Source of the DNA: an uncultured archaeon
GTDB lineage: Archaea > Asgardarchaeota > Thorarchaeia > Thorarchaeales > Thorarchaeaceae
NCBI GenBank assembly: GCA_964558645.1
Contig: CAZLEV010000010.1
Coordinates: 68,623-132,622, forward strand
Direction: 5' to 3'
DNA: 64,000 bases
In this document: positions 1-64,000 of the stretch, piece by piece
How the letters are laid out: every line of letters begins with the position of its first letter
Position numbering within the stretch: position 1 is the first letter of the stretch
Notes under the pieces: model-generated
Seen by the model: the letters and a program-made list of their open reading frames with translations, nothing else
The model's database searches: none
Told to the model about the DNA's origin: nothing
Program-made: the position numbers and the translations under genes

Positions 1-9
1 ATACTCCTA

Positions 10-816
10 GTGCAAGACACCTCGATACGACAATACCTGGATGTCGCTTTTCTCGGTATATTGCTACCATCGAGTAACCTCAAACGTTCTCCATCAATCG
101 GCTACGACTGGAAAAAGTCGGAGGCCCTCGAAGACGATCTCCCCATAAAACTCTTCGAGAACTCGATTCATCAAATTGTAGTCGACCTTGACTATGTACG
201 CAGCAACTATGATATTCATATTCCCTGTCACATCTACACTGCCGACTCCAAAGAACTGGACCTCTCCAATGACTATGTCTTCGATGCAGTTGTGACCTCT
301 CCACCGTATCTCAACTCGTTTGACTATGCGGGCAACTACAAGCTCGAGATCGGATGGCTTGATGACGCATCATCGACGAAGGACCTGAGACATCTTCGTG
401 ACAGGATGATACTCTGTGACAATGTTTCTCGGCGCATGATCCGCGACTACAATCAGAAACCAAGACTCTTTGACCACGAATGGTTGGACTCCATCATGTC
501 GGCCGTGAAACCCCGAATGGCCGAACGGGTGGGAATCAGGCGGACAGACTATCCGACTCTACTGCGCAAGTACTTCGAAGATATATTCCTCGTTCTTCAG
601 AAAGTCTTTGCTGCAATGCGGGAGGACGGCAGGGTGGCATGGGTTGTTGGGGACTCGTTAATCCTAGACGTCTATATTCCAACGGATCTTCTCACTCTGG
701 AGATTGCACAGATAGTTGGCTTTACGCCAATGGGAATGGAGGTTGGGCGAGTCAGACGCTCCGGAATCAGAAGGAGTTTCAAACTAAGGGAGACCGTATT
801 GTATTTCAAGAAATAA
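10..816 (+). CDS. Amino (N4C/N6A) DNA methyltransferase, probably 5'-truncated by the window edge
   Basis: Motif IV VVTSPPY followed by YxxxY; C-terminal VVGDS...PTD...RETVL pattern typical of this family. Confidence 0.75.
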   Translation: MQDTSIRQYLDVAFLGILLPSSNLKRSPSIGYDWKKSEALEDDLPIKLFENSIHQIVVDLDYVRSNYDIHIPCHIYTADSKELDLSNDYVFDAVVTSPPYLNSFDYAGNYKLEIGWLDDASSTKDLRHLRDRMILCDNVSRRMIRDYNQKPRLFDHEWLDSIMSAVKPRMAERVGIRRTDYPTLLRKYFEDIFLVLQKVFAAMREDGRVAWVVGDSLILDVYIPTDLLTLEIAQIVGFTPMGMEVGRVRRSGIRRSFKLRETVLYFKK

Positions 817-830
817 TTGGAAGTTGTGCT

Positions 831-998
831 ATGCCAGTCTGGAAAGAAGCAGATCGTGATGACGACGGATTCCCCCACACTGATGCAGGGAAGATGACCC
901 TCAAAGAGCGTACAGAGTACCTCCTTGACGAGATTATGGCTCTACACAATCGCATTGCCTCAATCGAGAATACTCTTGAACGACTGATCTCGGAATGA
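831..998 (+). CDS. Small hypothetical protein (55 aa) with a coiled-coil C-terminus
   Basis: ATG at 831 just after the MTase stop; MPVWKEAD...LERLISE; C-terminal part of track ORF 480..998. Confidence 0.5.
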   Translation: MPVWKEADRDDDGFPHTDAGKMTLKERTEYLLDEIMALHNRIASIENTLERLISE

Positions 999-1011
999 GG
1001 CCGTTTCCGGT

Positions 1012-1893
1012 CTACACTGTGGCTGGCTGGGGTAAAGATTTCTCTGTGCCAATCTTGGGAGCCTCTCGAGTTCGTGAGTCGTAGATGAAGTATGCCCCGA
1101 GAACTCCAAGGAACGAAACATATCCAACTATCTCCAATGCCGACGGGTTCCCGTTGTACCCGAACAGCGCCTTGGCAAGACCACCGATGAGTCCATTATC
1201 ATGCAACAGGGGATACGAACCATCCGATAAGAGCGGTGGGTTGATGTTCCACACTTCCACGGGTCCCACTAGAAGATATCCTGCCTCCTGTAGTTCATGA
1301 ATGCCATAAGCAACCATACCCGCAGCAAACAGGATCAGGAAGAATGAGGTCCATTTGAAGAAGGTCGTCATGCTTATTCTTAGTGATCCTCTGTAGATTC
1401 CAAAGCCAATCACGACGGCAAGAGCGAGGCCAAGCACCACTCCTAGATAGGTCTGGAGCGGGTCCTGTACTGCAAGGGCAACCGTGAAGAGGGCTAGTTC
1501 CACGCCTTCTCTCAGAATCAGTGCAAAGCTCAGCGAGGCTAGTCCTAGCGCACCGCCTATCACAATCTTCTCATCCATTGAGTGACGAATCTCTGATGCA
1601 AGTTTATGCCCCACGGAACGCATCCAGACAATCATCGTAGTCAACAAGAGTGCAGCGACAATGACCATCACTCCCTCGAAAAGCGCAAGAATCTCTCCCT
1701 CCAATACGCCGTAGACACCAGCCAAGACAGCTGCAACACCAATGCTGGCCAGCATTGCCAATACGCTGCCATAGATCACGTACTTCTTCAGGGACTCCTG
1801 CTGTGTCTTGATGAGATAGGAGAGCATGATTGATATTATCAGCGCTGCTTCAATCCCTTCTCTCAGGGAGATGATTATCGGTCCCACAAACAT
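1012..1893 (-). CDS. FTR1/EfeU-family iron permease
   Basis: Two REGxE motifs (LREGIE, LREGVE) and about 7 TM segments; start re-assigned to MFVGP. Confidence 0.9.
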   Translation of the reverse strand: MFVGPIIISLREGIEAALIISIMLSYLIKTQQESLKKYVIYGSVLAMLASIGVAAVLAGVYGVLEGEILALFEGVMVIVAALLLTTMIVWMRSVGHKLASEIRHSMDEKIVIGGALGLASLSFALILREGVELALFTVALAVQDPLQTYLGVVLGLALAVVIGFGIYRGSLRISMTTFFKWTSFFLILFAAGMVAYGIHELQEAGYLLVGPVEVWNINPPLLSDGSYPLLHDNGLIGGLAKALFGYNGNPSALEIVGYVSFLGVLGAYFIYDSRTREAPKIGTEKSLPQPATV

Positions 1894-1980
1894 CTGCATC
1901 ACCGTAGACGGATAAACTATAGTTAATATCATTGTGCATATATGCAATACCCCGTTCCTTCATTGGAGGCGTCCGCAGCG

Positions 1981-2688
1981 ATGAACAAGGACGAGCTTCT
2001 TGGGTTGGCCAATACCGAACTGGCACGGGCCGCAAATATGGAAAAGACTGATGCTCATGAAATCGACTGGGCGAAGACCAAGATTAGAACCCCTGAAGTC
2101 AGAACGGCAACAAGTGCCCTTCTAAAGCGGCTCCGTTCACAGGGTATTCAGGATATCGACGAGATCTTCCGGCTCTGTGAGTTTCTTCTCTCCACAGGAA
2201 CCTGGCCACACCGCACCATGGCGTTTCAGTGGAGCTTCAGTTTCAAGAAGCAATTTGAATCGAGGCATTTCCCCATATTGGAGCACTGGGTCAATGACTA
2301 TGTCACTGGTTGGGGAAGTTGTGACGATCTGTGTACCCACTCACTGGGATTCTTCCTCCTCACCTTTCCCGAATTCATGCCGGCTGTCGTTGTGTGGACG
2401 AAGTCACCTCAGACCTATGTTCGCAGGGCCTCAGCTGTCGTTCTCATCTATGGACTCCGAAGAGGTAAGTTCTTAGAACATGTGTTCCAAATCGCGGACC
2501 CTCTTCTGCACGATTCAGAAGATCATGTTCTCAAGGGCTATGGTTGGATGCTCAAGGAGGCCACCCAGCACTTCCCGAACGAGGTCTTCCAGTACGTGAT
2601 GGCACACAAGGATGAGATGCCACGGGTCTCCCTCCGCTATGCCATCGAGAAACTACCTCCGGAGATGAAGAAGAAGGCTATGGCTTGA
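1981..2688 (+). CDS. AlkD-like DNA alkylation repair protein (HEAT repeats)
   Basis: WGSCDDLC, RRAS, KGYGWMLKE and LRYAIEK motifs. Confidence 0.85.
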   Translation: MNKDELLGLANTELARAANMEKTDAHEIDWAKTKIRTPEVRTATSALLKRLRSQGIQDIDEIFRLCEFLLSTGTWPHRTMAFQWSFSFKKQFESRHFPILEHWVNDYVTGWGSCDDLCTHSLGFFLLTFPEFMPAVVVWTKSPQTYVRRASAVVLIYGLRRGKFLEHVFQIADPLLHDSEDHVLKGYGWMLKEATQHFPNEVFQYVMAHKDEMPRVSLRYAIEKLPPEMKKKAMA

Positions 2689-2712
2689 TCTCGACTGCTA
2701 CCCAAGTCTAGA

Positions 2713-2850
2713 ATGAAAACACCCCTTCAAGAAACACCCCTTGCACAAACGACACTCACCATTCGAGTCTTGCATTGGCAAGCGGCAAAACATCTCTATG
2801 ACCGACTGGGCTTCGAGGTCCGCGCCTATGCCATGAAAAAGCGACTATAG
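2713..2850 (+). pseudogene. C-terminal remnant of a GNAT acetyltransferase
   Basis: Hand translation MKTPLQ...AAKHLYDRLGFEVRAYAMKKRL contains the GNAT A-x-x-L-Y-x-x-L-G-F motif; the rest of the fold is missing. Confidence 0.45.
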
Positions 2851-2953
2851 TCTCTGCAGCCATATCCGGTTCGGCCGGACCTTCTGACTCTCCATGTGGA
2901 ACCAGTTGGCCTCGGCTGCGAACTCGCTCTCTTGAGATGGAGCAGTTCGTCCT

Positions 2954-4294
2954 CTACCCATCCTCTCCTTTATCACCGACCCCTCTCAGAACACCGGAGA
3001 GGATTCCAGCGATGACCAGTAGGAAACCTCCAAGGAGCGTAAAATCAACAAGTGACAATCCTTGGGTCAAGAGCCATCCCCCTGCACCTGATCCCAAGGC
3101 AAAGCCGATGATGCCCAACGTCTGAAGCACCGAGACAATCTCGTCGGAACCGGAGGCATGCAGATGTTCGTGTTCATGACTAGAAATTACGAAGGGGAAC
3201 CCAGCGGTGCGCCCTAAGAAATGGTGCCTATGTGAATGACTGATTGTCTGGTTGGATGCTAGCTCCATAGCAGCGTCATTTCTTGCGGGCTCCAAGAAAC
3301 CCTCTGAGAGCCCCGCACCTGCCAACAGTGATGTGAGAACCAAGAAGGAGGCGGCATATGGATAGGCAATCACGATGAGCCCCTTGGCGACAAGACTCAA
3401 CACCAGAGGGGCTCTATTACCCGTTCTGTCAACGAGTCTTCCAGTGTAGAGCTGAGAAACCCCCCAAATAGCATCCCCAATCAGGTATCCCAGTCCAATC
3501 TGTCCTATGGGTACGCCATTATTGTTAATCAGAACTGAGAGTCCGGGTGTATAGATACCATGCGAGAAATCATACAGAACATAGACAATCACGAGCACAG
3601 CTAGTCCCTTTGACTTCACTGAGCGCAACAGCAATCTGATATGACTATGACCATGGTTTCCCTCACGATCCCTCTGGGAATAGATATCGATTCCACTGAT
3701 AGATGGTATCAGCACCATCATGCACAGCACAAACCCCACCGATGTCAAGACCCCGAGGAACATGATGGCCTCTGCCTGGGTCAGCGAGAGAAGCGTTTCA
3801 ATCTGTCCGATGATTGCTCCTGCGGAGCCTTGGCCTAGGGCAGAGCCCAGGAACACAGCTGCCAGAAGAGTGCCTACGGATTCACCACGGGACTCTTCAA
3901 ACCCTGATGAGACCCGAATGATGATGATGGTCAATAGCCCTGTTGCAGCGCCCTCTGCAATCCTTGAGAGAAGAAGGGGTTCCATTGTGGATGAGAAGCC
4001 TGTGGCAAGAATGAAGACTGCCAATAAGGCGCCGCTCACTCCCAGGCCCACCCGGTGCCTCGAGAATATCCTGGCCAGCACAATCAAGCCCAGTACTTGT
4101 CCGAGGGAAGACAACGAGCTTCCCCAGGCTATGATTGTTTCCGTTCCTCCGAGATTGAGTATCTGAAACGGAAAGAGGAACCTCAGAAGGCCTGCCACAA
4201 ACCCGAAAGAGAAGATCAGGATGAATGCCCTGCGGATGATCGGTTCTCTCAGAACTAGCCAATCGCTCTCATTGACAGTGCCGTCCATCTTCAA
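2954..4294 (-). CDS. MFS transporter with His-rich loops
   Basis: About 12 TM segments; MFS motif A (GRLVDRTGNR); HGHSH, HSHRHH and HEHEHLH tracts. Confidence 0.8.
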   Translation of the reverse strand: MKMDGTVNESDWLVLREPIIRRAFILIFSFGFVAGLLRFLFPFQILNLGGTETIIAWGSSLSSLGQVLGLIVLARIFSRHRVGLGVSGALLAVFILATGFSSTMEPLLLSRIAEGAATGLLTIIIIRVSSGFEESRGESVGTLLAAVFLGSALGQGSAGAIIGQIETLLSLTQAEAIMFLGVLTSVGFVLCMMVLIPSISGIDIYSQRDREGNHGHSHIRLLLRSVKSKGLAVLVIVYVLYDFSHGIYTPGLSVLINNNGVPIGQIGLGYLIGDAIWGVSQLYTGRLVDRTGNRAPLVLSLVAKGLIVIAYPYAASFLVLTSLLAGAGLSEGFLEPARNDAAMELASNQTISHSHRHHFLGRTAGFPFVISSHEHEHLHASGSDEIVSVLQTLGIIGFALGSGAGGWLLTQGLSLVDFTLLGGFLLVIAGILSGVLRGVGDKGEDG

Positions 4295-4433
4295 TTCCGC
4301 CCAGAATGTAGATGCCCCTCTCCCTTAGTTCCCTGATAATCCATTCCATAGGGCGGTCACTAGCGGGTGTTGTAGTCATGCGGCTCGTCATGTCGTATTG
4401 CAACTTCATCGTTCCAGCGAGGTCGGCTGCTGC
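4269..4433 (-). pseudogene. Degenerate mvhD fragment
   Basis: 4387-4433 is 43/47 identical to 6108-6154 of the intact mvhD (AADLAGTMKLQYD), then diverges; conserved Cys residues are lost. Confidence 0.65.
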
Positions 4434-4670
4434 CTGTCGCAACCTATCGAGAGTTTCGGAAGGTTATAGGCTTCGTTCAGCGGAGAGAGGCCAGTGGACT
4501 CTATTTCGTTCCCAGAGATAGCAAGAGCCTCTGAAAGATGCGTTCTAACAACCCAACAAAAGCATGAACAAATCCATCATCCAAACCAGTGATTGATCTT
4601 GCAGAGAGGCTACGAGAATGTCACGAGGAACGTTTCTCAGAGAGTTAAATAGGTGCGATGAATTAGCCCG

Positions 4671-5582
4671 ATGTTGTTGAATCGGATGAAATCAAAGACA
4701 ACTCTCACAGTCACATACCCCATTGTATCTGCACTCCTGAAAGCTGACGAGTTCTTAGGCTCCAAGTCTCAGGGATTCTCGCATGTCAACGAGATGCAGA
4801 AGAGGTTCTTGGAGGAGTTCTATCAGGTGAGTAGAAGTGACCTCTCACGATTCTCTCATGATGAGATTGAGAGCATTGCCTCCGCGAAGAGTGATGACAT
4901 AAACAGATGGCTTGAGAAGCGGGGATTCAGCATCAAGCTCGACCCCTTCGATGAGGATGGATTTGGCGTGGCGAGCATGCTAAGCATTCGTGGGGACTGG
5001 GCAAAGAAGGGAACCAGGTATTCAGTGAAGACCGAGGACGGAGAATACTTCCCCGGGGTGATGATGACCAACTACGGTCTTGGATATTACCGTGTACCGG
5101 AATCCAACCATATGATCATTGAAATCGAAACACGGAACGGGGACCGGGTATACCTCATGATGGTCGAGCCAGGACCCACAGACCTGGACCTTGTCGAGCA
5201 GGTGGAAACCATCCAGAGCAAGATGAAGCCGGTTGAATCAGAATACAGTGGTGTGGTGTTTCCAAAGGTAGATCTCGATATGAGAGGTGAAATTCACTGG
5301 ATTCTCCATCTGCGGCTTCAGGTACAGGGTGAGCCCCTTCCGTACTATCAGATTGTCCAAGCGCTACAACAGACGAAACTGAAGATGAATGAGATTGGAT
5401 TCCATGTCAAGAGTGCCGTGGCTATGGGGGAAATACTCTCCGCCCCGCCGAAGAAGAAGGAACCCTATATGATTAACAGACCGTTCCTGATGTGGATCAA
5501 GAGACCCCAGTTTGCTAAACCCCTCTTTGTGGGATATCTCGACAAGGATGTTTGGAAGGATCCAGAGGATCTGGAAATGTAG
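4671..5582 (+). CDS. Serpin-like protein (short, atypical hinge)
   Basis: INRW, GDW, FPKVDL, KMNEIG and the C-terminal serpin signature INRPFLMWI. Confidence 0.65.
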   Translation: MLLNRMKSKTTLTVTYPIVSALLKADEFLGSKSQGFSHVNEMQKRFLEEFYQVSRSDLSRFSHDEIESIASAKSDDINRWLEKRGFSIKLDPFDEDGFGVASMLSIRGDWAKKGTRYSVKTEDGEYFPGVMMTNYGLGYYRVPESNHMIIEIETRNGDRVYLMMVEPGPTDLDLVEQVETIQSKMKPVESEYSGVVFPKVDLDMRGEIHWILHLRLQVQGEPLPYYQIVQALQQTKLKMNEIGFHVKSAVAMGEILSAPPKKKEPYMINRPFLMWIKRPQFAKPLFVGYLDKDVWKDPEDLEM

Positions 5583-5704
5583 CGTTTTCTGATTCAGCCG
5601 GGGCAAATACACGCTTTCCAGTAATTCCGAGTATTCGGCTGGAGTGCAACTCAGTCAGATCCAGTATTACTTCCTAGCCTCAGCCCTTTCTCTCCTGAAA
5701 CGAG

Positions 5705-5797
5705 CCAGACGCAATAACAGACCTGCTGATTCCTGTCTTGGCTGCGGTTTTGTTCTCCATCGCCCTCACCATCATGTGGAAGAGACGAAGGTCCTGA
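5705..5797 (+). pseudogene. Orphan C-terminal membrane anchor of a surface protein
   Basis: Reads PDAITDLLIPVLAAVLFSIALTIMWKRRRS* (TM helix plus basic tail); in-frame stop at 5696-5698 and no start codon upstream of the TM segment. Confidence 0.3.
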
Positions 5798-6208
5798 CTA
5801 CAATCTGATTGGATTCGGCCCGATCTTACGTATCTCCTCGGCGAACTTGTTGACCTCGGCTGCAAACTTGTCACCCTCGGCAGCGCTGACAAACACCATC
5901 TTCACCCGGTCCTCGTTCAGGCCCAGCTGTCCCACGAGCTTTCTCGCAAACCGCACCCGCCGTTCCGCCCCTAGGTTTCCTGTCTTGTAGGCACAGTCCC
6001 CGGGATGGCAGCCCACCACCAAGACGCCGTCCGCTCCCTCCTGCAGCGCCTTCAGGATGAAGTTGATGTCAAGGCGCGCGGTACATGGCATCCGGATGAT
6101 CCTCGAGGTCACATCGTATTGCAACTTCATCGTTCCCGCTAGGTCGGCTGCTGCGTACATACACTGCATACAGCCAAACGCGACGATTCGCATATCTTTC
6201 GGGGGCAT
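5798..6208 (-). CDS. mvhD: Methyl-viologen-reducing hydrogenase delta subunit (MvhD/FlpD, [2Fe-2S])
   Basis: FGCMQCMYAAAD, RMPCTAR, GADGVLVVGCHPGDCAY, VSAAEG. Confidence 0.92.
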   Translation of the reverse strand: MPPKDMRIVAFGCMQCMYAAADLAGTMKLQYDVTSRIIRMPCTARLDINFILKALQEGADGVLVVGCHPGDCAYKTGNLGAERRVRFARKLVGQLGLNEDRVKMVFVSAAEGDKFAAEVNKFAEEIRKIGPNPIRL

Positions 6209-6386
6209 AGGACATCAGGCACCTGCTATCTGTCTTGAAGAGTTGTTCCATTTGCGTGGCATATAACCTTTCAGATACTACGAGCTAAGTCTGTGTAGCC
6301 GTCATATCAGGCCCCCTCCTTGGAGAAGCAAGGCTAAGCCTCAGAATCCCTAATGGTCTTTCCGCAGCTATGGGTCTACTCACACG

Positions 6387-6700
6387 ACTGATTTCGGATG
6401 CATGCACCGACCTGTGTCTAGTCGCCAGAGAGTGAGTGAACTCCCTCGATGACCTTCAACTCCCGTGTTCCACCCCTCTCATGACTGCCGTCACCGGCGA
6501 GAGTCAGGACCTCTCCCGACCCCTGTACACGAGCATTGTCCAGCGTGTGGCTGGAAGTGGCTTCACTCCGCTGCAACCTGATGCCATGGCTGTCAGCTGC
6601 CTTGCGGGCGTCCATGGCGGCAGTCGGCTGTTCCACGGTTCTTTCCACGGCGGGGTCGGCAGCGCTCACAGAGTCCACAAGGGAGCTCTGCTCATAGCAC
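6387..6700 (-). ncRNA. Putative omega/reRNA overlapping the tnpB 3' end; scaffold ending ACAGGTCGG at 6407, candidate guide 6406-6387
   Basis: Low-complexity C-terminal tail of TnpB; hairpins GCCATGG/CCATGGC, AGGGAGT/ACTCTCT and CGACT/GGTCG; the terminal 9-mer recurs upstream of both tnpB copies. The 5' boundary is a guess. Confidence 0.55.
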
Positions 6701-8193
6701 TCAGCCGCGGACGATCCCGTCGGGCCTGACAGACCCTGAGACCGTTCGGACTTCACGTCAGAGGGACGCACCCTCCTTCGAGCCTTCAAGCCTGCCTGCT
6801 CCCGTTTGCGAGGGAACAACCAGCGCTCTAGTCCGTTCTCATCTCTCAATGAAGGGATGAGCCTGATCAATCGGCGCGCGATGTTGATGGCGCCGTTCTT
6901 GTCCGCATTGCATCGATAGCCACAGGTGTGACAGATGAACAGGGACTGCTTGGGTCTCACACCTTTGTGGCCGCATCGATGGCAGATGATGGAGGTCCAC
7001 GACTCCGGGACAGCAACGAGATGCGAGTCCTTGCCGGACACTCTCCAGCCTGCCTGGGCCAGGGAGTGCCTCAGGGCAAGGGTCACCCGTGAGAAGGACC
7101 AGCGGGCCACCATCTTCCGGAAGGACTTGGGACGCCTGCTGTTTCTGTTTGCAGACCTCCGGATGTGGGTCAGTCTGCCTATGGCAACATAGAGGTTGTA
7201 CTTCTTGGAGAGCTCGAGGATGTGATCGGTGAGCTCTCGCACAAGCACCCGGTCATGGTCACGGCTGATGTTGACACGGCGACGGCTCAGTTCTCTGAGT
7301 CTTTGCATGACCTCATCATAGTCACGGCCAGCATTCCTTCTCAAATTCATCTCGTGCTGCAGGGAGTCCACCATCTCATCATAGCGCTCGATCTGCTTCA
7401 CCTTCTCGGGCTGGGTGAAGTAGCGGATATACCTCACCCGTTCCCGTGTCAAGACAGCAGAGCAGACAGCCTTATCGATACCAAGGTCTATCCCGAGGAC
7501 AGCCGGGGGCTTCCCGGATATATCCACAGGTGGGAGCCCCAGTCGTACCGAGAAGATGATCCACCATCTCTTCTGTGAGTCCTTGAGAATCCTGAGGGAT
7601 GTGACCTCTCCCTCATCCAGCCTGTTCAGATGATAGGAGGAGGGGTTCAACGGAATCATGAGCCGGTCATGGACCCAGCTGTTTGTCCGTGCAGAGTCCA
7701 AGGAGTCAAGGAGGTCGAGCCAGTATTTGGTTTCCTGCTCAGGAGTGTAGACCAGCTTGAACCTACGATTGAACACGTACCTGGGAAGCTTCCGTTCTCG
7801 ATACCCCCGGGACTTCATCGGCATCTCCCCCTCAAGGGCAAGATAGCTGTTCCACATGGCCACCGCAACCTGCCGGCACTCCTGTAGCTCGTTCAATGAG
7901 ATGTTCGGGAAGCGCTCCTTGAAGTCATGGGGAACCGTCAACCTTCGCTTCGAGGGATCTTTGAACCGCTCAGCCGTCAGGGTCAGCTTCTCTAGCCTCC
8001 CCCCATTGATCCGTTTCTTCTTCTTGCCAAACAGCAGGTCCTTCTCGTGGTGGGCGATGACTCCAAGAAACGCCCGTATTACCCGGGTGTCTCTCCCCGT
8101 CATCCGTGAGAGGCGCTCTCGCTGTCTATCAGTCATGGCGTCCCACTTCACCGGGACCTTCACACTGATGACAACCCGCTCGGAGTTCGGCAC
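6418..8193 (-). CDS. tnpB: TnpB-family RNA-guided nuclease with a rearranged (Fanzor-like) RuvC site
   Basis: RuvC-I VLGIDLG (D236); RuvC-II position holds Gly (VAIG339RL) with an alternative Glu in VPE397SWTS; Zn finger CHRC...CHTC; RuvC-III NAD431KNGAINIA. Confidence 0.9.
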   Translation of the reverse strand: MPNSERVVISVKVPVKWDAMTDRQRERLSRMTGRDTRVIRAFLGVIAHHEKDLLFGKKKKRINGGRLEKLTLTAERFKDPSKRRLTVPHDFKERFPNISLNELQECRQVAVAMWNSYLALEGEMPMKSRGYRERKLPRYVFNRRFKLVYTPEQETKYWLDLLDSLDSARTNSWVHDRLMIPLNPSSYHLNRLDEGEVTSLRILKDSQKRWWIIFSVRLGLPPVDISGKPPAVLGIDLGIDKAVCSAVLTRERVRYIRYFTQPEKVKQIERYDEMVDSLQHEMNLRRNAGRDYDEVMQRLRELSRRRVNISRDHDRVLVRELTDHILELSKKYNLYVAIGRLTHIRRSANRNSRRPKSFRKMVARWSFSRVTLALRHSLAQAGWRVSGKDSHLVAVPESWTSIICHRCGHKGVRPKQSLFICHTCGYRCNADKNGAINIARRLIRLIPSLRDENGLERWLFPRKREQAGLKARRRVRPSDVKSERSQGLSGPTGSSAAECYEQSSLVDSVSAADPAVERTVEQPTAAMDARKAADSHGIRLQRSEATSSHTLDNARVQGSGEVLTLAGDGSHERGGTRELKVIEGVHSLSGD

Positions 8194-8407
8194 ATCATTT
8201 CACCCAATCTAATAAAGTCCCGACCTGTTTTGGGTCAGGGGGAGTTCACTCACTCCTTTCTTGCGGAGCGTGGATGATAATCTCCACTTTTTCTCCCGAA
8301 CAATATCTAATAAAGTCATGAAGCCTATTTATGAAATCGCTTCTACTAGGTGATTATGGCTCTTAGAAGCGATTTCATTTGAGAAATACTTGCTCCTTTA
8401 TAAGGCA
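8194..8407 (-). promoter_or_regulatory. Conserved tnpB upstream module, copy 1 (hairpin, TATA/target site, leader RNA)
   Basis: Alignable with 63492-63704; perfect 15-bp inverted repeat 8331-8345/8364-8378; 13-bp direct repeat 8207-8219/8305-8317. Confidence 0.8.
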
Positions 8408-8494
8408 CCTCGCTGTGTTCCATTTTACCATCTCACACTTTGCGGTTGATTCATTATCTCCCGCTCCTACTCTCCTCATTCATCAGGAGAGTTC

Positions 8495-9013
8495 ATGATG
8501 AAGAGAGAAGTGGAACCGAGCCGCGGAATGCTAGCCATCCCGGGCTTTCCTGTGGTCCTAGTCACAGTGGACAGGAACATCATGACAGCAGCCGCCTTCA
8601 GCTTCTACTCCTTCAAGCCGCCGAGTGTCATGGTGGGTATCATACCACAGCAGCTGACCTTCGAGTTGATCTCACAACGAGGGGAGTTCGGCATCAACCT
8701 CCCCCGGGCGGACCAGGTGGAGGCTGTGGACATCTGTGGGAGTATCTCGGGGCGGAAGGCTGACAAGTATGAACGGACCGGGCTGACGACCATGAAGGGG
8801 AGCAAAATCGACAGCTACCTGATAGCAGAGTGTCCCGTGAACTTAGAGTGCAGGGTGGTCCACGAGGTGGACTTCGAGGGCACGCATCACTGGTTCATCG
8901 GAGAGATCCTGACTGCCCATGTGGACGATGAGTATGCCCGTGATGACGCTCTCATGTTCTGGGCCCGTGAGCTGCGGGGTGTGGGAGAAATCATTGTTCG
9001 TAAAGAGGACTGA
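8495..9013 (+). CDS. Flavin reductase family protein
   Basis: PVVLVT...NIMT, EFGINLP, IAECPVNLECRV, GTHHWFIGEI. Confidence 0.9.
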   Translation: MMKREVEPSRGMLAIPGFPVVLVTVDRNIMTAAAFSFYSFKPPSVMVGIIPQQLTFELISQRGEFGINLPRADQVEAVDICGSISGRKADKYERTGLTTMKGSKIDSYLIAECPVNLECRVVHEVDFEGTHHWFIGEILTAHVDDEYARDDALMFWARELRGVGEIIVRKED

Positions 9014-9061
9014 CAGACGGCACGCCCGCTTCTCTCTCTTCCTGTGGGAGATGTTCTGTAT

Positions 9062-9319
9062 TCAATATGGCTCGTCCTCATCTCCGAGGTATTCTGATCC
9101 CATGGCAACCACGATACCTGCAACCACCATCCCGAGGAGCATAGAGGGAAGCAGGGCGTCCCAGAATGCTGGCCAGTATTCTCCGCCGAAGCTCTCGCTG
9201 ATGGCAGCAAAGACGCCGGCGAAGGCCGCACCAAAGAAGATTGAGGTGATGACGAAGCATCCACCTACGATTTTTGCTCCTGTGTTCAACCTAACCACCC
9301 CTCCACGGTTTGCTGTCAT
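9062..9319 (-). CDS. Small membrane protein (2 TM)
   Basis: Two hydrophobic helices and an acidic tail; fills the gap between flanking genes. Confidence 0.55.
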   Translation of the reverse strand: MTANRGGVVRLNTGAKIVGGCFVITSIFFGAAFAGVFAAISESFGGEYWPAFWDALLPSMLLGMVVAGIVVAMGSEYLGDEDEPY

Positions 9320-9434
9320 CGTATTTCTATCTTTCAGTGGTCAGGCTGTATCTCGGACGCAAAAAGTCACAGAGATAGATGGCAGTTCATCCTCTCTGAG
9401 GCATCATACGCCGAGAAAGAGAGGCGAATCTACA

Positions 9435-10352
9435 ATGCAGGAGACCGACCATCTTTCCTACTATGCAGCACAGAGCTGGGTCACAGACCCGGGCGAGTCC
9501 GTTGATCTCTTTGAGGGGCTTTCCAGAGAGATCGAGCTGCTCCGACGGGTGTGCCAGAACATCTTCGTGCACAAGTGGATTCTGAAGTACAACGGCAAGC
9601 GGGCCTATGGTGTGGGCTTATCCGACTTCGAGGCTGCTGGAAGGACCCCAGCAGATGAGTACAATCAGGTCAAGGTGAGCGAGCCCTTGCAGTCTCTGCG
9701 AGATATGGATGATACCCCTCTCACATCACCGCGTCCACCCCTGTCCCGAGTGATCGGGAACTGCAGGCACTATGCGGTCATGCTGACCTCGATACTCCGA
9801 CATCAGGGAGTTCCCGCCCGTGCCAGAAGCGGGTGTGCAGGTTATCTGGAGCCCCGCGATCCCGAGTTCTTCGTTGACCACTACGTCACAGAGTACTGGC
9901 ATGAAGACGAGGGGCGATGGATTCTTGTGGACGCCCAGCTCGATGAGGGTCAGATGGAAGCCTTCGGTATCGAGTTCGACCCGTGCGATGTCCCGCGAGA
10001 TGAGTTCGTGCTGGCAGGAGAGATATGGAGGATGTATCGCGCTGGTGAGGTGAATCCAGACAAATATGGCATCGAGGGAATAGTGGGACCCGACTACATC
10101 AAGTTCAAGGTAGTCAATGATGTCGCATTCCTCAACAAGGAGGAGGTGCTGCCGTGGGACGGATGGGGGCTGGGTGAGAAGCCCCTGAATCAACTCGATG
10201 AACACGAACTCGACCTCCTCGACACACTAGCCTCACTGTCCATCATGCCATCAGGTGAGGAGTTCAGGGAGATACGTAGGATCTACCAACAAGATGACCG
10301 GGTCAGGAAGCCAGCGGGCTATGAGAGCGTGAGATGGGAGATGACGAGATAG
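9435..10352 (+). CDS. Transglutaminase-like cysteine protease domain protein
   Basis: Triad GNCRHYA / DHYVTEYW / WILVDAQ; start re-assigned to MQETDH. Confidence 0.85.
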   Translation: MQETDHLSYYAAQSWVTDPGESVDLFEGLSREIELLRRVCQNIFVHKWILKYNGKRAYGVGLSDFEAAGRTPADEYNQVKVSEPLQSLRDMDDTPLTSPRPPLSRVIGNCRHYAVMLTSILRHQGVPARARSGCAGYLEPRDPEFFVDHYVTEYWHEDEGRWILVDAQLDEGQMEAFGIEFDPCDVPRDEFVLAGEIWRMYRAGEVNPDKYGIEGIVGPDYIKFKVVNDVAFLNKEEVLPWDGWGLGEKPLNQLDEHELDLLDTLASLSIMPSGEEFREIRRIYQQDDRVRKPAGYESVRWEMTR

Positions 10353-10429
10353 GTATCGTTTCGTGGTCTATAGCAATATTGAACACTCGTATTCCCGATA
10401 TTCTAATAACCTTCAGAGCATAATGTAGG

Positions 10430-12133
10430 GTGAGGAGAAGTTCGCTGCGAATCAAAAGGCCCAAAATCACCTGCGGTCGTGTGTGCATTCTTGTTCTAAT
10501 ACTCCTAGTTCTAACACCGTTCATCATCAGGTGGTGGCCCCGTGGGCCGCACTGGGATGGAGTCATCAGAAACCAGCCATCCCTTCTCTGGAAGGTAAAT
10601 AACACGCTTTCGAGAGCCGTGGGTGACGACGTAGCTGTCGGAAACCTAGATGCCGATCCAGCAGTCGAGATTGTTAGTACTGAGTTTGAGCCGAATGAGA
10701 GAACGGGCACATTATCGCGGGTTGTTGTCAGGCGCGGTGATACAGGAGTGGTCAAGTGGTATCACGAATTCATACACCCAGGGATTTCACGCATTGCACT
10801 TGGCGACATAGATCAGGATGGGATGCAAGAGATAGTATGTGCCGTTCAGGAAGAGGGCATCTTTGCCCTCGATGGGGACGGCGAAATTCTCTGGAGTCAT
10901 ATCGACACGTCGATTCAGACGAGGTTCGATGTTGGGCCAGCGATTGCTAATGTGTTGGGAGATACGGAATCTGAGGTTGTTGCTCCCTCAGCTGAGGGGA
11001 GGTTACTCCTACTCAACAGCAGCACCGGTGAACTCCTCTGGGATGCTGACCTAGAGGACACCATTGAAAGCCCAATGGGGGTGGGAGATATCGATGGGAA
11101 GGAGGGTCGTGAGATTGTCGTGAGCTGTGGAGATCACCGCACCTATGCATTCAGTCCGGGCAATGATACTCCGCTCTGGGTACGAAGCTGGGCAGAGCCC
11201 GTCGAGATGTCAGCGCCCATCATCGCTGACCTAAATGGTGATGCAGACGCTGAGGTACTTATTGCCAACGAAATTGAAGTGGCCGTTCTTGATGGTGCAG
11301 ACGGGCATAGCATCTGGAGACATGCTAAAAGCCATCGGGGCATCTATTTCCAGCTCCCTGCAATAGGTGACCTTGATGGAGATGGTCACTTGGAGGTAGT
11401 CTTCTCCCAGGACCGAGATGTCATCTCTGCTCTCCGCGGACATGATGGATCAACACTCTGGACTTTTGATAGCGGAGGAGCTGAATGGTCTAAACCTAGC
11501 ATCGGCGACTTTGATGGTGATGGAAGAGATGAGATCCTTGTATTCGATACCGACGATTCTCTCTTGGCACTCAACGGAGAAGACGCATCCGTTGAATGGT
11601 CGTATCGAATCAGGGATGAGTTTGTTGTCGCTCAATTCACTCCCGCGATCAGCGATGTCAACAACGATGAAAGGTTGGACATTGTGGTTCCGTGTTCGGG
11701 TTCAATCGAGCTCTATGCCCTTGAGCCCCAGGAATCAGGGCAGTACATCTACTGGAATGCTCGAGGAGGAACGGCCAACTACACATACACCTACTCCCTT
11801 GCAGATGTTGATAGTGACTTCGACGGACTGTCAGATTCCTTTGAGCAGTCGATAGGGACAGATATCTCGTTTCCTGACTCGGATGGTGATTCCATGCCTG
11901 ATGCTTGGGAACACTTCAATGGATTTGACCCATCTGATCCTGCGGTATCCTGGGAGCAATTCCTTACCTACAACTCTTCTCTGATTGTCCTGGCTATAAT
12001 CGGTGTTTCGACGGTGACAATAGGGCTAATCATTATCAGAAGCAGGATATGCACTCTGAGGAAGAGAGGCCCCAACGAAGGTTCATCAAGCTCGGAGAAT
12101 CAGTCACAGATGGTCAGCGATGGTGCATCTTAG
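10430..12133 (+). CDS. Membrane-anchored FG-GAP/PQQ-repeat beta-propeller with Ca-binding DxDxDG repeats
   Basis: Repeated GDIDxDGxxEIV units; DSDFDGLSD and DSDGDSMPDAWE; N- and C-terminal TM helices. Confidence 0.8.
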   Translation: MRRSSLRIKRPKITCGRVCILVLILLVLTPFIIRWWPRGPHWDGVIRNQPSLLWKVNNTLSRAVGDDVAVGNLDADPAVEIVSTEFEPNERTGTLSRVVVRRGDTGVVKWYHEFIHPGISRIALGDIDQDGMQEIVCAVQEEGIFALDGDGEILWSHIDTSIQTRFDVGPAIANVLGDTESEVVAPSAEGRLLLLNSSTGELLWDADLEDTIESPMGVGDIDGKEGREIVVSCGDHRTYAFSPGNDTPLWVRSWAEPVEMSAPIIADLNGDADAEVLIANEIEVAVLDGADGHSIWRHAKSHRGIYFQLPAIGDLDGDGHLEVVFSQDRDVISALRGHDGSTLWTFDSGGAEWSKPSIGDFDGDGRDEILVFDTDDSLLALNGEDASVEWSYRIRDEFVVAQFTPAISDVNNDERLDIVVPCSGSIELYALEPQESGQYIYWNARGGTANYTYTYSLADVDSDFDGLSDSFEQSIGTDISFPDSDGDSMPDAWEHFNGFDPSDPAVSWEQFLTYNSSLIVLAIIGVSTVTIGLIIIRSRICTLRKRGPNEGSSSSENQSQMVSDGAS

Positions 12134-12782
12134 CTAGATTCTCATACTCCTCGGCCATTCTCATACACTCGCCTGCCTCTTTCTCCGTTCCCAGACTCCT
12201 GTATACACTGGCCAGAATGCGATAGGCGACGCGTAGTCCGGCGTAGTTATCGATGGCCCCAAGTGTACTGATTGCATCCTCGGTGACGCGCTTAGCCTGC
12301 CCGTAGAGGGCCTTTCCAAGGAGAATATTGGCTCTTACGATGAGGGTCCATCCCACAACCTGCTGCATATCACGACTGTCCTCCATGCCCTCGGCGAGGT
12401 CGAACACCCGTCCAAGATGACACTCAGCTTCAGGGAGTTGTCCACTGTTGAGAAGGTGTATCCCCATGGATAGTGTTGAACGAGCAGTCTGAACCTCATC
12501 ACCGGACCTCTCAGCCAGACGAAGGGATTCCTTCAACAGTTCTTCGTCACTCTTCTCGTCCAATCTGGTCCGGGCATCGTTGATGCGCATGAGGCAGTAG
12601 GCCATCACCCTGTCACGCTCTCGTTGCACATCCGCAGAAAGGTCTGCGAGGGTCTGGAGTATTCTCTGTGCCTCTTCATATGACTCCAGTTCCGCACCAT
12701 GGTCTTCATTCTCTAGTGCCTGCCAGACCGCCTTCTCTATCAATACTTCTGCCTGTTTGATGGTCTTGACAGGGTCGTTCAT
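12114..12782 (-). CDS. TPR-like helical repeat protein
   Basis: Ala/Leu helical repeats such as AYRILASVYRSLG. Confidence 0.6.
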   Translation of the reverse strand: MNDPVKTIKQAEVLIEKAVWQALENEDHGAELESYEEAQRILQTLADLSADVQRERDRVMAYCLMRINDARTRLDEKSDEELLKESLRLAERSGDEVQTARSTLSMGIHLLNSGQLPEAECHLGRVFDLAEGMEDSRDMQQVVGWTLIVRANILLGKALYGQAKRVTEDAISTLGAIDNYAGLRVAYRILASVYRSLGTEKEAGECMRMAEEYENLAKMHHR

Positions 12783-12961
12783 CGTTCAGACAGTATACCG
12801 ACAGCAGTCAGTGGCTCTTTAATGGTTCGATGAGCCTCGATACCACGGTCATCCTGATCCAACCCCATCCGATAATTGCATGGTGACGTATCAAGATTAT
12901 TGCGTATAGTGACACACAAGCATTTCGGTCTGCGCTGGTAGATGGCTCCTGTGACCGTATT

Positions 12962-15682
12962 TCACTGAAGTTTCCATCTCTCAGGGTGATACTTCTCTGA
13001 TGCCTTCCACAGCTGTCCGATGACTAGGGGGATGATGCTCATCAAGAATATCAGTCCCCAACCGACCAGTCCCGGGTCGACCAGACTGAGGAGGCCTGAG
13101 AAACCTGGAATATAGGCCGGGAATATCAATAAGGGAATACTAATTGCGAGTGCCACCCAGACATAGGGGTTTGTCGTAACATCGTTCTTGACCAATCCGG
13201 AGCCAGAGATACGCATATTGAACACATGCCATAGTTGCGCAAAGGCCAGAGTCAGAAACACGATAGTCCCTGTTATGGCTGCACTCAAGCCCAAGATGCG
13301 GGCTGAGATATCAAAGGAGGATGCCACTGCTATCGTGATGATAGTTCCGTACCCTCCGATGGCAAACCAGTGTCTTTGGGTGACAATGGGTTCGTCTGCT
13401 GGTCGTGGTTCACGATCCATGACTGAGACATCTCCCTCTCCCACGCCGAGGGCGAAGGCCGGAAACACATCGGTGACAAGGTTCAGAAACAGTATCTGAA
13501 GGGGGCGGATTGGAAGAGGAACAGGGAGTAAGGAGAAGAGGGCAATCGCCAGAATCTCACTCATGTTACAAGAGAGCAGATAGATGACGAACTTTCTGAT
13601 GTTGTTGAAAATCACACGACCCTCCTGTACAGCGTAGACAATTGTGGAGAACCGATCATCCCGAAGGATGATATCGGCCGTTTCCTGTGCCACCTGGGTT
13701 CCTCTCTTACCCATAGCAACACCTATGTCTGCCTTTTTGAGAGCAGGTGCATCATTCACACCATCGCCAGTCATGGCAACTATCCTGTTCTGTTTCTGGT
13801 GAAGTTCAATGAGGTCCAGCTTCTGTTTCGGCGAAACCCTTGCTGTGACGGTGGCCTCAAGGGCCTTCTCGCGCTCCTCCTCAGACATCTTCTCAGGGTT
13901 CTCAAGCTCCTCTCCGGTTATGACGCGAAAGCCATCCTTCTTGACAAGTCCAACCTCTCCTGCGATCTTCTCAGCTGTCACAGGATGATCGCCGGTGACC
14001 ATCACGACCTTGATGCCGGCATTCTTACAGGCGAGGATTGCATCCTCTACATCTTCACGGGCTGGGTCCAAGAGTCCTGCAAGACCAACAAATGTAAGAT
14101 CCGAATAGGCCTCTGCCTCTTCGTCTTCAACCAGCTTCTGAGCAAATCCTATGACGCGGAGCCCGTCTGTAGCGAGCTCGTGATTCCGTGCCATCCATGA
14201 TTCTCGTGCCTGTTCATCTAGGTCCACCGCGCCATCGCGAGCCAGGGTTCGAGACGAAGACTCCAAGACGGCCTCGGGGGCGCCCTTGACGGATATCCTG
14301 ATTCCCTCTCTATCACGATTGTAGCTAGCCATCATGTTGACTTCGGGATCAAAGGCTTCCCTCTTGATCTGGGGTGACTCTTCGAAGAGTGCATCGGCTT
14401 TGATGCCGGCCTTTCTTCCAGCCACCAGAATGGCAATCTCAAGGGGGTCTCCAACAGACTGGTCATCTTCCTCGATGTCCTCAATTTCGGTGGATGCTCG
14501 GTTGGCAAATATGCCAATCTCAAGAAGTGTGCGGATGAGTGTGTCTTCTCTCGGATCCGCGGGCTCTTCATTTACAAGGAACTCTCCCTCCAGATCCATT
14601 CCCGTACCTGTGATTTCCACTCTTTCATTGTGGAGCGCAAGCTCGGTCACAGTCATCTTCGCCTCGGTGAGAGTGCCTGTCTTGTCAGTGCAAATCACAC
14701 TGGTTGCCCCCAGGGTTTCAACCGCGGAGAGGCGTTTCACTATGGCGTTGCGCCGAGCCATCCTCCACATTCCCCGTGCGAGACCAAGAGTCGCAACCAG
14801 GGGCAGTCCCTCAGGAACAGCTGCCACAGCAAGAGCGACACCGGTTTCAATCATCAGGAGGAGGTCTTTTCCACCGATGATTCCAAAGATGGTCACCACC
14901 GTTCCCAGCAGGAGAGTCACCCATACAAGTTTCCGCCCCAAGTCGTTGAGACGTCGCTCCAGAGGCGTGACCTCTTCTTCAGCCCGTTGTACCAGAGAGG
15001 ATATTGTTCCTATCTCCGTTTCCATCCCGGTTCGCACAACGATTCCAGTTCCTGACCCCCGTGTCACAGCCGTACCCTTGAAGAGCATACAGGTACGTTC
15101 CGAAACAGGTGCATCTTCATCAACTGGTTCAGGGTTCTTTCCCACAGGAACTGACTCTCCTGTCAGCGCCGCCTCGTTCACCTGAAGTCTAGAGGCCTGA
15201 ACCAGACGTATATCCGCCGTGAGGACATCTCCCCCGTCGATGAGTACCACATCCCCGGGAACAATATCCTCTCCGTCTACCTCCTTGATGTTTCTCTCCC
15301 GACGAACGTTGGTACTCACTCCTCCAAGTTCTTGGAGGGACTCCATAGATCTCACAGCACGTAACTCCGTTGCAAAACCGATTGTTGCATTGATGAAAAT
15401 GACTGCGCCAATCGCCAGAGCCTCGACCGGATCACCAAAGATGAATGCCAAAACTGATGCTAGGATGAGAATCCCGACCATCAGGCTCTTGAATTGCTCC
15501 ACCAAGATGTCCCATATGCTCCTCTTAGACACCTCACGCAACCGATTCTTGCCATACTCCTTCAGGCGCCGCTCAGCGTCCTTGTCACTGAGGCCTTGTT
15601 TCGGGTCTACGTCTAGTGCATCTAGCACCTCATCAACGGTCTTGCTCCACGGACTCTCGATAGGAACCTTGTCTGCGGCCAT
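12962..15682 (-). CDS. P-type (IIA, Ca2+-type) cation-transporting ATPase
   Basis: TGES, PEGL, DKTGT, KGAPE, TGD and GDGVND motifs; start re-assigned to MAADK. Confidence 0.95.
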   Translation of the reverse strand: MAADKVPIESPWSKTVDEVLDALDVDPKQGLSDKDAERRLKEYGKNRLREVSKRSIWDILVEQFKSLMVGILILASVLAFIFGDPVEALAIGAVIFINATIGFATELRAVRSMESLQELGGVSTNVRRERNIKEVDGEDIVPGDVVLIDGGDVLTADIRLVQASRLQVNEAALTGESVPVGKNPEPVDEDAPVSERTCMLFKGTAVTRGSGTGIVVRTGMETEIGTISSLVQRAEEEVTPLERRLNDLGRKLVWVTLLLGTVVTIFGIIGGKDLLLMIETGVALAVAAVPEGLPLVATLGLARGMWRMARRNAIVKRLSAVETLGATSVICTDKTGTLTEAKMTVTELALHNERVEITGTGMDLEGEFLVNEEPADPREDTLIRTLLEIGIFANRASTEIEDIEEDDQSVGDPLEIAILVAGRKAGIKADALFEESPQIKREAFDPEVNMMASYNRDREGIRISVKGAPEAVLESSSRTLARDGAVDLDEQARESWMARNHELATDGLRVIGFAQKLVEDEEAEAYSDLTFVGLAGLLDPAREDVEDAILACKNAGIKVVMVTGDHPVTAEKIAGEVGLVKKDGFRVITGEELENPEKMSEEEREKALEATVTARVSPKQKLDLIELHQKQNRIVAMTGDGVNDAPALKKADIGVAMGKRGTQVAQETADIILRDDRFSTIVYAVQEGRVIFNNIRKFVIYLLSCNMSEILAIALFSLLPVPLPIRPLQILFLNLVTDVFPAFALGVGEGDVSVMDREPRPADEPIVTQRHWFAIGGYGTIITIAVASSFDISARILGLSAAITGTIVFLTLAFAQLWHVFNMRISGSGLVKNDVTTNPYVWVALAISIPLLIFPAYIPGFSGLLSLVDPGLVGWGLIFLMSIIPLVIGQLWKASEKYHPERWKLQ

Positions 15683-15978
15683 TATGGAATGCCTACCCGT
15701 TTCGAGGTTCAGATTGAATAAGAGTCTGTTCAAATGCCCTCGTCTTCCGTGGTCTTGCACAGACTACCTTTGGCTGACGATTAGGTAGCCAATCATCCGC
15801 TTAGTTCTGAGTCATTTGGCTTTCTACTTCGTACTAGGTTTCGACGGAAACTTAGTTTTTTCGTCCCAAAAACACCTCGTACCAATCAATCTGAATTATT
15901 CCCTCACTATCTAGCTGATTGTTTAAACATACCGTGCTATATCAAAAAGATTAAGTGTATACTTTCCATACTCATATT

Positions 15979-16212
15979 TGCCGCTTGAGGAGTACGCTAA
16001 CGACAGGCGTGCTGAGTCGGTTCGTGTTGAGTAAGACCGACAACACGGTCAAAAATCGGTCAAACGACGAACACAGCACGAACGGCTGACCGACGGAAAG
16101 CAGCATCCAGTAAGAGTCTGCCAGATCGATGGGCAGACAATCGCGTTTCAAAGATGCTGTAGAACGAGCGAGAAAATGTCGGTAGCCTGTCGAGGCTTAG
16201 ACTCAAGCGGCA
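15979..16212 (+). ncRNA. Unassigned highly structured RNA (~234 nt)
   Basis: Nested stems TGCCGCTTGAG/CTCAAGCGGCA, CGACAGGC/GCCTGTCG, TTCGTGTTG/CAGCACGAA, ACCGAC/GTCGGT, CAGCATC/GATGCTG, GTCTGCC/GGCAGAC; G-U pairs favour the + strand; A-rich/TTAA promoter-like site upstream and T-tract downstream. Confidence 0.65.
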
Positions 16213-16253
16213 TTTTCTGTTTTGGCTTACTAATCCAATTCCATAGCGGGCTA

Positions 16254-17030
16254 TTAGAGCTCAAACGAACGAGGCGCAAGACCGAGATACTCTCTGATGT
16301 TGTAGATGTGTTCACGTTCATGCTCAAGGAATCGACGTAGGACTTTGTATAGTGACCATCTCTCACTGGGATAGATTGTATAGTCTATCCGAGTGAATTC
16401 GCCCTCCTTCTTTTCGGGCAGCAATCGTTTCAGGGTCCTGATGCAGGCTGTTCTGACCCCTCCCAGTCTTTCAAGTATCGGCAGCTCATCCGCTTCTGAC
16501 ATCTCCATTCCCAAGTTCATCTGGTATAGCTGGTCTGCCTCCTCACCCAATCGAGAGAGATAGAACTCCTCGGCATTACATACATGAGCAAGTATGTCCA
16601 ATATGCTCCTTTGCTTCCCTTCAGGAGTTCTGGACAAGGTCTTTCTATCAAGGTCTACTACAGTATTCACAAGGTCTTCCCTGTTATGACCCATATAGCG
16701 TTCCAGAATCTCAAAGCACTTCTCGTCAACAGTCTGTCTGTCAAACTCAAAGAATGCCACTTCCCCGCCTGATTCTCCCAGTTCAGACACTCCCTCCACT
16801 TCTTCTACGACTCGAATAAGAGAGTTTGACAACGGGGGAACTGGCTCCTTGTGTCTTCTCAGCCATCTGAGATGGTATTCGAGTTCTTCTTGAAGGTCTT
16901 GCAGGAGTACCTCTCTTTTCTGAGCTCGGGCATGGGTTCCGGGAAACTCGGTCAACCTGCCGTACCACAGGCCTGTATTCCCGTGCTCTATCGCGGCTTC
17001 AATATCTCTCGTCGGCATCGTGAACACCAT
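16254..17030 (-). CDS. HicB-like N-terminal domain fused to a DinB-family domain
   Basis: LTEFPGTHARA...; HVCNAEEFY and RRFLEHEREH (DinB His motifs). Confidence 0.7.
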   Translation of the reverse strand: MVFTMPTRDIEAAIEHGNTGLWYGRLTEFPGTHARAQKREVLLQDLQEELEYHLRWLRRHKEPVPPLSNSLIRVVEEVEGVSELGESGGEVAFFEFDRQTVDEKCFEILERYMGHNREDLVNTVVDLDRKTLSRTPEGKQRSILDILAHVCNAEEFYLSRLGEEADQLYQMNLGMEMSEADELPILERLGGVRTACIRTLKRLLPEKKEGEFTRIDYTIYPSERWSLYKVLRRFLEHEREHIYNIREYLGLAPRSFEL

Positions 17031-17145
17031 ACGCGATTCTGCTCAATGTCAGACATGCTACTCCCTTAAAGAGGGATTGGAACTCCCTCTCTTCCCTTGA
17101 CAGAGTAACCGGGCTATGTCTGTCTTTGTATCCTGTCTTCTACTG

Positions 17146-17790
17146 TCATCCCAGATGAGACACGAATAGACCGTTAAGCGTGGCCACCAACCCATCAAGG
17201 ACACTACCGGGTTCCAGCAGATTACCATTGAGGAGATTGCGGTCCGGCGTACCTGCGCCACACATGACAACTATGTGTCCTACGGAGCTTTGCAGGGATA
17301 GAAGAGATATCCAGGTTCCATCTTCGTACACAATATCCAGTGCAAAGCCCATCTGGAGATCAAGATTCTGTATCACGTCTTCAGACGCATAGGTCTGATC
17401 CAGTCCATCATATAATGCTGTGTTAATGGTGTTGACCTCAGCCGAAGAGGCCGTGAACGTTTCAGTAGACTGTGTTACTTCGTAGGGCCCTTCAGAATCA
17501 TCGAGCAGCAGCACCTCCACCCACCATGCACCTGATTCTATAGGAGTGAAAGTGGCTTCCATGAGTTCGGAATAGACGATATCCGAGCTGTTTCCACAGA
17601 TATGCATGTACGCAACGTTCGACTGCTGTTCTTCGATGTATTCACTCAAGTCTGTACCTGCCAATCCACGAACGCCAGTTCCAGTACCCTTACTCTCGGT
17701 TCGCCAAGATAGATACAGCGTGAGTAAGGCGCCCGACAGCACTAAGGCTATCAATATCGCCACAGGCTTTCTACTATCCATCGCTACCAT
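17146..17790 (-). CDS. Hypothetical membrane-anchored protein
   Basis: N-terminal TM helix, acidic extracellular region. Confidence 0.55.
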   Translation of the reverse strand: MVAMDSRKPVAILIALVLSGALLTLYLSWRTESKGTGTGVRGLAGTDLSEYIEEQQSNVAYMHICGNSSDIVYSELMEATFTPIESGAWWVEVLLLDDSEGPYEVTQSTETFTASSAEVNTINTALYDGLDQTYASEDVIQNLDLQMGFALDIVYEDGTWISLLSLQSSVGHIVVMCGAGTPDRNLLNGNLLEPGSVLDGLVATLNGLFVSHLG

Positions 17791-17949
17791 TCCCTACAAT
17801 GTACTGCGTTTCTCATATGAACTCTAGTGACTCAAATCTTTCTATCTCAGCCACAGTCTGTTTGATACTTCTTCTGGATTTATGGCGGCTTTCCTATTCC
17901 TGGGGCCCATCAAGAATCGACATATGCGCTGATGGCCTTCGTGAGCAGT

Positions 17950-19152
17950 CTAGTCCAAGAGACGTTTCTGTCCTTCAATCTTTCTGATATCTGTGATGTC
18001 TTGGGTCACTTCCAGACAACCCAGATACTTACCATTCACATCTCGCACTGCGAGATATCTGATGTAGATCATTCTTCCAGCGATTTCAATCCAGAATACA
18101 GCCGAATCTCGTGAACCCTCTCTGAACTCCTCAAGGATTTGATTGACCATATGAACGCTCTTCTGGGGATGGCACAGCTGTACTTCGCGACCAAGAACGG
18201 CCCTAGATCTGACGAATATCCGCTCTTCTGAACCGCTGAAGTATCGCACCTTATCATCTGCATCAACGAATGTTATGTCGATTGGCAAGGTATTGAGTAT
18301 TGTTTCAAGTGTTGATACGGGCAGAGTGCCTGTCTCAAAGTTGACAATCCCCGACGATACTGTGGGGCTGAGTTCTCCTGGAGTCTTCTCTCTTACTACA
18401 CCTCGCCTGCCGGGAGTGAAGCAGCAATATCCTACCTCGTCGAATTCCTCCATAATGACTTGCCATTCATCGTCAGTGATCACATTCAGAGCTGTTGGAA
18501 AGAGAATGTTGTTCTCTTTGTAGAAGTGACTTGAGAGGGTTTCATGGAGCCGCTGCGCATTCTCTGCAATCCCAACTGAGTTTTCCGTTATACAGCTGTC
18601 CGACTCATCAACAAGCGCATAGATCTCCTTCTCTATGGCCCTGATGCTATCATGTTCCATCCACATGATTGCCGGAGGTTCCTTTACACCATGCTTTTCG
18701 AGATACGGAAACAGCACATTCTCCTCTCGAAGATAATGCTTATCCGAGTCCCTGAAATGGTCGACGAGATGGCGCATTCGAGCGAATCTCCCCTCTGAAA
18801 CCTCGTGTGGACTCTCAGCAATGCTTTGAGCTAACCGAGTCAACTCATCGGCCGAGTCCAGCAGTATTTGATGCTCTTGCTTTAGCGTGTGTATTGGATG
18901 ACCCGTTTCTTCTTCAGAGGTCTGTGTTTCTAGGGACTCGCGGAACACTGCAAGATGGACGTCACATAGTTTTCGAACTTTCTCGCGGGGTAACCCCTCA
19001 CGGATTAGTTCTTCTTCGGCTTTGGAGATGTCTTCAGCTGAGGTAGCGTCAAGAACCTCTGAAAAATCTCTCTTGAGACTCTCTGGATCCTCTCCTCTGT
19101 GAAGCCGCTCTATTATCTCTTTCAAGACTATCTTACTGTCTTTCATCATCAT
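17950..19152 (-). CDS. DUF438 / hemerythrin / PAS domain protein
   Basis: KLCDVH, GHPIHTLKQEH, HYLREENVLFP, MWMEHD; PAS-like LPIDITFVD...CHPQKS. Confidence 0.9.
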   Translation of the reverse strand: MMMKDSKIVLKEIIERLHRGEDPESLKRDFSEVLDATSAEDISKAEEELIREGLPREKVRKLCDVHLAVFRESLETQTSEEETGHPIHTLKQEHQILLDSADELTRLAQSIAESPHEVSEGRFARMRHLVDHFRDSDKHYLREENVLFPYLEKHGVKEPPAIMWMEHDSIRAIEKEIYALVDESDSCITENSVGIAENAQRLHETLSSHFYKENNILFPTALNVITDDEWQVIMEEFDEVGYCCFTPGRRGVVREKTPGELSPTVSSGIVNFETGTLPVSTLETILNTLPIDITFVDADDKVRYFSGSEERIFVRSRAVLGREVQLCHPQKSVHMVNQILEEFREGSRDSAVFWIEIAGRMIYIRYLAVRDVNGKYLGCLEVTQDITDIRKIEGQKRLLD

Positions 19153-19228
19153 TCAAGCACATTGAGGTTATCTACTATAATAAGTATAATAGTTACCATC
19201 AAGATAGTATGGATATGAGGTTCTTTTG

Positions 19229-19693
19229 CTACTTGCTTACAAGCTCCTCATCGTCTGCTCGCCATGAAGGATAGACAACGCAAAGAAAAGCGAGATTCTG
19301 TTCTCCAGTGTTCTCGATATACTGGGTTGCACCTGGCGGCACATAGACAGCATCTAGGGGGCCCACTTCAACAGACTCCCTATCCACATGCATGACGCCT
19401 TCTCCTTGTAGGATACAGTAGACCTCTGAGGACGTCTTCAGTACATGAGGTGCCGAGCTCTCTCCCTTTTTCACCATCGCGTGTGCAATGCTATATTCAA
19501 GATGAAGCTCCTTCTCCTCATGTCTTGGATTCAATATCTCGCGAAGAATCGTATCATCGATGGCAACGATCTCCTCGCATTCATCAAAATGCTTGACAAA
19601 CAAGTCTCTACCTCTTGTGTATATCCACTCTGCAATATTATTGCCTTTCCATATCTTTGTTCCCATGCTAAGATCTCGTGACGAGATACACAA
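19229..19693 (-). CDS. Cupin domain protein (true start uncertain, probably downstream)
   Basis: PHVL...EVYCILQGEG...YVPPG...IENTG. Confidence 0.8.
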   Translation of the reverse strand: MCISSRDLSMGTKIWKGNNIAEWIYTRGRDLFVKHFDECEEIVAIDDTILREILNPRHEEKELHLEYSIAHAMVKKGESSAPHVLKTSSEVYCILQGEGVMHVDRESVEVGPLDAVYVPPGATQYIENTGEQNLAFLCVVYPSWRADDEELVSK

Positions 19694-20594
19694 ATGCCAT
19701 GATACTGGCGACTATTCCCACAGAGTATCCTAAGTCAAAGTACAGAGTCATTGTGGGTACTTCAAGATGGAAATACATCAAGGTACGAAAGACGATGATT
19801 GCGACGGTGATGAGAACAAGCAGTACACGTTCTGAGTCTCTCAGATGTGCTTCGTGGAGTGAGAGCGTCCGCAACCAGAGTACAAATGCAACAAGGGCAA
19901 GAGGTGGGAGGGGAATGAGTACGAAACAAAGCGGGAGCAGCAAGAGCCCGCTTAGCTGACTTCTCCAGATAGCCAGCGTTTCTCCGTATTTCTCAAATTC
20001 TCTCGCCTCAATCTTGCCGTATTCCCCCCAGACACGTCTCTGATAGGTCTTCCATATGGAAAACTTGGCATTGCTTAGTAACGCCTTCTTCATCTCAAGA
20101 GAACTCTTTTGATATTCGGGCACATAGGCGTTCCTGATGGCCGGTACAACATACACCAACAGCATAAGCGACCAGATTCCATACAACGCAATCAGGTCTT
20201 CCAAGGGACTAAGATCCGCATCGAGATACAGAATCCCGTAGATTCTGTAGATGGCGTATCCTGCAATTGCAACACCTATAATCGCAACAAGTCCTTTCAG
20301 AACAGCTGCTCTTCTTTCGTTGCCTCTTACAAATTCCGATGTTAAGTTGAAGATAAGGGTAGAAACCGATGCATACGTGAGCATGATGCCTATCCCGCTC
20401 AACAAACGCATGGTGATTCCTGAAATCATGAAGGGAATAGTAAGGATGTCAAGCTGGAAGAAAGTGAGCAGGTCTGGACCCTGAGTGACGAGAATGACAA
20501 CAAAGACGACTAGACCGAGGATAAATGGCAGTAGATAACTGACAAGCGGTCGTCTGGCCACCTTTTTCCCAAATAGCACGATTATGCCACTCAT
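19668..20594 (-). CDS. Hypothetical polytopic membrane protein
   Basis: Long ORF with about 7 TM segments. Confidence 0.6.
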   Translation of the reverse strand: MSGIIVLFGKKVARRPLVSYLLPFILGLVVFVVILVTQGPDLLTFFQLDILTIPFMISGITMRLLSGIGIMLTYASVSTLIFNLTSEFVRGNERRAAVLKGLVAIIGVAIAGYAIYRIYGILYLDADLSPLEDLIALYGIWSLMLLVYVVPAIRNAYVPEYQKSSLEMKKALLSNAKFSIWKTYQRRVWGEYGKIEAREFEKYGETLAIWRSQLSGLLLLPLCFVLIPLPPLALVAFVLWLRTLSLHEAHLRDSERVLLVLITVAIIVFRTLMYFHLEVPTMTLYFDLGYSVGIVASIMAFVYLVTRS

Positions 20595-20682
20595 CTATAC
20601 CACAGACACAGAAGGCCCACATGCCTTATGACTATGCCGTTGGCGATTCGTCTGGACACATCCGTCTTGTGTTTCAGGCAGT

Positions 20683-21693
20683 CTACTCAGAAGTCCTTGT
20701 CTTCCGTTTCCACATCCAATATGTAGGTATCAAAAGCCCCAATATTGCGAGATTGAGTATTGTGAAGCTAAGCACGCCTACCTGTACAATACTTCCCCAA
20801 CCAGTTGCAGCTGCAAGTAGTCGATTCACTTGGGTGCCTACTCTACTCAGTATAACCACAAGGATCAGGCTGATCGATTTGAGCGGGCCAGGGGACGCAT
20901 TTTCCACCTTCGCCACAGTGGTTGAGAGTCCGTATATAAGCAGGATGAACTGAATTGCCATATCAAGAAGGGTGAACTGGGGGTCTGAAACGCTTACGAG
21001 CCTGAAGGTGTAGTAGAGTCCCAACCCGAAGAGAACTAGTGTCATCAACGTGGTCTGTTTCGGTCCCTTATTCTTCTCTCTCAGATAGACAGTCAGAATC
21101 GGAAGAATGACAATTCCTAACGGAAACATCAGCAAGACAATCTGTTGTTCGAAAAGAAGGACATCAAGACCAACATACATGTACAGATAGCCAAAGATCA
21201 TCACATCTATGACAAGGAAGATGACAAACAAGAGCCACTGCAGCCCCTTCTTTCCATCAAGAGCTTCAGACACTTTGCTTCCCAGGTTCCACCCCACTAG
21301 TACGGTGAAATATGCAGTAATGACCGCGTCCAAGAAGGTGAGCCCTGCTCCTACAACTGGTCCAATAATGGCTGATGCCCCTCCCAATATCATGAAGACC
21401 AGCACCATGATGACGCATAGAATCACTTGATTTCTCAGCTGGTTCTCTCCCTCGAAGAAGACGGTACGCCCGCTCTCTGTCAGGGATGATCCTATCAGAA
21501 CGATGACGAAGTACTGGAAAGACACCACGACAGATATCCCAAGTCCTTGGACTGGGTCTGTGATGTCAGGAGTCAGTGATCCCTGTAGTACAATCCATGA
21601 TGCAATTATCGCTGTTGCTGCCATAGACAGAACGAAACTAAGATTATACCAGGTCTTTGTGATCAGAATCTTGAGGCCTTCTGTGAAACGCAT
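20683..21693 (-). CDS. Hypothetical polytopic membrane protein
   Basis: About 10 TM segments. Confidence 0.6.
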   Translation of the reverse strand: MRFTEGLKILITKTWYNLSFVLSMAATAIIASWIVLQGSLTPDITDPVQGLGISVVVSFQYFVIVLIGSSLTESGRTVFFEGENQLRNQVILCVIMVLVFMILGGASAIIGPVVGAGLTFLDAVITAYFTVLVGWNLGSKVSEALDGKKGLQWLLFVIFLVIDVMIFGYLYMYVGLDVLLFEQQIVLLMFPLGIVILPILTVYLREKNKGPKQTTLMTLVLFGLGLYYTFRLVSVSDPQFTLLDMAIQFILLIYGLSTTVAKVENASPGPLKSISLILVVILSRVGTQVNRLLAAATGWGSIVQVGVLSFTILNLAILGLLIPTYWMWKRKTRTSE

Positions 21694-21815
21694 CTGCTTC
21701 TTCTCCGGAGTGGCAATAGGTCTGCTCTTCGTGCATCCCCGATATAATCTTACTCGGCCTGTATCCCCGGCAGATACCCTATCTTATATAACGATGAACT
21801 ATAATTAAGTGAAGC

Positions 21816-22619
21816 ATGGCTTACACGAAGATACCGCGCATTGGATTAGGAACTTGGCAAAACACTGACCCCAAGGAGTGCCCGAGGACAGTTGCCAAGG
21901 CCCTGGAGATGGGTTATCGCATGGTAGACACCGCTCAGTTCTACAGAAACGAAGAGCTAGTGGGAAAGGGTATCAAGATGGCGGATGTTCCCCGCGAGGA
22001 GATTCATCTTGCAACGAAACTTTGGCATAGCGACCTAGCCTCTGATGATGTTCGAGACAGCACACAGGCCAGCTTAGACCGTCTAGGTGTTGACTTCGTT
22101 GATCTCATCTATGTCCACTGGCCTGCAGTGTCGTATGATGCATCTGATACACTCCCTGCTCTTGCCGACCTCGTTGATGAGGGGCTAACCCAAGGTGTTG
22201 CTGTAAGCAATTTCACACCAGAATTGATGGAAGAGGCTCGGAGAGAGTGCCCCAGACCAATTGTAGCAGACCAAGTTGAGATGCACCCACTCCTCAGACA
22301 AGAGGAACTACATGACTATCTCGTGAAGCACGATGTATGGCTCGTTGCCTACTCTCCTTTAGCCCGAGGACAAGTAATGGACCTTCCGGAACTGACAGAG
22401 ATAGCAGACAAACACGACATCACTGAGGCGCAAGTCAGTCTCGCATGGCTTCTAAGCAAGGAGATGGTCACACCCATCCCCAAAGCAACCAGTGAGAGTC
22501 ACCTGCGTCAGAACATAGAGGCACTAGACGTCTCTCTAGATCCCGAGGACATCGAGATAATCGACTCATTAGGCCATTCCGATCGCATGATTGACCCCGC
22601 TTTTGCTCCTGACTGGTAG
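21816..22619 (+). CDS. Aldo/keto reductase
   Basis: GLGTW, DTAQFY, ATKLW, VHWP, SNF, AYSPL, IPKA. Confidence 0.95.
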   Translation: MAYTKIPRIGLGTWQNTDPKECPRTVAKALEMGYRMVDTAQFYRNEELVGKGIKMADVPREEIHLATKLWHSDLASDDVRDSTQASLDRLGVDFVDLIYVHWPAVSYDASDTLPALADLVDEGLTQGVAVSNFTPELMEEARRECPRPIVADQVEMHPLLRQEELHDYLVKHDVWLVAYSPLARGQVMDLPELTEIADKHDITEAQVSLAWLLSKEMVTPIPKATSESHLRQNIEALDVSLDPEDIEIIDSLGHSDRMIDPAFAPDW

Positions 22620-22631
22620 CCGAAAGTCTAC

Positions 22632-23849
22632 CTAGAAGTCTGGCGGTTCCATGTTGACCCACTTTGGCGTGCTTTCCATAGCTGGATCATATCCATCGAG
22701 GACATGGCGTGCGAGAATCAGTCGCTGAATCTCGCTCGTGCCTTCGTAGATCTGGTAGAGCTTTGCATCTCTAAAGAACTTCTCGAGAGGGTACTGATCA
22801 ATATATCCGTATCCTCCGTGGATTTGAAGAGTCTCACTTGCAATCCACATTGCGGCATCCGTGGCAAAGGCCTTTGCTACACTGGCAGGGACTGTTGAAT
22901 CTCCCGACGTATCTGCCTCCCACGCAGCTCTGAGGTAGAGCAGTCGTGACGCCTCTATCTTCATATACATCTCTGCGAGTTTGAACTGGATTGCCTCAAA
23001 CTCTCGTAGCTTCTTGGTGAAGGCCTCTCGTTTGTTCACATATTCTCTGGCGTATTCCATGGCGGCTCGTGCCAGACCTGTGGCGAAGGCACCAATTGCA
23101 GGCCTCGTCATAGCGAAAGTTGACATAGCAATCAGGAAGCCCATCCCTTCTCCGCCCAGGATGTTCTCTTCAGGGACTTCGACATCTCTCAGAACGACAG
23201 ACGAAGTTGAAGACGCTCTATGCCCCATCTTCTCAACAGGCCGGCCTGTCCTCAGACCCGAACTGTCTGCTTCAACAATGAACGCACACAGTGCCTTGTG
23301 TCTCTGACTGGGATCTAAGCTCGCAAACACCGTAAAGTAGTCAGCATAGGGTGCATTCGTAATCCAGAACTTGCTTCCATTCAGGACATAGTGGTCGCCC
23401 TTTTTCTCTGCTCGTGTCTTGATACCGGCGACATCGCTCCCCATTCCCGGCTCTGAGCAAGCAAAAGATATGAATCTCAAATCCTCCGTCAAAGGTCGCA
23501 GGTACTTCTCCTTCTGTTCCTCATTTCCAGCCACAAGAATCGGTTCTGCACCAAGGCTGTTTACATAGATGCTCGTGGTCATTCCTGCACATCCAGCAGC
23601 CATCTCCTCTACAACAATGCACTGTTCCAATGCCCCGAGTCCCGGGCCACCATAGTCCTCAGGTATTCCAAGATTCATAAGTCCCTCATCCCAACACTTC
23701 TGTATGATAGGCCGTGGGAACTCACCAGTCTTGTCGTAGTAATGTGCGTAGGGAAGCATGTACTCTTGGGCAAACTGCCGTGCACGATTTCTTAGCTCGA
23801 TCTGTTCATCGGTTAGGGAAAAATCAATCATCTTCTCGTCCTCTTGCAT
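22632..23849 (-). CDS. Acyl-CoA dehydrogenase
   Basis: SEPGMGSD, NGSKFWIT, QIHGGYGY, IYEGTSEIQ. Confidence 0.95.
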   Translation of the reverse strand: MQEDEKMIDFSLTDEQIELRNRARQFAQEYMLPYAHYYDKTGEFPRPIIQKCWDEGLMNLGIPEDYGGPGLGALEQCIVVEEMAAGCAGMTTSIYVNSLGAEPILVAGNEEQKEKYLRPLTEDLRFISFACSEPGMGSDVAGIKTRAEKKGDHYVLNGSKFWITNAPYADYFTVFASLDPSQRHKALCAFIVEADSSGLRTGRPVEKMGHRASSTSSVVLRDVEVPEENILGGEGMGFLIAMSTFAMTRPAIGAFATGLARAAMEYAREYVNKREAFTKKLREFEAIQFKLAEMYMKIEASRLLYLRAAWEADTSGDSTVPASVAKAFATDAAMWIASETLQIHGGYGYIDQYPLEKFFRDAKLYQIYEGTSEIQRLILARHVLDGYDPAMESTPKWVNMEPPDF

Positions 23850-23942
23850 GGTAGGATGTGGTATCCAACTCGTACCATGCTATATGTCCGTTTTGACCCA
23901 GCAGTGTACACGACACTGTACACTCTATCGACATCTGGTCTG

Positions 23943-26231
23943 CTAAATGATGCCCGCCTTGATTTGCTTAACAACCTCGGGCAGGTTCCACTTCAGTTCA
24001 AGTTCCAACGCACCATCTTCGGGCCCAGGACATCTACGTACACATGTTCGACAGGCGACACAGAGCCAGAGGTCAACCTCCACGGTGCCAAATCCCGGTT
24101 TGTCTTCATCCAGTACAATCTTCTGTGTAGGCTTATCCTTGGCCAGTCCACGGATTGTACGGTAGAATATCCCTCGGTTGACCGGGAAACTATCGATTGC
24201 CTCATCAGAGAAATCGAAGAAGGCAGGGGCATCTATGACCGGTTTGAGCGTGATTGCGTCCTCGGGGCAGGCAATCTCGCATGATTTGCAGCCAAGACAC
24301 TTTGATTGCTCCCATCTTACCGTTCCAAATCCTAGAAGAGGCGCGTACCCCATCTGTGACCTATATTCCTCCAAGACGGAAGGAACATCCACATCCAGCA
24401 GATCTTCGATAGTGACCTTGGGTCGGGTACTCGGTATCTTGGCACGTGTTCGATATGTCATAACGACTGCGGACTTCACCTTGTCCTCGACGGTATCAAG
24501 AAGACACTCCGCAATTACCGTTCCACCAATGTCTATCTTCTCCATCTTATCCCGTGCCTTGGAAAAGGTCTCAAGCGAATTAGCAAGATTTCCAATATCT
24601 TCAGGCTTCAAGTCTTCGAGGATGGATTCAATCTCATTCTTTGCAGTGACCAATAGCTTTGCTTGTTCACATGCCGTTCGCACCACAATCTCTGCCTTTG
24701 TGGGCGTCCTTGGGACATCATAGAGAACATATCCGTGTTCCTCCCCGGCAAGGGTGAGGAGTTCGTCACGCTTCATCCTGAGAAGATGCTGAAAGACTCT
24801 ATCTTGAGGAATACTGGTTCTCTCGGCTAACTCTTTGGCACTCATGGCACCAAGTTCACGTATCAAGATGAGGATCGTCCCTCTCTCAAGCTCATTACTG
24901 AGATAGCTGTCCATGATTTGTTTGTATCTCTCCGGGTCCAGCTTCTCCCCGTAGACATTGGTACTCTCTACGAGATTGGGCCCCTTCTCTAAGGCAATCT
25001 TCAATCGAAATCGAGCAAATGCTTCAAGACCTGCAGAAACCAGCAGTCTAAGCTCTTCAGCCTCAGTGTCATCAGTTCTCGTTAGAATACCCTGTGTAGC
25101 ACTGTCAGCAATTCCTCTTGTCTTGCTAAGCAATTCTGCAAGATCTGTTTCATCGTACTGCCCAAGCTTCTGCAGTCTTTCGAGTCCCAGTTCAAATTCT
25201 TCAAGAGAAGAAACGACCAGTTCCTTATTCTTCCCCTCCAATGAGCGTGAGATACCACGTAACTGCTGAACGACTCTCTTCAACACCATGGTGCCTTCTG
25301 GAATGGTTTCGAAGACTCTAGCAAAGACAGGTGCATTATCATCAAGGCCCACCATCTCCACGTCACCTCGCTGAATCATGCTCACAATGCTTCTCTGAAT
25401 GATATCTGGCTCTACGCCAACTAACTCCGCGAGTTCGGGCACAGTCTTTGAACCCATGTGGGTCAGTATGAAATATATGACTCCTCGATACAGCTCAACC
25501 ATGACATTCTGTTGAAGAAGATAGTCAAACCTCTCCTCGTCTATTCTTTCCTCTCGTTTCGCTCTCTTCACCTGTGCTGCAGTCCTGAGGAAGTTTCCAT
25601 ATCGCGTCTTAGTACCAAGTTTCTGTAGTCGGGCCAGAGTTTCATCAGGCTCCTCTTTCACAAGGTCTCTGGCATCTTGGATTCCCTGCCGTAACTCTTT
25701 CAAATCCTGTTCTGCAGTCTTTGCATCTTCATCCGCACTCTCCTCATACCCCCTGATTACTTCGGTTATGCGATTGGCTAGTTCGGGCAAAGGCGCGAGA
25801 ATATCCCTCAGTTCAACTTCTTCTGCTTCATCTTCCTTCCTTGGCTTCTTAGTAAGCAAGTCAAGTCTAATTCTCAGAAGGTTCAAGAGGCCCTTCAGAG
25901 AGTCAATATTTCCCTTTTCGACTGCCTCTTCGAGATCATCAATTGCCCCCTCCAGAAGCCCTCTGTCGGAAACGTTTTCGAGGAGGCTTGCCTTTTCAAC
26001 GGCTGTTAGGAACTCACCGAAGTACTTCTCTGGAAAAGCAAGTATCTCCTCTGTTAGGGGACCTATCTGTTCCTTTAACAGTTCGAGTTCTTCATTGACT
26101 CGGCTTAGAGGTATAGCTGACTCTTCTTTTAGACCTCCAAGGATCATAATCATATCCATCATTCGTCTTCGCTTGGGTGCCATATCACGCTCTGCTGCAA
26201 TCGGTTCAGTCATTTGCTCGCCTCCATCCAT
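23943..26231 (-). CDS. Coiled-coil protein with two wHTH-like domains and a C-terminal 2x[4Fe-4S] ferredoxin
   Basis: TVPELAELVG and SAKELAERTS HTH-like segments; CLGCKSCEIACP and CVACRTCVRRCP; overlaps the hdrA-mvhD stop. Confidence 0.7.
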   Translation of the reverse strand: MDGGEQMTEPIAAERDMAPKRRRMMDMIMILGGLKEESAIPLSRVNEELELLKEQIGPLTEEILAFPEKYFGEFLTAVEKASLLENVSDRGLLEGAIDDLEEAVEKGNIDSLKGLLNLLRIRLDLLTKKPRKEDEAEEVELRDILAPLPELANRITEVIRGYEESADEDAKTAEQDLKELRQGIQDARDLVKEEPDETLARLQKLGTKTRYGNFLRTAAQVKRAKREERIDEERFDYLLQQNVMVELYRGVIYFILTHMGSKTVPELAELVGVEPDIIQRSIVSMIQRGDVEMVGLDDNAPVFARVFETIPEGTMVLKRVVQQLRGISRSLEGKNKELVVSSLEEFELGLERLQKLGQYDETDLAELLSKTRGIADSATQGILTRTDDTEAEELRLLVSAGLEAFARFRLKIALEKGPNLVESTNVYGEKLDPERYKQIMDSYLSNELERGTILILIRELGAMSAKELAERTSIPQDRVFQHLLRMKRDELLTLAGEEHGYVLYDVPRTPTKAEIVVRTACEQAKLLVTAKNEIESILEDLKPEDIGNLANSLETFSKARDKMEKIDIGGTVIAECLLDTVEDKVKSAVVMTYRTRAKIPSTRPKVTIEDLLDVDVPSVLEEYRSQMGYAPLLGFGTVRWEQSKCLGCKSCEIACPEDAITLKPVIDAPAFFDFSDEAIDSFPVNRGIFYRTIRGLAKDKPTQKIVLDEDKPGFGTVEVDLWLCVACRTCVRRCPGPEDGALELELKWNLPEVVKQIKAGII

Positions 26232-28372
26232 TTGCCAGCAGTCCCTTCATGCACCGGAGTCGGCCCAAGCTCTTTTGCTCGTCTTACCATTTCATCTATG
26301 GCTTCTGTGAAACGCTCAGGTTCAGCACTGTACATTCTGAACATATCAACTCGTTCGCCTTTCCAGCCAATTGCATTCAGGATATCGCGGGCGACATCAA
26401 TCTGGGCCTGAGCAATTTCATTTCCTGTCCCTCCCATGTGGCATCGGTCAGTTTCGCAAGATGCAATCATCACTGTGCTTGCTCCGTGTTCGAATCCCTT
26501 GAGTATATCGATGATGCTCACTCTTCCTGCACATGGAACGGGAACAAATCGCGTACTTGCTGGATACTTCATTTTTCGCGTCCCAACAATATCTATGGTT
26601 GACACTGCACACTCTTCACAATGGAAACAAAGTGTGATTGGATTGTCTGCTCCGGCTCCCTCTAGAGAGGCCTCAATCTGAGCCCAGAGCTGCTCATTGG
26701 TCAGGAAGTTGAGTTGGGTTGCTGCTGAGGGACAAAGGCTCTGGCAGACACCACAGGCATGGCAGTTGAGTGTGTCAATGGCCGCCTTGAACTCCAACTT
26801 CTCATCTTCGTCCTCTGGGTTCTCGGTCTCCTCAATCATCAAAGGCACGCCACGAGGGCACTGTTGCGCACACAATGAACATCCCACACAGTCTTCTACA
26901 TTCAGAACCGCGCCCCGAGCTAGCTTCGTGATTCTTCCCCCTTGAAGTTCATTGTGAATCACGAGGGCACCTGCTTGCGCATCTGTCACTGCTTCGAAGA
27001 CAAACTGAGGTCTGGTGACTCCACCCACAGCAACAACTCCTCTTCTTCGCGTTTCTAACCTCCGCAGCTTACCATACAGCTCCTTGACATGACCATCTTC
27101 TTCGATATCAAAGCCAAGGGTTTCTGAGAGTTCGTTCAGGCCTTCAGAGGGAAGTACGGCGGATGAGAGCACAAGAAGGTCAGGTGTAAGCTCTAGATAC
27201 TTGTTGAGAAGAGAGTCGTATACCTTGACATGGGTCTGCGTATCTTCTTCCCAGACCATGCTGACTCTCCCTCTGATATAGTCCACCCCCTTTTCTCGAG
27301 ACTCTTTGTAGATCATCTCATTCTCAAAGGGAACCCGGATATCCATATAGACAACTCTGACTCGTACCTCGGAGTCCCTCTTGAGAACCTCGAGGGCGTT
27401 GTCTATAGCAAAGGTACAGCAGAGCTTGCTGCAATCGCGTTTATAGTCCTCTGCCCTACTGCCCACACATTGTACCATCACGATCTCCTTGATGGGTCCA
27501 CCATCAGAGGGCCTGTTCAGCTCTCCTTCGGAGAGCATGCAGGATAGTTCAAACTGAGTCAGAACATCTGGATTCTTACCATACCTGTATTCATCCAACT
27601 CTGTTGGCTTGAACTCTCTGAAGCCAGTGGCCATCACAATGCCGGACGTCTGTAGGTCATTCTCCGCCCCATCCGCATCAATATAATGAATTGTGAAGTT
27701 GCCCATCTCTCCATCAAAGAACTTTACGGTAGCGTCTAGGTGGACATCGATACTAACATCCTTCTTGATAGATTCCAGTCTACCGCTGAGTACCTCCGTT
27801 CCTGACTTGCCCGTTGGGGCCACAACAGGCAGATGAATCACATGCCCTCCCAATTCGCTCTCTCTCTCAAGAAGAGTGACCTTGTAGCCCAAATTGGATA
27901 GACTCAATGCAGACTCGATGCCCGCAATGCCTCCACCAATGACCGTTACGTGGCTTGCGACTTCCTTTGTTTCATTCAAGACCGGCTCTGAGAGGTTGGC
28001 AAGTTTCACTGCACCCTTGATCATCGCCAATGATTTCTCTGTCGCCTCTTTGGTATCATCATGGACCCATGCTGAGTGCTCTCGAATATTCACATATTGT
28101 ATCTGTGATGAATCAATCCCCTCATCTCTCAAGTAGTTGTCAATCCGTACCCTGATTTTCTGGCTGGTACAGGCTGCAATGACCAGACGCCCCTGACTTG
28201 CTGCAACAAGATTCTTGATTACGTCCAGCCCCTCATCCTGGCATACGGTACCATGGATTGCTACCGATTTGACCCCCTCATACTGTGAGAGCTCTCTGTC
28301 TAGCAGGTCATAGTCAAGCGACAGGGTATCTCCACATGTACAGAGTAGCACGGGGGATTCATTCTCACTCAC
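26210..28372 (-). CDS. hdrA: HdrA-like flavoprotein fused to MvhD
   Basis: N-terminal CTCG..C..AACT..NIREH; GGGIAG; QCVGSR...CSKLCC; two ferredoxin motifs; C-terminal MvhD (VPCAGR, CETDRCH). Confidence 0.9.
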   Translation of the reverse strand: MSENESPVLLCTCGDTLSLDYDLLDRELSQYEGVKSVAIHGTVCQDEGLDVIKNLVAASQGRLVIAACTSQKIRVRIDNYLRDEGIDSSQIQYVNIREHSAWVHDDTKEATEKSLAMIKGAVKLANLSEPVLNETKEVASHVTVIGGGIAGIESALSLSNLGYKVTLLERESELGGHVIHLPVVAPTGKSGTEVLSGRLESIKKDVSIDVHLDATVKFFDGEMGNFTIHYIDADGAENDLQTSGIVMATGFREFKPTELDEYRYGKNPDVLTQFELSCMLSEGELNRPSDGGPIKEIVMVQCVGSRAEDYKRDCSKLCCTFAIDNALEVLKRDSEVRVRVVYMDIRVPFENEMIYKESREKGVDYIRGRVSMVWEEDTQTHVKVYDSLLNKYLELTPDLLVLSSAVLPSEGLNELSETLGFDIEEDGHVKELYGKLRRLETRRRGVVAVGGVTRPQFVFEAVTDAQAGALVIHNELQGGRITKLARGAVLNVEDCVGCSLCAQQCPRGVPLMIEETENPEDEDEKLEFKAAIDTLNCHACGVCQSLCPSAATQLNFLTNEQLWAQIEASLEGAGADNPITLCFHCEECAVSTIDIVGTRKMKYPASTRFVPVPCAGRVSIIDILKGFEHGASTVMIASCETDRCHMGGTGNEIAQAQIDVARDILNAIGWKGERVDMFRMYSAEPERFTEAIDEMVRRAKELGPTPVHEGTAGKWMEASK

Positions 28373-28376
28373 ATGA

Positions 28377-29627
28377 TCACTTCCTGTTCTGCAGAATCTT
28401 CGACACTACAGCTCTCGCTTGGTTGACGCTCTCTGGAACTTCTGCTGGTCCCAGGGCTGTACCACATGCGTAGACTCTATCTCCTACTACGACCTCGTTC
28501 TCTGCAATCAAGTCTGCGGGTGCAACAAACCCGCTTGCATCCTGCAGACCGAGTTGCTCCATCAGTTCCTTTCCTCCCTCTGGAGGTTCCAGTGCTGAGG
28601 AGAGCACAAATAGATCCACATTTGTTTTCAGGTATCCATCTAGCAACGAATCATAGACAATGACATCTAGAGATCCATCTTCTCTGGGTTCTATTCGGGT
28701 GACCCGTCCCCGGATGAATTCGACTCCTCCGTCACGCGCCTCGCGATAGTATCGTTCGTGCCTGTCATATGTCCGAATGTCCATGTAGACTACGCTTACC
28801 TTGACATTCTCTCTTTCTTCAGTGGCAATTACTGCATGTTTCAAAGCGAAGACACAACATATCTTCGAGCAGTATGGATAATATCGCTCATCGCGGCTTC
28901 CGACACATTGAACCATCATCATTCGCCTGACAGGTTCTCCATCTGAGGGTCGTGCAATCACGCCGCCTGACTCTCCATTTGGGTCAAGTATCTTCGCCAG
29001 CTCCAATTGGGTCACTATGTTTGGATGCGTTCCATAACCGTACTCTTCTACATCGGCAGGTATCATCTCGTGGTAACCAGTAGCAATCACAATGTCTGAG
29101 GCCTTTACGGTTTGCTCGGAGGGTTCAGCCGCGAGATTGATGGCATCCGTGGGACATTCTTCCTCCGCCTTCTTGTCCCCCTCTTCGGCTTTGGAGGGGT
29201 TGTAGACGACAGCCTGCGGCTGACACTGCGGGGACAGCAGTTCGAATGCCTGCGAGTGTTCTATGCACTTGCCACATAGAATGCATTTCTTTGGATTCAC
29301 ATACTGGGGACCCACAAGGAGTGTGACTTGAAACTCTCCCGCCGTACCTGATATCTCCTTCACAGTCGTATCTGTGTACAAGTCGATATTCTGCTGGTCA
29401 GTCATCGCACTCCTGTAAAAGCACTTTCTGATTCCTGGTCGTGAGCGATTTCCCTCAAAACAGTAGAAACAATCGTCAGTTGGAAAGGCCTTGTATAGAT
29501 TGAGTGCATTTCCGCCGATTGTTCTCAATCTATCCACAAGGATGACCTTCACTCCCGAGTCAGCTAGTTCTACCGCTGCCGTCATGCCTGCAACGCCCGC
29601 GCCGATTACTAGAACTGGGCTTGTCAT
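28377..29627 (-). CDS. hdrA: HdrA-like flavoprotein (short module)
   Basis: GAGVAG, FPTDDCFYC, QCVGSRD, CSKICC, YMDIRT. Confidence 0.88.
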   Translation of the reverse strand: MTSPVLVIGAGVAGMTAAVELADSGVKVILVDRLRTIGGNALNLYKAFPTDDCFYCFEGNRSRPGIRKCFYRSAMTDQQNIDLYTDTTVKEISGTAGEFQVTLLVGPQYVNPKKCILCGKCIEHSQAFELLSPQCQPQAVVYNPSKAEEGDKKAEEECPTDAINLAAEPSEQTVKASDIVIATGYHEMIPADVEEYGYGTHPNIVTQLELAKILDPNGESGGVIARPSDGEPVRRMMMVQCVGSRDERYYPYCSKICCVFALKHAVIATEERENVKVSVVYMDIRTYDRHERYYREARDGGVEFIRGRVTRIEPREDGSLDVIVYDSLLDGYLKTNVDLFVLSSALEPPEGGKELMEQLGLQDASGFVAPADLIAENEVVVGDRVYACGTALGPAEVPESVNQARAVVSKILQNRK

Positions 29628-29645
29628 TCCGGATTCACCTCAAAA

Positions 29646-30512
29646 TCACTCAGAGAGATGCTCAAGTATCCCGTGTGCTGGGACTCGATTCATATTCAGT
29701 CCGACTTCTTCATCGCTCATTCCCATGGCCAGTGCAAGAATCTGGGGGTATAGAAGGACAGGCAAATCATAGGCTTCACCGTAGGACTCTTTCAATCCCA
29801 GCTGCTGGAGGTCAAGCTGGTTTCCACAGGCTGGACAGACCACTGTAACAAACTCAGCTCCTGCTGTCTTCATGGATTTCAGCTTATCTCTTGCTAGTCT
29901 TATTGCCAACGGCTCATTCACGGGAAGCACCGTGGCGCCACAACACTGTTTCCAGAGGGGGTATTCTGTGACCTTTGCACCTGTCACTCTGACGAGTTCC
30001 TTTAGGACTCTAGGCTTGAACTCAGTAACATCCTCTGGTCGTAGGAGATGGCAGCCGTAATGAATGGCAATCTCCACCCCATCAAGGGGATTGGTGACCT
30101 TGGCTTTGATTGCATCTACTCCAATATCTGTGTAGAGCGCCTCTACAAAGTGACGAACCTTGATATTCCCCTTCAATTCCAGATTATACTGTTTGAGTTC
30201 CTCATTGATCTTCTTCATGTCCTCTTTATCGTGCTTCAGGTGATGAAGAACATCTTTGAGGGAGCCGAAACATCCATTGCAGGGGGTGACAATGTCGTGA
30301 CCGTTCTTCTCGGCAATTGCAAGGGTACGAGCATTGACCACTAGCCAGCCGAAGTAGTCGAATGCACGAAGGTTTGGGCTACCACAGCAAGCAACACCCT
30401 CCATGTATTCCAGTTCCATATCAAAGGCTTCTGCGACTTTGAGCATAGCTGCTTCATAGTTTGGATAGTTGGCCGGGACGCTGCAACCCATATAGAGATT
30501 GTATGTTGGCAC
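29646..30512 (-). CDS. hdrB: Heterodisulfide reductase subunit B
   Basis: Two CCG domains (GC...CCG...CNGC; HYGCH...CCG...CPAC). Confidence 0.93.
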   Translation of the reverse strand: MPTYNLYMGCSVPANYPNYEAAMLKVAEAFDMELEYMEGVACCGSPNLRAFDYFGWLVVNARTLAIAEKNGHDIVTPCNGCFGSLKDVLHHLKHDKEDMKKINEELKQYNLELKGNIKVRHFVEALYTDIGVDAIKAKVTNPLDGVEIAIHYGCHLLRPEDVTEFKPRVLKELVRVTGAKVTEYPLWKQCCGATVLPVNEPLAIRLARDKLKSMKTAGAEFVTVVCPACGNQLDLQQLGLKESYGEAYDLPVLLYPQILALAMGMSDEEVGLNMNRVPAHGILEHLSE

Positions 30513-30513
30513 T

Positions 30514-31053
30514 CTACTCTCCTCCTACAAGCCGGCCGGTCCGTGTCTTTTTGAGAATACTCTCCACGTCTTCAACAGCCAGACCCGGCACCTCGGGCTC
30601 CAAATCAAGGTCTTCTCGTTCCCAGTCGGCGGTGACAACATAGAGCTGACCCTTGTCAATCAGTTCCTTTCCAAGGGCCAGGACATTCTCTGGAATCCTT
30701 CCTTGTTCTGCAGCTAGATTCTTGCAGTCGAAGAAGATGTCCGTTACCCGGACCTTTTGGGGACATCTCTCTTGACATTCGAAGCAAGTGAGACACTCCC
30801 AGATCTCTTTGGATGAAAGAACCTCTTCTCGCATACCAAGCAGTATCATCCTGACTATTTGATGTGGCTTGAAGTCCCATTGATTTGCAATAGGACACGC
30901 TGCTGTACAGGTCGAGCATGCAAAACAAGCAGTGAGTTCTTCACCGTTTGGCATGCTCTTCACTTGATCACGGAAGCTGGGATCCAATTTCGACATGTCA
31001 ATAGGATCGACCAGCGTAACCGGGGGATTCACCTTCTCATCAGTTTCTGCCAT
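30514..31053 (-). CDS. hdrC: Heterodisulfide reductase subunit C
   Basis: CFACSTCTAACP and WECLTCFECQERCP. Confidence 0.93.
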   Translation of the reverse strand: MAETDEKVNPPVTLVDPIDMSKLDPSFRDQVKSMPNGEELTACFACSTCTAACPIANQWDFKPHQIVRMILLGMREEVLSSKEIWECLTCFECQERCPQKVRVTDIFFDCKNLAAEQGRIPENVLALGKELIDKGQLYVVTADWEREDLDLEPEVPGLAVEDVESILKKTRTGRLVGGE

Positions 31054-31181
31054 TTGCTAACACCACTATGGAGTGCCTTCCCTTGTGATATGGACGCGAC
31101 TCGGAGCTGCTGTCCCACATATTAAAAGCTTACAGAATGGCGAAAAAACGAAGGATGCAGGTTCAGGACCTGAGATATGCG

Positions 31182-31373
31182 TCATTGACCGGGTAGTCCC
31201 TTCTTGTAGACGAGGAGGGCAATCCCGGTAGTCAAGAATATGACGACTACTTCATATGCAAGAATTGCCAACAGGCCCTGATCTGCTAGGGGATAGAATG
31301 TTGCACCAGATAGGGCTAGACCGATACAGATAATCCATCCGAAGATGATAATCCACTCTCTCTTGGGGGACAT
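31182..31373 (-). CDS. Small membrane protein (2 TM)
   Basis: Two hydrophobic helices; last gene of the operon. Confidence 0.5.
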   Translation of the reverse strand: MSPKREWIIIFGWIICIGLALSGATFYPLADQGLLAILAYEVVVIFLTTGIALLVYKKGLPGQ

Positions 31374-31396
31374 AGTCGAACACACGTCTAAGGTTC

Positions 31397-31687
31397 TTAT
31401 TGGTTTTGTGTTGTGTTTCGTATAGACGAGATCCTTTGTTCGAGCTCTCTATAGTTGGCAAGGGCTTCTTCTCTTAGTTGTAGATGCTTTCGGATAAGAT
31501 ATCCCTTTAGCTCTTCTTTACTCCCATGCATACGTTCAATTGTTTCCAGTTTATCAGTCGTTATCAAACGTAGCGATCCGCTAAGGGCCACCTGGAACTC
31601 ATCATGCTGTTTCTCAACACGCTTCTGCATTTCTCGCAGCGTCTTGAGAATATCTTCTATCTCTCCCCGAATAGTTTCCTCTTTCAT
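31397..31687 (-). CDS. Hypothetical helical protein
   Basis: ATGA overlap with the upstream GINS-like gene. Confidence 0.6.
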   Translation of the reverse strand: MKEETIRGEIEDILKTLREMQKRVEKQHDEFQVALSGSLRLITTDKLETIERMHGSKEELKGYLIRKHLQLREEALANYRELEQRISSIRNTTQNQ

Positions 31688-32310
31688 TTCTGTTCACGAG
31701 TTCCAATCTTCTGAGCTGCGATTCTTGTCACGGTACCGTCCCTCAACCATGTTTTTGCATTATCAATTGGGATGCGTGTAACCTCTTCGGCCTCAAATGG
31801 GCCATAGACTTGTTCATCCATACCAACAAACTGCGTCTTGACAGGCTGCAGGAATCGTACAAGAACGTAGTCAACATCTCCCTCAACATCCTCGGCAGTG
31901 AGGTCTTGATCAACTTCTTGCTCTTTTGTGGCTAGACCCGATCCCCCTCTCAATATCTCTTCCACAAATTCATCATGTCCCTCAAATCCTCTAATGACCC
32001 GATTATAGAGTCTCTCTTCGGAAACAGTCATGATTCCTAGGGGTTTTCTCCCCTCGATTGCTGCTTTCAGAATCTTTTCTCTTCGCACCCGAAGAAGGTC
32101 CTTCAACATGAACTCGGCATTGAGAATCTCTCTTGTCAGTAGGTCTGCCTGAAGCTCGTTCTCTGCCGGAGTTTCAGTGAGTTTCATTCGAATCGAGGAC
32201 AGGTATTCTCCCAGTTCTGCGAGGCGCAAGTCCTGCAAGTCTTGCAGGCTGTCTTCTTGCACCTCTGCATCCCATGCTTTCTGAATGTCTGCATAGATGG
32301 CCTTATTCAA
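31684..32310 (-). CDS. GINS51/15-like replication factor
   Basis: RREKI helical A domain plus C-terminal B domain VRFL..FVGMD..YGPF..E; adjacent to priS and pcna. Confidence 0.8.
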   Translation of the reverse strand: MNKAIYADIQKAWDAEVQEDSLQDLQDLRLAELGEYLSSIRMKLTETPAENELQADLLTREILNAEFMLKDLLRVRREKILKAAIEGRKPLGIMTVSEERLYNRVIRGFEGHDEFVEEILRGGSGLATKEQEVDQDLTAEDVEGDVDYVLVRFLQPVKTQFVGMDEQVYGPFEAEEVTRIPIDNAKTWLRDGTVTRIAAQKIGTREQK

Positions 32311-33682
32311 TCACAGCGACCCCCTTACACATCAAGAACACTGCAGCAGCGATTGGCAATGAAACTACCCCGTTTTCGAGGGATCCGTAACTGTCTTCAC
32401 CAACTCGAAACTCGGGGACCCCTAGGTCGCCCCCCTTGACATCTATTTTCAGGTCATTACCCCTGATTGCCAGGGCATCGGAGAACGGGTCGAAACCGTC
32501 CATATCCTCGCGTGTTAACTCTTTGACCGCGAAACCCGTCTTTCCGTTCAGACTTCCGATGAGTCTTATGACTCTATGAATATCATGGGTAACTGGCACA
32601 TCTATCTCTCCACCGTATTCATCTGCAGCCAGGGTTGCTATCTCCTGCCATGACTTAAGACCTACTCCTTTCACCCTCGCGCTAAGTATAGGCACATCAA
32701 GAAGCAGGCCATGCAGTGCCTCATCCTTGTACTTCTGAAGTGGAGAAACCCACCTGTACTTCCCCTCGAAACTGTCAATACTCCTGATGAATTCCACCAT
32801 TGCATCAGCAACCTTGCCTCCCCACCCCGGCACTTCGCGTCCCGTGATTGTCTCGGACGTTCCTCTTGATGTCACCGCTCTCTTCCCTTGGAAACCGAAT
32901 CCTGATATATAGTGAACTATCTCGACTCGGGCATTTGAGTCCAGAGAGAACACTTTCTGGTCTTTCACCCGTATGTGATATCCTCGATGCCCACTGTAGT
33001 TCAACTGGATATCGGCAGGATCCACATCAAAATCATCCACAAGAAACTCATCATAGACCTTCAGTGTATTCTTCTTTGCATCTTCCAGACACTTATCACA
33101 GATCCACTTCCTGGCAATGAAAGAAGTGCCTCCACACTGCGGACAAATATCTGGTGCTGAACCCGTCCCTCTCTCTCTGCATTCTGAATTGGTGCACATC
33201 CATGAGTCATGGTCTTCTATGCAGGAAGAGTCCAGATGGTCCGCATCTATGTCAAACACCAGCTCTGCCCCCATCCACTCCTTGTCTTCCATTCGTGCAG
33301 TTGGCACCCTGTAGAACGCAGCGGAATGATAGATACTGTGTGGTGCGTTCTTCACGAGCCCCTCAATCAAGCTGCTACCTGATCGAAATGCTACGTGTCG
33401 CGTCCAGTTGTTTGTGCTGAGACCTTCAGTGCCACAGTCCGGACAGACCGATAACCTTCCATACGAACGACCTGACCTACCGCAGCCAATGAGCTTCACT
33501 TTGCCCTCTTCATCCTCAACATGTCTCTTTCTGCAGATCCAATTGTAGTGCCAGCTCTGTAGGCCAAACTCTCGAGTGTGTACTCTATCAGGAACATCAA
33601 CTTGTCCCGAGTGACTTCGATAATAGTCTCTAAATGCAAGCTGCAAGAACCTCCTTGTTGCTTCTCGAGACTTTTTTGACAA
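32303..33682 (-). CDS. priS: DNA primase small subunit with Cys-rich insertions
   Basis: REFG, ELVFDIDAD, SGHRGYH, IDVPVTHDIHRVIRL..SLNGKTG. Confidence 0.92.
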   Translation of the reverse strand: MSKKSREATRRFLQLAFRDYYRSHSGQVDVPDRVHTREFGLQSWHYNWICRKRHVEDEEGKVKLIGCGRSGRSYGRLSVCPDCGTEGLSTNNWTRHVAFRSGSSLIEGLVKNAPHSIYHSAAFYRVPTARMEDKEWMGAELVFDIDADHLDSSCIEDHDSWMCTNSECRERGTGSAPDICPQCGGTSFIARKWICDKCLEDAKKNTLKVYDEFLVDDFDVDPADIQLNYSGHRGYHIRVKDQKVFSLDSNARVEIVHYISGFGFQGKRAVTSRGTSETITGREVPGWGGKVADAMVEFIRSIDSFEGKYRWVSPLQKYKDEALHGLLLDVPILSARVKGVGLKSWQEIATLAADEYGGEIDVPVTHDIHRVIRLIGSLNGKTGFAVKELTREDMDGFDPFSDALAIRGNDLKIDVKGGDLGVPEFRVGEDSYGSLENGVVSLPIAAAVFLMCKGVAVIE

Positions 33683-33775
33683 AGGAATCAGACTCCTGAA
33701 CGAGCCCGCCTAGGGCTACCTAGCCTGCTGGTCTCTATCGGCAAGAGATTTGACACCTGCCAACAGCTGTTACGA

Positions 33776-34525
33776 TTATCTTCTCTCAATCCGGGGTGCC
33801 AACACAAAGCTGATACTACCCGCCTCAGCAATTCCAAAGTCCATTCTCATTGGTTTGTCATTGCTGAACTGGATTATCACCGTGTCCGCGGCAACTGCTT
33901 TAACAATCTCTGAGAGGTAATTCAGGGCATACATGGCCGTAGCCTTTTCCTTGCTCTCCAAGTCGTAAATCACAGAGTCTTCTCCCGTTGTTAGCTGAAC
34001 CTCTGCTTCTCCCGTGTCACCCTCTCCCGCAAAGGTTACTGACTTCTTATCTGCTGTAACCTTGATATGGTTGGATATCACACCGATGTCCTTGACAGCC
34101 TGCTTGAGGGCATCGGAATTCATCTCCAGTTTGGCCATGAATTTCAAATCAGGTCTCTTCGCTTGGTTATCTGGGGGAGTAAGCATCTGCAGTCTGAACA
34201 CTCGCTCTGCCTGACCTATCATCTTCATCTCGAATCTCTTGTCATCACCGACATCGAATTCCAGTCTATCATCTGCGGCCATTCTTCTACTAATCTTGGT
34301 AAGTTCGTCCACACCAAGACAAATCTGCATCTCTTCATCGCAGTTAAACTCCTGAAAAATACCTGCAGGAAGAGTCAGATCAATCATGGCCACCTTGGAT
34401 GAATCTAGCTGTGTCAGAGTGATTCCTGTTTTATTGACCACGAAGTTGACCTCGGTGAGCAGGGTTGCCAGCGCATCTACAATTTGCTTCCAAGTCTTGC
34501 TACTATCTAGCGTTGCATGAAACAT
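33776..34525 (-). CDS. pcn: PCNA sliding clamp
   Basis: LDSSKVAMIDL, Y.L.YL, PMRM.F, FVLAPRIE. Confidence 0.95.
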   Translation of the reverse strand: MFHATLDSSKTWKQIVDALATLLTEVNFVVNKTGITLTQLDSSKVAMIDLTLPAGIFQEFNCDEEMQICLGVDELTKISRRMAADDRLEFDVGDDKRFEMKMIGQAERVFRLQMLTPPDNQAKRPDLKFMAKLEMNSDALKQAVKDIGVISNHIKVTADKKSVTFAGEGDTGEAEVQLTTGEDSVIYDLESKEKATAMYALNYLSEIVKAVAADTVIIQFSNDKPMRMDFGIAEAGSISFVLAPRIERR

Positions 34526-34539
34526 CTAGCCGCCTCCAA

Positions 34540-34923
34540 TTATCTCCGGAGATAGTCTAGTACCTGCTTCTCTAGGTCAAGTGTCTGCTTAAACTCTTTT
34601 ATGTCAAGCTCGTCCACGTTGTGAGCAATGGTAGCTACCAGTTGCTTCTCCTTTCCTTTCGAAGTGGTCTTCTCTGTGACTTCTCCAATCAGCATATACT
34701 TCTGAGCAACCTCTAGGGTACCTTCAACGGTGACAGGAATGGTGACAGCATGACCCACCTCATCCATGATGTCTTGTACAAGTGCTGCACCAGTTCTCGC
34801 CTCCACTACGATACCAAGTATCCTCACCGGGCCCTTTGTCTCCGGGCTGAGTTCTCGTACTGTTGTGAGTCTAGCCGGTCTTCGTGGCGGAAAGACCTTC
34901 TTCTCCTCGGTCACTGGTTTCAC
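34540..34923 (-). CDS. Small OB-fold protein, RPA14/RPA3-like
   Basis: RRPA...VRILGIVV...LIGEV... OB-fold pattern; context next to pcna. Confidence 0.55.
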   Translation of the reverse strand: MKPVTEEKKVFPPRRPARLTTVRELSPETKGPVRILGIVVEARTGAALVQDIMDEVGHAVTIPVTVEGTLEVAQKYMLIGEVTEKTTSKGKEKQLVATIAHNVDELDIKEFKQTLDLEKQVLDYLRR

Positions 34924-35210
34924 CTCGGCTGCCGTCTTGTGATGAGAGAGTTATCTCATCAAGAAGTACTACGTCGGGGGTATTTGAGTGTGTATAAGTC
35001 TGTCTGTAGAAAGATGTACTGGTATCATCACAGGATGTCAATCCAGAAGACTAGACCCGGTGTTCTGCGGCTACACACATGAGGCCCGACTCTGGGCCGA
35101 CAACGACCATCTCCCGAGATCTCAGTGATTCTCCATGTTGATAATGGCACAGGAACCTAAACCGAACAGTCCCAAGCTCCACGAATCTCTGTTGCTCTTG
35201 TTTCACCATT

Positions 35211-35540
35211 TCACTTTCCTCCTGTGTGGAGTGCGTACTTGGTACCGGCAAACAAAGACATGTTCTTGATTAGTTCTCGGAGTTCCTCATAGACCGTCTG
35301 AATCAGGTGGGGGGCTTCTTCTTGCTTGGAGTCAAGATTTTGCTCAATGAATCCTGCCAACTCTCTCACCCCTACAAGCTCGGGATGTTTGAGCACCATG
35401 CTTGCTAGCTTGAGGTAGTCCACAGCACGGTTTACTCGCATCGTATCTGGATGACTACGGAAGTCCATCTCATCGGCTATATGATCTGCTAGGGCCAGCA
35501 CATCATTCACTCGTTCCTGGATTTCCTCCAGTCCACTCAT
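35211..35540 (-). CDS. Hypothetical protein
   Basis: Start MSGLEE preceded by a GGGGGTG SD-like sequence. Confidence 0.5.
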   Translation of the reverse strand: MSGLEEIQERVNDVLALADHIADEMDFRSHPDTMRVNRAVDYLKLASMVLKHPELVGVRELAGFIEQNLDSKQEEAPHLIQTVYEELRELIKNMSLFAGTKYALHTGGK

Positions 35541-35731
35541 CTCTCGCACCCCCTCTGAGTTTCTCTGTCTACTATTTGAGCCCCACTTGATAACTAACGC
35601 CATCAATGAAGATACTGCTCCAATACTCCTAAACACACCTAAGATGAAGAAATCAAAGCGGCAATGTCCGTCAATTCCGGTTGTGTTACCACTAGACTGT
35701 CAGGTGAAGCAGTGAAAACGTGCTTGGTTTC

Positions 35732-36061
35732 TTATCCTCCATATCGTCTCCACGTGTGCTTGCACTTGGTACATCTATAGAATTCAGTAGCCCCTTCATC
35801 GGCTCGACGGGTCTGTGATGTCCAGTAGTATGCTTCATTGTTTCCACATTCGGGACATGTTGCCTTTGTAACGGGCATGGGTATCGAGTCATCCTCTACC
35901 ACCACAATCTTGTCTTTAGGAGTCTTCTCTATCTTGTGAGTGACTCTCAACTCACCACTGAGGCTCTGTGTATGGCCGCAACTCCTGCACTTCAGAACCC
36001 TCTCACCCTCTTCGTTTGTCACAGGTGCCATCATTGCGCCGCATTTTTCACAGAACTGCAT
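35732..36061 (-). CDS. tfs: Transcription factor S (TFS/RpoM)
   Basis: FCEKCG...CRSCG; CPECG...QTRRADEG.T.FYRC..C..TWR. Confidence 0.95.
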   Translation of the reverse strand: MQFCEKCGAMMAPVTNEEGERVLKCRSCGHTQSLSGELRVTHKIEKTPKDKIVVVEDDSIPMPVTKATCPECGNNEAYYWTSQTRRADEGATEFYRCTKCKHTWRRYGG

Positions 36062-36138
36062 CTTTACACGACCCGTTGTTTCTCTTCGAGAAGTTGGAGT
36101 GGGTCAATTAAGCATTACTACATCGTTGATGGCTGATT

Positions 36139-36552
36139 CTACTCCTCGGGCAAGTGTTCGTCGACCCTTTCCAACAGATGAATGAAGGCGAGCGTTGCCA
36201 ATTCTGCCTCCAACCTTCGACTCATACCCGGTTCAATTTCCAGCTTCTCTCTCAGAATCTGGACCATGTCTTGGCACCGTACCCTCTCTGTGAGCCAGAT
36301 ATATGCCATGAGTGCTTCGTATGCATCTGCTGCCTCTCCGGCATCTGTCCTTTTCCCTATGTGTTCATACACTCTGTGTTCCCGAATCGCCTTTGCAAGA
36401 ACCGAGTCCCGTACCTTCTCTCCCGTTGCCTCTCCTAACACAAGTGATTTGGCCAGTGAGTAGCAAAGATTGACAAGCCCATCTCCTAGCTTTGCCAGAC
36501 CCCTGTCATTCATTATACCTCTAAGAGTATGATGACGTACCAGAGACTGCAC
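36139..36552 (-). CDS. Archaeal RNase III-like domain protein
   Basis: LAKLGDGLVN and ADAYEAL motifs; conserved position next to rpoL. Confidence 0.7.
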   Translation of the reverse strand: MQSLVRHHTLRGIMNDRGLAKLGDGLVNLCYSLAKSLVLGEATGEKVRDSVLAKAIREHRVYEHIGKRTDAGEAADAYEALMAYIWLTERVRCQDMVQILREKLEIEPGMSRRLEAELATLAFIHLLERVDEHLPEE

Positions 36553-36581
36553 AGAATGCCACCATCACGGTTACCGGCTGA

Positions 36582-36872
36582 TTAGTCAACATCGAAATCA
36601 GACGCGGCTTGTTTGAACCTCTTCCTGAATTCCTCTGTTCTTGCCAACATCTTCTCAAGGGCATCTCTCAAAACAGTATGCGCGTGTCTTCGCTCTGTTC
36701 TTAGTGTGAATACAGGGTTTGTAAGAAGTGGATGATCGATATTATACCCTGCAAACTCGACAGAATCCTCTTCTAACAGGGTTCTCCTGAGCAGATTGCA
36801 GAACGAGTGTCCCTCTCCCACAATCTCAAACTTGATCTCAAATGTGCTATGTTCGATTAGTCTTGGTTCCAT
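36582..36872 (-). CDS. rpoL: RNA polymerase subunit L (Rpo11)
   Basis: GEGHSFCNLL...VEFAGYNIDHPL. Confidence 0.93.
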   Translation of the reverse strand: MEPRLIEHSTFEIKFEIVGEGHSFCNLLRRTLLEEDSVEFAGYNIDHPLLTNPVFTLRTERRHAHTVLRDALEKMLARTEEFRKRFKQAASDFDVD

Positions 36873-36874
36873 CC

Positions 36875-37567
36875 CTATCTCCTCCGAGAGCGTCTGTCAT
36901 GGCTACCTCTCCTTGATCCACGATCGCGCCTGTCATATGATTTTCTTCGTGGTGCAAGCTCGGGTCTCTTTTGAAGCCCAAACTTCTCACCATAGTCCTC
37001 GGCCACTTCGCGTGTTTCTCTATTCTCACACCGTAGACAGATCATGTTGTTTCGAGTCGTCAATGTCAGAGGATACCCACATTTCACACATCGCGAGAAT
37101 AATACTCCGAATTCCTTACCTACAAGGCTGAGTTCAACTGGTATCTCGTGGGTATTCAAGGCATGTGCTCGCACGACATCTCCTTGGCTGACAACATTGC
37201 GCATGGACTTGACATATCTACGCGTTACATTACTAATATGAACCTCGCCAATCAAGGGACTATGCACGTTCTCTCCATTTATCTTGATTATGCTAATCTC
37301 TGCTCTCTGGTCATATACATTTGTAGCTTCCCCCACAATCTCATCTTCTCTCTGGGGAAGCGCGATTCTCATTCGCCCCTCTTTATCGACAACTCTGATT
37401 GTTCTCTTCTTGAGGTCCATCTCTACGCTACCTGCCGTTGCTGCGTAGACTACACCATCCAGTTCATAGGTGCCCATACTTGGAAACAGTTCTTCAATCA
37501 CACACAACTGCTCCCCTGGCACCACAACATCTCCGCTCTTGACGTCCGCCAAATCATTCACCATCAT
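36875..37567 (-). CDS. csl4: Exosome RNA-binding subunit Csl4
   Basis: VVPGEQL, S1 domain (HISNV, GDVVRA), Zn ribbon CVKCG...CLRCENRETR; Arg-rich tail. Confidence 0.9.
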   Translation of the reverse strand: MMVNDLADVKSGDVVVPGEQLCVIEELFPSMGTYELDGVVYAATAGSVEMDLKKRTIRVVDKEGRMRIALPQREDEIVGEATNVYDQRAEISIIKINGENVHSPLIGEVHISNVTRRYVKSMRNVVSQGDVVRAHALNTHEIPVELSLVGKEFGVLFSRCVKCGYPLTLTTRNNMICLRCENRETREVAEDYGEKFGLQKRPELAPRRKSYDRRDRGSRRGSHDRRSRRR

Positions 37568-38204
37568 TCATACATATGCGATACAGATCCACGTTCACGA
37601 CATGCTTCTCTTTCCTGTGAAAGCTGTACAGGTGAGGTATCGGAAACGCAAAGGTCTCTATCTGTGTAACAGTCCCTCCTAGGTCCTCGATTGCCTTCTG
37701 GAGGAATATTCTGTTCTTCTTACCGGCCAAGTGTATACTGTAAGTTATTGTTGCTATGGACAGAGCTTTTCTCAGGAAACTCAGGTCAGCACCTCTTTTC
37801 TTCACGCCGAAGGGAGGGTTGCTCACTACAGTATCCACGTTCCCTCTCAGTCCGAGAGAAGAAACATCTCCAAGGACCCAATCTGTGTTAAATTCTGTCC
37901 CGAGCAGTCTCGCGTTTCTTTGAGAGACCTTTAAGGCTTTGGATTGAACATCGACACCGATGACGCGTCTAGCTCCAAGCAGAGACGCTCCCAGCGCGAA
38001 GACGCCATCGCCACAACCGAGGTCGCAGACCGTTCTGCCCGCAATATCCCCGTGTTCTATCTCTGCAGCAAATACGATAGATGCCACAATACTGGCCGGA
38101 GTAGGATAATATTCAAATGATGCATCAAGCCCATTGACTCGCTCAATTGTCTGTAATATCATCTCTAGGTCTCTCAGACGCAATCCTAATTCACTGCCCA
38201 TCAC
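37554..38204 (-). CDS. METTL5-like RNA methyltransferase
   Basis: EYYPTP, DLGCGDG, NPPFG, YSIH, Y.FH. Confidence 0.88.
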   Translation of the reverse strand: MMGSELGLRLRDLEMILQTIERVNGLDASFEYYPTPASIVASIVFAAEIEHGDIAGRTVCDLGCGDGVFALGASLLGARRVIGVDVQSKALKVSQRNARLLGTEFNTDWVLGDVSSLGLRGNVDTVVSNPPFGVKKRGADLSFLRKALSIATITYSIHLAGKKNRIFLQKAIEDLGGTVTQIETFAFPIPHLYSFHRKEKHVVNVDLYRICMNDGE

Positions 38205-38307
38205 TATTGATACTTCATCGATTGCATCTTGCTCCCTTTTGCTCTTCCTATTGTAAAAGAGCCGTCAAATGTAATACGTACCCTTATGTGTTCCAAACGC
38301 TCCAATG

Positions 38308-38352
38308 GTTCCAGTGGAAATGCAGTGGAAGGGACCCCCATTTCCTATGGAG
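38308..38352. promoter_or_regulatory. Inverted pair of ORB-like (Orc1/Cdc6-binding) boxes
   Basis: GTTCCAGTGGAAA at 38308-38320 (+) and CTCCATAGGAAATGGGGG at 38352-38335 (-), directly before cdc6. Confidence 0.7.
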
Positions 38353-38361
38353 TGATAGACC

Positions 38362-39609
38362 ATGGAGAAGCCGCTGGACAAACTATTCGATAAGTTCCTT
38401 CAGGGACAGGCAATTTTCAGGAATCGGAACGCCCTGCGTCCTACATTCGTCCCTGACAATCTTCCTTTTAGAGACGAACAGATGAGCAGAATTGCGTCCA
38501 TTCTTGGGCCTGCGCTCAAGGGGGCACCACCCTCAAACATTCTCTGCTATGGCAAGACTGGCACTGGGAAGACGGTGGTGGCTAGGTATGTACTGAAGCT
38601 GCTTGTGCAGAAGGCCACTCAGAGCTCGGTGAGAGCTCCTTTCACAGCTTATGTGAACTGTCGAATTGTTGGGACCAACTACCGTGTGTTGAAACGATTG
38701 TGCGATCAGGTTGATGCCACAATGCCTGATGGGTCCGAGGTCCCGTTCACAGGACTCCCCACGGATGAGATACGGGACATACTCAAGAAAGAACTGGACA
38801 AGGATACCAATATCCTGACAGTTGTACTGGACGAGGTCGATAGCCTTCTGAAGAGAGATGTCAGCCAAGGCAATGATATCCTCTACGGTCTTACACGTAT
38901 GAATAGCGAACTGGAACGCAGTAGAATAAGCATAATTGGCATCAGCAACGACCTGAAGTTCAAGGAGATGCTTGACCCTAGGGTCCTGAGCACGCTCGGT
39001 GAAGAAGAAGTCATCTTTCCGCCCTATAATGCTGTCGAGCTGAAAGGAATCCTTGAACAGCGAGTCGCGATGGCTTTCTCTGAGAATGCAATATCTGATG
39101 AGGGAGTCATCAATCTTGTTGGAGCTCTAGCCGCACAGGAGCACGGCGATGCTCGTCGAGCCCTCGACTTGCTTCGTACTGCAGGAGAATTATCCGAGCG
39201 CCGTGGTGATGACACTGTTACTCAAGAACATGTACGAGAGGCGCAAAAGGTCCTCGAACGCGACAGTGTCACAGAAGCAATCAAAACACTTCCCATGCAG
39301 TCCAAGGCCGTCTTGTTTGCTGTCTACGCTCTTGCAAAGCAGGGTCAGAAAGATATCTTCACAGGGGAGTGTTTCAATGCCTACACAGAAGTAGCCAGAG
39401 CGCTGTCTCTTGATACTCTGACACAGAGGCGTGTATCTGATCTGATATCGGAGCTGGACATGCTCGGTCTAATCAACACTACAGTCATTTCAAAGGGGCG
39501 CTATGGTCGTACAAAGAAGATCCGACTTGCTGTTGGCAAGAGTCAGCTCGGCAATATTCTTGATAGCGACAATAGACTGAGCAAGATTGCGAAGGAAGTC
39601 TTGGATTGA
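38362..39609 (+). CDS. cdc6: Orc1/Cdc6 replication initiator
   Basis: GKTGTGKT, VLDEVD, FPPY, GDARRALD, C-terminal wHTH with GRYGRT. Confidence 0.96.
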   Translation: MEKPLDKLFDKFLQGQAIFRNRNALRPTFVPDNLPFRDEQMSRIASILGPALKGAPPSNILCYGKTGTGKTVVARYVLKLLVQKATQSSVRAPFTAYVNCRIVGTNYRVLKRLCDQVDATMPDGSEVPFTGLPTDEIRDILKKELDKDTNILTVVLDEVDSLLKRDVSQGNDILYGLTRMNSELERSRISIIGISNDLKFKEMLDPRVLSTLGEEEVIFPPYNAVELKGILEQRVAMAFSENAISDEGVINLVGALAAQEHGDARRALDLLRTAGELSERRGDDTVTQEHVREAQKVLERDSVTEAIKTLPMQSKAVLFAVYALAKQGQKDIFTGECFNAYTEVARALSLDTLTQRRVSDLISELDMLGLINTTVISKGRYGRTKKIRLAVGKSQLGNILDSDNRLSKIAKEVLD

Positions 39610-39635
39610 ATCAGAGCTGATCGGAGGCCGCACAA

Positions 39636-40262
39636 TTGCCCGATTGGGACTCTATCTTCAGAGCTAAGGGGCACGTTTTCATGAGCCCTCATTCGGACAT
39701 GATGGACTTGGTCGAACTCTTTGAGCAACACAATGTAAACAGGGTGCTGGATGTTGGTTGCGGTACTGGAAGACACATGGTCTATTTGGCAGAGCGAGGC
39801 TTCGATGCCTTTGGATTTGACTCCTCTCGTCATGCTGTCAATATGGCACGAACTTGGTTGAAAGCCAGTGGATTTCGCCCCCGGGTGAAGGTCCATAGGA
39901 TGGAGCGACCGTTCCCTTATGATGATGATTTCTTTGATGCTGTTATCTCCATCCAGGTCATACATCACAATCTGACAGGTGCCATCCGATTCACCGTGAA
40001 GGAGATAGCTCGAGTACTGAGAAGCGAAGGGCTACTCTTCGTCACCTTCCCCATACTTGGTCCAAAGCCAGAGAATGGCGGTTGGGAACTTGAAGAGATA
40101 GAATCAGGGACATACATTCCGCATAAAGGAATGGAAGCCGGGATACCCCACCACTACTTCACGATGAACGAGATTCCCGAGGTGTTCCATGAGTTCAAGA
40201 TCATGGAGCAGTACATAGATGATACGGGTCATAGATGCGTTCTAGCCAGAAGAGCTTCCTAA
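39636..40262 (+). CDS. Class I SAM-dependent methyltransferase
   Basis: VLDVGCGTGRH, FDAVIS. Confidence 0.85.
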   Translation: MPDWDSIFRAKGHVFMSPHSDMMDLVELFEQHNVNRVLDVGCGTGRHMVYLAERGFDAFGFDSSRHAVNMARTWLKASGFRPRVKVHRMERPFPYDDDFFDAVISIQVIHHNLTGAIRFTVKEIARVLRSEGLLFVTFPILGPKPENGGWELEEIESGTYIPHKGMEAGIPHHYFTMNEIPEVFHEFKIMEQYIDDTGHRCVLARRAS

Positions 40263-40271
40263 CAGTATGAA

Positions 40272-41453
40272 TCATAGTCCGAAGTATGGAAAGACCAATT
40301 CCTTGACCTTGTCAATGGATTCATCAACGGCGCGTGTTATGTTGGGTTCATGCTGACAGTCCATCCTCTGTGGTCTGTCTGTCCAACCCCCCCTCTTGAC
40401 CTCTAGTCCATGTTTCCGACAGAGCTCAATCCATTCAGCTGGTAGGGTGGGTGGAAGTGCAATATCTGCTATGTCTGCTAGTACCATTGTCCATATCTTT
40501 GCTGTCACCACAGGATTATAGCCTCCTCCACCGACACACACGAGATTTGCATTCCTGAGGTGAACGAGCTGTCGCACGGTCTTAGACAGCCGCTGATAAG
40601 TATCCATATTGAGCATAAGGTCGGCGAGCGGATCCTCCATGTGGGCATCTCCCCCTAGATCCCAGAACACAAGGTCGGGCGTGTAAGAGAGCCAGATTGG
40701 AATAACAACTTCTTCAAACGCCTTCCAGAACTCGATGTCGTCGGTCAAGGGTGGAAGGGGTATGTTGACCGAATATCCCTTTCCCTCCCCGACACCCAGA
40801 TCCTCTGGCCTACCGGTTCCGGGAAAGAAACCCATGCTCAGTTCATGCATTGAAATCGTCAGAACGTTCGGATCACTGTAGAATGCAGCCTGAGTACCAT
40901 CTCCGTGGTGTACATCGGTGTCCAAATACAAGACCTTCTTGTCCGGGTACGCTTCACGATACTTCTTCAGTGCTATCACGCAGTCGTTGTAATAACAGAA
41001 GCCTGCTGCCTTGCTCTCTGTTGCATGATGGAGACCACCATAAAATGACATGGCGTCCTCAAAATCACCCTTTGCTACTCCTATGACTGCGTCAATACTG
41101 GCCCCGACAGGATAGCTTGCGTATTTGTCCATTTGTGGAAAGACAGGGCACTCATCCGAATCGAGTCCGAAACGCGAAGCGAAGGCCGTTCCCATATTGC
41201 CAAAGAGTTCCATGGTTTCGATATAGGATGGGTCATGGTACATGCCCAGCTCATCTCGTGTTGCCAACCTCATGTCTTGGACTGAAACCCTAGGGTCCTT
41301 TGTGATTCCACACATGACAGGAAGACTCCAGGTGATTTCGAGTCTGGTCCTGTTCCAGAATGGATTTGGTGTGGGCCTCATTCTCTCAAGCTCATCTATG
41401 CCATAGAGCTCAAGCATTCTCTCCGGACTGTACAGTGCAGTAAGTTCAGACAT
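40272..41453 (-). CDS. Histone deacetylase / AcuC family protein
   Basis: GGLHHA, GFCYYND, DTDVHHGDG, GGGGY. Confidence 0.92.
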   Translation of the reverse strand: MSELTALYSPERMLELYGIDELERMRPTPNPFWNRTRLEITWSLPVMCGITKDPRVSVQDMRLATRDELGMYHDPSYIETMELFGNMGTAFASRFGLDSDECPVFPQMDKYASYPVGASIDAVIGVAKGDFEDAMSFYGGLHHATESKAAGFCYYNDCVIALKKYREAYPDKKVLYLDTDVHHGDGTQAAFYSDPNVLTISMHELSMGFFPGTGRPEDLGVGEGKGYSVNIPLPPLTDDIEFWKAFEEVVIPIWLSYTPDLVFWDLGGDAHMEDPLADLMLNMDTYQRLSKTVRQLVHLRNANLVCVGGGGYNPVVTAKIWTMVLADIADIALPPTLPAEWIELCRKHGLEVKRGGWTDRPQRMDCQHEPNITRAVDESIDKVKELVFPYFGL

Positions 41454-41589
41454 ATCACGCTCTCCATTCTAGGGTTTGTTTCATTCGAGAGATACCGCAC
41501 CATTCCGCGTCCACCTCATAAACAATTCCAATTGTGAATTTCAGGCGCTTCGAAAGCCTCATTATGAATCCCCTCGTCTATCGGTTATC

Positions 41590-42618
41590 ATGTCTAACTT
41601 CGAGCTCATCAAAGAAACCCTGATCGGCAATCTAGGGGAGAGAGTGCCCATATCCATTTGGAAGCACCATCCTGAGCTGGATCGAACTCCTGAAGGTCTG
41701 GCAGAAGAAGAGATTGCCTTCCATCGGAAGTATGATCATGACTTGCTGAAGATATCCTTCCATGGAAGATACCCTGTGGTTGACTGGGGCTGCGTTGCGA
41801 TATACGATGGTTCTCCGTCGGGGTCTACTACCTGTAAGAGTTGTGCGGTACAGAAGACCAGTGATTGGGAGACCCTTGAACCGCTTGATGTTAACGCGGG
41901 AGAGTTCGGTCGTCAGGTTCATGCAGTCAAGCTGATCCACGACTACGCTCAGGAGATTGTTCCTACCATGTCAACAGTCTTTGATCCTGCCATGGTTGCA
42001 GAGAAGCTTTGTGAGAAGGAGTTCATCCATTACATAGAGAACAGTCCGAAGATTATGAAGGACGTACTTGAGATGATTACCGATGTCATGGCAGATTTCG
42101 GTAGAGCCACACTTGATGCCGGGGCCAACGGCATATTCTTGGCATCCCAGCACTCTACCGAATCCGCCGTTACTGACAGCCAGTATGGTGAGTTTGTACT
42201 TCCCTATCAGAAGAAACTGCTCTCAAGGATTCGCGGAAAGGCAGACTTTGTCATTTTACACCTCCATGCTCGTGATGAGGGTGAACGAATTCGTTTCAAT
42301 CCCATATCCAGAATCCCTGGAACTATCGGCATAAACTGGGAAGACCAAACATCAGCAACCAGTTTGAAGGAGGGGAAAAAACTGACACGAAAAACAGTCC
42401 TTGGTGGAATACACCATAGAGGTTGGTTCAAGACAGGTACCGCAGACGAGGTCAAGGAGAATATCATTGAGACCCTGCAATCGGCAGGCCTTCGTCGTCT
42501 AATTGTTGCGCCCGGATGTGTTGTTGAAGTTGATACCCCAGAGGAGAACATGGAAGCAGTTGTTGACGCTGTCAAAGCAATCAATCCTTGGTCGAAAGAC
42601 TGGGAGGATTACACATGA
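41590..42618 (+). CDS. Uroporphyrinogen decarboxylase (URO-D/MtaA) family protein
   Basis: WKH.P, GANGIFLA, LGGI, IVAPGC; start re-assigned to MSNFE. Confidence 0.75.
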   Translation: MSNFELIKETLIGNLGERVPISIWKHHPELDRTPEGLAEEEIAFHRKYDHDLLKISFHGRYPVVDWGCVAIYDGSPSGSTTCKSCAVQKTSDWETLEPLDVNAGEFGRQVHAVKLIHDYAQEIVPTMSTVFDPAMVAEKLCEKEFIHYIENSPKIMKDVLEMITDVMADFGRATLDAGANGIFLASQHSTESAVTDSQYGEFVLPYQKKLLSRIRGKADFVILHLHARDEGERIRFNPISRIPGTIGINWEDQTSATSLKEGKKLTRKTVLGGIHHRGWFKTGTADEVKENIIETLQSAGLRRLIVAPGCVVEVDTPEENMEAVVDAVKAINPWSKDWEDYT

Positions 42619-44327
42619 AGAACAAGGCTATTGCCCAGATTCTGGCTGAAATCAGCATTCTCGTCGAGGTTGCTGAAGAGGAGCCGTATAAGGCAAGAGC
42701 TTACAGTAGAGCAGCACGCTCCATTCGCAATCTAGGGGAAGACATTGAGGCGATAGCAGCTCGAGGAGAACTTACAGAAATCCCCGGAGTTGGAAAAGGT
42801 ATTGCTAAGAAGATCGAATCCTACCTTGAAACAGGTTCCATCGACGAGCTCGACCGACTCCACAAAAAGGTCCCCATCAATGTCCGGGAACTAGAGGCAA
42901 TTCCGGGGGTGGGTCCCAAGACAATCAAATTACTCTACGATGAGCTCAAGGTTGTTGGTCTGGACTCGCTGGAGAATGCGGCCCGGGCTGGAGAGATATC
43001 TGGCTTGAAAGGTATGGGTGAGAAGACCGTGAGCCAGATTTTAGAGGGCATCGAACTTGTCCGTTCAGGGCTGAACAGAACCCTTCTGGCTGACGCCCTA
43101 GCAGCTGCAGAGCGGATGAGCACACATCTCACCTCTCATGCCAGAATCAGTCAACTCACAATAGCAGGATCCATTCGGAGGAGAAGAGAAACCATAGGCG
43201 ACGTCGACATCCTTGTTGATGCAGATGATTGGGAGTCTACGGTAGAGGCCTTCATCAGTCTGGATGATGTTGATGATGTAATTGTTCGTGGAACCACAAA
43301 GACATCTGTCCGCCTCAAGACAGGCCTGCAGATGGACCTTCGATTGCTTCCTTCGGAGAGCTACGGTGCCGGTCTCCAATACTTCACAGGAAGCGTTGAC
43401 CATAATGTCAAACTGAGGTCGATTGCCCGCAAGAAGGGACTGAAACTCAATGAATACGGCCTCTTCGAGGACGAAAAGCGCATTGCCGGGGAGATTGAGG
43501 AGGACATCTACAAGGAACTTGGCCTCGATTTCATCTTGCCCGAGCTTCGTGAGAATACAGGAGAAATTGAGGCTGCTCAATCAGGTCAACTCCCCGATAT
43601 CATCGATACTGATGATATACGTGGGGACCTTCATGGACATACGGATCAATCGGATGGTGTCAATACCATTGAGGAGATGCTCATTGCTGCAGGCACCTTG
43701 AACTACGAGTACTACTGTGTGTCAGATCATACCAAGAGCCTGACGATCGCGAATGGGATGGGCGAAGACGAGGTCATGATGCGCATCGAAGAGATTGATG
43801 CACTGAATGCGTCTGGTCATTGGAACATGCGCATCTTGAAAGGCGCTGAGGTTGATATTCTCGAGAATGGAGAGCTTGACTTGGACGATGAAGTTCTTGA
43901 AAAACTCGACATAGTCACGGCCTCGATTCATAGCAGGATGAAAGACAGCAAAGAGAAAATGACCGACAGAGTCTGTACAGCACTCGAAAACCCCAATGTC
44001 CACGTTCTTGGGCATCCCACAGGACGCCTCCTCCTCAAGAGACCCGAGTATGAGATCGACCTCGATGCTGTCTTCGAGGTTGCGAAAAGAAGCAATGTTA
44101 TCATGGAGCTCAATGCCCATCCCATGCGTCTTGACCTGAATGCTGGAAATCTGAGAAAGGCAACAAGCCTGGGTCTGAAGATCGTCATCAATACTGACGC
44201 TCATAGAACTGATGAGCTTCAAAACATGAGATATGGCGTCTTTCAGGCACGCCGCGGCTGGGTCACCAAGGATGATGTGGTCAATACCTATCCGCTAGAA
44301 GAGTTGATGAGTGTTCTACGGAAGTAG
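42615..44327 (+). CDS. polX: DNA polymerase X with PHP exonuclease domain
   Basis: HhH motifs, GSIRR..TIGDVD, YFTGS, PHP motifs DLHGHT, HPTGR, NTDAH. Confidence 0.95.
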   Translation: MKNKAIAQILAEISILVEVAEEEPYKARAYSRAARSIRNLGEDIEAIAARGELTEIPGVGKGIAKKIESYLETGSIDELDRLHKKVPINVRELEAIPGVGPKTIKLLYDELKVVGLDSLENAARAGEISGLKGMGEKTVSQILEGIELVRSGLNRTLLADALAAAERMSTHLTSHARISQLTIAGSIRRRRETIGDVDILVDADDWESTVEAFISLDDVDDVIVRGTTKTSVRLKTGLQMDLRLLPSESYGAGLQYFTGSVDHNVKLRSIARKKGLKLNEYGLFEDEKRIAGEIEEDIYKELGLDFILPELRENTGEIEAAQSGQLPDIIDTDDIRGDLHGHTDQSDGVNTIEEMLIAAGTLNYEYYCVSDHTKSLTIANGMGEDEVMMRIEEIDALNASGHWNMRILKGAEVDILENGELDLDDEVLEKLDIVTASIHSRMKDSKEKMTDRVCTALENPNVHVLGHPTGRLLLKRPEYEIDLDAVFEVAKRSNVIMELNAHPMRLDLNAGNLRKATSLGLKIVINTDAHRTDELQNMRYGVFQARRGWVTKDDVVNTYPLEELMSVLRK

Positions 44328-44466
44328 TGTTTCTCAACCATTCTAGTCGTTCATCCTTTCTTATCATCTCTCTTGGGCTAGTCACAAATTGTGACTTCAT
44401 TGCGTGACCCTCCATTGTGGCTTTCCATTATATACTGATTCTGAGTGGTATTCCTTGTGAAAAATC

Positions 44467-44571
44467 ATGGCTCTAACAATCAACAACCGAACTGACTCCG
44501 AGAAGAAGAACATCGCAAAGCCTCAGAGCACTCAGGCTCTGGCTTATGCATATCGCTACTCCCCAAGGTGA
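44467..44571 (+). CDS. Micro-peptide 1 (34 aa, STQALAYAY motif)
   Basis: Hand translation MALTINNRTDSEKKNIAKPQSTQALAYAYRYSPR; TTATATA box upstream; motif shared with the next ORF. Confidence 0.6.
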   Translation: MALTINNRTDSEKKNIAKPQSTQALAYAYRYSPR

Positions 44572-44577
44572 TAACCA

Positions 44578-44661
44578 ATGCGAATCGTAAGAAAGACCAA
44601 CGAAACATCCAAAGCTGACGTGTCAACTAAGGCGCTCGCCTACGCCTACTTTAGGAGATAG
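44578..44661 (+). CDS. Micro-peptide 2 (27 aa, STKALAYAY motif)
   Basis: MRIVRKTNETSKADVSTKALAYAYFRR; AGGTGA SD 6 nt upstream. Confidence 0.6.
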   Translation: MRIVRKTNETSKADVSTKALAYAYFRR

Positions 44662-44851
44662 AGCACATGTGGTCAGACATCACTGCTGACTCTTCTAGCT
44701 TATCGTCACCGTTTCGCAAGGACTGTGATGAATCCACGGAAGACACCAATCCTAGGTAGTCTTCCTCTCTTTCTATTTCGGGACCTCTCTCTTGGGTAGC
44801 ACTGGTCTTTTCTAAAAAAATTTCTCAGATCAGGCTGATCAAAATTGGAAG

Positions 44852-44965
44852 TGGTGCCGAGAGGGAGATTCGAACTCCCGAACTCCTGCGAGAACGGATG
44901 TCTCATCAGGCCTGAACCAACAGATCTTGAGTCCGTCGCCGTTGGCCGGGCTTGGCTATCTCGGC
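44852..44965 (-). tRNA. tRNA-Leu(CAA) with a 26-nt BHB intron at 37/38 (44900-44925)
   Basis: GCCGAGA/TCTCGGC acceptor stem, encoded CCA, long variable arm, GTTCGAAT T-loop, BHB CTCA/TGAG. Confidence 0.93.
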
Positions 44966-45113
44966 TGTAGTGCACACTGTTTCATGATTCACTTTTAGCC
45001 GTTTCCTTCATAACGCACTCGAAACAGAATGAGGTCCACGATAAAAAGAGGACGAGAATGTCGGCCGAACTGTTGCAGGCAGACGATGTTTTCCCGCCAG
45101 CTCGTTGGTATGG

Positions 45114-45419
45114 CTATTCTTCTGGTAACTCAATCAGATGGGGTTTGATTTCTTCATAGAAGTCGGTGAGTATCTTACTCTTTGATTCCTCGGGCTCAAG
45201 GATGAACAACCTGATTTGCTGCCCGACCCGAATCTCCTTTACCAGACCCATATCCACCAAGGGTTGTACCACTCTGTGAATGGTCGAATGTGCAAGGCCG
45301 GTCTCTTTGGCAATACGGCTGAGATTGAAGAACTCCTTGGGTTTATCCAAGAAGTGTTCGACAACCCTTGTCTGTGCTCGTGAGGCAAAGACTTTCTCGA
45401 GTAGTTTGTTCAATTCCAC
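45114..45419 (-). CDS. wHTH transcriptional regulator
   Basis: NLSRIAKETGLAHSTIHRVV..LV..GLV. Confidence 0.8.
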   Translation of the reverse strand: MELNKLLEKVFASRAQTRVVEHFLDKPKEFFNLSRIAKETGLAHSTIHRVVQPLVDMGLVKEIRVGQQIRLFILEPEESKSKILTDFYEEIKPHLIELPEE

Positions 45420-45427
45420 CAGTCCTC

Positions 45428-46144
45428 CTATTGCTCATCCATGTGATTATGATATACGACGGTGCCGAGGCTCTTGCCTTTGAATAGTAACGCCAAGTTA
45501 TCTGGCTCATTACCGTTGAAGATCACGGTCTTTATGCGTGACCTAGCCACCACCCGAATAGCTACCGGATCGAAGAGCTTGTACTCCCCAGCTCTTGTTC
45601 CACCAGAAGCTAGCACCTGCTCAAGTCGCTCTATCGAAACTCTCTCCAGCAACTTGGCACCCGGCTGTGAAGGATCTCTATCATAGACCCCATCGACGTT
45701 CGTTGCATTGAAGAACGCATCAGCTCTCAGCACTTCGGCAGCGAGAGCAGCCACAGCATTCGTTGACTGTCCTGGCGTAAGACCCCCCATCACGATGATC
45801 TTGTTCAGACAGAGTACGCTATCAAGTTCTTCAAGACTTTCCACCACCTTCGGATATGCGTAATCTCCCAGAGCGATTGCCAGTAACTCTGCGTTGTGAC
45901 GTGCCAGTCTCAGTCCAAACCAGTCACAGCGTGATTCGTCTGCTCCGAGAACCCTTGCAGCAGCGATGAACGCTCGGGCCGAGGCGCCTCCGCCCACCAC
46001 AATCACTAGCTGATGACCCTCCTCTGCCAGTGTGACAAGCCGATTTGCATATTCCTGTATCCTTTCTGTGAGTATAGTGCCATTCTTGCTGTAGAGTAAC
46101 GAACCTCCTAGTTTCAGAACTGCGCGCATGGGGACACCTCTCAC
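45428..46144 (-). CDS. pyrH: UMP kinase
   Basis: LKLGGS, VVGGG, PGQSTNAVAA, TNVDGVYDRDP. Confidence 0.93.
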   Translation of the reverse strand: MRGVPMRAVLKLGGSLLYSKNGTILTERIQEYANRLVTLAEEGHQLVIVVGGGASARAFIAAARVLGADESRCDWFGLRLARHNAELLAIALGDYAYPKVVESLEELDSVLCLNKIIVMGGLTPGQSTNAVAALAAEVLRADAFFNATNVDGVYDRDPSQPGAKLLERVSIERLEQVLASGGTRAGEYKLFDPVAIRVVARSRIKTVIFNGNEPDNLALLFKGKSLGTVVYHNHMDEQ

Positions 46145-46368
46145 ACAAGATGCGGGTGATGAGAAATCCCTCGGTCACCTAAAGAAGCTTTCTAGAATAG
46201 ACTGCCCTCTCGAAATATCGACGCCTACTTAGCGCGTTTTGCAAGTCGGGTTTTCTGATGTTAATCTCTCCTCTACCACTCAAAGACGTTATGGTCAAGA
46301 TGTCTTGTCCATAATGCTTTTAGGACAACTGCCTCTCTCGAGAGAGAAAGCGGAGTCACGTCGCCCCC

Positions 46369-48867
46369 TTGTTGACATCAAGGAGAATGGATGTTTTGCC
46401 ACAGAGGTTCAAGCCAAAAATCAAATCGAAGAGATGGAAACCTAAAGCCGAGGAAGAGCTACTGGCATCTTGGTCTGAAGAGGTGACCTATGAGTTCAAC
46501 CCCGATTCGGGAAAGATCATCTATTCTGTAGACACACCTCCACCATATCTGTCCGGCCACGTTCATGTTGGTCAACTCCTGCACTACACACAGATCGATA
46601 TCATTGCTAGATACCGTCGGATGCAGGGTCTAGAGGTGAACTTCCCTCTCGGTATCGATAGGAATGGATTGCCGGTGGAACTACGTGTCGAGAAAGAATT
46701 TGGCATGGATATGCATACTACTCCGCGAGGGGAGTTCGTGAGCAAATGCAGGGAGCAACTGGACCTCTACGAGGGTGAAGTACTTGAGAGCTTCAAGCGA
46801 CTTGGTATCGCATTCAATACCTACAAGGATGAGGGCAGCTATCGAACAGACAGCCCTGAATACCGGGCTGTGACTCAGGCAACTTTCATAGAGCTCTGGC
46901 ATAGAGGGCTCATCTACAGCGACTATCGCCCGAACAACTGGTGTTTTGAATGCAGAACCACAATTGCAGATGCCGAAGTAGAATATGAGGAGCGCCCGAC
47001 AACACTCAACTATCTCTATTTCGAAGTGGAGGGAATGGACCCTCTACCGATAGCAACAACGCGCCCCGAGCTGCTGTGTGCATGTGGCGCCGTATTCATC
47101 CATCCTGACGATGAACGCTACGAGGGCTATGACGGAAAGACCGCAAAGGTCCCTCTCTTCGAGCTAGAGGTTCCCATCATCCAGAGCCCCACGGCACAGA
47201 TGGATTTCGGCACGGGTGCTCTGATGGTGTGTAGCTATGGTGACATGGCTGATGTAATGGCCTTCCGGGATTATGCGCTGGAGCCGATTGCTGCCATCTC
47301 TCCTGAAGGTACTATGACCGAGGCTGCTGCGGAATACGAAGGTATGCCCGTGGAAGAAGCCAAGAAGGCAATTGTGCGCGAGTTGAAAGAGCAGGGCCTT
47401 CTCTACAAGCAAGAACAGACCCTTCAACGAGCGCCTCTCTGCTGGCGAAGCAAGACGCCTATAGAGTTCATCGCTATGGATGAGTATTATCTCAAACAAG
47501 TGGACTTTCTAGACGAACTCAGGCTAATTGCGAGGGAGACCCCCTTCTATCCCGATTTTCACAGACAGATTCTCATTGACTGGATTAACAGGGTCACCGT
47601 TGACTGGCCGATAAGCAGAAGGCGGTATTACGGGACAGAGATTCCAGTATGGTACTGCAACGCGTGTGACAAGCCAGTTGTACCCAATACTGGGGATATT
47701 CGGTATTATCAACCCTGGACAGAAGATCCCCCCTTCCAGAAGTGTCCCGCATGTGGTGCGGAGAAAGGATTTAGAGGCGAAGAGAGGACCTTTGATACGT
47801 GGATGGACTCGTCCATCAGCGGTCTTCAGATCATCGGATATCTGAGAGACGAAGAGCTCTTTGAGAAGGCTTTTGGGAATGTCATTCGCCCGCAAGGGAA
47901 AGAAATAGTTCGAACATGGCTCTACTACTCGCTACTCCGAACCTACCAACTCACGAAGAAACCTGCTTTCAAGGAAGTGTGGGTATCAGGGCATGTAGTG
48001 GACGAAAACGGGGAGAAGATGAGCAAGTCCAAGGGAAACTCACCACCACCTGCTCCCATCATCGACAAATACGGTGCCGACGCCATGCGGCTATTTGGAG
48101 TACTTGAGGCCGGCTTGGGAAGTGACATACGTTTCTCAGAGGATCGGATGGCGGGTGTTGCCAAGTTCATGACCAAGCTGTGGAATATCGCACGTTTCGT
48201 ATCGATGTTTCCAGACCCGAGTGACATGGAAACTGCCAAGCTGACGCCCGTTGACCGATGGATACTGAGTGAAACCGACAAGACAATCGAATCTATCCTT
48301 CCCGAATGTGAGTATCTTGATTTCCATAAACCCGCAATCGAGCTGAGAAGCTTCACATGGAACTTCTTTGCCGACCACATTCTTGAGATGCTTAAAGGTC
48401 GATGCTTCAATGGAGACAACGAATTCTCAGAAGATGAACAACGGTCCTCCTGGTATACTTTACATAGAGTATTGAACACCATACTCAGGGCTCTGGCGCC
48501 AATCACTCCGTTCATCACGGATAGAATCTACCGCGAGCTCTACAACCCTGAAGGGATCCATCGCGAGTTCTATCCCACTCCACAACCTCAGTGGTCATCG
48601 GAGCTTGGTGAACATACCAGGCTACTCCTCCAGACCAATGCTGGATTCTGGAAATTCAAACGGGAACAGGGAATATCCTTACGACAGGGTGTTCGCCATG
48701 CCTATGTTGCCGAAGAGCTTGAACCATGGAAATCAGATCTCTGTGCGATGCATGGGATCGAGAAACTTGATTTCGGCAAGCCTGATGATAGCGTCTTTGC
48801 CGAGGTAGAACTTCCCGAGTATGATGGGTCAATCTATGTCCTGCCGCCGAGTGACGAGACCGAATAG
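46369..48867 (+). CDS. valS: Valyl-tRNA synthetase (archaeal type)
   Basis: DTPPPY, HVGQ (HIGH variant), W.ISRRRYYG, DTWMDSS, KMSKS. Confidence 0.93.
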   Translation: MLTSRRMDVLPQRFKPKIKSKRWKPKAEEELLASWSEEVTYEFNPDSGKIIYSVDTPPPYLSGHVHVGQLLHYTQIDIIARYRRMQGLEVNFPLGIDRNGLPVELRVEKEFGMDMHTTPRGEFVSKCREQLDLYEGEVLESFKRLGIAFNTYKDEGSYRTDSPEYRAVTQATFIELWHRGLIYSDYRPNNWCFECRTTIADAEVEYEERPTTLNYLYFEVEGMDPLPIATTRPELLCACGAVFIHPDDERYEGYDGKTAKVPLFELEVPIIQSPTAQMDFGTGALMVCSYGDMADVMAFRDYALEPIAAISPEGTMTEAAAEYEGMPVEEAKKAIVRELKEQGLLYKQEQTLQRAPLCWRSKTPIEFIAMDEYYLKQVDFLDELRLIARETPFYPDFHRQILIDWINRVTVDWPISRRRYYGTEIPVWYCNACDKPVVPNTGDIRYYQPWTEDPPFQKCPACGAEKGFRGEERTFDTWMDSSISGLQIIGYLRDEELFEKAFGNVIRPQGKEIVRTWLYYSLLRTYQLTKKPAFKEVWVSGHVVDENGEKMSKSKGNSPPPAPIIDKYGADAMRLFGVLEAGLGSDIRFSEDRMAGVAKFMTKLWNIARFVSMFPDPSDMETAKLTPVDRWILSETDKTIESILPECEYLDFHKPAIELRSFTWNFFADHILEMLKGRCFNGDNEFSEDEQRSSWYTLHRVLNTILRALAPITPFITDRIYRELYNPEGIHREFYPTPQPQWSSELGEHTRLLLQTNAGFWKFKREQGISLRQGVRHAYVAEELEPWKSDLCAMHGIEKLDFGKPDDSVFAEVELPEYDGSIYVLPPSDETE

Positions 48868-48900
48868 ACAGGTTTCCTCCCCCGGAAGGACCACGGAAGT

Positions 48901-49347
48901 TCACCCCACTTCTACGCCATTCTCGTGATCCACTTGGCATTTCATGCTGTTTGCAACGAGACAGTACTTGCCTGACAGTTCTAGGGCTCTCTCTGCCTTC
49001 GATATCAAGTCTTCCGTTTCCACAATAACGTTTGACTTCAATACGATTCGCGTGAACTCAAAGCCTTTCTCAACCTTCTCCAGCGTACCTATCCCTGTGC
49101 ATGTGAAGGACTTGAACTCGAATCGCATCTTCTTCGCAAAGGTGACAAAGGTGGTCATCATGCATGTGGCTGCAGATGCCACAAACAGGTCCTCTGGCGA
49201 GATGATTCCGGAGACACCGCCTTCGAACTCTGGTGGTGTAGCTATCTGAACTGTGGGTTTGTCTTTGATAATCAGGTTTCCGATTCTGTCATGGCTCCAG
49301 TCGACTTTGACTTCGTAGGTGTGACTCTCATCACTCATTTCTATCAA
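48901..49347 (-). CDS. OsmC-family protein
   Basis: TPPEFEG, SPEDLF, TCM...KYCLVANS. Confidence 0.88.
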   Translation of the reverse strand: MIEMSDESHTYEVKVDWSHDRIGNLIIKDKPTVQIATPPEFEGGVSGIISPEDLFVASAATCMMTTFVTFAKKMRFEFKSFTCTGIGTLEKVEKGFEFTRIVLKSNVIVETEDLISKAERALELSGKYCLVANSMKCQVDHENGVEVG

Positions 49348-49375
49348 CTCGTACTAAGAAGCCTTCAGGAAAAAA

Positions 49376-49825
49376 TCATTCGGCTTGGTCGTCCTTTGCT
49401 ATGATGCGATGGTCATAGGTAGTTGTTCCCTTCAGGCTATTGGCAACATAGCAGTATTTCGCTCCGAGTTCCAGAGCTCGCTCAGACCGTTTTCTTAGAT
49501 CTTCCGAGGGAATCTCAACCTTCGTCACCATATTCATTTTCGTTATCTCAAAGCTTCTTCCCACTTTCTCTAGGATTCCTGTTGCCTCCACCTCGAACGA
49601 ATCAAATTGAATGCGCATTTTCTTAGTGAACTCAACGAAGGAATTCATCAGGCAAGTAGCAGCAGCAGCCACGAGGAGATGCTCTGGAGTATGGTATGCC
49701 TGACTCTCGTCAGGAGGTTTCCCTGTTCTTATTTTGGGCATTTCATCCACTATTGCTTCGCCGGACTTGCCTCCGGTCCAGACTACTGTAACATCATATG
49801 ATCTTGTTTTCTCGCTCATGCTCAT
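49376..49825 (-). CDS. OsmC-family protein (tandem paralogue)
   Basis: TPEHLL, TCL...KYCYVANS. Confidence 0.85.
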   Translation of the reverse strand: MSMSEKTRSYDVTVVWTGGKSGEAIVDEMPKIRTGKPPDESQAYHTPEHLLVAAAATCLMNSFVEFTKKMRIQFDSFEVEATGILEKVGRSFEITKMNMVTKVEIPSEDLRKRSERALELGAKYCYVANSLKGTTTYDHRIIAKDDQAE

Positions 49826-49857
49826 CCTCTCTCAGCAGTTGTGACTCTTTCACCTGA

Positions 49858-50628
49858 CTATCTTGACTTCACAGCCTTGAATACCATGAAGAAGGGGATT
49901 CTTCGCTCACGCAAAAAGAACGGATCTTCATCTAGGGGGACCGGCTCCTCGACCCTCGTTATTTCAAATCCCACTGCAGTCATGCGGTCAAAGTACGTAG
50001 AGATGGTCCGATGAAAGAATGTGATCGGTTCGGGAAATCTCTCTCCCTCACGCGAACGCCAGTATCGCTCGTAGACCCGTTCATCGAAATAGTTATCCAT
50101 CTTGAAGAACAGGCCCTCTCTTCTACCTGTGACCTCGTTCTTCTCATCCAGCTCCCACTCCCCCGGCCCATAGAAATCGAACGCCGGATGCACAATTGAC
50201 ATGACCAGTATCCCCTCGTAGTCCAAGACGCGATAGAACTCGCTTATTGCCTCGCGTAGACAGGGAACGTTCAAAATGACAAGATTGCAGAGAACAGCAT
50301 CAAAGGCCCCCTCCGGGAAATCACAGAGATTGCATATATTCCCGACCCGATAGTCTATGGACACATCTGTTGTCAGGGTCTCTGCGGTTCGTATGAGTTT
50401 CTCAGAGAAATCTACTCCAGTGACCCTTGCGCCTAGTTCCGCATAGTATCTGGATAGATACCCTTCTCCACATCCAGCATCAAGAAGTCTCTTTCCTGCA
50501 AGGTTTCCTAGAAGTGCTCTTACGCAAGGGTTGAGAATCTTTCGATGATGTGGGGTACCTCTGTTTTCGATCAGAGATGCAAAGAACTCTGCATTCTCTT
50601 CCCATTGCCGTTTCAGGGCATCCTGCAC
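49858..50628 (-). CDS. Class I SAM-dependent methyltransferase
   Basis: LLDAGCGEG, HP.F, FFHRTISTY. Confidence 0.88.
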   Translation of the reverse strand: MQDALKRQWEENAEFFASLIENRGTPHHRKILNPCVRALLGNLAGKRLLDAGCGEGYLSRYYAELGARVTGVDFSEKLIRTAETLTTDVSIDYRVGNICNLCDFPEGAFDAVLCNLVILNVPCLREAISEFYRVLDYEGILVMSIVHPAFDFYGPGEWELDEKNEVTGRREGLFFKMDNYFDERVYERYWRSREGERFPEPITFFHRTISTYFDRMTAVGFEITRVEEPVPLDEDPFFLRERRIPFFMVFKAVKSR

Positions 50629-50663
50629 GTGGCCAGCATCTCCCTCACTTAGTTGACGCGTTT

Positions 50664-51059
50664 CTAGATGTCTTCCCAGACCTTGTGTATGTGCTTGGCG
50701 GTCTCTTTGATGACTGGCTCCATTTTGTCCTCAGGTGCCAGTCCAGTTTCGGCTGCAACGCGCATAATCGAGGTATGGGCCACTACGGTTCTGCCTTCGT
50801 CCTCGTAGACCACAAAACTGCATGGGAACAGAGTGCCGGCCTCTTTGGACACATCCAGTGCCATCTTTGCGAGTGCCGGATTACAGGCCAGCACCATGGC
50901 ATAACGGGGGTATTTGTCCACATCGAGTGCCTTCCTAAAGATCTGATCAAGATGCTTGGTCACCAAGACACCGAATCCGTTCTTTGAGCAGATATCTTCT
51001 ACCCTCTTCACAGCCTCATCGAAGTCATAGTCGACTTCTTTACGCAATACTTCAACCAT
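50664..51059 (-). CDS. DUF302 family protein
   Basis: GFGVL, ACNP, LFPC..VVYE. Confidence 0.85.
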   Translation of the reverse strand: MVEVLRKEVDYDFDEAVKRVEDICSKNGFGVLVTKHLDQIFRKALDVDKYPRYAMVLACNPALAKMALDVSKEAGTLFPCSFVVYEDEGRTVVAHTSIMRVAAETGLAPEDKMEPVIKETAKHIHKVWEDI

Positions 51060-51141
51060 ACGTCAGAGAATACGCCAACTGATTTAGTCTTTCCTTCAGA
51101 GGCATATTGTATCGGAAATGGCAACTTCACAGAATACGAGA

Positions 51142-51218
51142 TGGTGGACCGGGCGAGATTTGAACTCGCGGCCTCTTGGATGCGAACCAAGCGATCTACC
51201 GGGCTAATCTACCGGCCC
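51142..51218 (-). tRNA. tRNA-Ala(CGC)
   Basis: GGGCCGG/CCGGTCC acceptor stem with G3-U70, anticodon arm CTTGG-TTCGCAT-CCAAG, encoded CCA. Confidence 0.95.
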
Positions 51219-51266
51219 ATGGGTAAGTAGTGATTCCCCTGACTGACTCTTAAAACCTTGTCTGCA

Positions 51267-51560
51267 TCATATCTCGATGCCGAAGGCCTCCGAGAACCTC
51301 TCCACCTTGATGAACTCTTGGAGGAAGTTCCTTCCCTTGGTTGTCAGGTGATAGACTCGCGACTCGTTATCAACCTCAGTTTCAGAGATCAGCTTCTTCT
51401 TTGTCAGTTCTTCCAGATACTGTGTCAACCTGTCATAGGAAAGATTGGCGCTATAGAGAATCTTCGTAGGTCCTGCTCCGGACTCTCCCTCTCCCTTGAT
51501 AGCGCGCATCATGTCTACTAGGATACGCACCTTCGAGCGATAAGACCGCCTCGGACTCAT
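51267..51560 (-). CDS. Archaeal wHTH regulator
   Basis: RSK..I..D, TKILYSANLSY, Y.LT.KG..FL. Confidence 0.85.
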   Translation of the reverse strand: MSPRRSYRSKVRILVDMMRAIKGEGESGAGPTKILYSANLSYDRLTQYLEELTKKKLISETEVDNESRVYHLTTKGRNFLQEFIKVERFSEAFGIEI

Positions 51561-52180
51561 TATTCCTTTCCTGCCTTGACAAGCATGACCAAGAAGGAGA
51601 TAAAGCCTAGAAATTGGAACAACTGGCTCAGGAAGTAACCTCTTAGCTCTGTCTGGGTGGGGATAACTACCACATGACTGATGAGAAGAAGTGCGAATCC
51701 TGCAAGTACGTATGCCGCATACTTGCTCTTCGTTGACATGTAGTTCATGAGTGACTGTATGACCACGACAATCAGAACGATGATTGCGATGAGGTCCAGA
51801 TTGGGGTCAACAAGAATGGGAAGGGCCAGAAGTGCCATGTTGTGATGCAGAGCCCGTGACTGTGTTGGTCGCGTGGAGATGGCAAAGAGGACATATGCCA
51901 TGACCTTCATGGCACCGTAGGCTATTGTCACCACTGCTATCATCAGGTTCGCGTTGCCTGCCCCTTCTCCACTCAAGACGAAGAAGTAGATGGTCCCGAC
52001 TACCCTTCCGAACATCGCTGCAGATAGCACAATAAAGCCAGAGGAGAGATCCGAGAGCCGTTTTTGTTCCGTGAGCTGATACGCCTTGTTCGCATAGTGG
52101 CTGATGGCAAGAGCAATCAGACCCGCTATCGACTCCAGCAACAAATCTAACCGAATCAGAAAGGCTAACCAGCTCTGCAT
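51560..52180 (-). CDS. Membrane protein (about 6-7 TM), translationally coupled to the wHTH gene
   Basis: Hydrophobic helices; TAATG stop/start overlap. Confidence 0.65.
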   Translation of the reverse strand: MQSWLAFLIRLDLLLESIAGLIALAISHYANKAYQLTEQKRLSDLSSGFIVLSAAMFGRVVGTIYFFVLSGEGAGNANLMIAVVTIAYGAMKVMAYVLFAISTRPTQSRALHHNMALLALPILVDPNLDLIAIIVLIVVVIQSLMNYMSTKSKYAAYVLAGFALLLISHVVVIPTQTELRGYFLSQLFQFLGFISFLVMLVKAGKE

Positions 52181-52382
52181 AATGCATTCCTATCCTAGAC
52201 TTGTAACTCTTAGTCTATATTGTAAGTGAATGAATCATTCCTCCTAATGGATGATACGGTGATGAATCTGGGACATCAATGGAGATATTGAGGGAAAAGG
52301 CGAAGGCATTTACTATGTATGATTCGTCTATCTCAATCGTTCATTGGGCCTTTATATCCTGTTACCATAGAAATAACGTGCC

Positions 52383-52548
52383 GTGGTTGGAACACGCCGA
52401 GAAACACTGGCCCTGTCTATGCGTTGGTGTCTTCGGCGCTTACCTGGATTCGGCGCCCAAGATGGAAGCGAACGGATGACTGCAGGGATACTCGGATAAC
52501 AATTCCGAGTTCCGAGGATGGCGGGGCATTTCCCCGCCCTTCCATCAC
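52383..52548 (+). ncRNA. Candidate structured RNA (~166 nt)
   Basis: TTTATAT box at 52351; closing stem GTGGTTGGAA/TTCCATCAC; internal stems CGCCGA..ACAC/GTGT..TCGGCG, ACTCGGA/TCCGAGT, GGCGGGG/CCCCGCC. Confidence 0.4.
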
Positions 52549-52606
52549 CTTCTGATATCTGGGGAACTGAGCGATAACCTGATGCTCTCTTCAGATTGGT
52601 CTTGGT

Positions 52607-55243
52607 TCAATCTGTTTCGGACTTCGAATTGTCTTCAAGCATTACCTCTATCTTACCGACCTTGTCTCTAAGGTCCCGATTCTCTTTCTCCAGCTCCTCG
52701 ATGCTTCTCTTGACAGACTCTATCTCCGTGTCCTTCTTCTTTGCGGAGAGTTTCCGTATGCTCTCTCTGCAGTATCGTACAACAGATGACTCGGCCGAAC
52801 TCTCTGCAAGCCTCCTCAGCAGAGGAATCAGCTCTGCGTCTTCGTACTCTTTGGTGGCCAAGATAGCAGCAATCTGTACGCGGTAGGATCGATCGCTGAG
52901 CAGATTCTCAAGATGTCCCTTGACCTCTGGATGCTCTTTCTTGAACCGTTTCCCGAGTTTGGCCAGCCCCTTCGGGACGATGCGCCTCAGATAGTCATTC
53001 ACACCGGGTTTCATGTACCTGTAGAGGATATCAATGACCTCTCTCTTCTCAGTCTCAATGAGTCCATTCAGATAGCCCTGTCTGATAATCTCGTGCCAAC
53101 TGTCCGCCACATCATCAATTCCTTCCTTGAGGATTTCAAATGACCTCTTGTGCTGAATCTTGCCAATCGAGGCTGCAGCCGAGGAGGGCACGAAGTAGCT
53201 CTCTTGGTCCTGCAATAGCTTTTCGAGTGCCGCCAGTGCCCGATCGTTCTGATAGAACTCGCCCAGCGCCCGAGCGACGGCAGTTCTTGCCTTCGTATTC
53301 TTGATTTCAGTTCCTTTGAGGAGTGCATCCAATGCCGACTCTGTCTTCATGGAACCAAGCACCTTAGCAATCTCCGACTGAACCCCCCAGAACGCATCCT
53401 CTGCCAATGCTCTCTGGAGTGCCTCCAGTGCTCTTGGCGTGTTCTTCTTTCCAAGGGCCTGAGCTGCCTTGATTTGTTGGATGATATTGGTTCCGTGATG
53501 CAGCTGTTCAATCCACATCTGTTCGGGTTTCTCAATCTTCCAGTCCATCAGGACTGCATAGTCTGGGTCCACTATGATCTGCTTCGGTCTTGTCGAAACC
53601 GGGTAATAGAAACTGTTGACCCGCTTGTCCACTTGCACAGTGTAGCGATTACGTTCTCCATCGTCCATGACAAACTCCACAGTCAGGGGGAATCTGAAAG
53701 CCTCTGGTGTCATGTTGTCTTCATGTTCTTGTGTCTGCTCTATTCGCACCAGTGCATGTCTTAGTTCATCATCATACGAACACTTGATCTTGCACTCGGG
53801 ATAGCCTGCCCTGTACAGCCATTGTTCAAAGAACCAACCATAGTCTTCCCCTGTCATCTCTGAGAAGAGTGCTTCGAGATCATGGGTGTAGACCGACTGA
53901 TGTGCGTACCTCGTCAACCACTCGCCCAGAATCTCCCACCATCTCTCCTCTCCCACTAAGTGTTTGAGCATGTAGTATCGCCATGCCGCTCCAGGATAGA
54001 GATGTCTGTCAAACACATCAGAACCCCGCTCCCACTCGTTCTGTACAATGGGGCGACGGTACTTCTCCACATCCTCCTCAAAGTAGGACTTCTGCTTTCC
54101 GTACTGATCGTATAGATACTCAGAATCCCCCTTATCGTGACGTTTCCATTCATTCTGCATCTGGGTGCCCCAGCCCTCGTTGAGCCAACCATGAGACCAG
54201 GTTCTACATGTGACCAGATCTCCTCCCCACATATGTGCAAGTTCGTGGGCTACCAGACCGTCAGAGTCAAAATCCCTGTGGGCCTTCTCATCATGGAGCG
54301 TAGCGTCCGTCTGTGTGGTTGCACTTGTGTTTTCCATACCCCCAATCACGAAGTTAGCAGCGGTGACCTGAGCATACTTGGCCCATGGATATTTGACTCC
54401 AAGCCTGTTCTCGAAGAATCGAATCATCTCGGGGGTCTTTCCAAAGGACCTATAGACAGTCTCTTTGTCCCATTTCTTGTGGGCATAGTAGCTCACCTCA
54501 AGCCCATCAAGGTCTTCTTTGTATGCCACGTACTCTGATGTTGCTACGGTCATCAGATAGGCCGGAATGGGTAACTCCTGGACCCAGTGGAAAGTCTCTG
54601 TTCCATTGCTGTTCTTCTCTCGGTTCTTGAGGGTGCCATTACTCATAACGAAGTAGCCCTCAGGCACTGTGATGATGGCCTCAAAGGGGAACTTATGGCT
54701 TGGATTATCATAGACCGGCACCACAAAACGCGCCATATCGTCCTGCATCTGTGTCCACGCGCTGCTCTCAATATCAGGAAACTCGGGACAAGGATTTGTG
54801 AAGTAGAGCCCCGCCCGTGGATGATGGATGACATAGACAAATGTGATCGCCATCTCTTCGCCCTCTCCGAGACCCGCCTGGAGATAGACCAGTATCTCCT
54901 GTTCATCAGGTCTCAGCTCCCAGCCGAGTTCATTCCCTTGCGAGTCCTGCACAGACCGTATTTCAAGTTCTGCCGCATGCAGTCGCACCCTTTCAAGTGA
55001 TGGTACTATCGATCGCAGCCGAAGAGTTGAGATCGCGTCCACCCGTTCATCCTGAATGTCTATCTCCCAGTCTAACTTCAGATGGACTATGTCAAAATGC
55101 CGTGAAGGCGCCCATTGCGGTTTCGCTGTGGGAAAGACAAACGACTCTCTCTCGTCAGCACGAATATTGGCGAGTTCGTGGTCATTGCCCAGCATCAAAG
55201 ACTCCAGATAGTCATGAAAATCAGTCATCATACAGTACTCCAT
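52607..55243 (-). CDS. M1-family aminopeptidase with HEAT repeats and a coiled-coil tail
   Basis: GGMEN, HELAH-x18-E (WLNEG), C-terminal HEAT repeats. Confidence 0.93.
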   Translation of the reverse strand: MEYCMMTDFHDYLESLMLGNDHELANIRADERESFVFPTAKPQWAPSRHFDIVHLKLDWEIDIQDERVDAISTLRLRSIVPSLERVRLHAAELEIRSVQDSQGNELGWELRPDEQEILVYLQAGLGEGEEMAITFVYVIHHPRAGLYFTNPCPEFPDIESSAWTQMQDDMARFVVPVYDNPSHKFPFEAIITVPEGYFVMSNGTLKNREKNSNGTETFHWVQELPIPAYLMTVATSEYVAYKEDLDGLEVSYYAHKKWDKETVYRSFGKTPEMIRFFENRLGVKYPWAKYAQVTAANFVIGGMENTSATTQTDATLHDEKAHRDFDSDGLVAHELAHMWGGDLVTCRTWSHGWLNEGWGTQMQNEWKRHDKGDSEYLYDQYGKQKSYFEEDVEKYRRPIVQNEWERGSDVFDRHLYPGAAWRYYMLKHLVGEERWWEILGEWLTRYAHQSVYTHDLEALFSEMTGEDYGWFFEQWLYRAGYPECKIKCSYDDELRHALVRIEQTQEHEDNMTPEAFRFPLTVEFVMDDGERNRYTVQVDKRVNSFYYPVSTRPKQIIVDPDYAVLMDWKIEKPEQMWIEQLHHGTNIIQQIKAAQALGKKNTPRALEALQRALAEDAFWGVQSEIAKVLGSMKTESALDALLKGTEIKNTKARTAVARALGEFYQNDRALAALEKLLQDQESYFVPSSAAASIGKIQHKRSFEILKEGIDDVADSWHEIIRQGYLNGLIETEKREVIDILYRYMKPGVNDYLRRIVPKGLAKLGKRFKKEHPEVKGHLENLLSDRSYRVQIAAILATKEYEDAELIPLLRRLAESSAESSVVRYCRESIRKLSAKKKDTEIESVKRSIEELEKENRDLRDKVGKIEVMLEDNSKSETD

Positions 55244-55493
55244 TCGTGAAGAGCCCCAGTAGAAATCAGTGAGGCCGTTGACAGGCTGTCAGCTGACCCA
55301 CTGATTATGAACCTTGTTACTCAGGCCATCACCTACCTCTTCAGGTTGCATCACCCATCCAAGCCTTCATAAGGCTTGAGACCATATTCATTCCTGCTGC
55401 GGTGGAACCCTTCCAGGGGGAACGCTTGATGTTCCATCGGCTCTCATGCTCCCATTAGCCCAAATGGCGAATTGGGCGTTTGTGAGCTACTTG

Positions 55494-55508
55494 GAAAGGT
55501 TTTTATTC
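55494..55508 (+). promoter_or_regulatory. Probable rRNA promoter (BRE + TATA)
   Basis: GAAAGGTTTTTATT about 290 nt upstream of the 16S start. Confidence 0.45.
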
Positions 55509-56663
55509 ACAACAACCGCGGTACGATTACTTCGCGTCAATCGGTTTCAGGTCAGATGCCGTCGGCGAGAGCCAAGCGATGACGATCTTGAGTTCCAGAC
55601 GCGAACACAAGATGCGGACGTGAGATAGACCGGTGCTATTGTGCCGGAATCCCCTCAGGTCTAAGATAGGCTCGACAGGGTGCAGGAAGGGGTAAGAACA
55701 TTCCCTGCTGACCACGTCAACCTGTACTTCATTATATTCAAGTGTGCGTCAAACCTGTACTAACTTCCTTGCCAGGAAGTACGAGATCAACTCTAGTTGA
55801 TCCTGCTAGAGGACACTGCTATTGGCTTGGGGATAAGACATGCAAGTGTTACGGACTCACATCCGAGTCCGTCGCGAACGGCTCAGTAGTGTCGCTAACC
55901 TACCCTGTGGAGGTGGACACCGCCGGGAAACTGGCGTTAATCCGCCGTAGGAGCATTGTTCTGGAAATGATATTGCTCTCATATGGGTGCCCTAGGTATG
56001 TTGGGTACTCCGCCACAGGACGGGGCGGCACCGGATCATACTTGTAAGTGGGGTAATTGCCCACTTAGGTTATGACCCGAACGGGCGATGTAAGTCGTGG
56101 CCCGGAGAAGGGCACTGAGACAAGGGCCCTAGCCCCACGGGGCGCAGCAGTTACGAAACCTCACCAATGCGCGAAAGCGTGAGTGGGCCAAGCCAAGTGA
56201 CGGGGGATAACTCCGTCTGTGATGGATCCGTAGTGAGGACCATTAGAAAGGAGAGGGCAAGGCTGGTGCCAGCCGCCGCGGTAAAACCAGCTCTTCGAGT
56301 GGTGTCCATGATTATTGAGCTTAAAGCGTTCGTAGCCGGTTTGGTAGGTCCCTGCTTAAATCCGGCCGCCTAACGGTCGGTCTGGTAGGGATACCGCCTT
56401 ACTTGGGGACGGGAGACGATGACGGTATTCCGCAGGTAGGGGTGAAATCCTATGATCTGCGGAGGACCACCAGTGGCGAAGGCGGTCATCGAGAACGTGC
56501 CCGACGGTGAGGAACGAAACCCAGGGTAGCGAATCGGATTAGATACCCGAGTAGTCCTGGGCGTAAACCATGCCCGTTAAGTGTTGCGTTGGCCACGAGC
56601 CATCGCGGTGCTGCAGTGAAAACGTTAAACGGGCCGCTTGGGAAGTACGGTCGCAAGACTGAA

Positions 56664-57442
<779 letters not shown>

Positions 57443-57840
57443 GCTTGCGGTTTAATTGGACTCAACGCCGGAAAACTTACCCGCCCAGACAGCCGAATGA
57501 GAGCCAGACTGATGATCTTGCTCGACGAGCTGAGAGCTGGTGCATGGCCATCGTAAATTCGTGCCGTGAGGTATCAGCTTAAGTGCTGCAACGAATGAGA
57601 TCCCTGCCACCTAGTTGCCAGCCGGGAACTTCGGTTCCGACGGGGCACACTAGGGGGACCGCCAGCGATAAGCTGGAGGAAGGTGGGGGCCACGGTAGGT
57701 CAGTATGCCGCGATATGGGCGGGGCCACACGCGTGCTACAATGGCGAGGACAATGCGTTACAACGCCGAGAGGCGAAGTCAATCGCGAAACCTCGTCGTA
57801 GTTGGAATCGTGGGTTGAAACTCACCCACGTGAACCTGGA

Positions 57841-57870
57841 ATTGGCAGCCACTTCGACTGCCATCAGGTC
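57841..57870 (+). other. 16S BHB mini-intron (30 nt, about position 1339)
   Basis: CCTG/CAGG helix, bulges GAA and TCA; splicing restores CTGGAATCCCTAGTA. Confidence 0.88.
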
Positions 57871-57906
57871 ATCCCTAGTATCCGCGTCTCACTAAGGCGC
57901 GGAGAA

Positions 57907-57935
57907 ACCAGTTGAGATTTCCTCACTGGCTCCTC
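57907..57935 (+). other. 16S BHB mini-intron (29 nt, about position 1375)
   Basis: GGAG/CTCC helix, bulges AAA and TCT; splicing restores GGAGAATACGTCCC. Confidence 0.9.
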
Positions 57936-58050
57936 TACGTCCCTGCTTCTTGCACACACCGCCCGTCGCTCCATGCGAGCGGCTTTGGGGTGAGGCGATG
58001 TCCGTATGGGCGTTGACGAATCTTGAGGTCGCAAGTAGGGAGAAGTCGTA

Positions 58051-58080
58051 AAGTTGTTAGACTTCCTAGCGACTCGGCCA
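58051..58080 (+). other. 16S BHB mini-intron (30 nt, about position 1499)
   Basis: GTCG/CGGC helix, bulges TAA and CAA; splicing restores AAGTCGTAACAAGG. Confidence 0.92.
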
Positions 58081-58112
58081 ACAAGGTATCCGTAGCGGAA
58101 GCTGCGGATGGA

Positions 58113-58144
58113 AGAGGATGAGATTCGCTCTCGTCTTCCATCAA
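58113..58144 (+). other. 16S BHB mini-intron (32 nt, about position 1531)
   Basis: GATG/CATC helix, bulges GAA and AAT; splicing restores GGATGGATCACCTCCT. Confidence 0.92.
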
Positions 58145-58285
58145 TCACCTCCTACGTTCTACCTCGTAGAGGTAGAAGCAGCAGAAGTGCGGGTTCTTGA
58201 CGGGGGTCAGTGCAAAGGGTGCTTGCCCTTGGCATTTTGTCGAGCCACCCTATTCTATTGCATAGTTATCAAGCCCTAGTGTGAA

Positions 58286-64000: not shown

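What the first reader, a model, noticed from the sequence alone, without database searches (positions are those of the whole stretch)
6418..8193. Archaeal TnpB with a Fanzor-type rearranged RuvC active site
Seen: the canonical RuvC-II Glu is replaced by Gly (YVAIG339RL), and a Glu appears 58 aa later just before the Zn finger (VPE397SWTSIIC). D236 and D431 are intact. Established: this G/P substitution plus an alternative Glu in an ExxTS motif marks Fanzors and their closest prokaryotic TnpB relatives. Inference: an active rearranged nuclease rather than a nuclease-dead TldR. In a probable Asgard host this bears on Fanzor origins, although convergence is possible.
Basis: partly seen in the sequence, partly recalled or inferred. 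Interest (0 to 1): 0.75.

Follow-up and report, generated by a model that had tools for sequence, protein, structure and literature searches.

The report
Ordinary rearranged-site TnpB in Thorarchaeota
The gene is a real RNA-guided nuclease (TnpB) of an Asgard archaeon whose catalytic glutamate has moved. This arrangement is already well described in many bacterial and archaeal TnpBs, and the gene lacks the second hallmark of the Fanzor lineage, so it says little about where eukaryotic Fanzors came from.

Summary
ORF 6418-8193 (-) encodes a 591-aa TnpB with D236, G339 at the canonical RuvC-II position, E397 six residues before the first CxxC, and D431. All four are invariant in a family of several hundred proteins, nearly all from Thorarchaeota.

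The Gly plus alternative-Glu arrangement (Ealt, RIIr, TnpB2) is a published, widespread prokaryotic class with an experimentally active archaeal member. The published Fanzor fingerprint also needs D-P-G in RuvC-I. This protein and all 190 relatives checked have D-L-G or another non-Pro residue. By fold and by sequence profile it is as close or closer to Cas12f than to Fanzor2.

It belongs to the Asgard "aCas1-associated TnpB" group of Altae-Tran et al. 2023, and it carries that group's GTTCACTCA motif. This copy has lost the giant partner gene, which survives beside a second copy at 58286-63451.

The last ~145 codons are not constrained as protein. They overlap a roughly 430-nt structured RNA with 50 covarying pairs, which I read as the omega-RNA.

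The leader holds a locus-specific 12-13-nt self-match next to TTMAT in 49 of 53 loci. That feature is the most interesting open point here.

Verdict: a new member of a known kind, of modest interest.

The parts
6418..8193 (-). tnpB open frame, 591 codons. The folded protein is about aa 1-470 (window about 6784-8193).
   Evidence: The AF2 model has pLDDT above 90 for aa 1-470 and below 50 for aa 482-591.
7486..7488 (-). RuvC-I Asp, D236, in GIDLG. The triplet is D-L-G, not D-P-G.
7177..7179 (-). G339 at the canonical RuvC-II Glu position, at the end of strand 333-340.
7003..7005 (-). Alternative RuvC-II Glu, E397. It lies right after strand 392-396 and six residues before C404.
6922..6984 (-). 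C4 zinc finger, CxxC at 404-407 and CxxC at 421-424.
6901..6903 (-). RuvC-III Asp, D431, in NADKN. NADxN is the 'derived TnpB' motif.
6407..6832 (-). Structured RNA, taken to be the omega-RNA scaffold. It overlaps the last ~145 codons and ends at ...ACAGGTCGG.
   Evidence: There is no codon periodicity in the tail. RNAalifold finds 67 pairs, 50 with compensatory changes, in 47 loci. Conservation stops after ACAGGTC(G/A)G.
6421..6454 (-). 3'-terminal hairpin. Its loop carries GTTCACTCA and its stem arms are locus-specific. It includes the right arm (6430-6445) of the 16-nt inverted repeat.
6387..6406 (-). Putative guide, the 20 nt immediately 3' of the scaffold end.
   Evidence: Inferred by analogy with TnpB omega-RNAs. 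No second TAM-linked match was found in the genome.
8220..8255 (-). Leader module. It comprises the left arm of the 16-nt inverted repeat (8240-8255, GAGTGAGTGAAC...) and a hairpin ending in ACAGGTCGG.
8207..8219 (-). Proximal 13-mer GACTTTATTAGAT. It is TATA-like and directly follows ACAGGTCGG.
   Evidence: (repeat D11).
8305..8322 (-). Distal copy of the same 13-mer (8305-8317), preceded by TTCAT (8318-8322), a TAM-like motif.
8331..8378 (-). Distal leader hairpin with a 15-bp stem. It is shared with copy 2 and is the remnant of the intergenic region that faces the partner gene in other loci.
   Evidence: (repeat I3).
58286..63451 (-). Giant partner gene of copy 2, 1721 aa. It has an N-terminal Cas1-like helical domain, a PD-(D/E)xK motif block and a RecA/KaiC-like domain.
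63706..64000 (+). Start of the second tnpB copy. It is cut by the contig end and continues on contig C28.

Best explanation
This is a catalytically competent RNA-guided DNA endonuclease of the TnpB family. It belongs to the known subclass in which the RuvC-II glutamate has moved from the end of beta-4 (now G339) to just after beta-5 (E397, six residues before the zinc finger), while RuvC-I keeps the ordinary D-hydrophobic-G form.

It is one of several old paralogs of a Thorarchaeota-specific family that normally sits head-to-head with a giant Cas1-like protein. That family is the 'aCas1-TnpB' group of Altae-Tran 2023. The copy in question is a solo copy that has lost the partner gene.

Its guide RNA scaffold is a roughly 430-nt structured RNA encoded in the 3' part of the open frame. 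The scaffold ends at ACAGGTCGG (window 6407). The following ~20 nt would be the guide. Cleavage would use D236, E397 and D431.

Shown here: the motifs, their conservation, the fold, the RNA covariation, the family context and the failure of the Fanzor fingerprint. Inferred: nuclease activity, the position of the guide, the TAM (possibly TTMAT) and the biological role.
For: Motifs and numbering were verified and are invariant in the family. The canonical and alternative Glu are mutually exclusive in 68 of 69 representatives. The AF2 model is confident (pLDDT above 90 over aa 1-470), with G339 and E397 at the ends of adjacent strands. The fold matches Cas12f, TnpB and Fanzor2 over aa 2-470 at Z 14-17.5. 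The published precedent is that the alternative Glu is catalytic (ApmFanzor E467A is dead) and that the archaeal Ealt TnpB TvTnpB cleaves DNA (PMC10530073). The protein matches the D{P}G-Ealt regular expression. The tail is not under protein constraint: substitution rates at codon positions 1/2/3 are .26/.28/.34, against .24/.15/.53 in the core. The tail folds into a covarying RNA. GTTCACTCA and the Asgard host fit the Cas1H-Asgard description. The partner gene lies beside 48 of 80 relatives and beside copy 2. Its N-terminus matches the Cas1 catalytic domain at Z 13.1, 12.4 and 12.2 (8flj, 4n06, 4w8k) and casposase at Z 11.4 (6opm).
Against: No biochemical data exist for this family. No transcript data fix the RNA ends or the guide. 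Two of the genome's other copies contain an in-frame TGA, so some copies may be decaying. Within genomes the copies are at most 81-85% identical, and the closest orthologs share synteny with flpD. That pattern fits a resident, possibly domesticated gene better than an actively hopping element.
Confidence: 0.75

Rival explanations
1. This is a domesticated, immobile RNA-guided module rather than a transposon helper. TnpB would mainly bind, not cut. It would use a short leader-encoded guide to recognise its own upstream promoter (autoregulation), or other partial matches, like Cas9 with tracr-L or TldR repressors, while keeping its catalytic residues.
For: In 49 of 53 loci the 13-mer that follows the leader's ACAGGTC(G/A)G recurs 85-125 nt upstream with at most 1 mismatch. 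The figure for 13-mers taken from other loci is 1.2%. There are 47 distinct 13-mers, and exact matches run 9-15 nt with a mode of 12-13. The distal copy is preceded by TTAAT (29 loci) or TTCAT (13 loci) and contains a TATA-like box. The closest orthologs keep the same neighbour, flpD. Another ortholog group keeps pyrB. No near-identical paralogs were seen, and no viral copies were found.
Against: Strict conservation of all three catalytic residues argues for cleavage. The leader RNA would be only ~60 nt long and lacks the large scaffold. The duplicated 13-mer could instead be two promoters kept alike, or a target-site-duplication-like scar. MAG assemblies collapse identical repeats, and many loci lie at contig ends, so recent transposition may be hidden.
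Confidence: 0.2
2. This is an Asgard lineage specifically ancestral or sister to eukaryotic Fanzors.
For: It shares the alternative Glu in ExxTS and the Gly at the canonical position, and the host is an Asgard archaeon. In Yoon 2023 all Ealt proteins form one side of the tree, so a distant cousinship holds for the whole Ealt class.
Against: RuvC-I is D-L-G, not D-P-G. None of 120 family members and none of 71 representatives fit the DPG-Ealt expression. Published pro-Fanzors are cyanobacterial IS607 elements with a serine recombinase. Here the recurrent partner is a Cas1-like giant protein and no serine recombinase recurs. A profile search scores AsCas12f at 7e-14, mimivirus Fanzor2 at 2e-7, and finds no Fanzor1. 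Z is 17.5 for Cas12f against 15.5 for Fanzor2. Altae-Tran 2023 reports multiple independent RuvC-II rearrangements.
Confidence: 0.03
3. This is a nuclease-inactive relic. The loss of the canonical Glu would be a real inactivation, and E397 would be structural only.
For: G339 removes the canonical carboxylate. Two paralogs carry in-frame stops.
Against: E397 is invariant and anticorrelates with the canonical Glu across 69 representatives. Homologous alternative Glu residues are experimentally essential. The zinc finger and RuvC-III are complete, unlike in TldR-type truncations.
Confidence: 0.04

Closest known systems
TnpB with a rearranged RuvC-II site (Ealt / 'TnpB2' / RIIr branches), for example Thermoplasma volcanium TvTnpB
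   Same: Both have Gly at the canonical Glu position, the alternative Glu six residues before the first CxxC, D-hydrophobic-G in RuvC-I, NADxN in RuvC-III, and a C4 zinc finger. Both occur in archaea.
   Different: This protein is much larger (about 470 folded residues plus an open tail). Its RNA scaffold is about 430 nt. No Y1 or serine TnpA is present, and the partner is a Cas1-like giant protein. Its activity is untested.
aCas1-associated Asgard TnpBs (Cas1H-Asgard-1/-2; Altae-Tran et al. 2023, PNAS)
   Same: Both have an Asgard host and a variable stretch followed by GTTCACTCA at the 3' end. A Cas1-homolog gene lies next to tnpB (copy 2 and 48 of 80 relatives). Repeats occur at both ends.
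   Different: This copy lacks the partner gene. Here the 'hypervariable region' proves to be one arm of a hairpin stem, and conservation runs on to ACAGGTC(G/A)G, so the guide probably starts later than that paper guessed. I could not read the paper's supplement to confirm which of its two groups this is.
Fanzor2 and cyanobacterial pro-Fanzors (IS607 type)
   Same: Both have the alternative Glu position and the overall TnpB fold (Z 15.5 to 9b0l).
   Different: The D-P-G fingerprint is absent. There is no serine recombinase. The host is neither cyanobacterial, viral nor eukaryotic. The similarity is no closer than to Cas12f.
Cas12f (type V-F effectors such as AsCas12f)
   Same: These are the best structural and profile matches (Z 17.0-17.5; E 7e-14). 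Size, WED/REC/RuvC/zinc-finger layout and a long guide RNA are similar.
   Different: No CRISPR array or adaptation genes lie at the locus. Cas12f has the canonical Glu.

Membership tests
TnpB / OMEGA RNA-guided nuclease | Split RuvC domain with an Asp-Glu-Asp triad and a zinc finger between RuvC-II and RuvC-III | tested here: met
   D236, E397 (alternative position), D431 and two CxxC pairs are present. PF07282 and NF040570 hit. The fold matches at Z 14-17.5.
TnpB / OMEGA RNA-guided nuclease | Structured guide RNA encoded at or overlapping the 3' end of the gene | tested here: met
   RNAalifold finds 67 pairs, 50 with compensatory changes, over 47 loci. The tail shows no codon periodicity. 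Expression of the RNA was not tested.
TnpB / OMEGA RNA-guided nuclease | RNA-guided, TAM-dependent DNA cleavage | not testable with these tools
   This needs biochemistry.
Ealt / RIIr rearranged-site TnpB | Non-acidic residue at the canonical RuvC-II position plus a Glu six residues before the first CxxC | tested here: met
   The D{P}G-Ealt regular expression of Yoon 2023 matches residues 236-431. The two Glu positions anticorrelate in relatives.
Ealt / RIIr rearranged-site TnpB | Alternative Glu placed next to the two Asp in three dimensions | tested here: inconclusive
   The model is confident and places E397 at the end of the strand next to the one ending in G339.
Fanzor / pro-Fanzor lineage | D-P-G motif in RuvC-I | tested here: not met
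   The triplet is D236-L237-G238. No DPG was found in 120 family members or 71 representatives.
Fanzor / pro-Fanzor lineage | Alternative Glu six residues before the zinc finger | tested here: met
Fanzor / pro-Fanzor lineage | IS607-type serine recombinase partner (pro-Fanzor, Fanzor2), or a eukaryotic or giant-virus host | tested here: not met
   The recurrent neighbours in 80 loci are the giant Cas1-like gene, flpD, an HTH gene and pyrB. No recombinase cluster recurs. The hosts are Thorarchaeota MAGs. No relative was found in viral contigs.
Fanzor / pro-Fanzor lineage | Placement inside the DPG clade in a phylogeny | not tested
   No Fanzor or pro-Fanzor sequences could be obtained.
aCas1-associated Asgard TnpB (Cas1H-Asgard) | Variable stretch followed by conserved GTTCACTCA downstream of the nuclease core | tested here: met
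   The motif lies at window 6433-6441 and recurs in 64 relatives.
aCas1-associated Asgard TnpB (Cas1H-Asgard) | Adjacent Cas1-homolog gene | tested here: inconclusive
   The partner is absent beside this copy. It is present beside copy 2 and beside 48 of 80 relatives. Its N-terminus matches the Cas1 catalytic domain by fold at Z 13.1, 12.4, 12.2 and 11.4. It matches only weakly by profile (hhalign E 0.04) and not at all by Pfam PF01867.
TldR (nuclease-dead TnpB-like repressor) | Loss of catalytic residues and/or truncation of RuvC-III and the zinc finger | tested here: not met
   All catalytic residues and the zinc finger are invariant.

The most novel reading that the evidence does not exclude
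The Thorarchaeota Cas1-like/TnpB pairs may be vertically inherited two-gene RNA-guided systems rather than active transposons. In them, a catalytically intact TnpB would use a leader-encoded 12-13-nt guide, placed right after a copy of the scaffold's terminal ACAGGTC(G/A)G module, to bind a TTMAT-flanked copy of the same 13-mer that contains its own upstream TATA box. That would be natural partial-match self-targeting for autoregulation. The published 'hypervariable guide' would instead be a stem arm.
Probability: 0.3. Interest if true: 0.7.

Novelty: new member of a known kind. Interest (0 to 1): 0.3.

Why it matters
As originally framed, the finding would have offered an Asgard link to Fanzor origins. 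The evidence does not support that. The relocated glutamate is a common prokaryotic variant, and the Fanzor-specific D-P-G signature is missing.

What remains useful falls into three points:
- It is a clean, well-conserved, compact (about 470 aa) Ealt nuclease family with a defined, strongly covarying guide-RNA scaffold.
- It gives a sharper anatomy of the little-studied Asgard Cas1-homolog/TnpB module. The partner is a roughly 1,750-aa protein with a Cas1-like domain, a PD-(D/E)xK motif block and a RecA-like domain.
- Two of its predictions can be tested at the bench: that the scaffold ends at ACAGGTC(G/A)G, and that the leader self-match beside TTMAT has a function.

Tried and rejected
1. 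A transposon bounded by long terminal inverted repeats. The perfect 16-nt repeat (6430-6445 / 8240-8255) is the maximum among 53 loci. Usually only the ~8-nt motif is shared, with a mean of 8.7 nt within loci against 7.9 nt between loci. Homology to copy 2 and to relatives runs beyond both arms.

2. A canonical Cas1 next to tnpB. PF01867 finds a single ordinary Cas1 in the genome, on another contig, and 0-2 per relative. tblastn with that Cas1 hits none of the 80 loci.

3. The giant partner gave nothing with Pfam, NCBIfam, PDB sequence profiles or the ESM atlas. Only the fold search was informative.

4. Rfam has no family for the 3' RNA or the leader.

5. The IMG/VR viral contigs hold no relative.

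6. A search for a second genomic target of the putative 3' guide found none with a TTMAT flank.

7. Active-site distances could not be measured, because model coordinates are not exposed to scripts.

8. Makarova 2020 (PMC7307682) and the supplement of Altae-Tran 2023 are not held. I therefore could not check the published domain description of aCas1, or which Cas1H-Asgard group this is.

9. No Fanzor or pro-Fanzor sequences could be obtained by reference, so no joint tree was built.
Full report
**Observation.** The minus-strand ORF at 6418-8193 encodes 591 residues from a GTG start that is preceded by a GGTGA box.
- D236 in GIDLG
- G339 in YVAIGRL
- E397 in VPESWTS
- CxxC at 404-407 and at 421-424
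- D431 in NADKNG

Pfam finds the Cas12f1-like TNB domain (PF07282, 2.5e-12). NCBIfam's best model is guided_TnpB (4.9e-26), below its curated cut-off, so this is a divergent TnpB.

**Conservation.** A search of 5.8 billion proteins returned 355 relatives, and almost all named ones come from Thorarchaeota or Promethearchaeia MAGs; the best reaches 72% identity. In a 23-sequence alignment at 46-72% identity, D236, G339, E397, D431 and all four Cys are invariant. A full HMMER scan of 1.84 billion cluster representatives gave 1303 hits. Of the 69 long representatives that could be scored:
- 60 have Gly (one Ser) at the canonical position together with the alternative Glu
- 8 more distant ones have only the canonical Glu
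- 1 has both
- none has neither

The two positions therefore compensate for each other. That is the expected signature of a relocated catalytic residue rather than of inactivation.

**Structure.** AlphaFold2 with a 68-sequence alignment gave mean pLDDT 81.5. Residues 1-470 are above 90 and residues 482-591 are below 50. G339 closes strand 333-340, and E397 directly follows strand 392-396. This is the topology the literature describes for the relocated Glu (beta-5 instead of beta-4; PMC10691335). Foldseek and VIA-align place the model closest to Cas12f (8dzj, 9nzs, 8j3r; Z 17.0-17.5; 366-386 residues aligned). Mimivirus Fanzor2 (9b0l) scores Z 15.5 and ISDra2 TnpB scores Z 14.3-15.2. Fanzor1 is not among the 50 rows shown. 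A family profile against PDB sequences ranks AsCas12f at 7e-14, Fanzor2 at 2e-7 and ISDra2 TnpB at 0.05.

**Comparison with published classes.**
- Altae-Tran et al. 2023 report RuvC-II rearrangements in two major clades and eight large branches of prokaryotic TnpB. The largest has Glu replaced by Gly and compensated by another Glu, and several rearranged branches are almost exclusively archaeal.
- The Sci Adv 2023 paper shows that the alternative Glu is essential in a Fanzor. It also shows that the archaeal Ealt enzyme TvTnpB cuts DNA in a TAM-dependent way without collateral activity.
- Yoon et al. 2023 define the Fanzor and pro-Fanzor fingerprint as D-P-G in RuvC-I plus Ealt. They split Ealt proteins into a D-hydrophobic-G clade and a DPG clade, and they place pro-Fanzors in cyanobacterial IS607 elements.

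This protein fits their D{P}G-Ealt regular expression exactly from D236 to D431 and fails the DPG one. The same holds for 119 of 120 family members, and none of 71 representatives fits DPG. By the published test this is an ordinary D-hydrophobic-G Ealt TnpB. I could not build a tree with Fanzor sequences, because none could be brought in by reference.

**What the locus is.** Altae-Tran et al. also describe two Asgard-specific groups of TnpB linked to Cas1 homologs ('aCas1'). These have flanking repeats and a variable stretch followed by a conserved GTTCACTCA. That motif sits at 6433-6441 inside the end of this ORF, where it encodes the residues GVHS. It is part of a perfect 16-nt inverted repeat with 8240-8255. 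Eighty related loci from Thorarchaeota genomes share the architecture.

In 48 of those 80 loci a gene of more than 1,200 codons lies head-to-head about 250 nt upstream. Full-length homologs are 1,720-1,950 aa, are known only from Thorarchaeota, and have no Pfam, NCBIfam, PDB-sequence or ESM-atlas match. The window holds such a pair at its far end: the giant gene at 58286-63451 (-) and a second tnpB starting at 63706. That second tnpB continues on contig C28, because the two contig ends overlap by exactly 55 nt.

An AlphaFold2 model of the giant protein's first 1,150 residues has pLDDT 82. Its residues 1 to about 240 match the catalytic helical domain of Cas1 and casposase: 8flj at Z 13.1, 4n06 at 12.4, 4w8k at 12.2 and 6opm at 11.4. 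Residues 590-860 match RecA/KaiC/DnaB-type domains at Z 10-11. A profile-profile comparison with Cas1 is weak (E 0.04), but it aligns the Cas1 catalytic helix, with Tyr in place of the catalytic His. A conserved E...D...ELK...QxxxY block suggests a RecB/Cas4-like nuclease between the two domains. That suggestion rests on reading the motifs only. The giant gene is therefore very probably the published 'aCas1'.

The copy under study lacks the giant gene. It keeps about 250 nt of the shared leader, up to the hairpin at 8331-8378. Like its closest orthologs (63-73% identity), it lies just upstream of flpD. This looks like vertical inheritance at a fixed site with later loss of the partner gene.

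**The RNA.** Among 12 orthologs, the core (aa 1-445) has substitution rates of .24/.15/.53 at codon positions 1/2/3. The tail (aa 446-591) has about .26/.28/.34. The tail is therefore conserved as nucleotides, not as protein, which fits its disorder in the model.

An alignment of 47 loci from just after RuvC-III to the right end (about 460 nt, strikingly constant in length) gives a consensus structure of 67 pairs. Fifty of those pairs show compensatory double changes. I take this to be the omega-RNA scaffold, and it is unusually large for a TnpB.

GTTCACTCA lies in the loop of a terminal hairpin whose arms differ between loci but stay complementary in 40 of 53 loci. The 'hypervariable region' that the 2023 paper proposed as a possible guide is thus more likely a stem arm. 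Conservation continues to ACAGGTC(G/A)G (window 6407), so the guide probably starts at 6406. No second TTMAT-flanked match to that putative guide exists in the genome.

**Mobility.** The long inverted repeat is not general. Its within-locus length averages 8.7 nt against 7.9 nt between loci, and 16 nt is the maximum. Paralogs within a genome are at most 81-85% identical and mostly 45-60%. No relative was found in viral contigs. Many loci sit at contig ends, so collapsed identical copies cannot be excluded. Current transposition is neither shown nor excluded.

**A feature that deserves follow-up.** The 13 nt that follow the leader's ACAGGTC(G/A)G recur 85-125 nt upstream with at most 1 mismatch in 49 of 53 loci. 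For 13-mers borrowed from other loci the figure is 1.2%. There are 47 distinct 13-mers, and exact matches run 9-15 nt. The upstream copy is preceded by TTAAT (29 loci) or TTCAT (13 loci) and includes a TATA-like box.

The geometry is that of a TAM plus target facing a scaffold end plus guide, with a match too short for cleavage in known Cas12 and TnpB enzymes. Autoregulation by partial self-targeting is an attractive reading. Two alternatives remain open: a duplicated promoter, or a target-duplication scar left by the Cas1-like partner.

**Verdict.** The inference of an active nuclease is reasonable and rests on strong precedent. The 'Fanzor-type' label and the link to Fanzor origins are not supported. 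The gene is a new member of a known kind: D-hydrophobic-G Ealt TnpB, in the Asgard Cas1-homolog-associated group.

Noticed in passing
window 8207-8219 and 8305-8322; related loci L008-L087: A locus-specific 12-13-nt TATA-like word is present twice in the tnpB leader. One copy follows ACAGGTC(G/A)G and the other follows TTMAT about 95 nt upstream. It covaries in 49 of 53 loci, against 1.2% for cross-locus controls. It could be an autoregulatory guide-target pair, a duplicated promoter, or a duplication scar.
   Followed up: partly
window 58286-63451 (-): This is a giant 1721-aa orphan protein that sits head-to-head with tnpB. By fold it has an N-terminal Cas1/casposase-like helical domain (Z 11-13), with Tyr where Cas1 has its catalytic His, and a RecA/KaiC-like domain at about 590-860. 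Reading the conserved motifs suggests a PD-(D/E)xK (RecB/Cas4-like) block at about 370-480. The C-terminal ~570 aa were not examined.
   Followed up: partly
window 6421-6454 (-) and the same place in 53 relatives: The 'hypervariable region' upstream of GTTCACTCA, described in the literature as a possible guide, pairs with the sequence downstream of the motif in 40 of 53 loci. It is a stem arm, and the motif is a hairpin loop. The complementary motif sits in a hairpin loop of the leader (8240-8255), so a loop-loop contact between the two RNAs is conceivable.
   Followed up: partly
window 63946-64000 and genome contig C28:1-55: The contig carrying the window ends inside the second tnpB copy and overlaps contig C28 by exactly 55 nt. 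The assembly broke at the conserved NISxNELQEC stretch, and the two contigs are adjacent.
   Followed up: yes
genome contigs C26:35588-37336 and C28:3-1487: Two of the genome's other copies of this tnpB family each contain one in-frame TGA. These may be decaying copies, sequencing errors or recoding.
   Followed up: no
window 5798-6208 (-): A flpD/mvhD-like gene (PF02662) lies directly downstream of tnpB. It is found in the same position in 14 related loci, which indicates conserved synteny.
   Followed up: partly

Follow-up and report, generated by a model that had tools for sequence, protein, structure and literature searches.

The tnpB locus and its aCas1 neighbourhood

The window, i.e., the whole stretch of 64,000 nucleotides that was analysed, holds a complete tnpB gene (copy 1) and the 5′ part of a second one (copy 2), both belonging to a family with four tnpB elements in this genome (G000). 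The protein of copy 1 and its predicted guide RNA occupy the following positions.

6418..8193, reverse strand: tnpB, 591 aa, with a rearranged RuvC site (D236/G339/E397/D431) and a C4 zinc finger
6407..6835, reverse strand: predicted omegaRNA scaffold, 5′ limit approximate, placed by what is retained in omegaRNA-only derivatives
6407..6415, reverse strand: 3′ repeat end ACAGGTCGG, the end of the scaffold
6654..6659, reverse strand: scaffold hexamer CCGACC, with which both repeat ends would form a pseudoknot as judged by covariation

The C-terminal ~145 codons of tnpB overlap the omegaRNA. Judged by covariation, the locus has a predicted 3′ omegaRNA that carries a pseudoknot before the guide, and a 5′ TAM, as in a TnpB/OMEGA nuclease. 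The protein scores 91.9 bits against the NCBIfam model guided_TnpB, slightly below the cut-off of 100, and its closest relatives are from Thorarchaeota, the group in which relatives also place the genome. Each of D236, G339, E397 and D431 is invariant among the 49 TnpB sequences compared. The RuvC-II glutamate is thus replaced by glycine in 49/49, and an invariant relocated glutamate precedes the zinc finger; a dead nuclease, as the glycine at RuvC-II might suggest, was rejected because the relocated glutamate is invariant. The rearranged RuvC is predicted to be active in PMC10691335. Repeat-spacer units number one to three per locus and are degenerate, with no regular CRISPR array, and an Rfam search returned no family for either the leader RNA or the 3′ RNA.

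Copy 2 is oriented forward and is preceded by a large divergent gene.

58286..63451, reverse strand: aCas1 partner of copy 2, 1721 aa, assigned by fold search
63578..63595, forward strand: TAM TTAAT and promoter protospacer of copy 2
63610..63689, forward strand: leader unit of copy 2, with core 63647-63654, repeat end 63668-63676 and spacer 63677-63689
63706..64000, forward strand: tnpB copy 2, 5′ part, continuing on contig C28
8333..8376, no strand: palindrome beside copy 1, in a 106-nt intergenic block common to copy 2, apparently a relic of a divergent aCas1 promoter region

Searches of the 1721-aa protein against Pfam, NCBIfam, PHROGs, PDB sequences and ESM Atlas features found nothing. 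By fold search, residues 1-215 adopt a predicted Cas1 catalytic-domain fold (Z 13.1, rmsd 3.6, 178 residues aligned; casposase Z 11.2), followed by a PD-(D/E)xK motif at ~375-480 and a RecA-like fold at 590-824; no clear fold emerged for the C-terminal half (best Z 6.2). Three catalytic-type residues, E69, H157 and D168, are invariant. Because the partner combines a Cas1 catalytic-domain fold, a PD-(D/E)xK motif and a RecA-like fold, we assign the locus to the aCas1-TnpB elements, a likely transposon family according to PMC10691335. An adjacent aCas1 is present at copy 2 and at 26 loci. Copy 1 is without it and has a flavin reductase gene in its place, and the nearest relatives of copy 1 retain aCas1. 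The neighbours of copy 1 are this flavin reductase and mvhD, with neither a Y1 nor a serine TnpA beside tnpB. In addition, the genome carries ~12 non-autonomous copies, which are omegaRNA-only or miniature.

A leader unit matched to its own predicted promoter and to the omegaRNA end

Upstream of tnpB copy 1 lies a short unit that resembles a crRNA, and one half of a 16-bp inverted repeat falls within it. The elements that bear on it are listed here.

8207..8287, reverse strand: leader crRNA-like unit, predicted 5′ UTR, made up of masking arm, docking strand, repeat end and spacer
8207..8219, reverse strand: leader spacer, identical in sequence to 8305-8317
8220..8228, reverse strand: leader repeat end ACAGGTCGG, whose last six bases pair with the scaffold hexamer (covariation)
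8240..8255, reverse strand: left half of the inverted repeat, the putative docking strand, with the conserved core GAGTGAA (uniqueness and conservation)
6430..6445, reverse strand: right half of the inverted repeat, 5′ arm and loop TTCACTC of the terminal omegaRNA hairpin, equivalent to the GTTCACTCA motif of PMC10691335
8305..8317, reverse strand: TATA box of the predicted promoter P1 and target of the leader spacer, with 13-nt identity
8318..8322, reverse strand: TAM-like TTCAT before the promoter; TTCAT or TTAAT in 39/46 loci

The leader spacer equals the TAM-flanked TATA-box stretch of its own locus in 46/55 loci, with a median match of 13 nt; the matched stretch lies 92-105 nt upstream, behind TTCAT or TTAAT. 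This match is locus-specific, since it averages 12.9 nt with the cognate promoter and 2.1 nt with non-cognate ones and comprises 43 distinct 12-mers, and the non-cognate control rules out that the duplication merely reflects a TATA consensus. The upstream copy is located ~27 nt before the conserved leader start, the spacing expected of an archaeal promoter, and it is this spacing that points to 8305-8317 as a promoter. The downstream copy is only 19-24 nt away from the start codon, ahead of a GGTGA motif, and is therefore more likely a spacer than a promoter, and it may serve as both.

Pairing between the leader end and the scaffold hexamer is kept at four positions in 52-54 of 55 loci, and a fifth position is split between T-A (21) and C-G (21). 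The end of the 3′ unit also fits the same hexamer, although the 3′-unit hexamers were picked by complementarity, so that these counts are independent for the leader end only. The omegaRNA of ISDra2 has a pseudoknot among its conserved elements (PMC13639567). The leader thus appears to have everything that a crRNA-like guide needs except a scaffold, and the inverted repeat would supply the attachment.

As first reported in the earlier note, 8240-8255 is the exact reverse complement of 6430-6445, and in this genome the 16-mer is confined to this pair of sites. Likewise borne out is the presence of ACAGGTCGG 3′ of each half in gene orientation, 14 nt after the right half (6415-6407) and 11 nt after the left half (8228-8220). 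On its own the 16-mer is weak evidence, because about 2 perfect 16-bp inverted pairs spaced 200-2500 nt apart are expected by chance genome-wide (~13 clusters were observed), and the case rests on conservation. The perfect 16 bp are a property of copy 1 only; other loci usually have perfect runs of 8-9 bp and then a bulged continuation. Common to them is a 7-bp core in which leader GAGUGAA is complementary to UUCACUC of the 3′ loop: all seven positions pair in 52/55 Thorarchaeota loci, positions 1-6 in 55/55 and position 7 in 52/55. Five changes in all occur at positions 3-5 of the core, each of which keeps a G-U pair, and compensatory changes from A-U to G-C on both sides are found in L119 and L120, which belong to separate clades. 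The 55 loci compared are kin rather than independent samples, and since the core is nearly invariant, truly compensatory evidence is thin, amounting to two events. In this genome, GAGTGAAC marks the leader and GTTCACTC the 3′ end of all four tnpB elements. The scaffold was searched for a cis partner of the 3′ loop, and none proved conserved: one-mismatch matches occur, scattered, in 11/60 loci. The Heimdallarchaeota relatives of tnpB are without the leader unit.

Energy calculations agree with a preference for the cognate partner. Predicted leader-tail duplexes average -28.7 kcal/mol for cognate pairs versus -22.6 for non-cognate pairs, and the co-folding proposed earlier as a check gave mean gains of -5.2 for cognate, -3.3 for non-cognate and -2.5 for shuffled sequences. 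For copy 1 the predicted gain reaches -18 kcal/mol, and putting the leader in place of the cis 3′ arm leaves the distance to the repeat end unchanged; for C2 and C26 the predicted gain is merely about -2 kcal/mol. The copy-2 leader hairpin at 63645-63661 folds as previously described in our predictions. The 3′ end of copy 2 can be read because contigs C10 and C28 share an overlap of 55 nt that is exact and unique. Its predicted duplex with the leader of copy 2 spans 9 bp (13 with G-U, -24.5 kcal/mol). The note had asked whether this end is complementary to that leader rather than to the one of copy 1, and it pairs with the latter equally well (-27.7 kcal/mol). Pairing within G000 is thus not exclusive between paralogues. 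A complement of the leader hairpin is nevertheless kept at the 3′ end of copy 2 and of nearly all homologues, the very feature whose absence was to count against pairing.

The two halves had also been described as hairpins with complementary loops. This is accurate for the 3′ half, a predicted hairpin loop with a mean unpaired probability of 0.5-0.87 over the homologues, but not for the leader half, which is mostly masked in a stem, by its own 5′ arm, with two bases about half exposed. Kissing loops were rejected on the ground that the leader half is no loop; given its masking, strand invasion fits better. Collectively, the complementarity behind the originally proposed pairing in trans between leader and 3′ omegaRNA is conserved, tolerant of G-U and cognate-preferring, but the accompanying idea of a full tracr/crRNA split is not sustained, because the omegaRNA retains its own covalently attached guide. 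The leader is probably an extra guide, carried on the same primary transcript as the omegaRNA.

3′ guides and the alleles they match

The sequences that follow the 3′ repeat end match conserved genes next to the elements.

6393..6406, reverse strand: 3′ guide of copy 1, antisense to mvhD codons F11-Q15
5798..6208, reverse strand: mvhD (FlpD family), neighbouring target gene
6160..6177, forward strand: resident mvhD site, TAM-like TACAC and protospacer, with wobble mismatches at positions 6, 9 and 12
57840..58145, forward strand: 16S rRNA 3′ end with four ~30-nt insertions, three of which interrupt sites matched by guides in the copy-2 area

In the 17 loci with mvhD guides, a 12-nt match to the resident copy occurs in none of the 20 guides, most of which match the alleles of other loci over 11-17 nt. 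Mismatches to the resident gene fall at third codon positions: 33/34 are seen at positions 9 and 12 against 20.9 expected, an excess reached in 0/200000 permutations (P<1e-5). Among six displaced remnants of mvhD, which have five different upstream junctions, the start is always at codon 14, a point five bases inside the protospacer; this fits guided insertion as well as it fits repair after a cut.

Copy 2 lies behind the 16S gene, and its two guides have matches of 12 and 16 nt in intron-less 16S; the resident 16S carries ~30-nt insertions within both sites. A third guide, 5.9 kb beyond copy 2, matches a third interrupted 16S site. Across the loci, the matches of 16S guides lie in intron-less alleles, behind RAT TAMs, and span 12-27 nt. 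Resident 16S sites bear insertions in G000, G004, G005 and G006, and in the last three the guides against intact 16S sites are degenerate. An exception is G023, with a guide whose matching 16S site is intact within its own bin; the repeat end of this guide carries one change. Other loci target an adjacent tRNA and show less regular self-avoidance, with L113 and L131 as exceptions in which the guide matches the resident tRNA over 14 nt. In a mobile subclade, flanking DNA is used as the guide. On the TnpB tree, mvhD targeting appears in two places and 16S targeting likewise in two. The TAMs of promoter and target agree, TTCAT going with CAY (mvhD) and TTAAT with RAT (16S). That the guides act as antisense RNAs to mature rRNA is unlikely, because some are sense to 16S and all stand behind a TAM-like RAT.

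A candidate two-guide TnpB, its alternatives and its relatives

From the sequence comparisons we favour, with somewhat better than even confidence, a reading in which the leader acts as an additional, crRNA-like guide and brings about autorepression by invading the hairpin of the omegaRNA, and the 3′ guide serves allele homing or guided insertion. The inverted repeat would then be an RNA-RNA docking helix by which one TnpB scaffold carries either of two guides. A transcript from P1 would comprise leader, tnpB, omegaRNA and 3′ guide, and, presumably upon processing, the scaffold hexamer would pair with the six bases before either guide, a pairing to which the covariation points. The GAGUGAAC strand of the leader, complementary to the terminal hairpin in its UUCACUC loop and 5′ arm, would invade that hairpin, displacing the cis 3′ arm and seating the leader repeat end and its 13-nt spacer in the same geometry. 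With this guide the complex would bind the matched TAM and TATA box of P1 and repress without cutting; with the cis guide it would attack foreign alleles of the neighbouring conserved gene, i.e., mvhD for copy 1, 16S for copy 2 and tRNAs elsewhere, the resident allele being shielded by synonymous changes or mini-introns. The element might thereafter spread like a free-standing homing endonuclease, or mark the site for aCas1 insertion. As to the outcome of the 3′ guide, cutting followed by homing seems to us slightly better than an even prospect, and guided insertion or binding only slightly worse than one. Guide lengths overlap (leader spacers 9-17 nt, 3′ guides mostly 12-17 nt), so length alone does not explain why one guide would repress and the other cut, and a further reason is needed: either the docked form cannot cut, or neither form cuts and the complex guides aCas1. 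Tentative, and well short of even, is our confidence in the fuller picture of a two-guide, one-scaffold TnpB in which a 5′-UTR crRNA swaps in to silence, the native guide acts as an allele drive or as guide to a Cas1-family integrase, and mini-introns and recoding provide self-immunity.

The competing explanation that survives best, although we hold it unlikely, shares everything up to repression of P1 and holds that 12-14-nt guides never cut: the RNP would bind, repress P1 and, with its loop free, recruit aCas1 insertion in a CAST-like manner. It accounts readily for the equal guide lengths at promoter and gene targets, for mvhD remnants that start uniformly at codon 14 across different junctions, and for the invariant catalytic-type residues of aCas1. 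It is harder to reconcile with a RuvC triad that is invariant in 49/49 sequences, which is not so kept in Cas12k, and with the many loci, copy 1 included, that have lost aCas1 yet retain guide and self-avoidance; members of the mobile subclade, moreover, merely take flanking DNA as guide.

A further alternative, which we regard as improbable, drops the docking altogether and takes the leader as a mini guide or riboregulator that is complete in itself. That it is complementary to the 3′ hairpin would be a by-product of a duplicated omegaRNA end, the leader 5′ arm duplicating that end and the leader 3′ arm merely pairing with this arm. Indeed, the leader folds on itself (z -2.5 and -2.7), its 5′ arm is similar to the 3′ motif, and extra 3′ guide units downstream come without a docking strand. 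A by-product of this kind leaves aside, however, that the GAG of the leader, itself invariant, lies opposite an internal loop in the self-fold, where part of it is unpaired, and matches a CUC that is likewise invariant in the 3′ loop, and that the cognate leader-tail duplex is stronger than those with the three nearest relatives in 31/39 comparisons.

Less probable still is a helix that closes the ends of a 1.8-kb mRNA and controls translation, processing or omegaRNA circularisation, with the leader not loaded as a guide. The two halves do belong to the same predicted transcript, folding of the leader can cover the ribosome-binding region, and circular omegaRNA isoforms are reported from archaea (PMC12558985); a TAM-flanked, locus-specific promoter copy placed right behind a repeat end that covaries with the hexamer is left unexplained by it. 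Scarcely credible, finally, is that the two halves are DNA terminal repeats or aCas1 (integrase) binding sites, the other possibility raised in the note: they do bracket tnpB in inverted orientation with a Cas1-fold protein as the usual neighbour, and such loci are often repeat-flanked according to PMC10691335, but aCas1 lies outside the repeat pair, conserved and covarying sequence extends beyond both halves, variation is tolerant of G-U as RNA would be, and the ~12 non-autonomous copies end not at the 16-mers but past the right half, at the repeat end ~22 nt beyond GTTCACTC, with no left half, GAGTGAA being absent within 620 nt upstream in all of them.

A TnpB that carries either of two guides would recall several known systems. 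Asgard TnpB beside a diverged Cas1, with a downstream GTTCACTCA motif, has been described as aCas1-TnpB (Cas1H-Asgard-1/-2; Altae-Tran et al. 2023, PMC10691335). That paper suggests that the guide might be a variable stretch upstream of GTTCACTCA and leaves the point open; here, by contrast, the guide begins 15-30 nt downstream of GTTCACTCA, the motif itself forms a predicted loop to which the leader is complementary, and we can name targets. Family and motif are thus already published, and the function of both is not; literature searches returned no later paper on it. A literature search returned no paper on both TnpB and Thorarchaeota and none describing TnpB autoregulation.

The leader shares with CreR and other crRNA-like autoregulators of type I and V-A systems, and with the Cas9 long tracrRNA, the principle of a guide that stands alone, matches the promoter of its own effector over a short, PAM-flanked stretch and competes with the normal guide (10.1101/2023.03.10.532045; 10.1101/2023.03.03.530964); the short TAM-flanked match described above, in 46/55 loci, is of this type. 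It differs from CreR in that its effector is the TnpB of a transposon, no array accompanies it, the regulator is part of the predicted 5′ UTR, and the leader seems, from its sequence, to need the omegaRNA scaffold, to which it would dock by strand invasion. Free-standing homing endonucleases such as T4 Seg/Mob and SegB likewise lie beside a conserved gene and are aimed at its foreign alleles, self being shielded by polymorphism or a nearby intron in intronless or collaborative homing (PMC13565253). An adjacent conserved target with a protected self allele is what we see for mvhD and 16S, G023, L113 and L131 being the exceptions mentioned above; unlike in those enzymes, specificity is RNA-encoded and retargeted among mvhD, 16S and tRNAs, and cleavage and homing are predicted. 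With IS200/IS605 TnpB (ISDra2) the locus has in common an omegaRNA over the 3′ end of the gene, a guide-adjacent pseudoknot and a 5′ TAM, and in the mobile subclade a guide taken from flanking DNA. Unlike ISDra2, it has no Y1 TnpA, its RuvC-II glutamate is changed to glycine and relocated, a second guide lies in the leader, and the guides are fixed on housekeeping genes.

Splitting of an omegaRNA into tracrRNA and crRNA is reportedly part of the origin of type V systems, as Jin et al. are said to have described in 2025. The likeness lies in a short repeat-plus-spacer RNA that would complete a long scaffold by base pairing; the difference, in a scaffold that keeps its cis guide, in the lack of a regular CRISPR array and in a short RNA that targets self. 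If the fuller two-guide picture holds, these loci would represent a living half-way stage between omegaRNA and tracr/crRNA adjoining a Cas1. The docking reading would show concretely how, in the vicinity of a Cas1 homologue, a one-piece omegaRNA could begin to take up crRNA-like guides supplied separately, a matter relevant to how type V CRISPR arose. It would also allow TAMs, guides and targets to be predicted for an Asgard nuclease that is uncharacterised and whose active site is Fanzor-like, and give a candidate answer to the question left open in PMC10691335, namely where the aCas1-TnpB guide is located and what GTTCACTCA is for. The same reading suggests why Thorarchaeota 16S genes have tiny introns and why mvhD is an insertion hotspot.

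Reduced and deleted copies

In G000, the genome carrying the window, contigs C2, C4, C5, C6, C8, C9, C13, C16, C17 and C26 hold omegaRNA-only copies (~550 bp), reduced to the 3' scaffold RNA of tnpB, together with miniature copies (~160 bp). Both kinds bear subterminal TGTCAGA/TGTAAGA repeats, which are candidate aCas1 sites, and their right flanks often begin with CTAG. Among the tnpB loci of the aCas1-TnpB family compared across Thorarchaeota, internal deletions at L141, L142, L144, L146 and L148 have joined a 5'-truncated tnpB to a 5'-truncated aCas1, so that the promoter and the crRNA-like leader of the predicted 5' UTR are lost and the omegaRNA and its guide are kept. Such fusion deletions could arise by abortive gap repair or by self-cutting at P1, the element's own promoter, which the leader spacer matches.

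Possible origin of guides and extra guide units

What are now fixed guides may derive, by trimming, from an original insertion flank. At locus L112 (G020:C91) the guide runs on into a 43-nt tRNA-Arg 3' half, and 27 nt of 16S are retained at L103. On contig C2 of G000, an aCas1-tnpB pair is flanked on both sides by omegaRNA ends (426100-426200 and 432860-432970), each directly adjoining a tRNA-Gly 3' end. Of the third guide units at L103 and L104, the one at L104 is preceded by the stretch GGAGAATATCA, which resembles the 5' arm of the leader and suggests that extra guide units originate as leader copies.

aCas1 genes and their position

In the window, a flavin reductase gene (8495-9013) holds the position taken by aCas1 in relatives, and may borrow the promoter of the retained 106-nt intergenic block that precedes it. 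Residues ~975-1155 of the window's aCas1 (58772-60754) give weak fold matches to Cas1 helical domains, a hint of a second, degenerate Cas1-like domain at Z scores of 4-5, below the reliable range. Further aCas1 genes lie on G000 contigs C6, C14, C27 and C30 without a tnpB of the aCas1-TnpB family, C6 and C14 also carrying a more distant TnpB.

The 16S and mvhD targets

The 16S gene of the window also contains a larger intron (56670-57410) encoding a LAGLIDADG protein (56729-57409), and is therefore subject to protein-guided and probably also RNA-guided homing. Its fourth mini-insertion (58112-58142) lies close to the anti-Shine-Dalgarno end; no guide for this site was found in G000, and one is present in genomes G004 and G006. 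At G000 C28:7340-7445 lies an orphan omegaRNA end whose loop is degenerate and whose guide is directed at the third 16S site. Downstream of intact mvhD, older mvhD copies are left as remnants at 4387-4433 and 2870-2924, with serpin-like and transporter genes lying in between, and the same remnant pattern recurs at loci L034, L046, L096, L097, L099 and L100.
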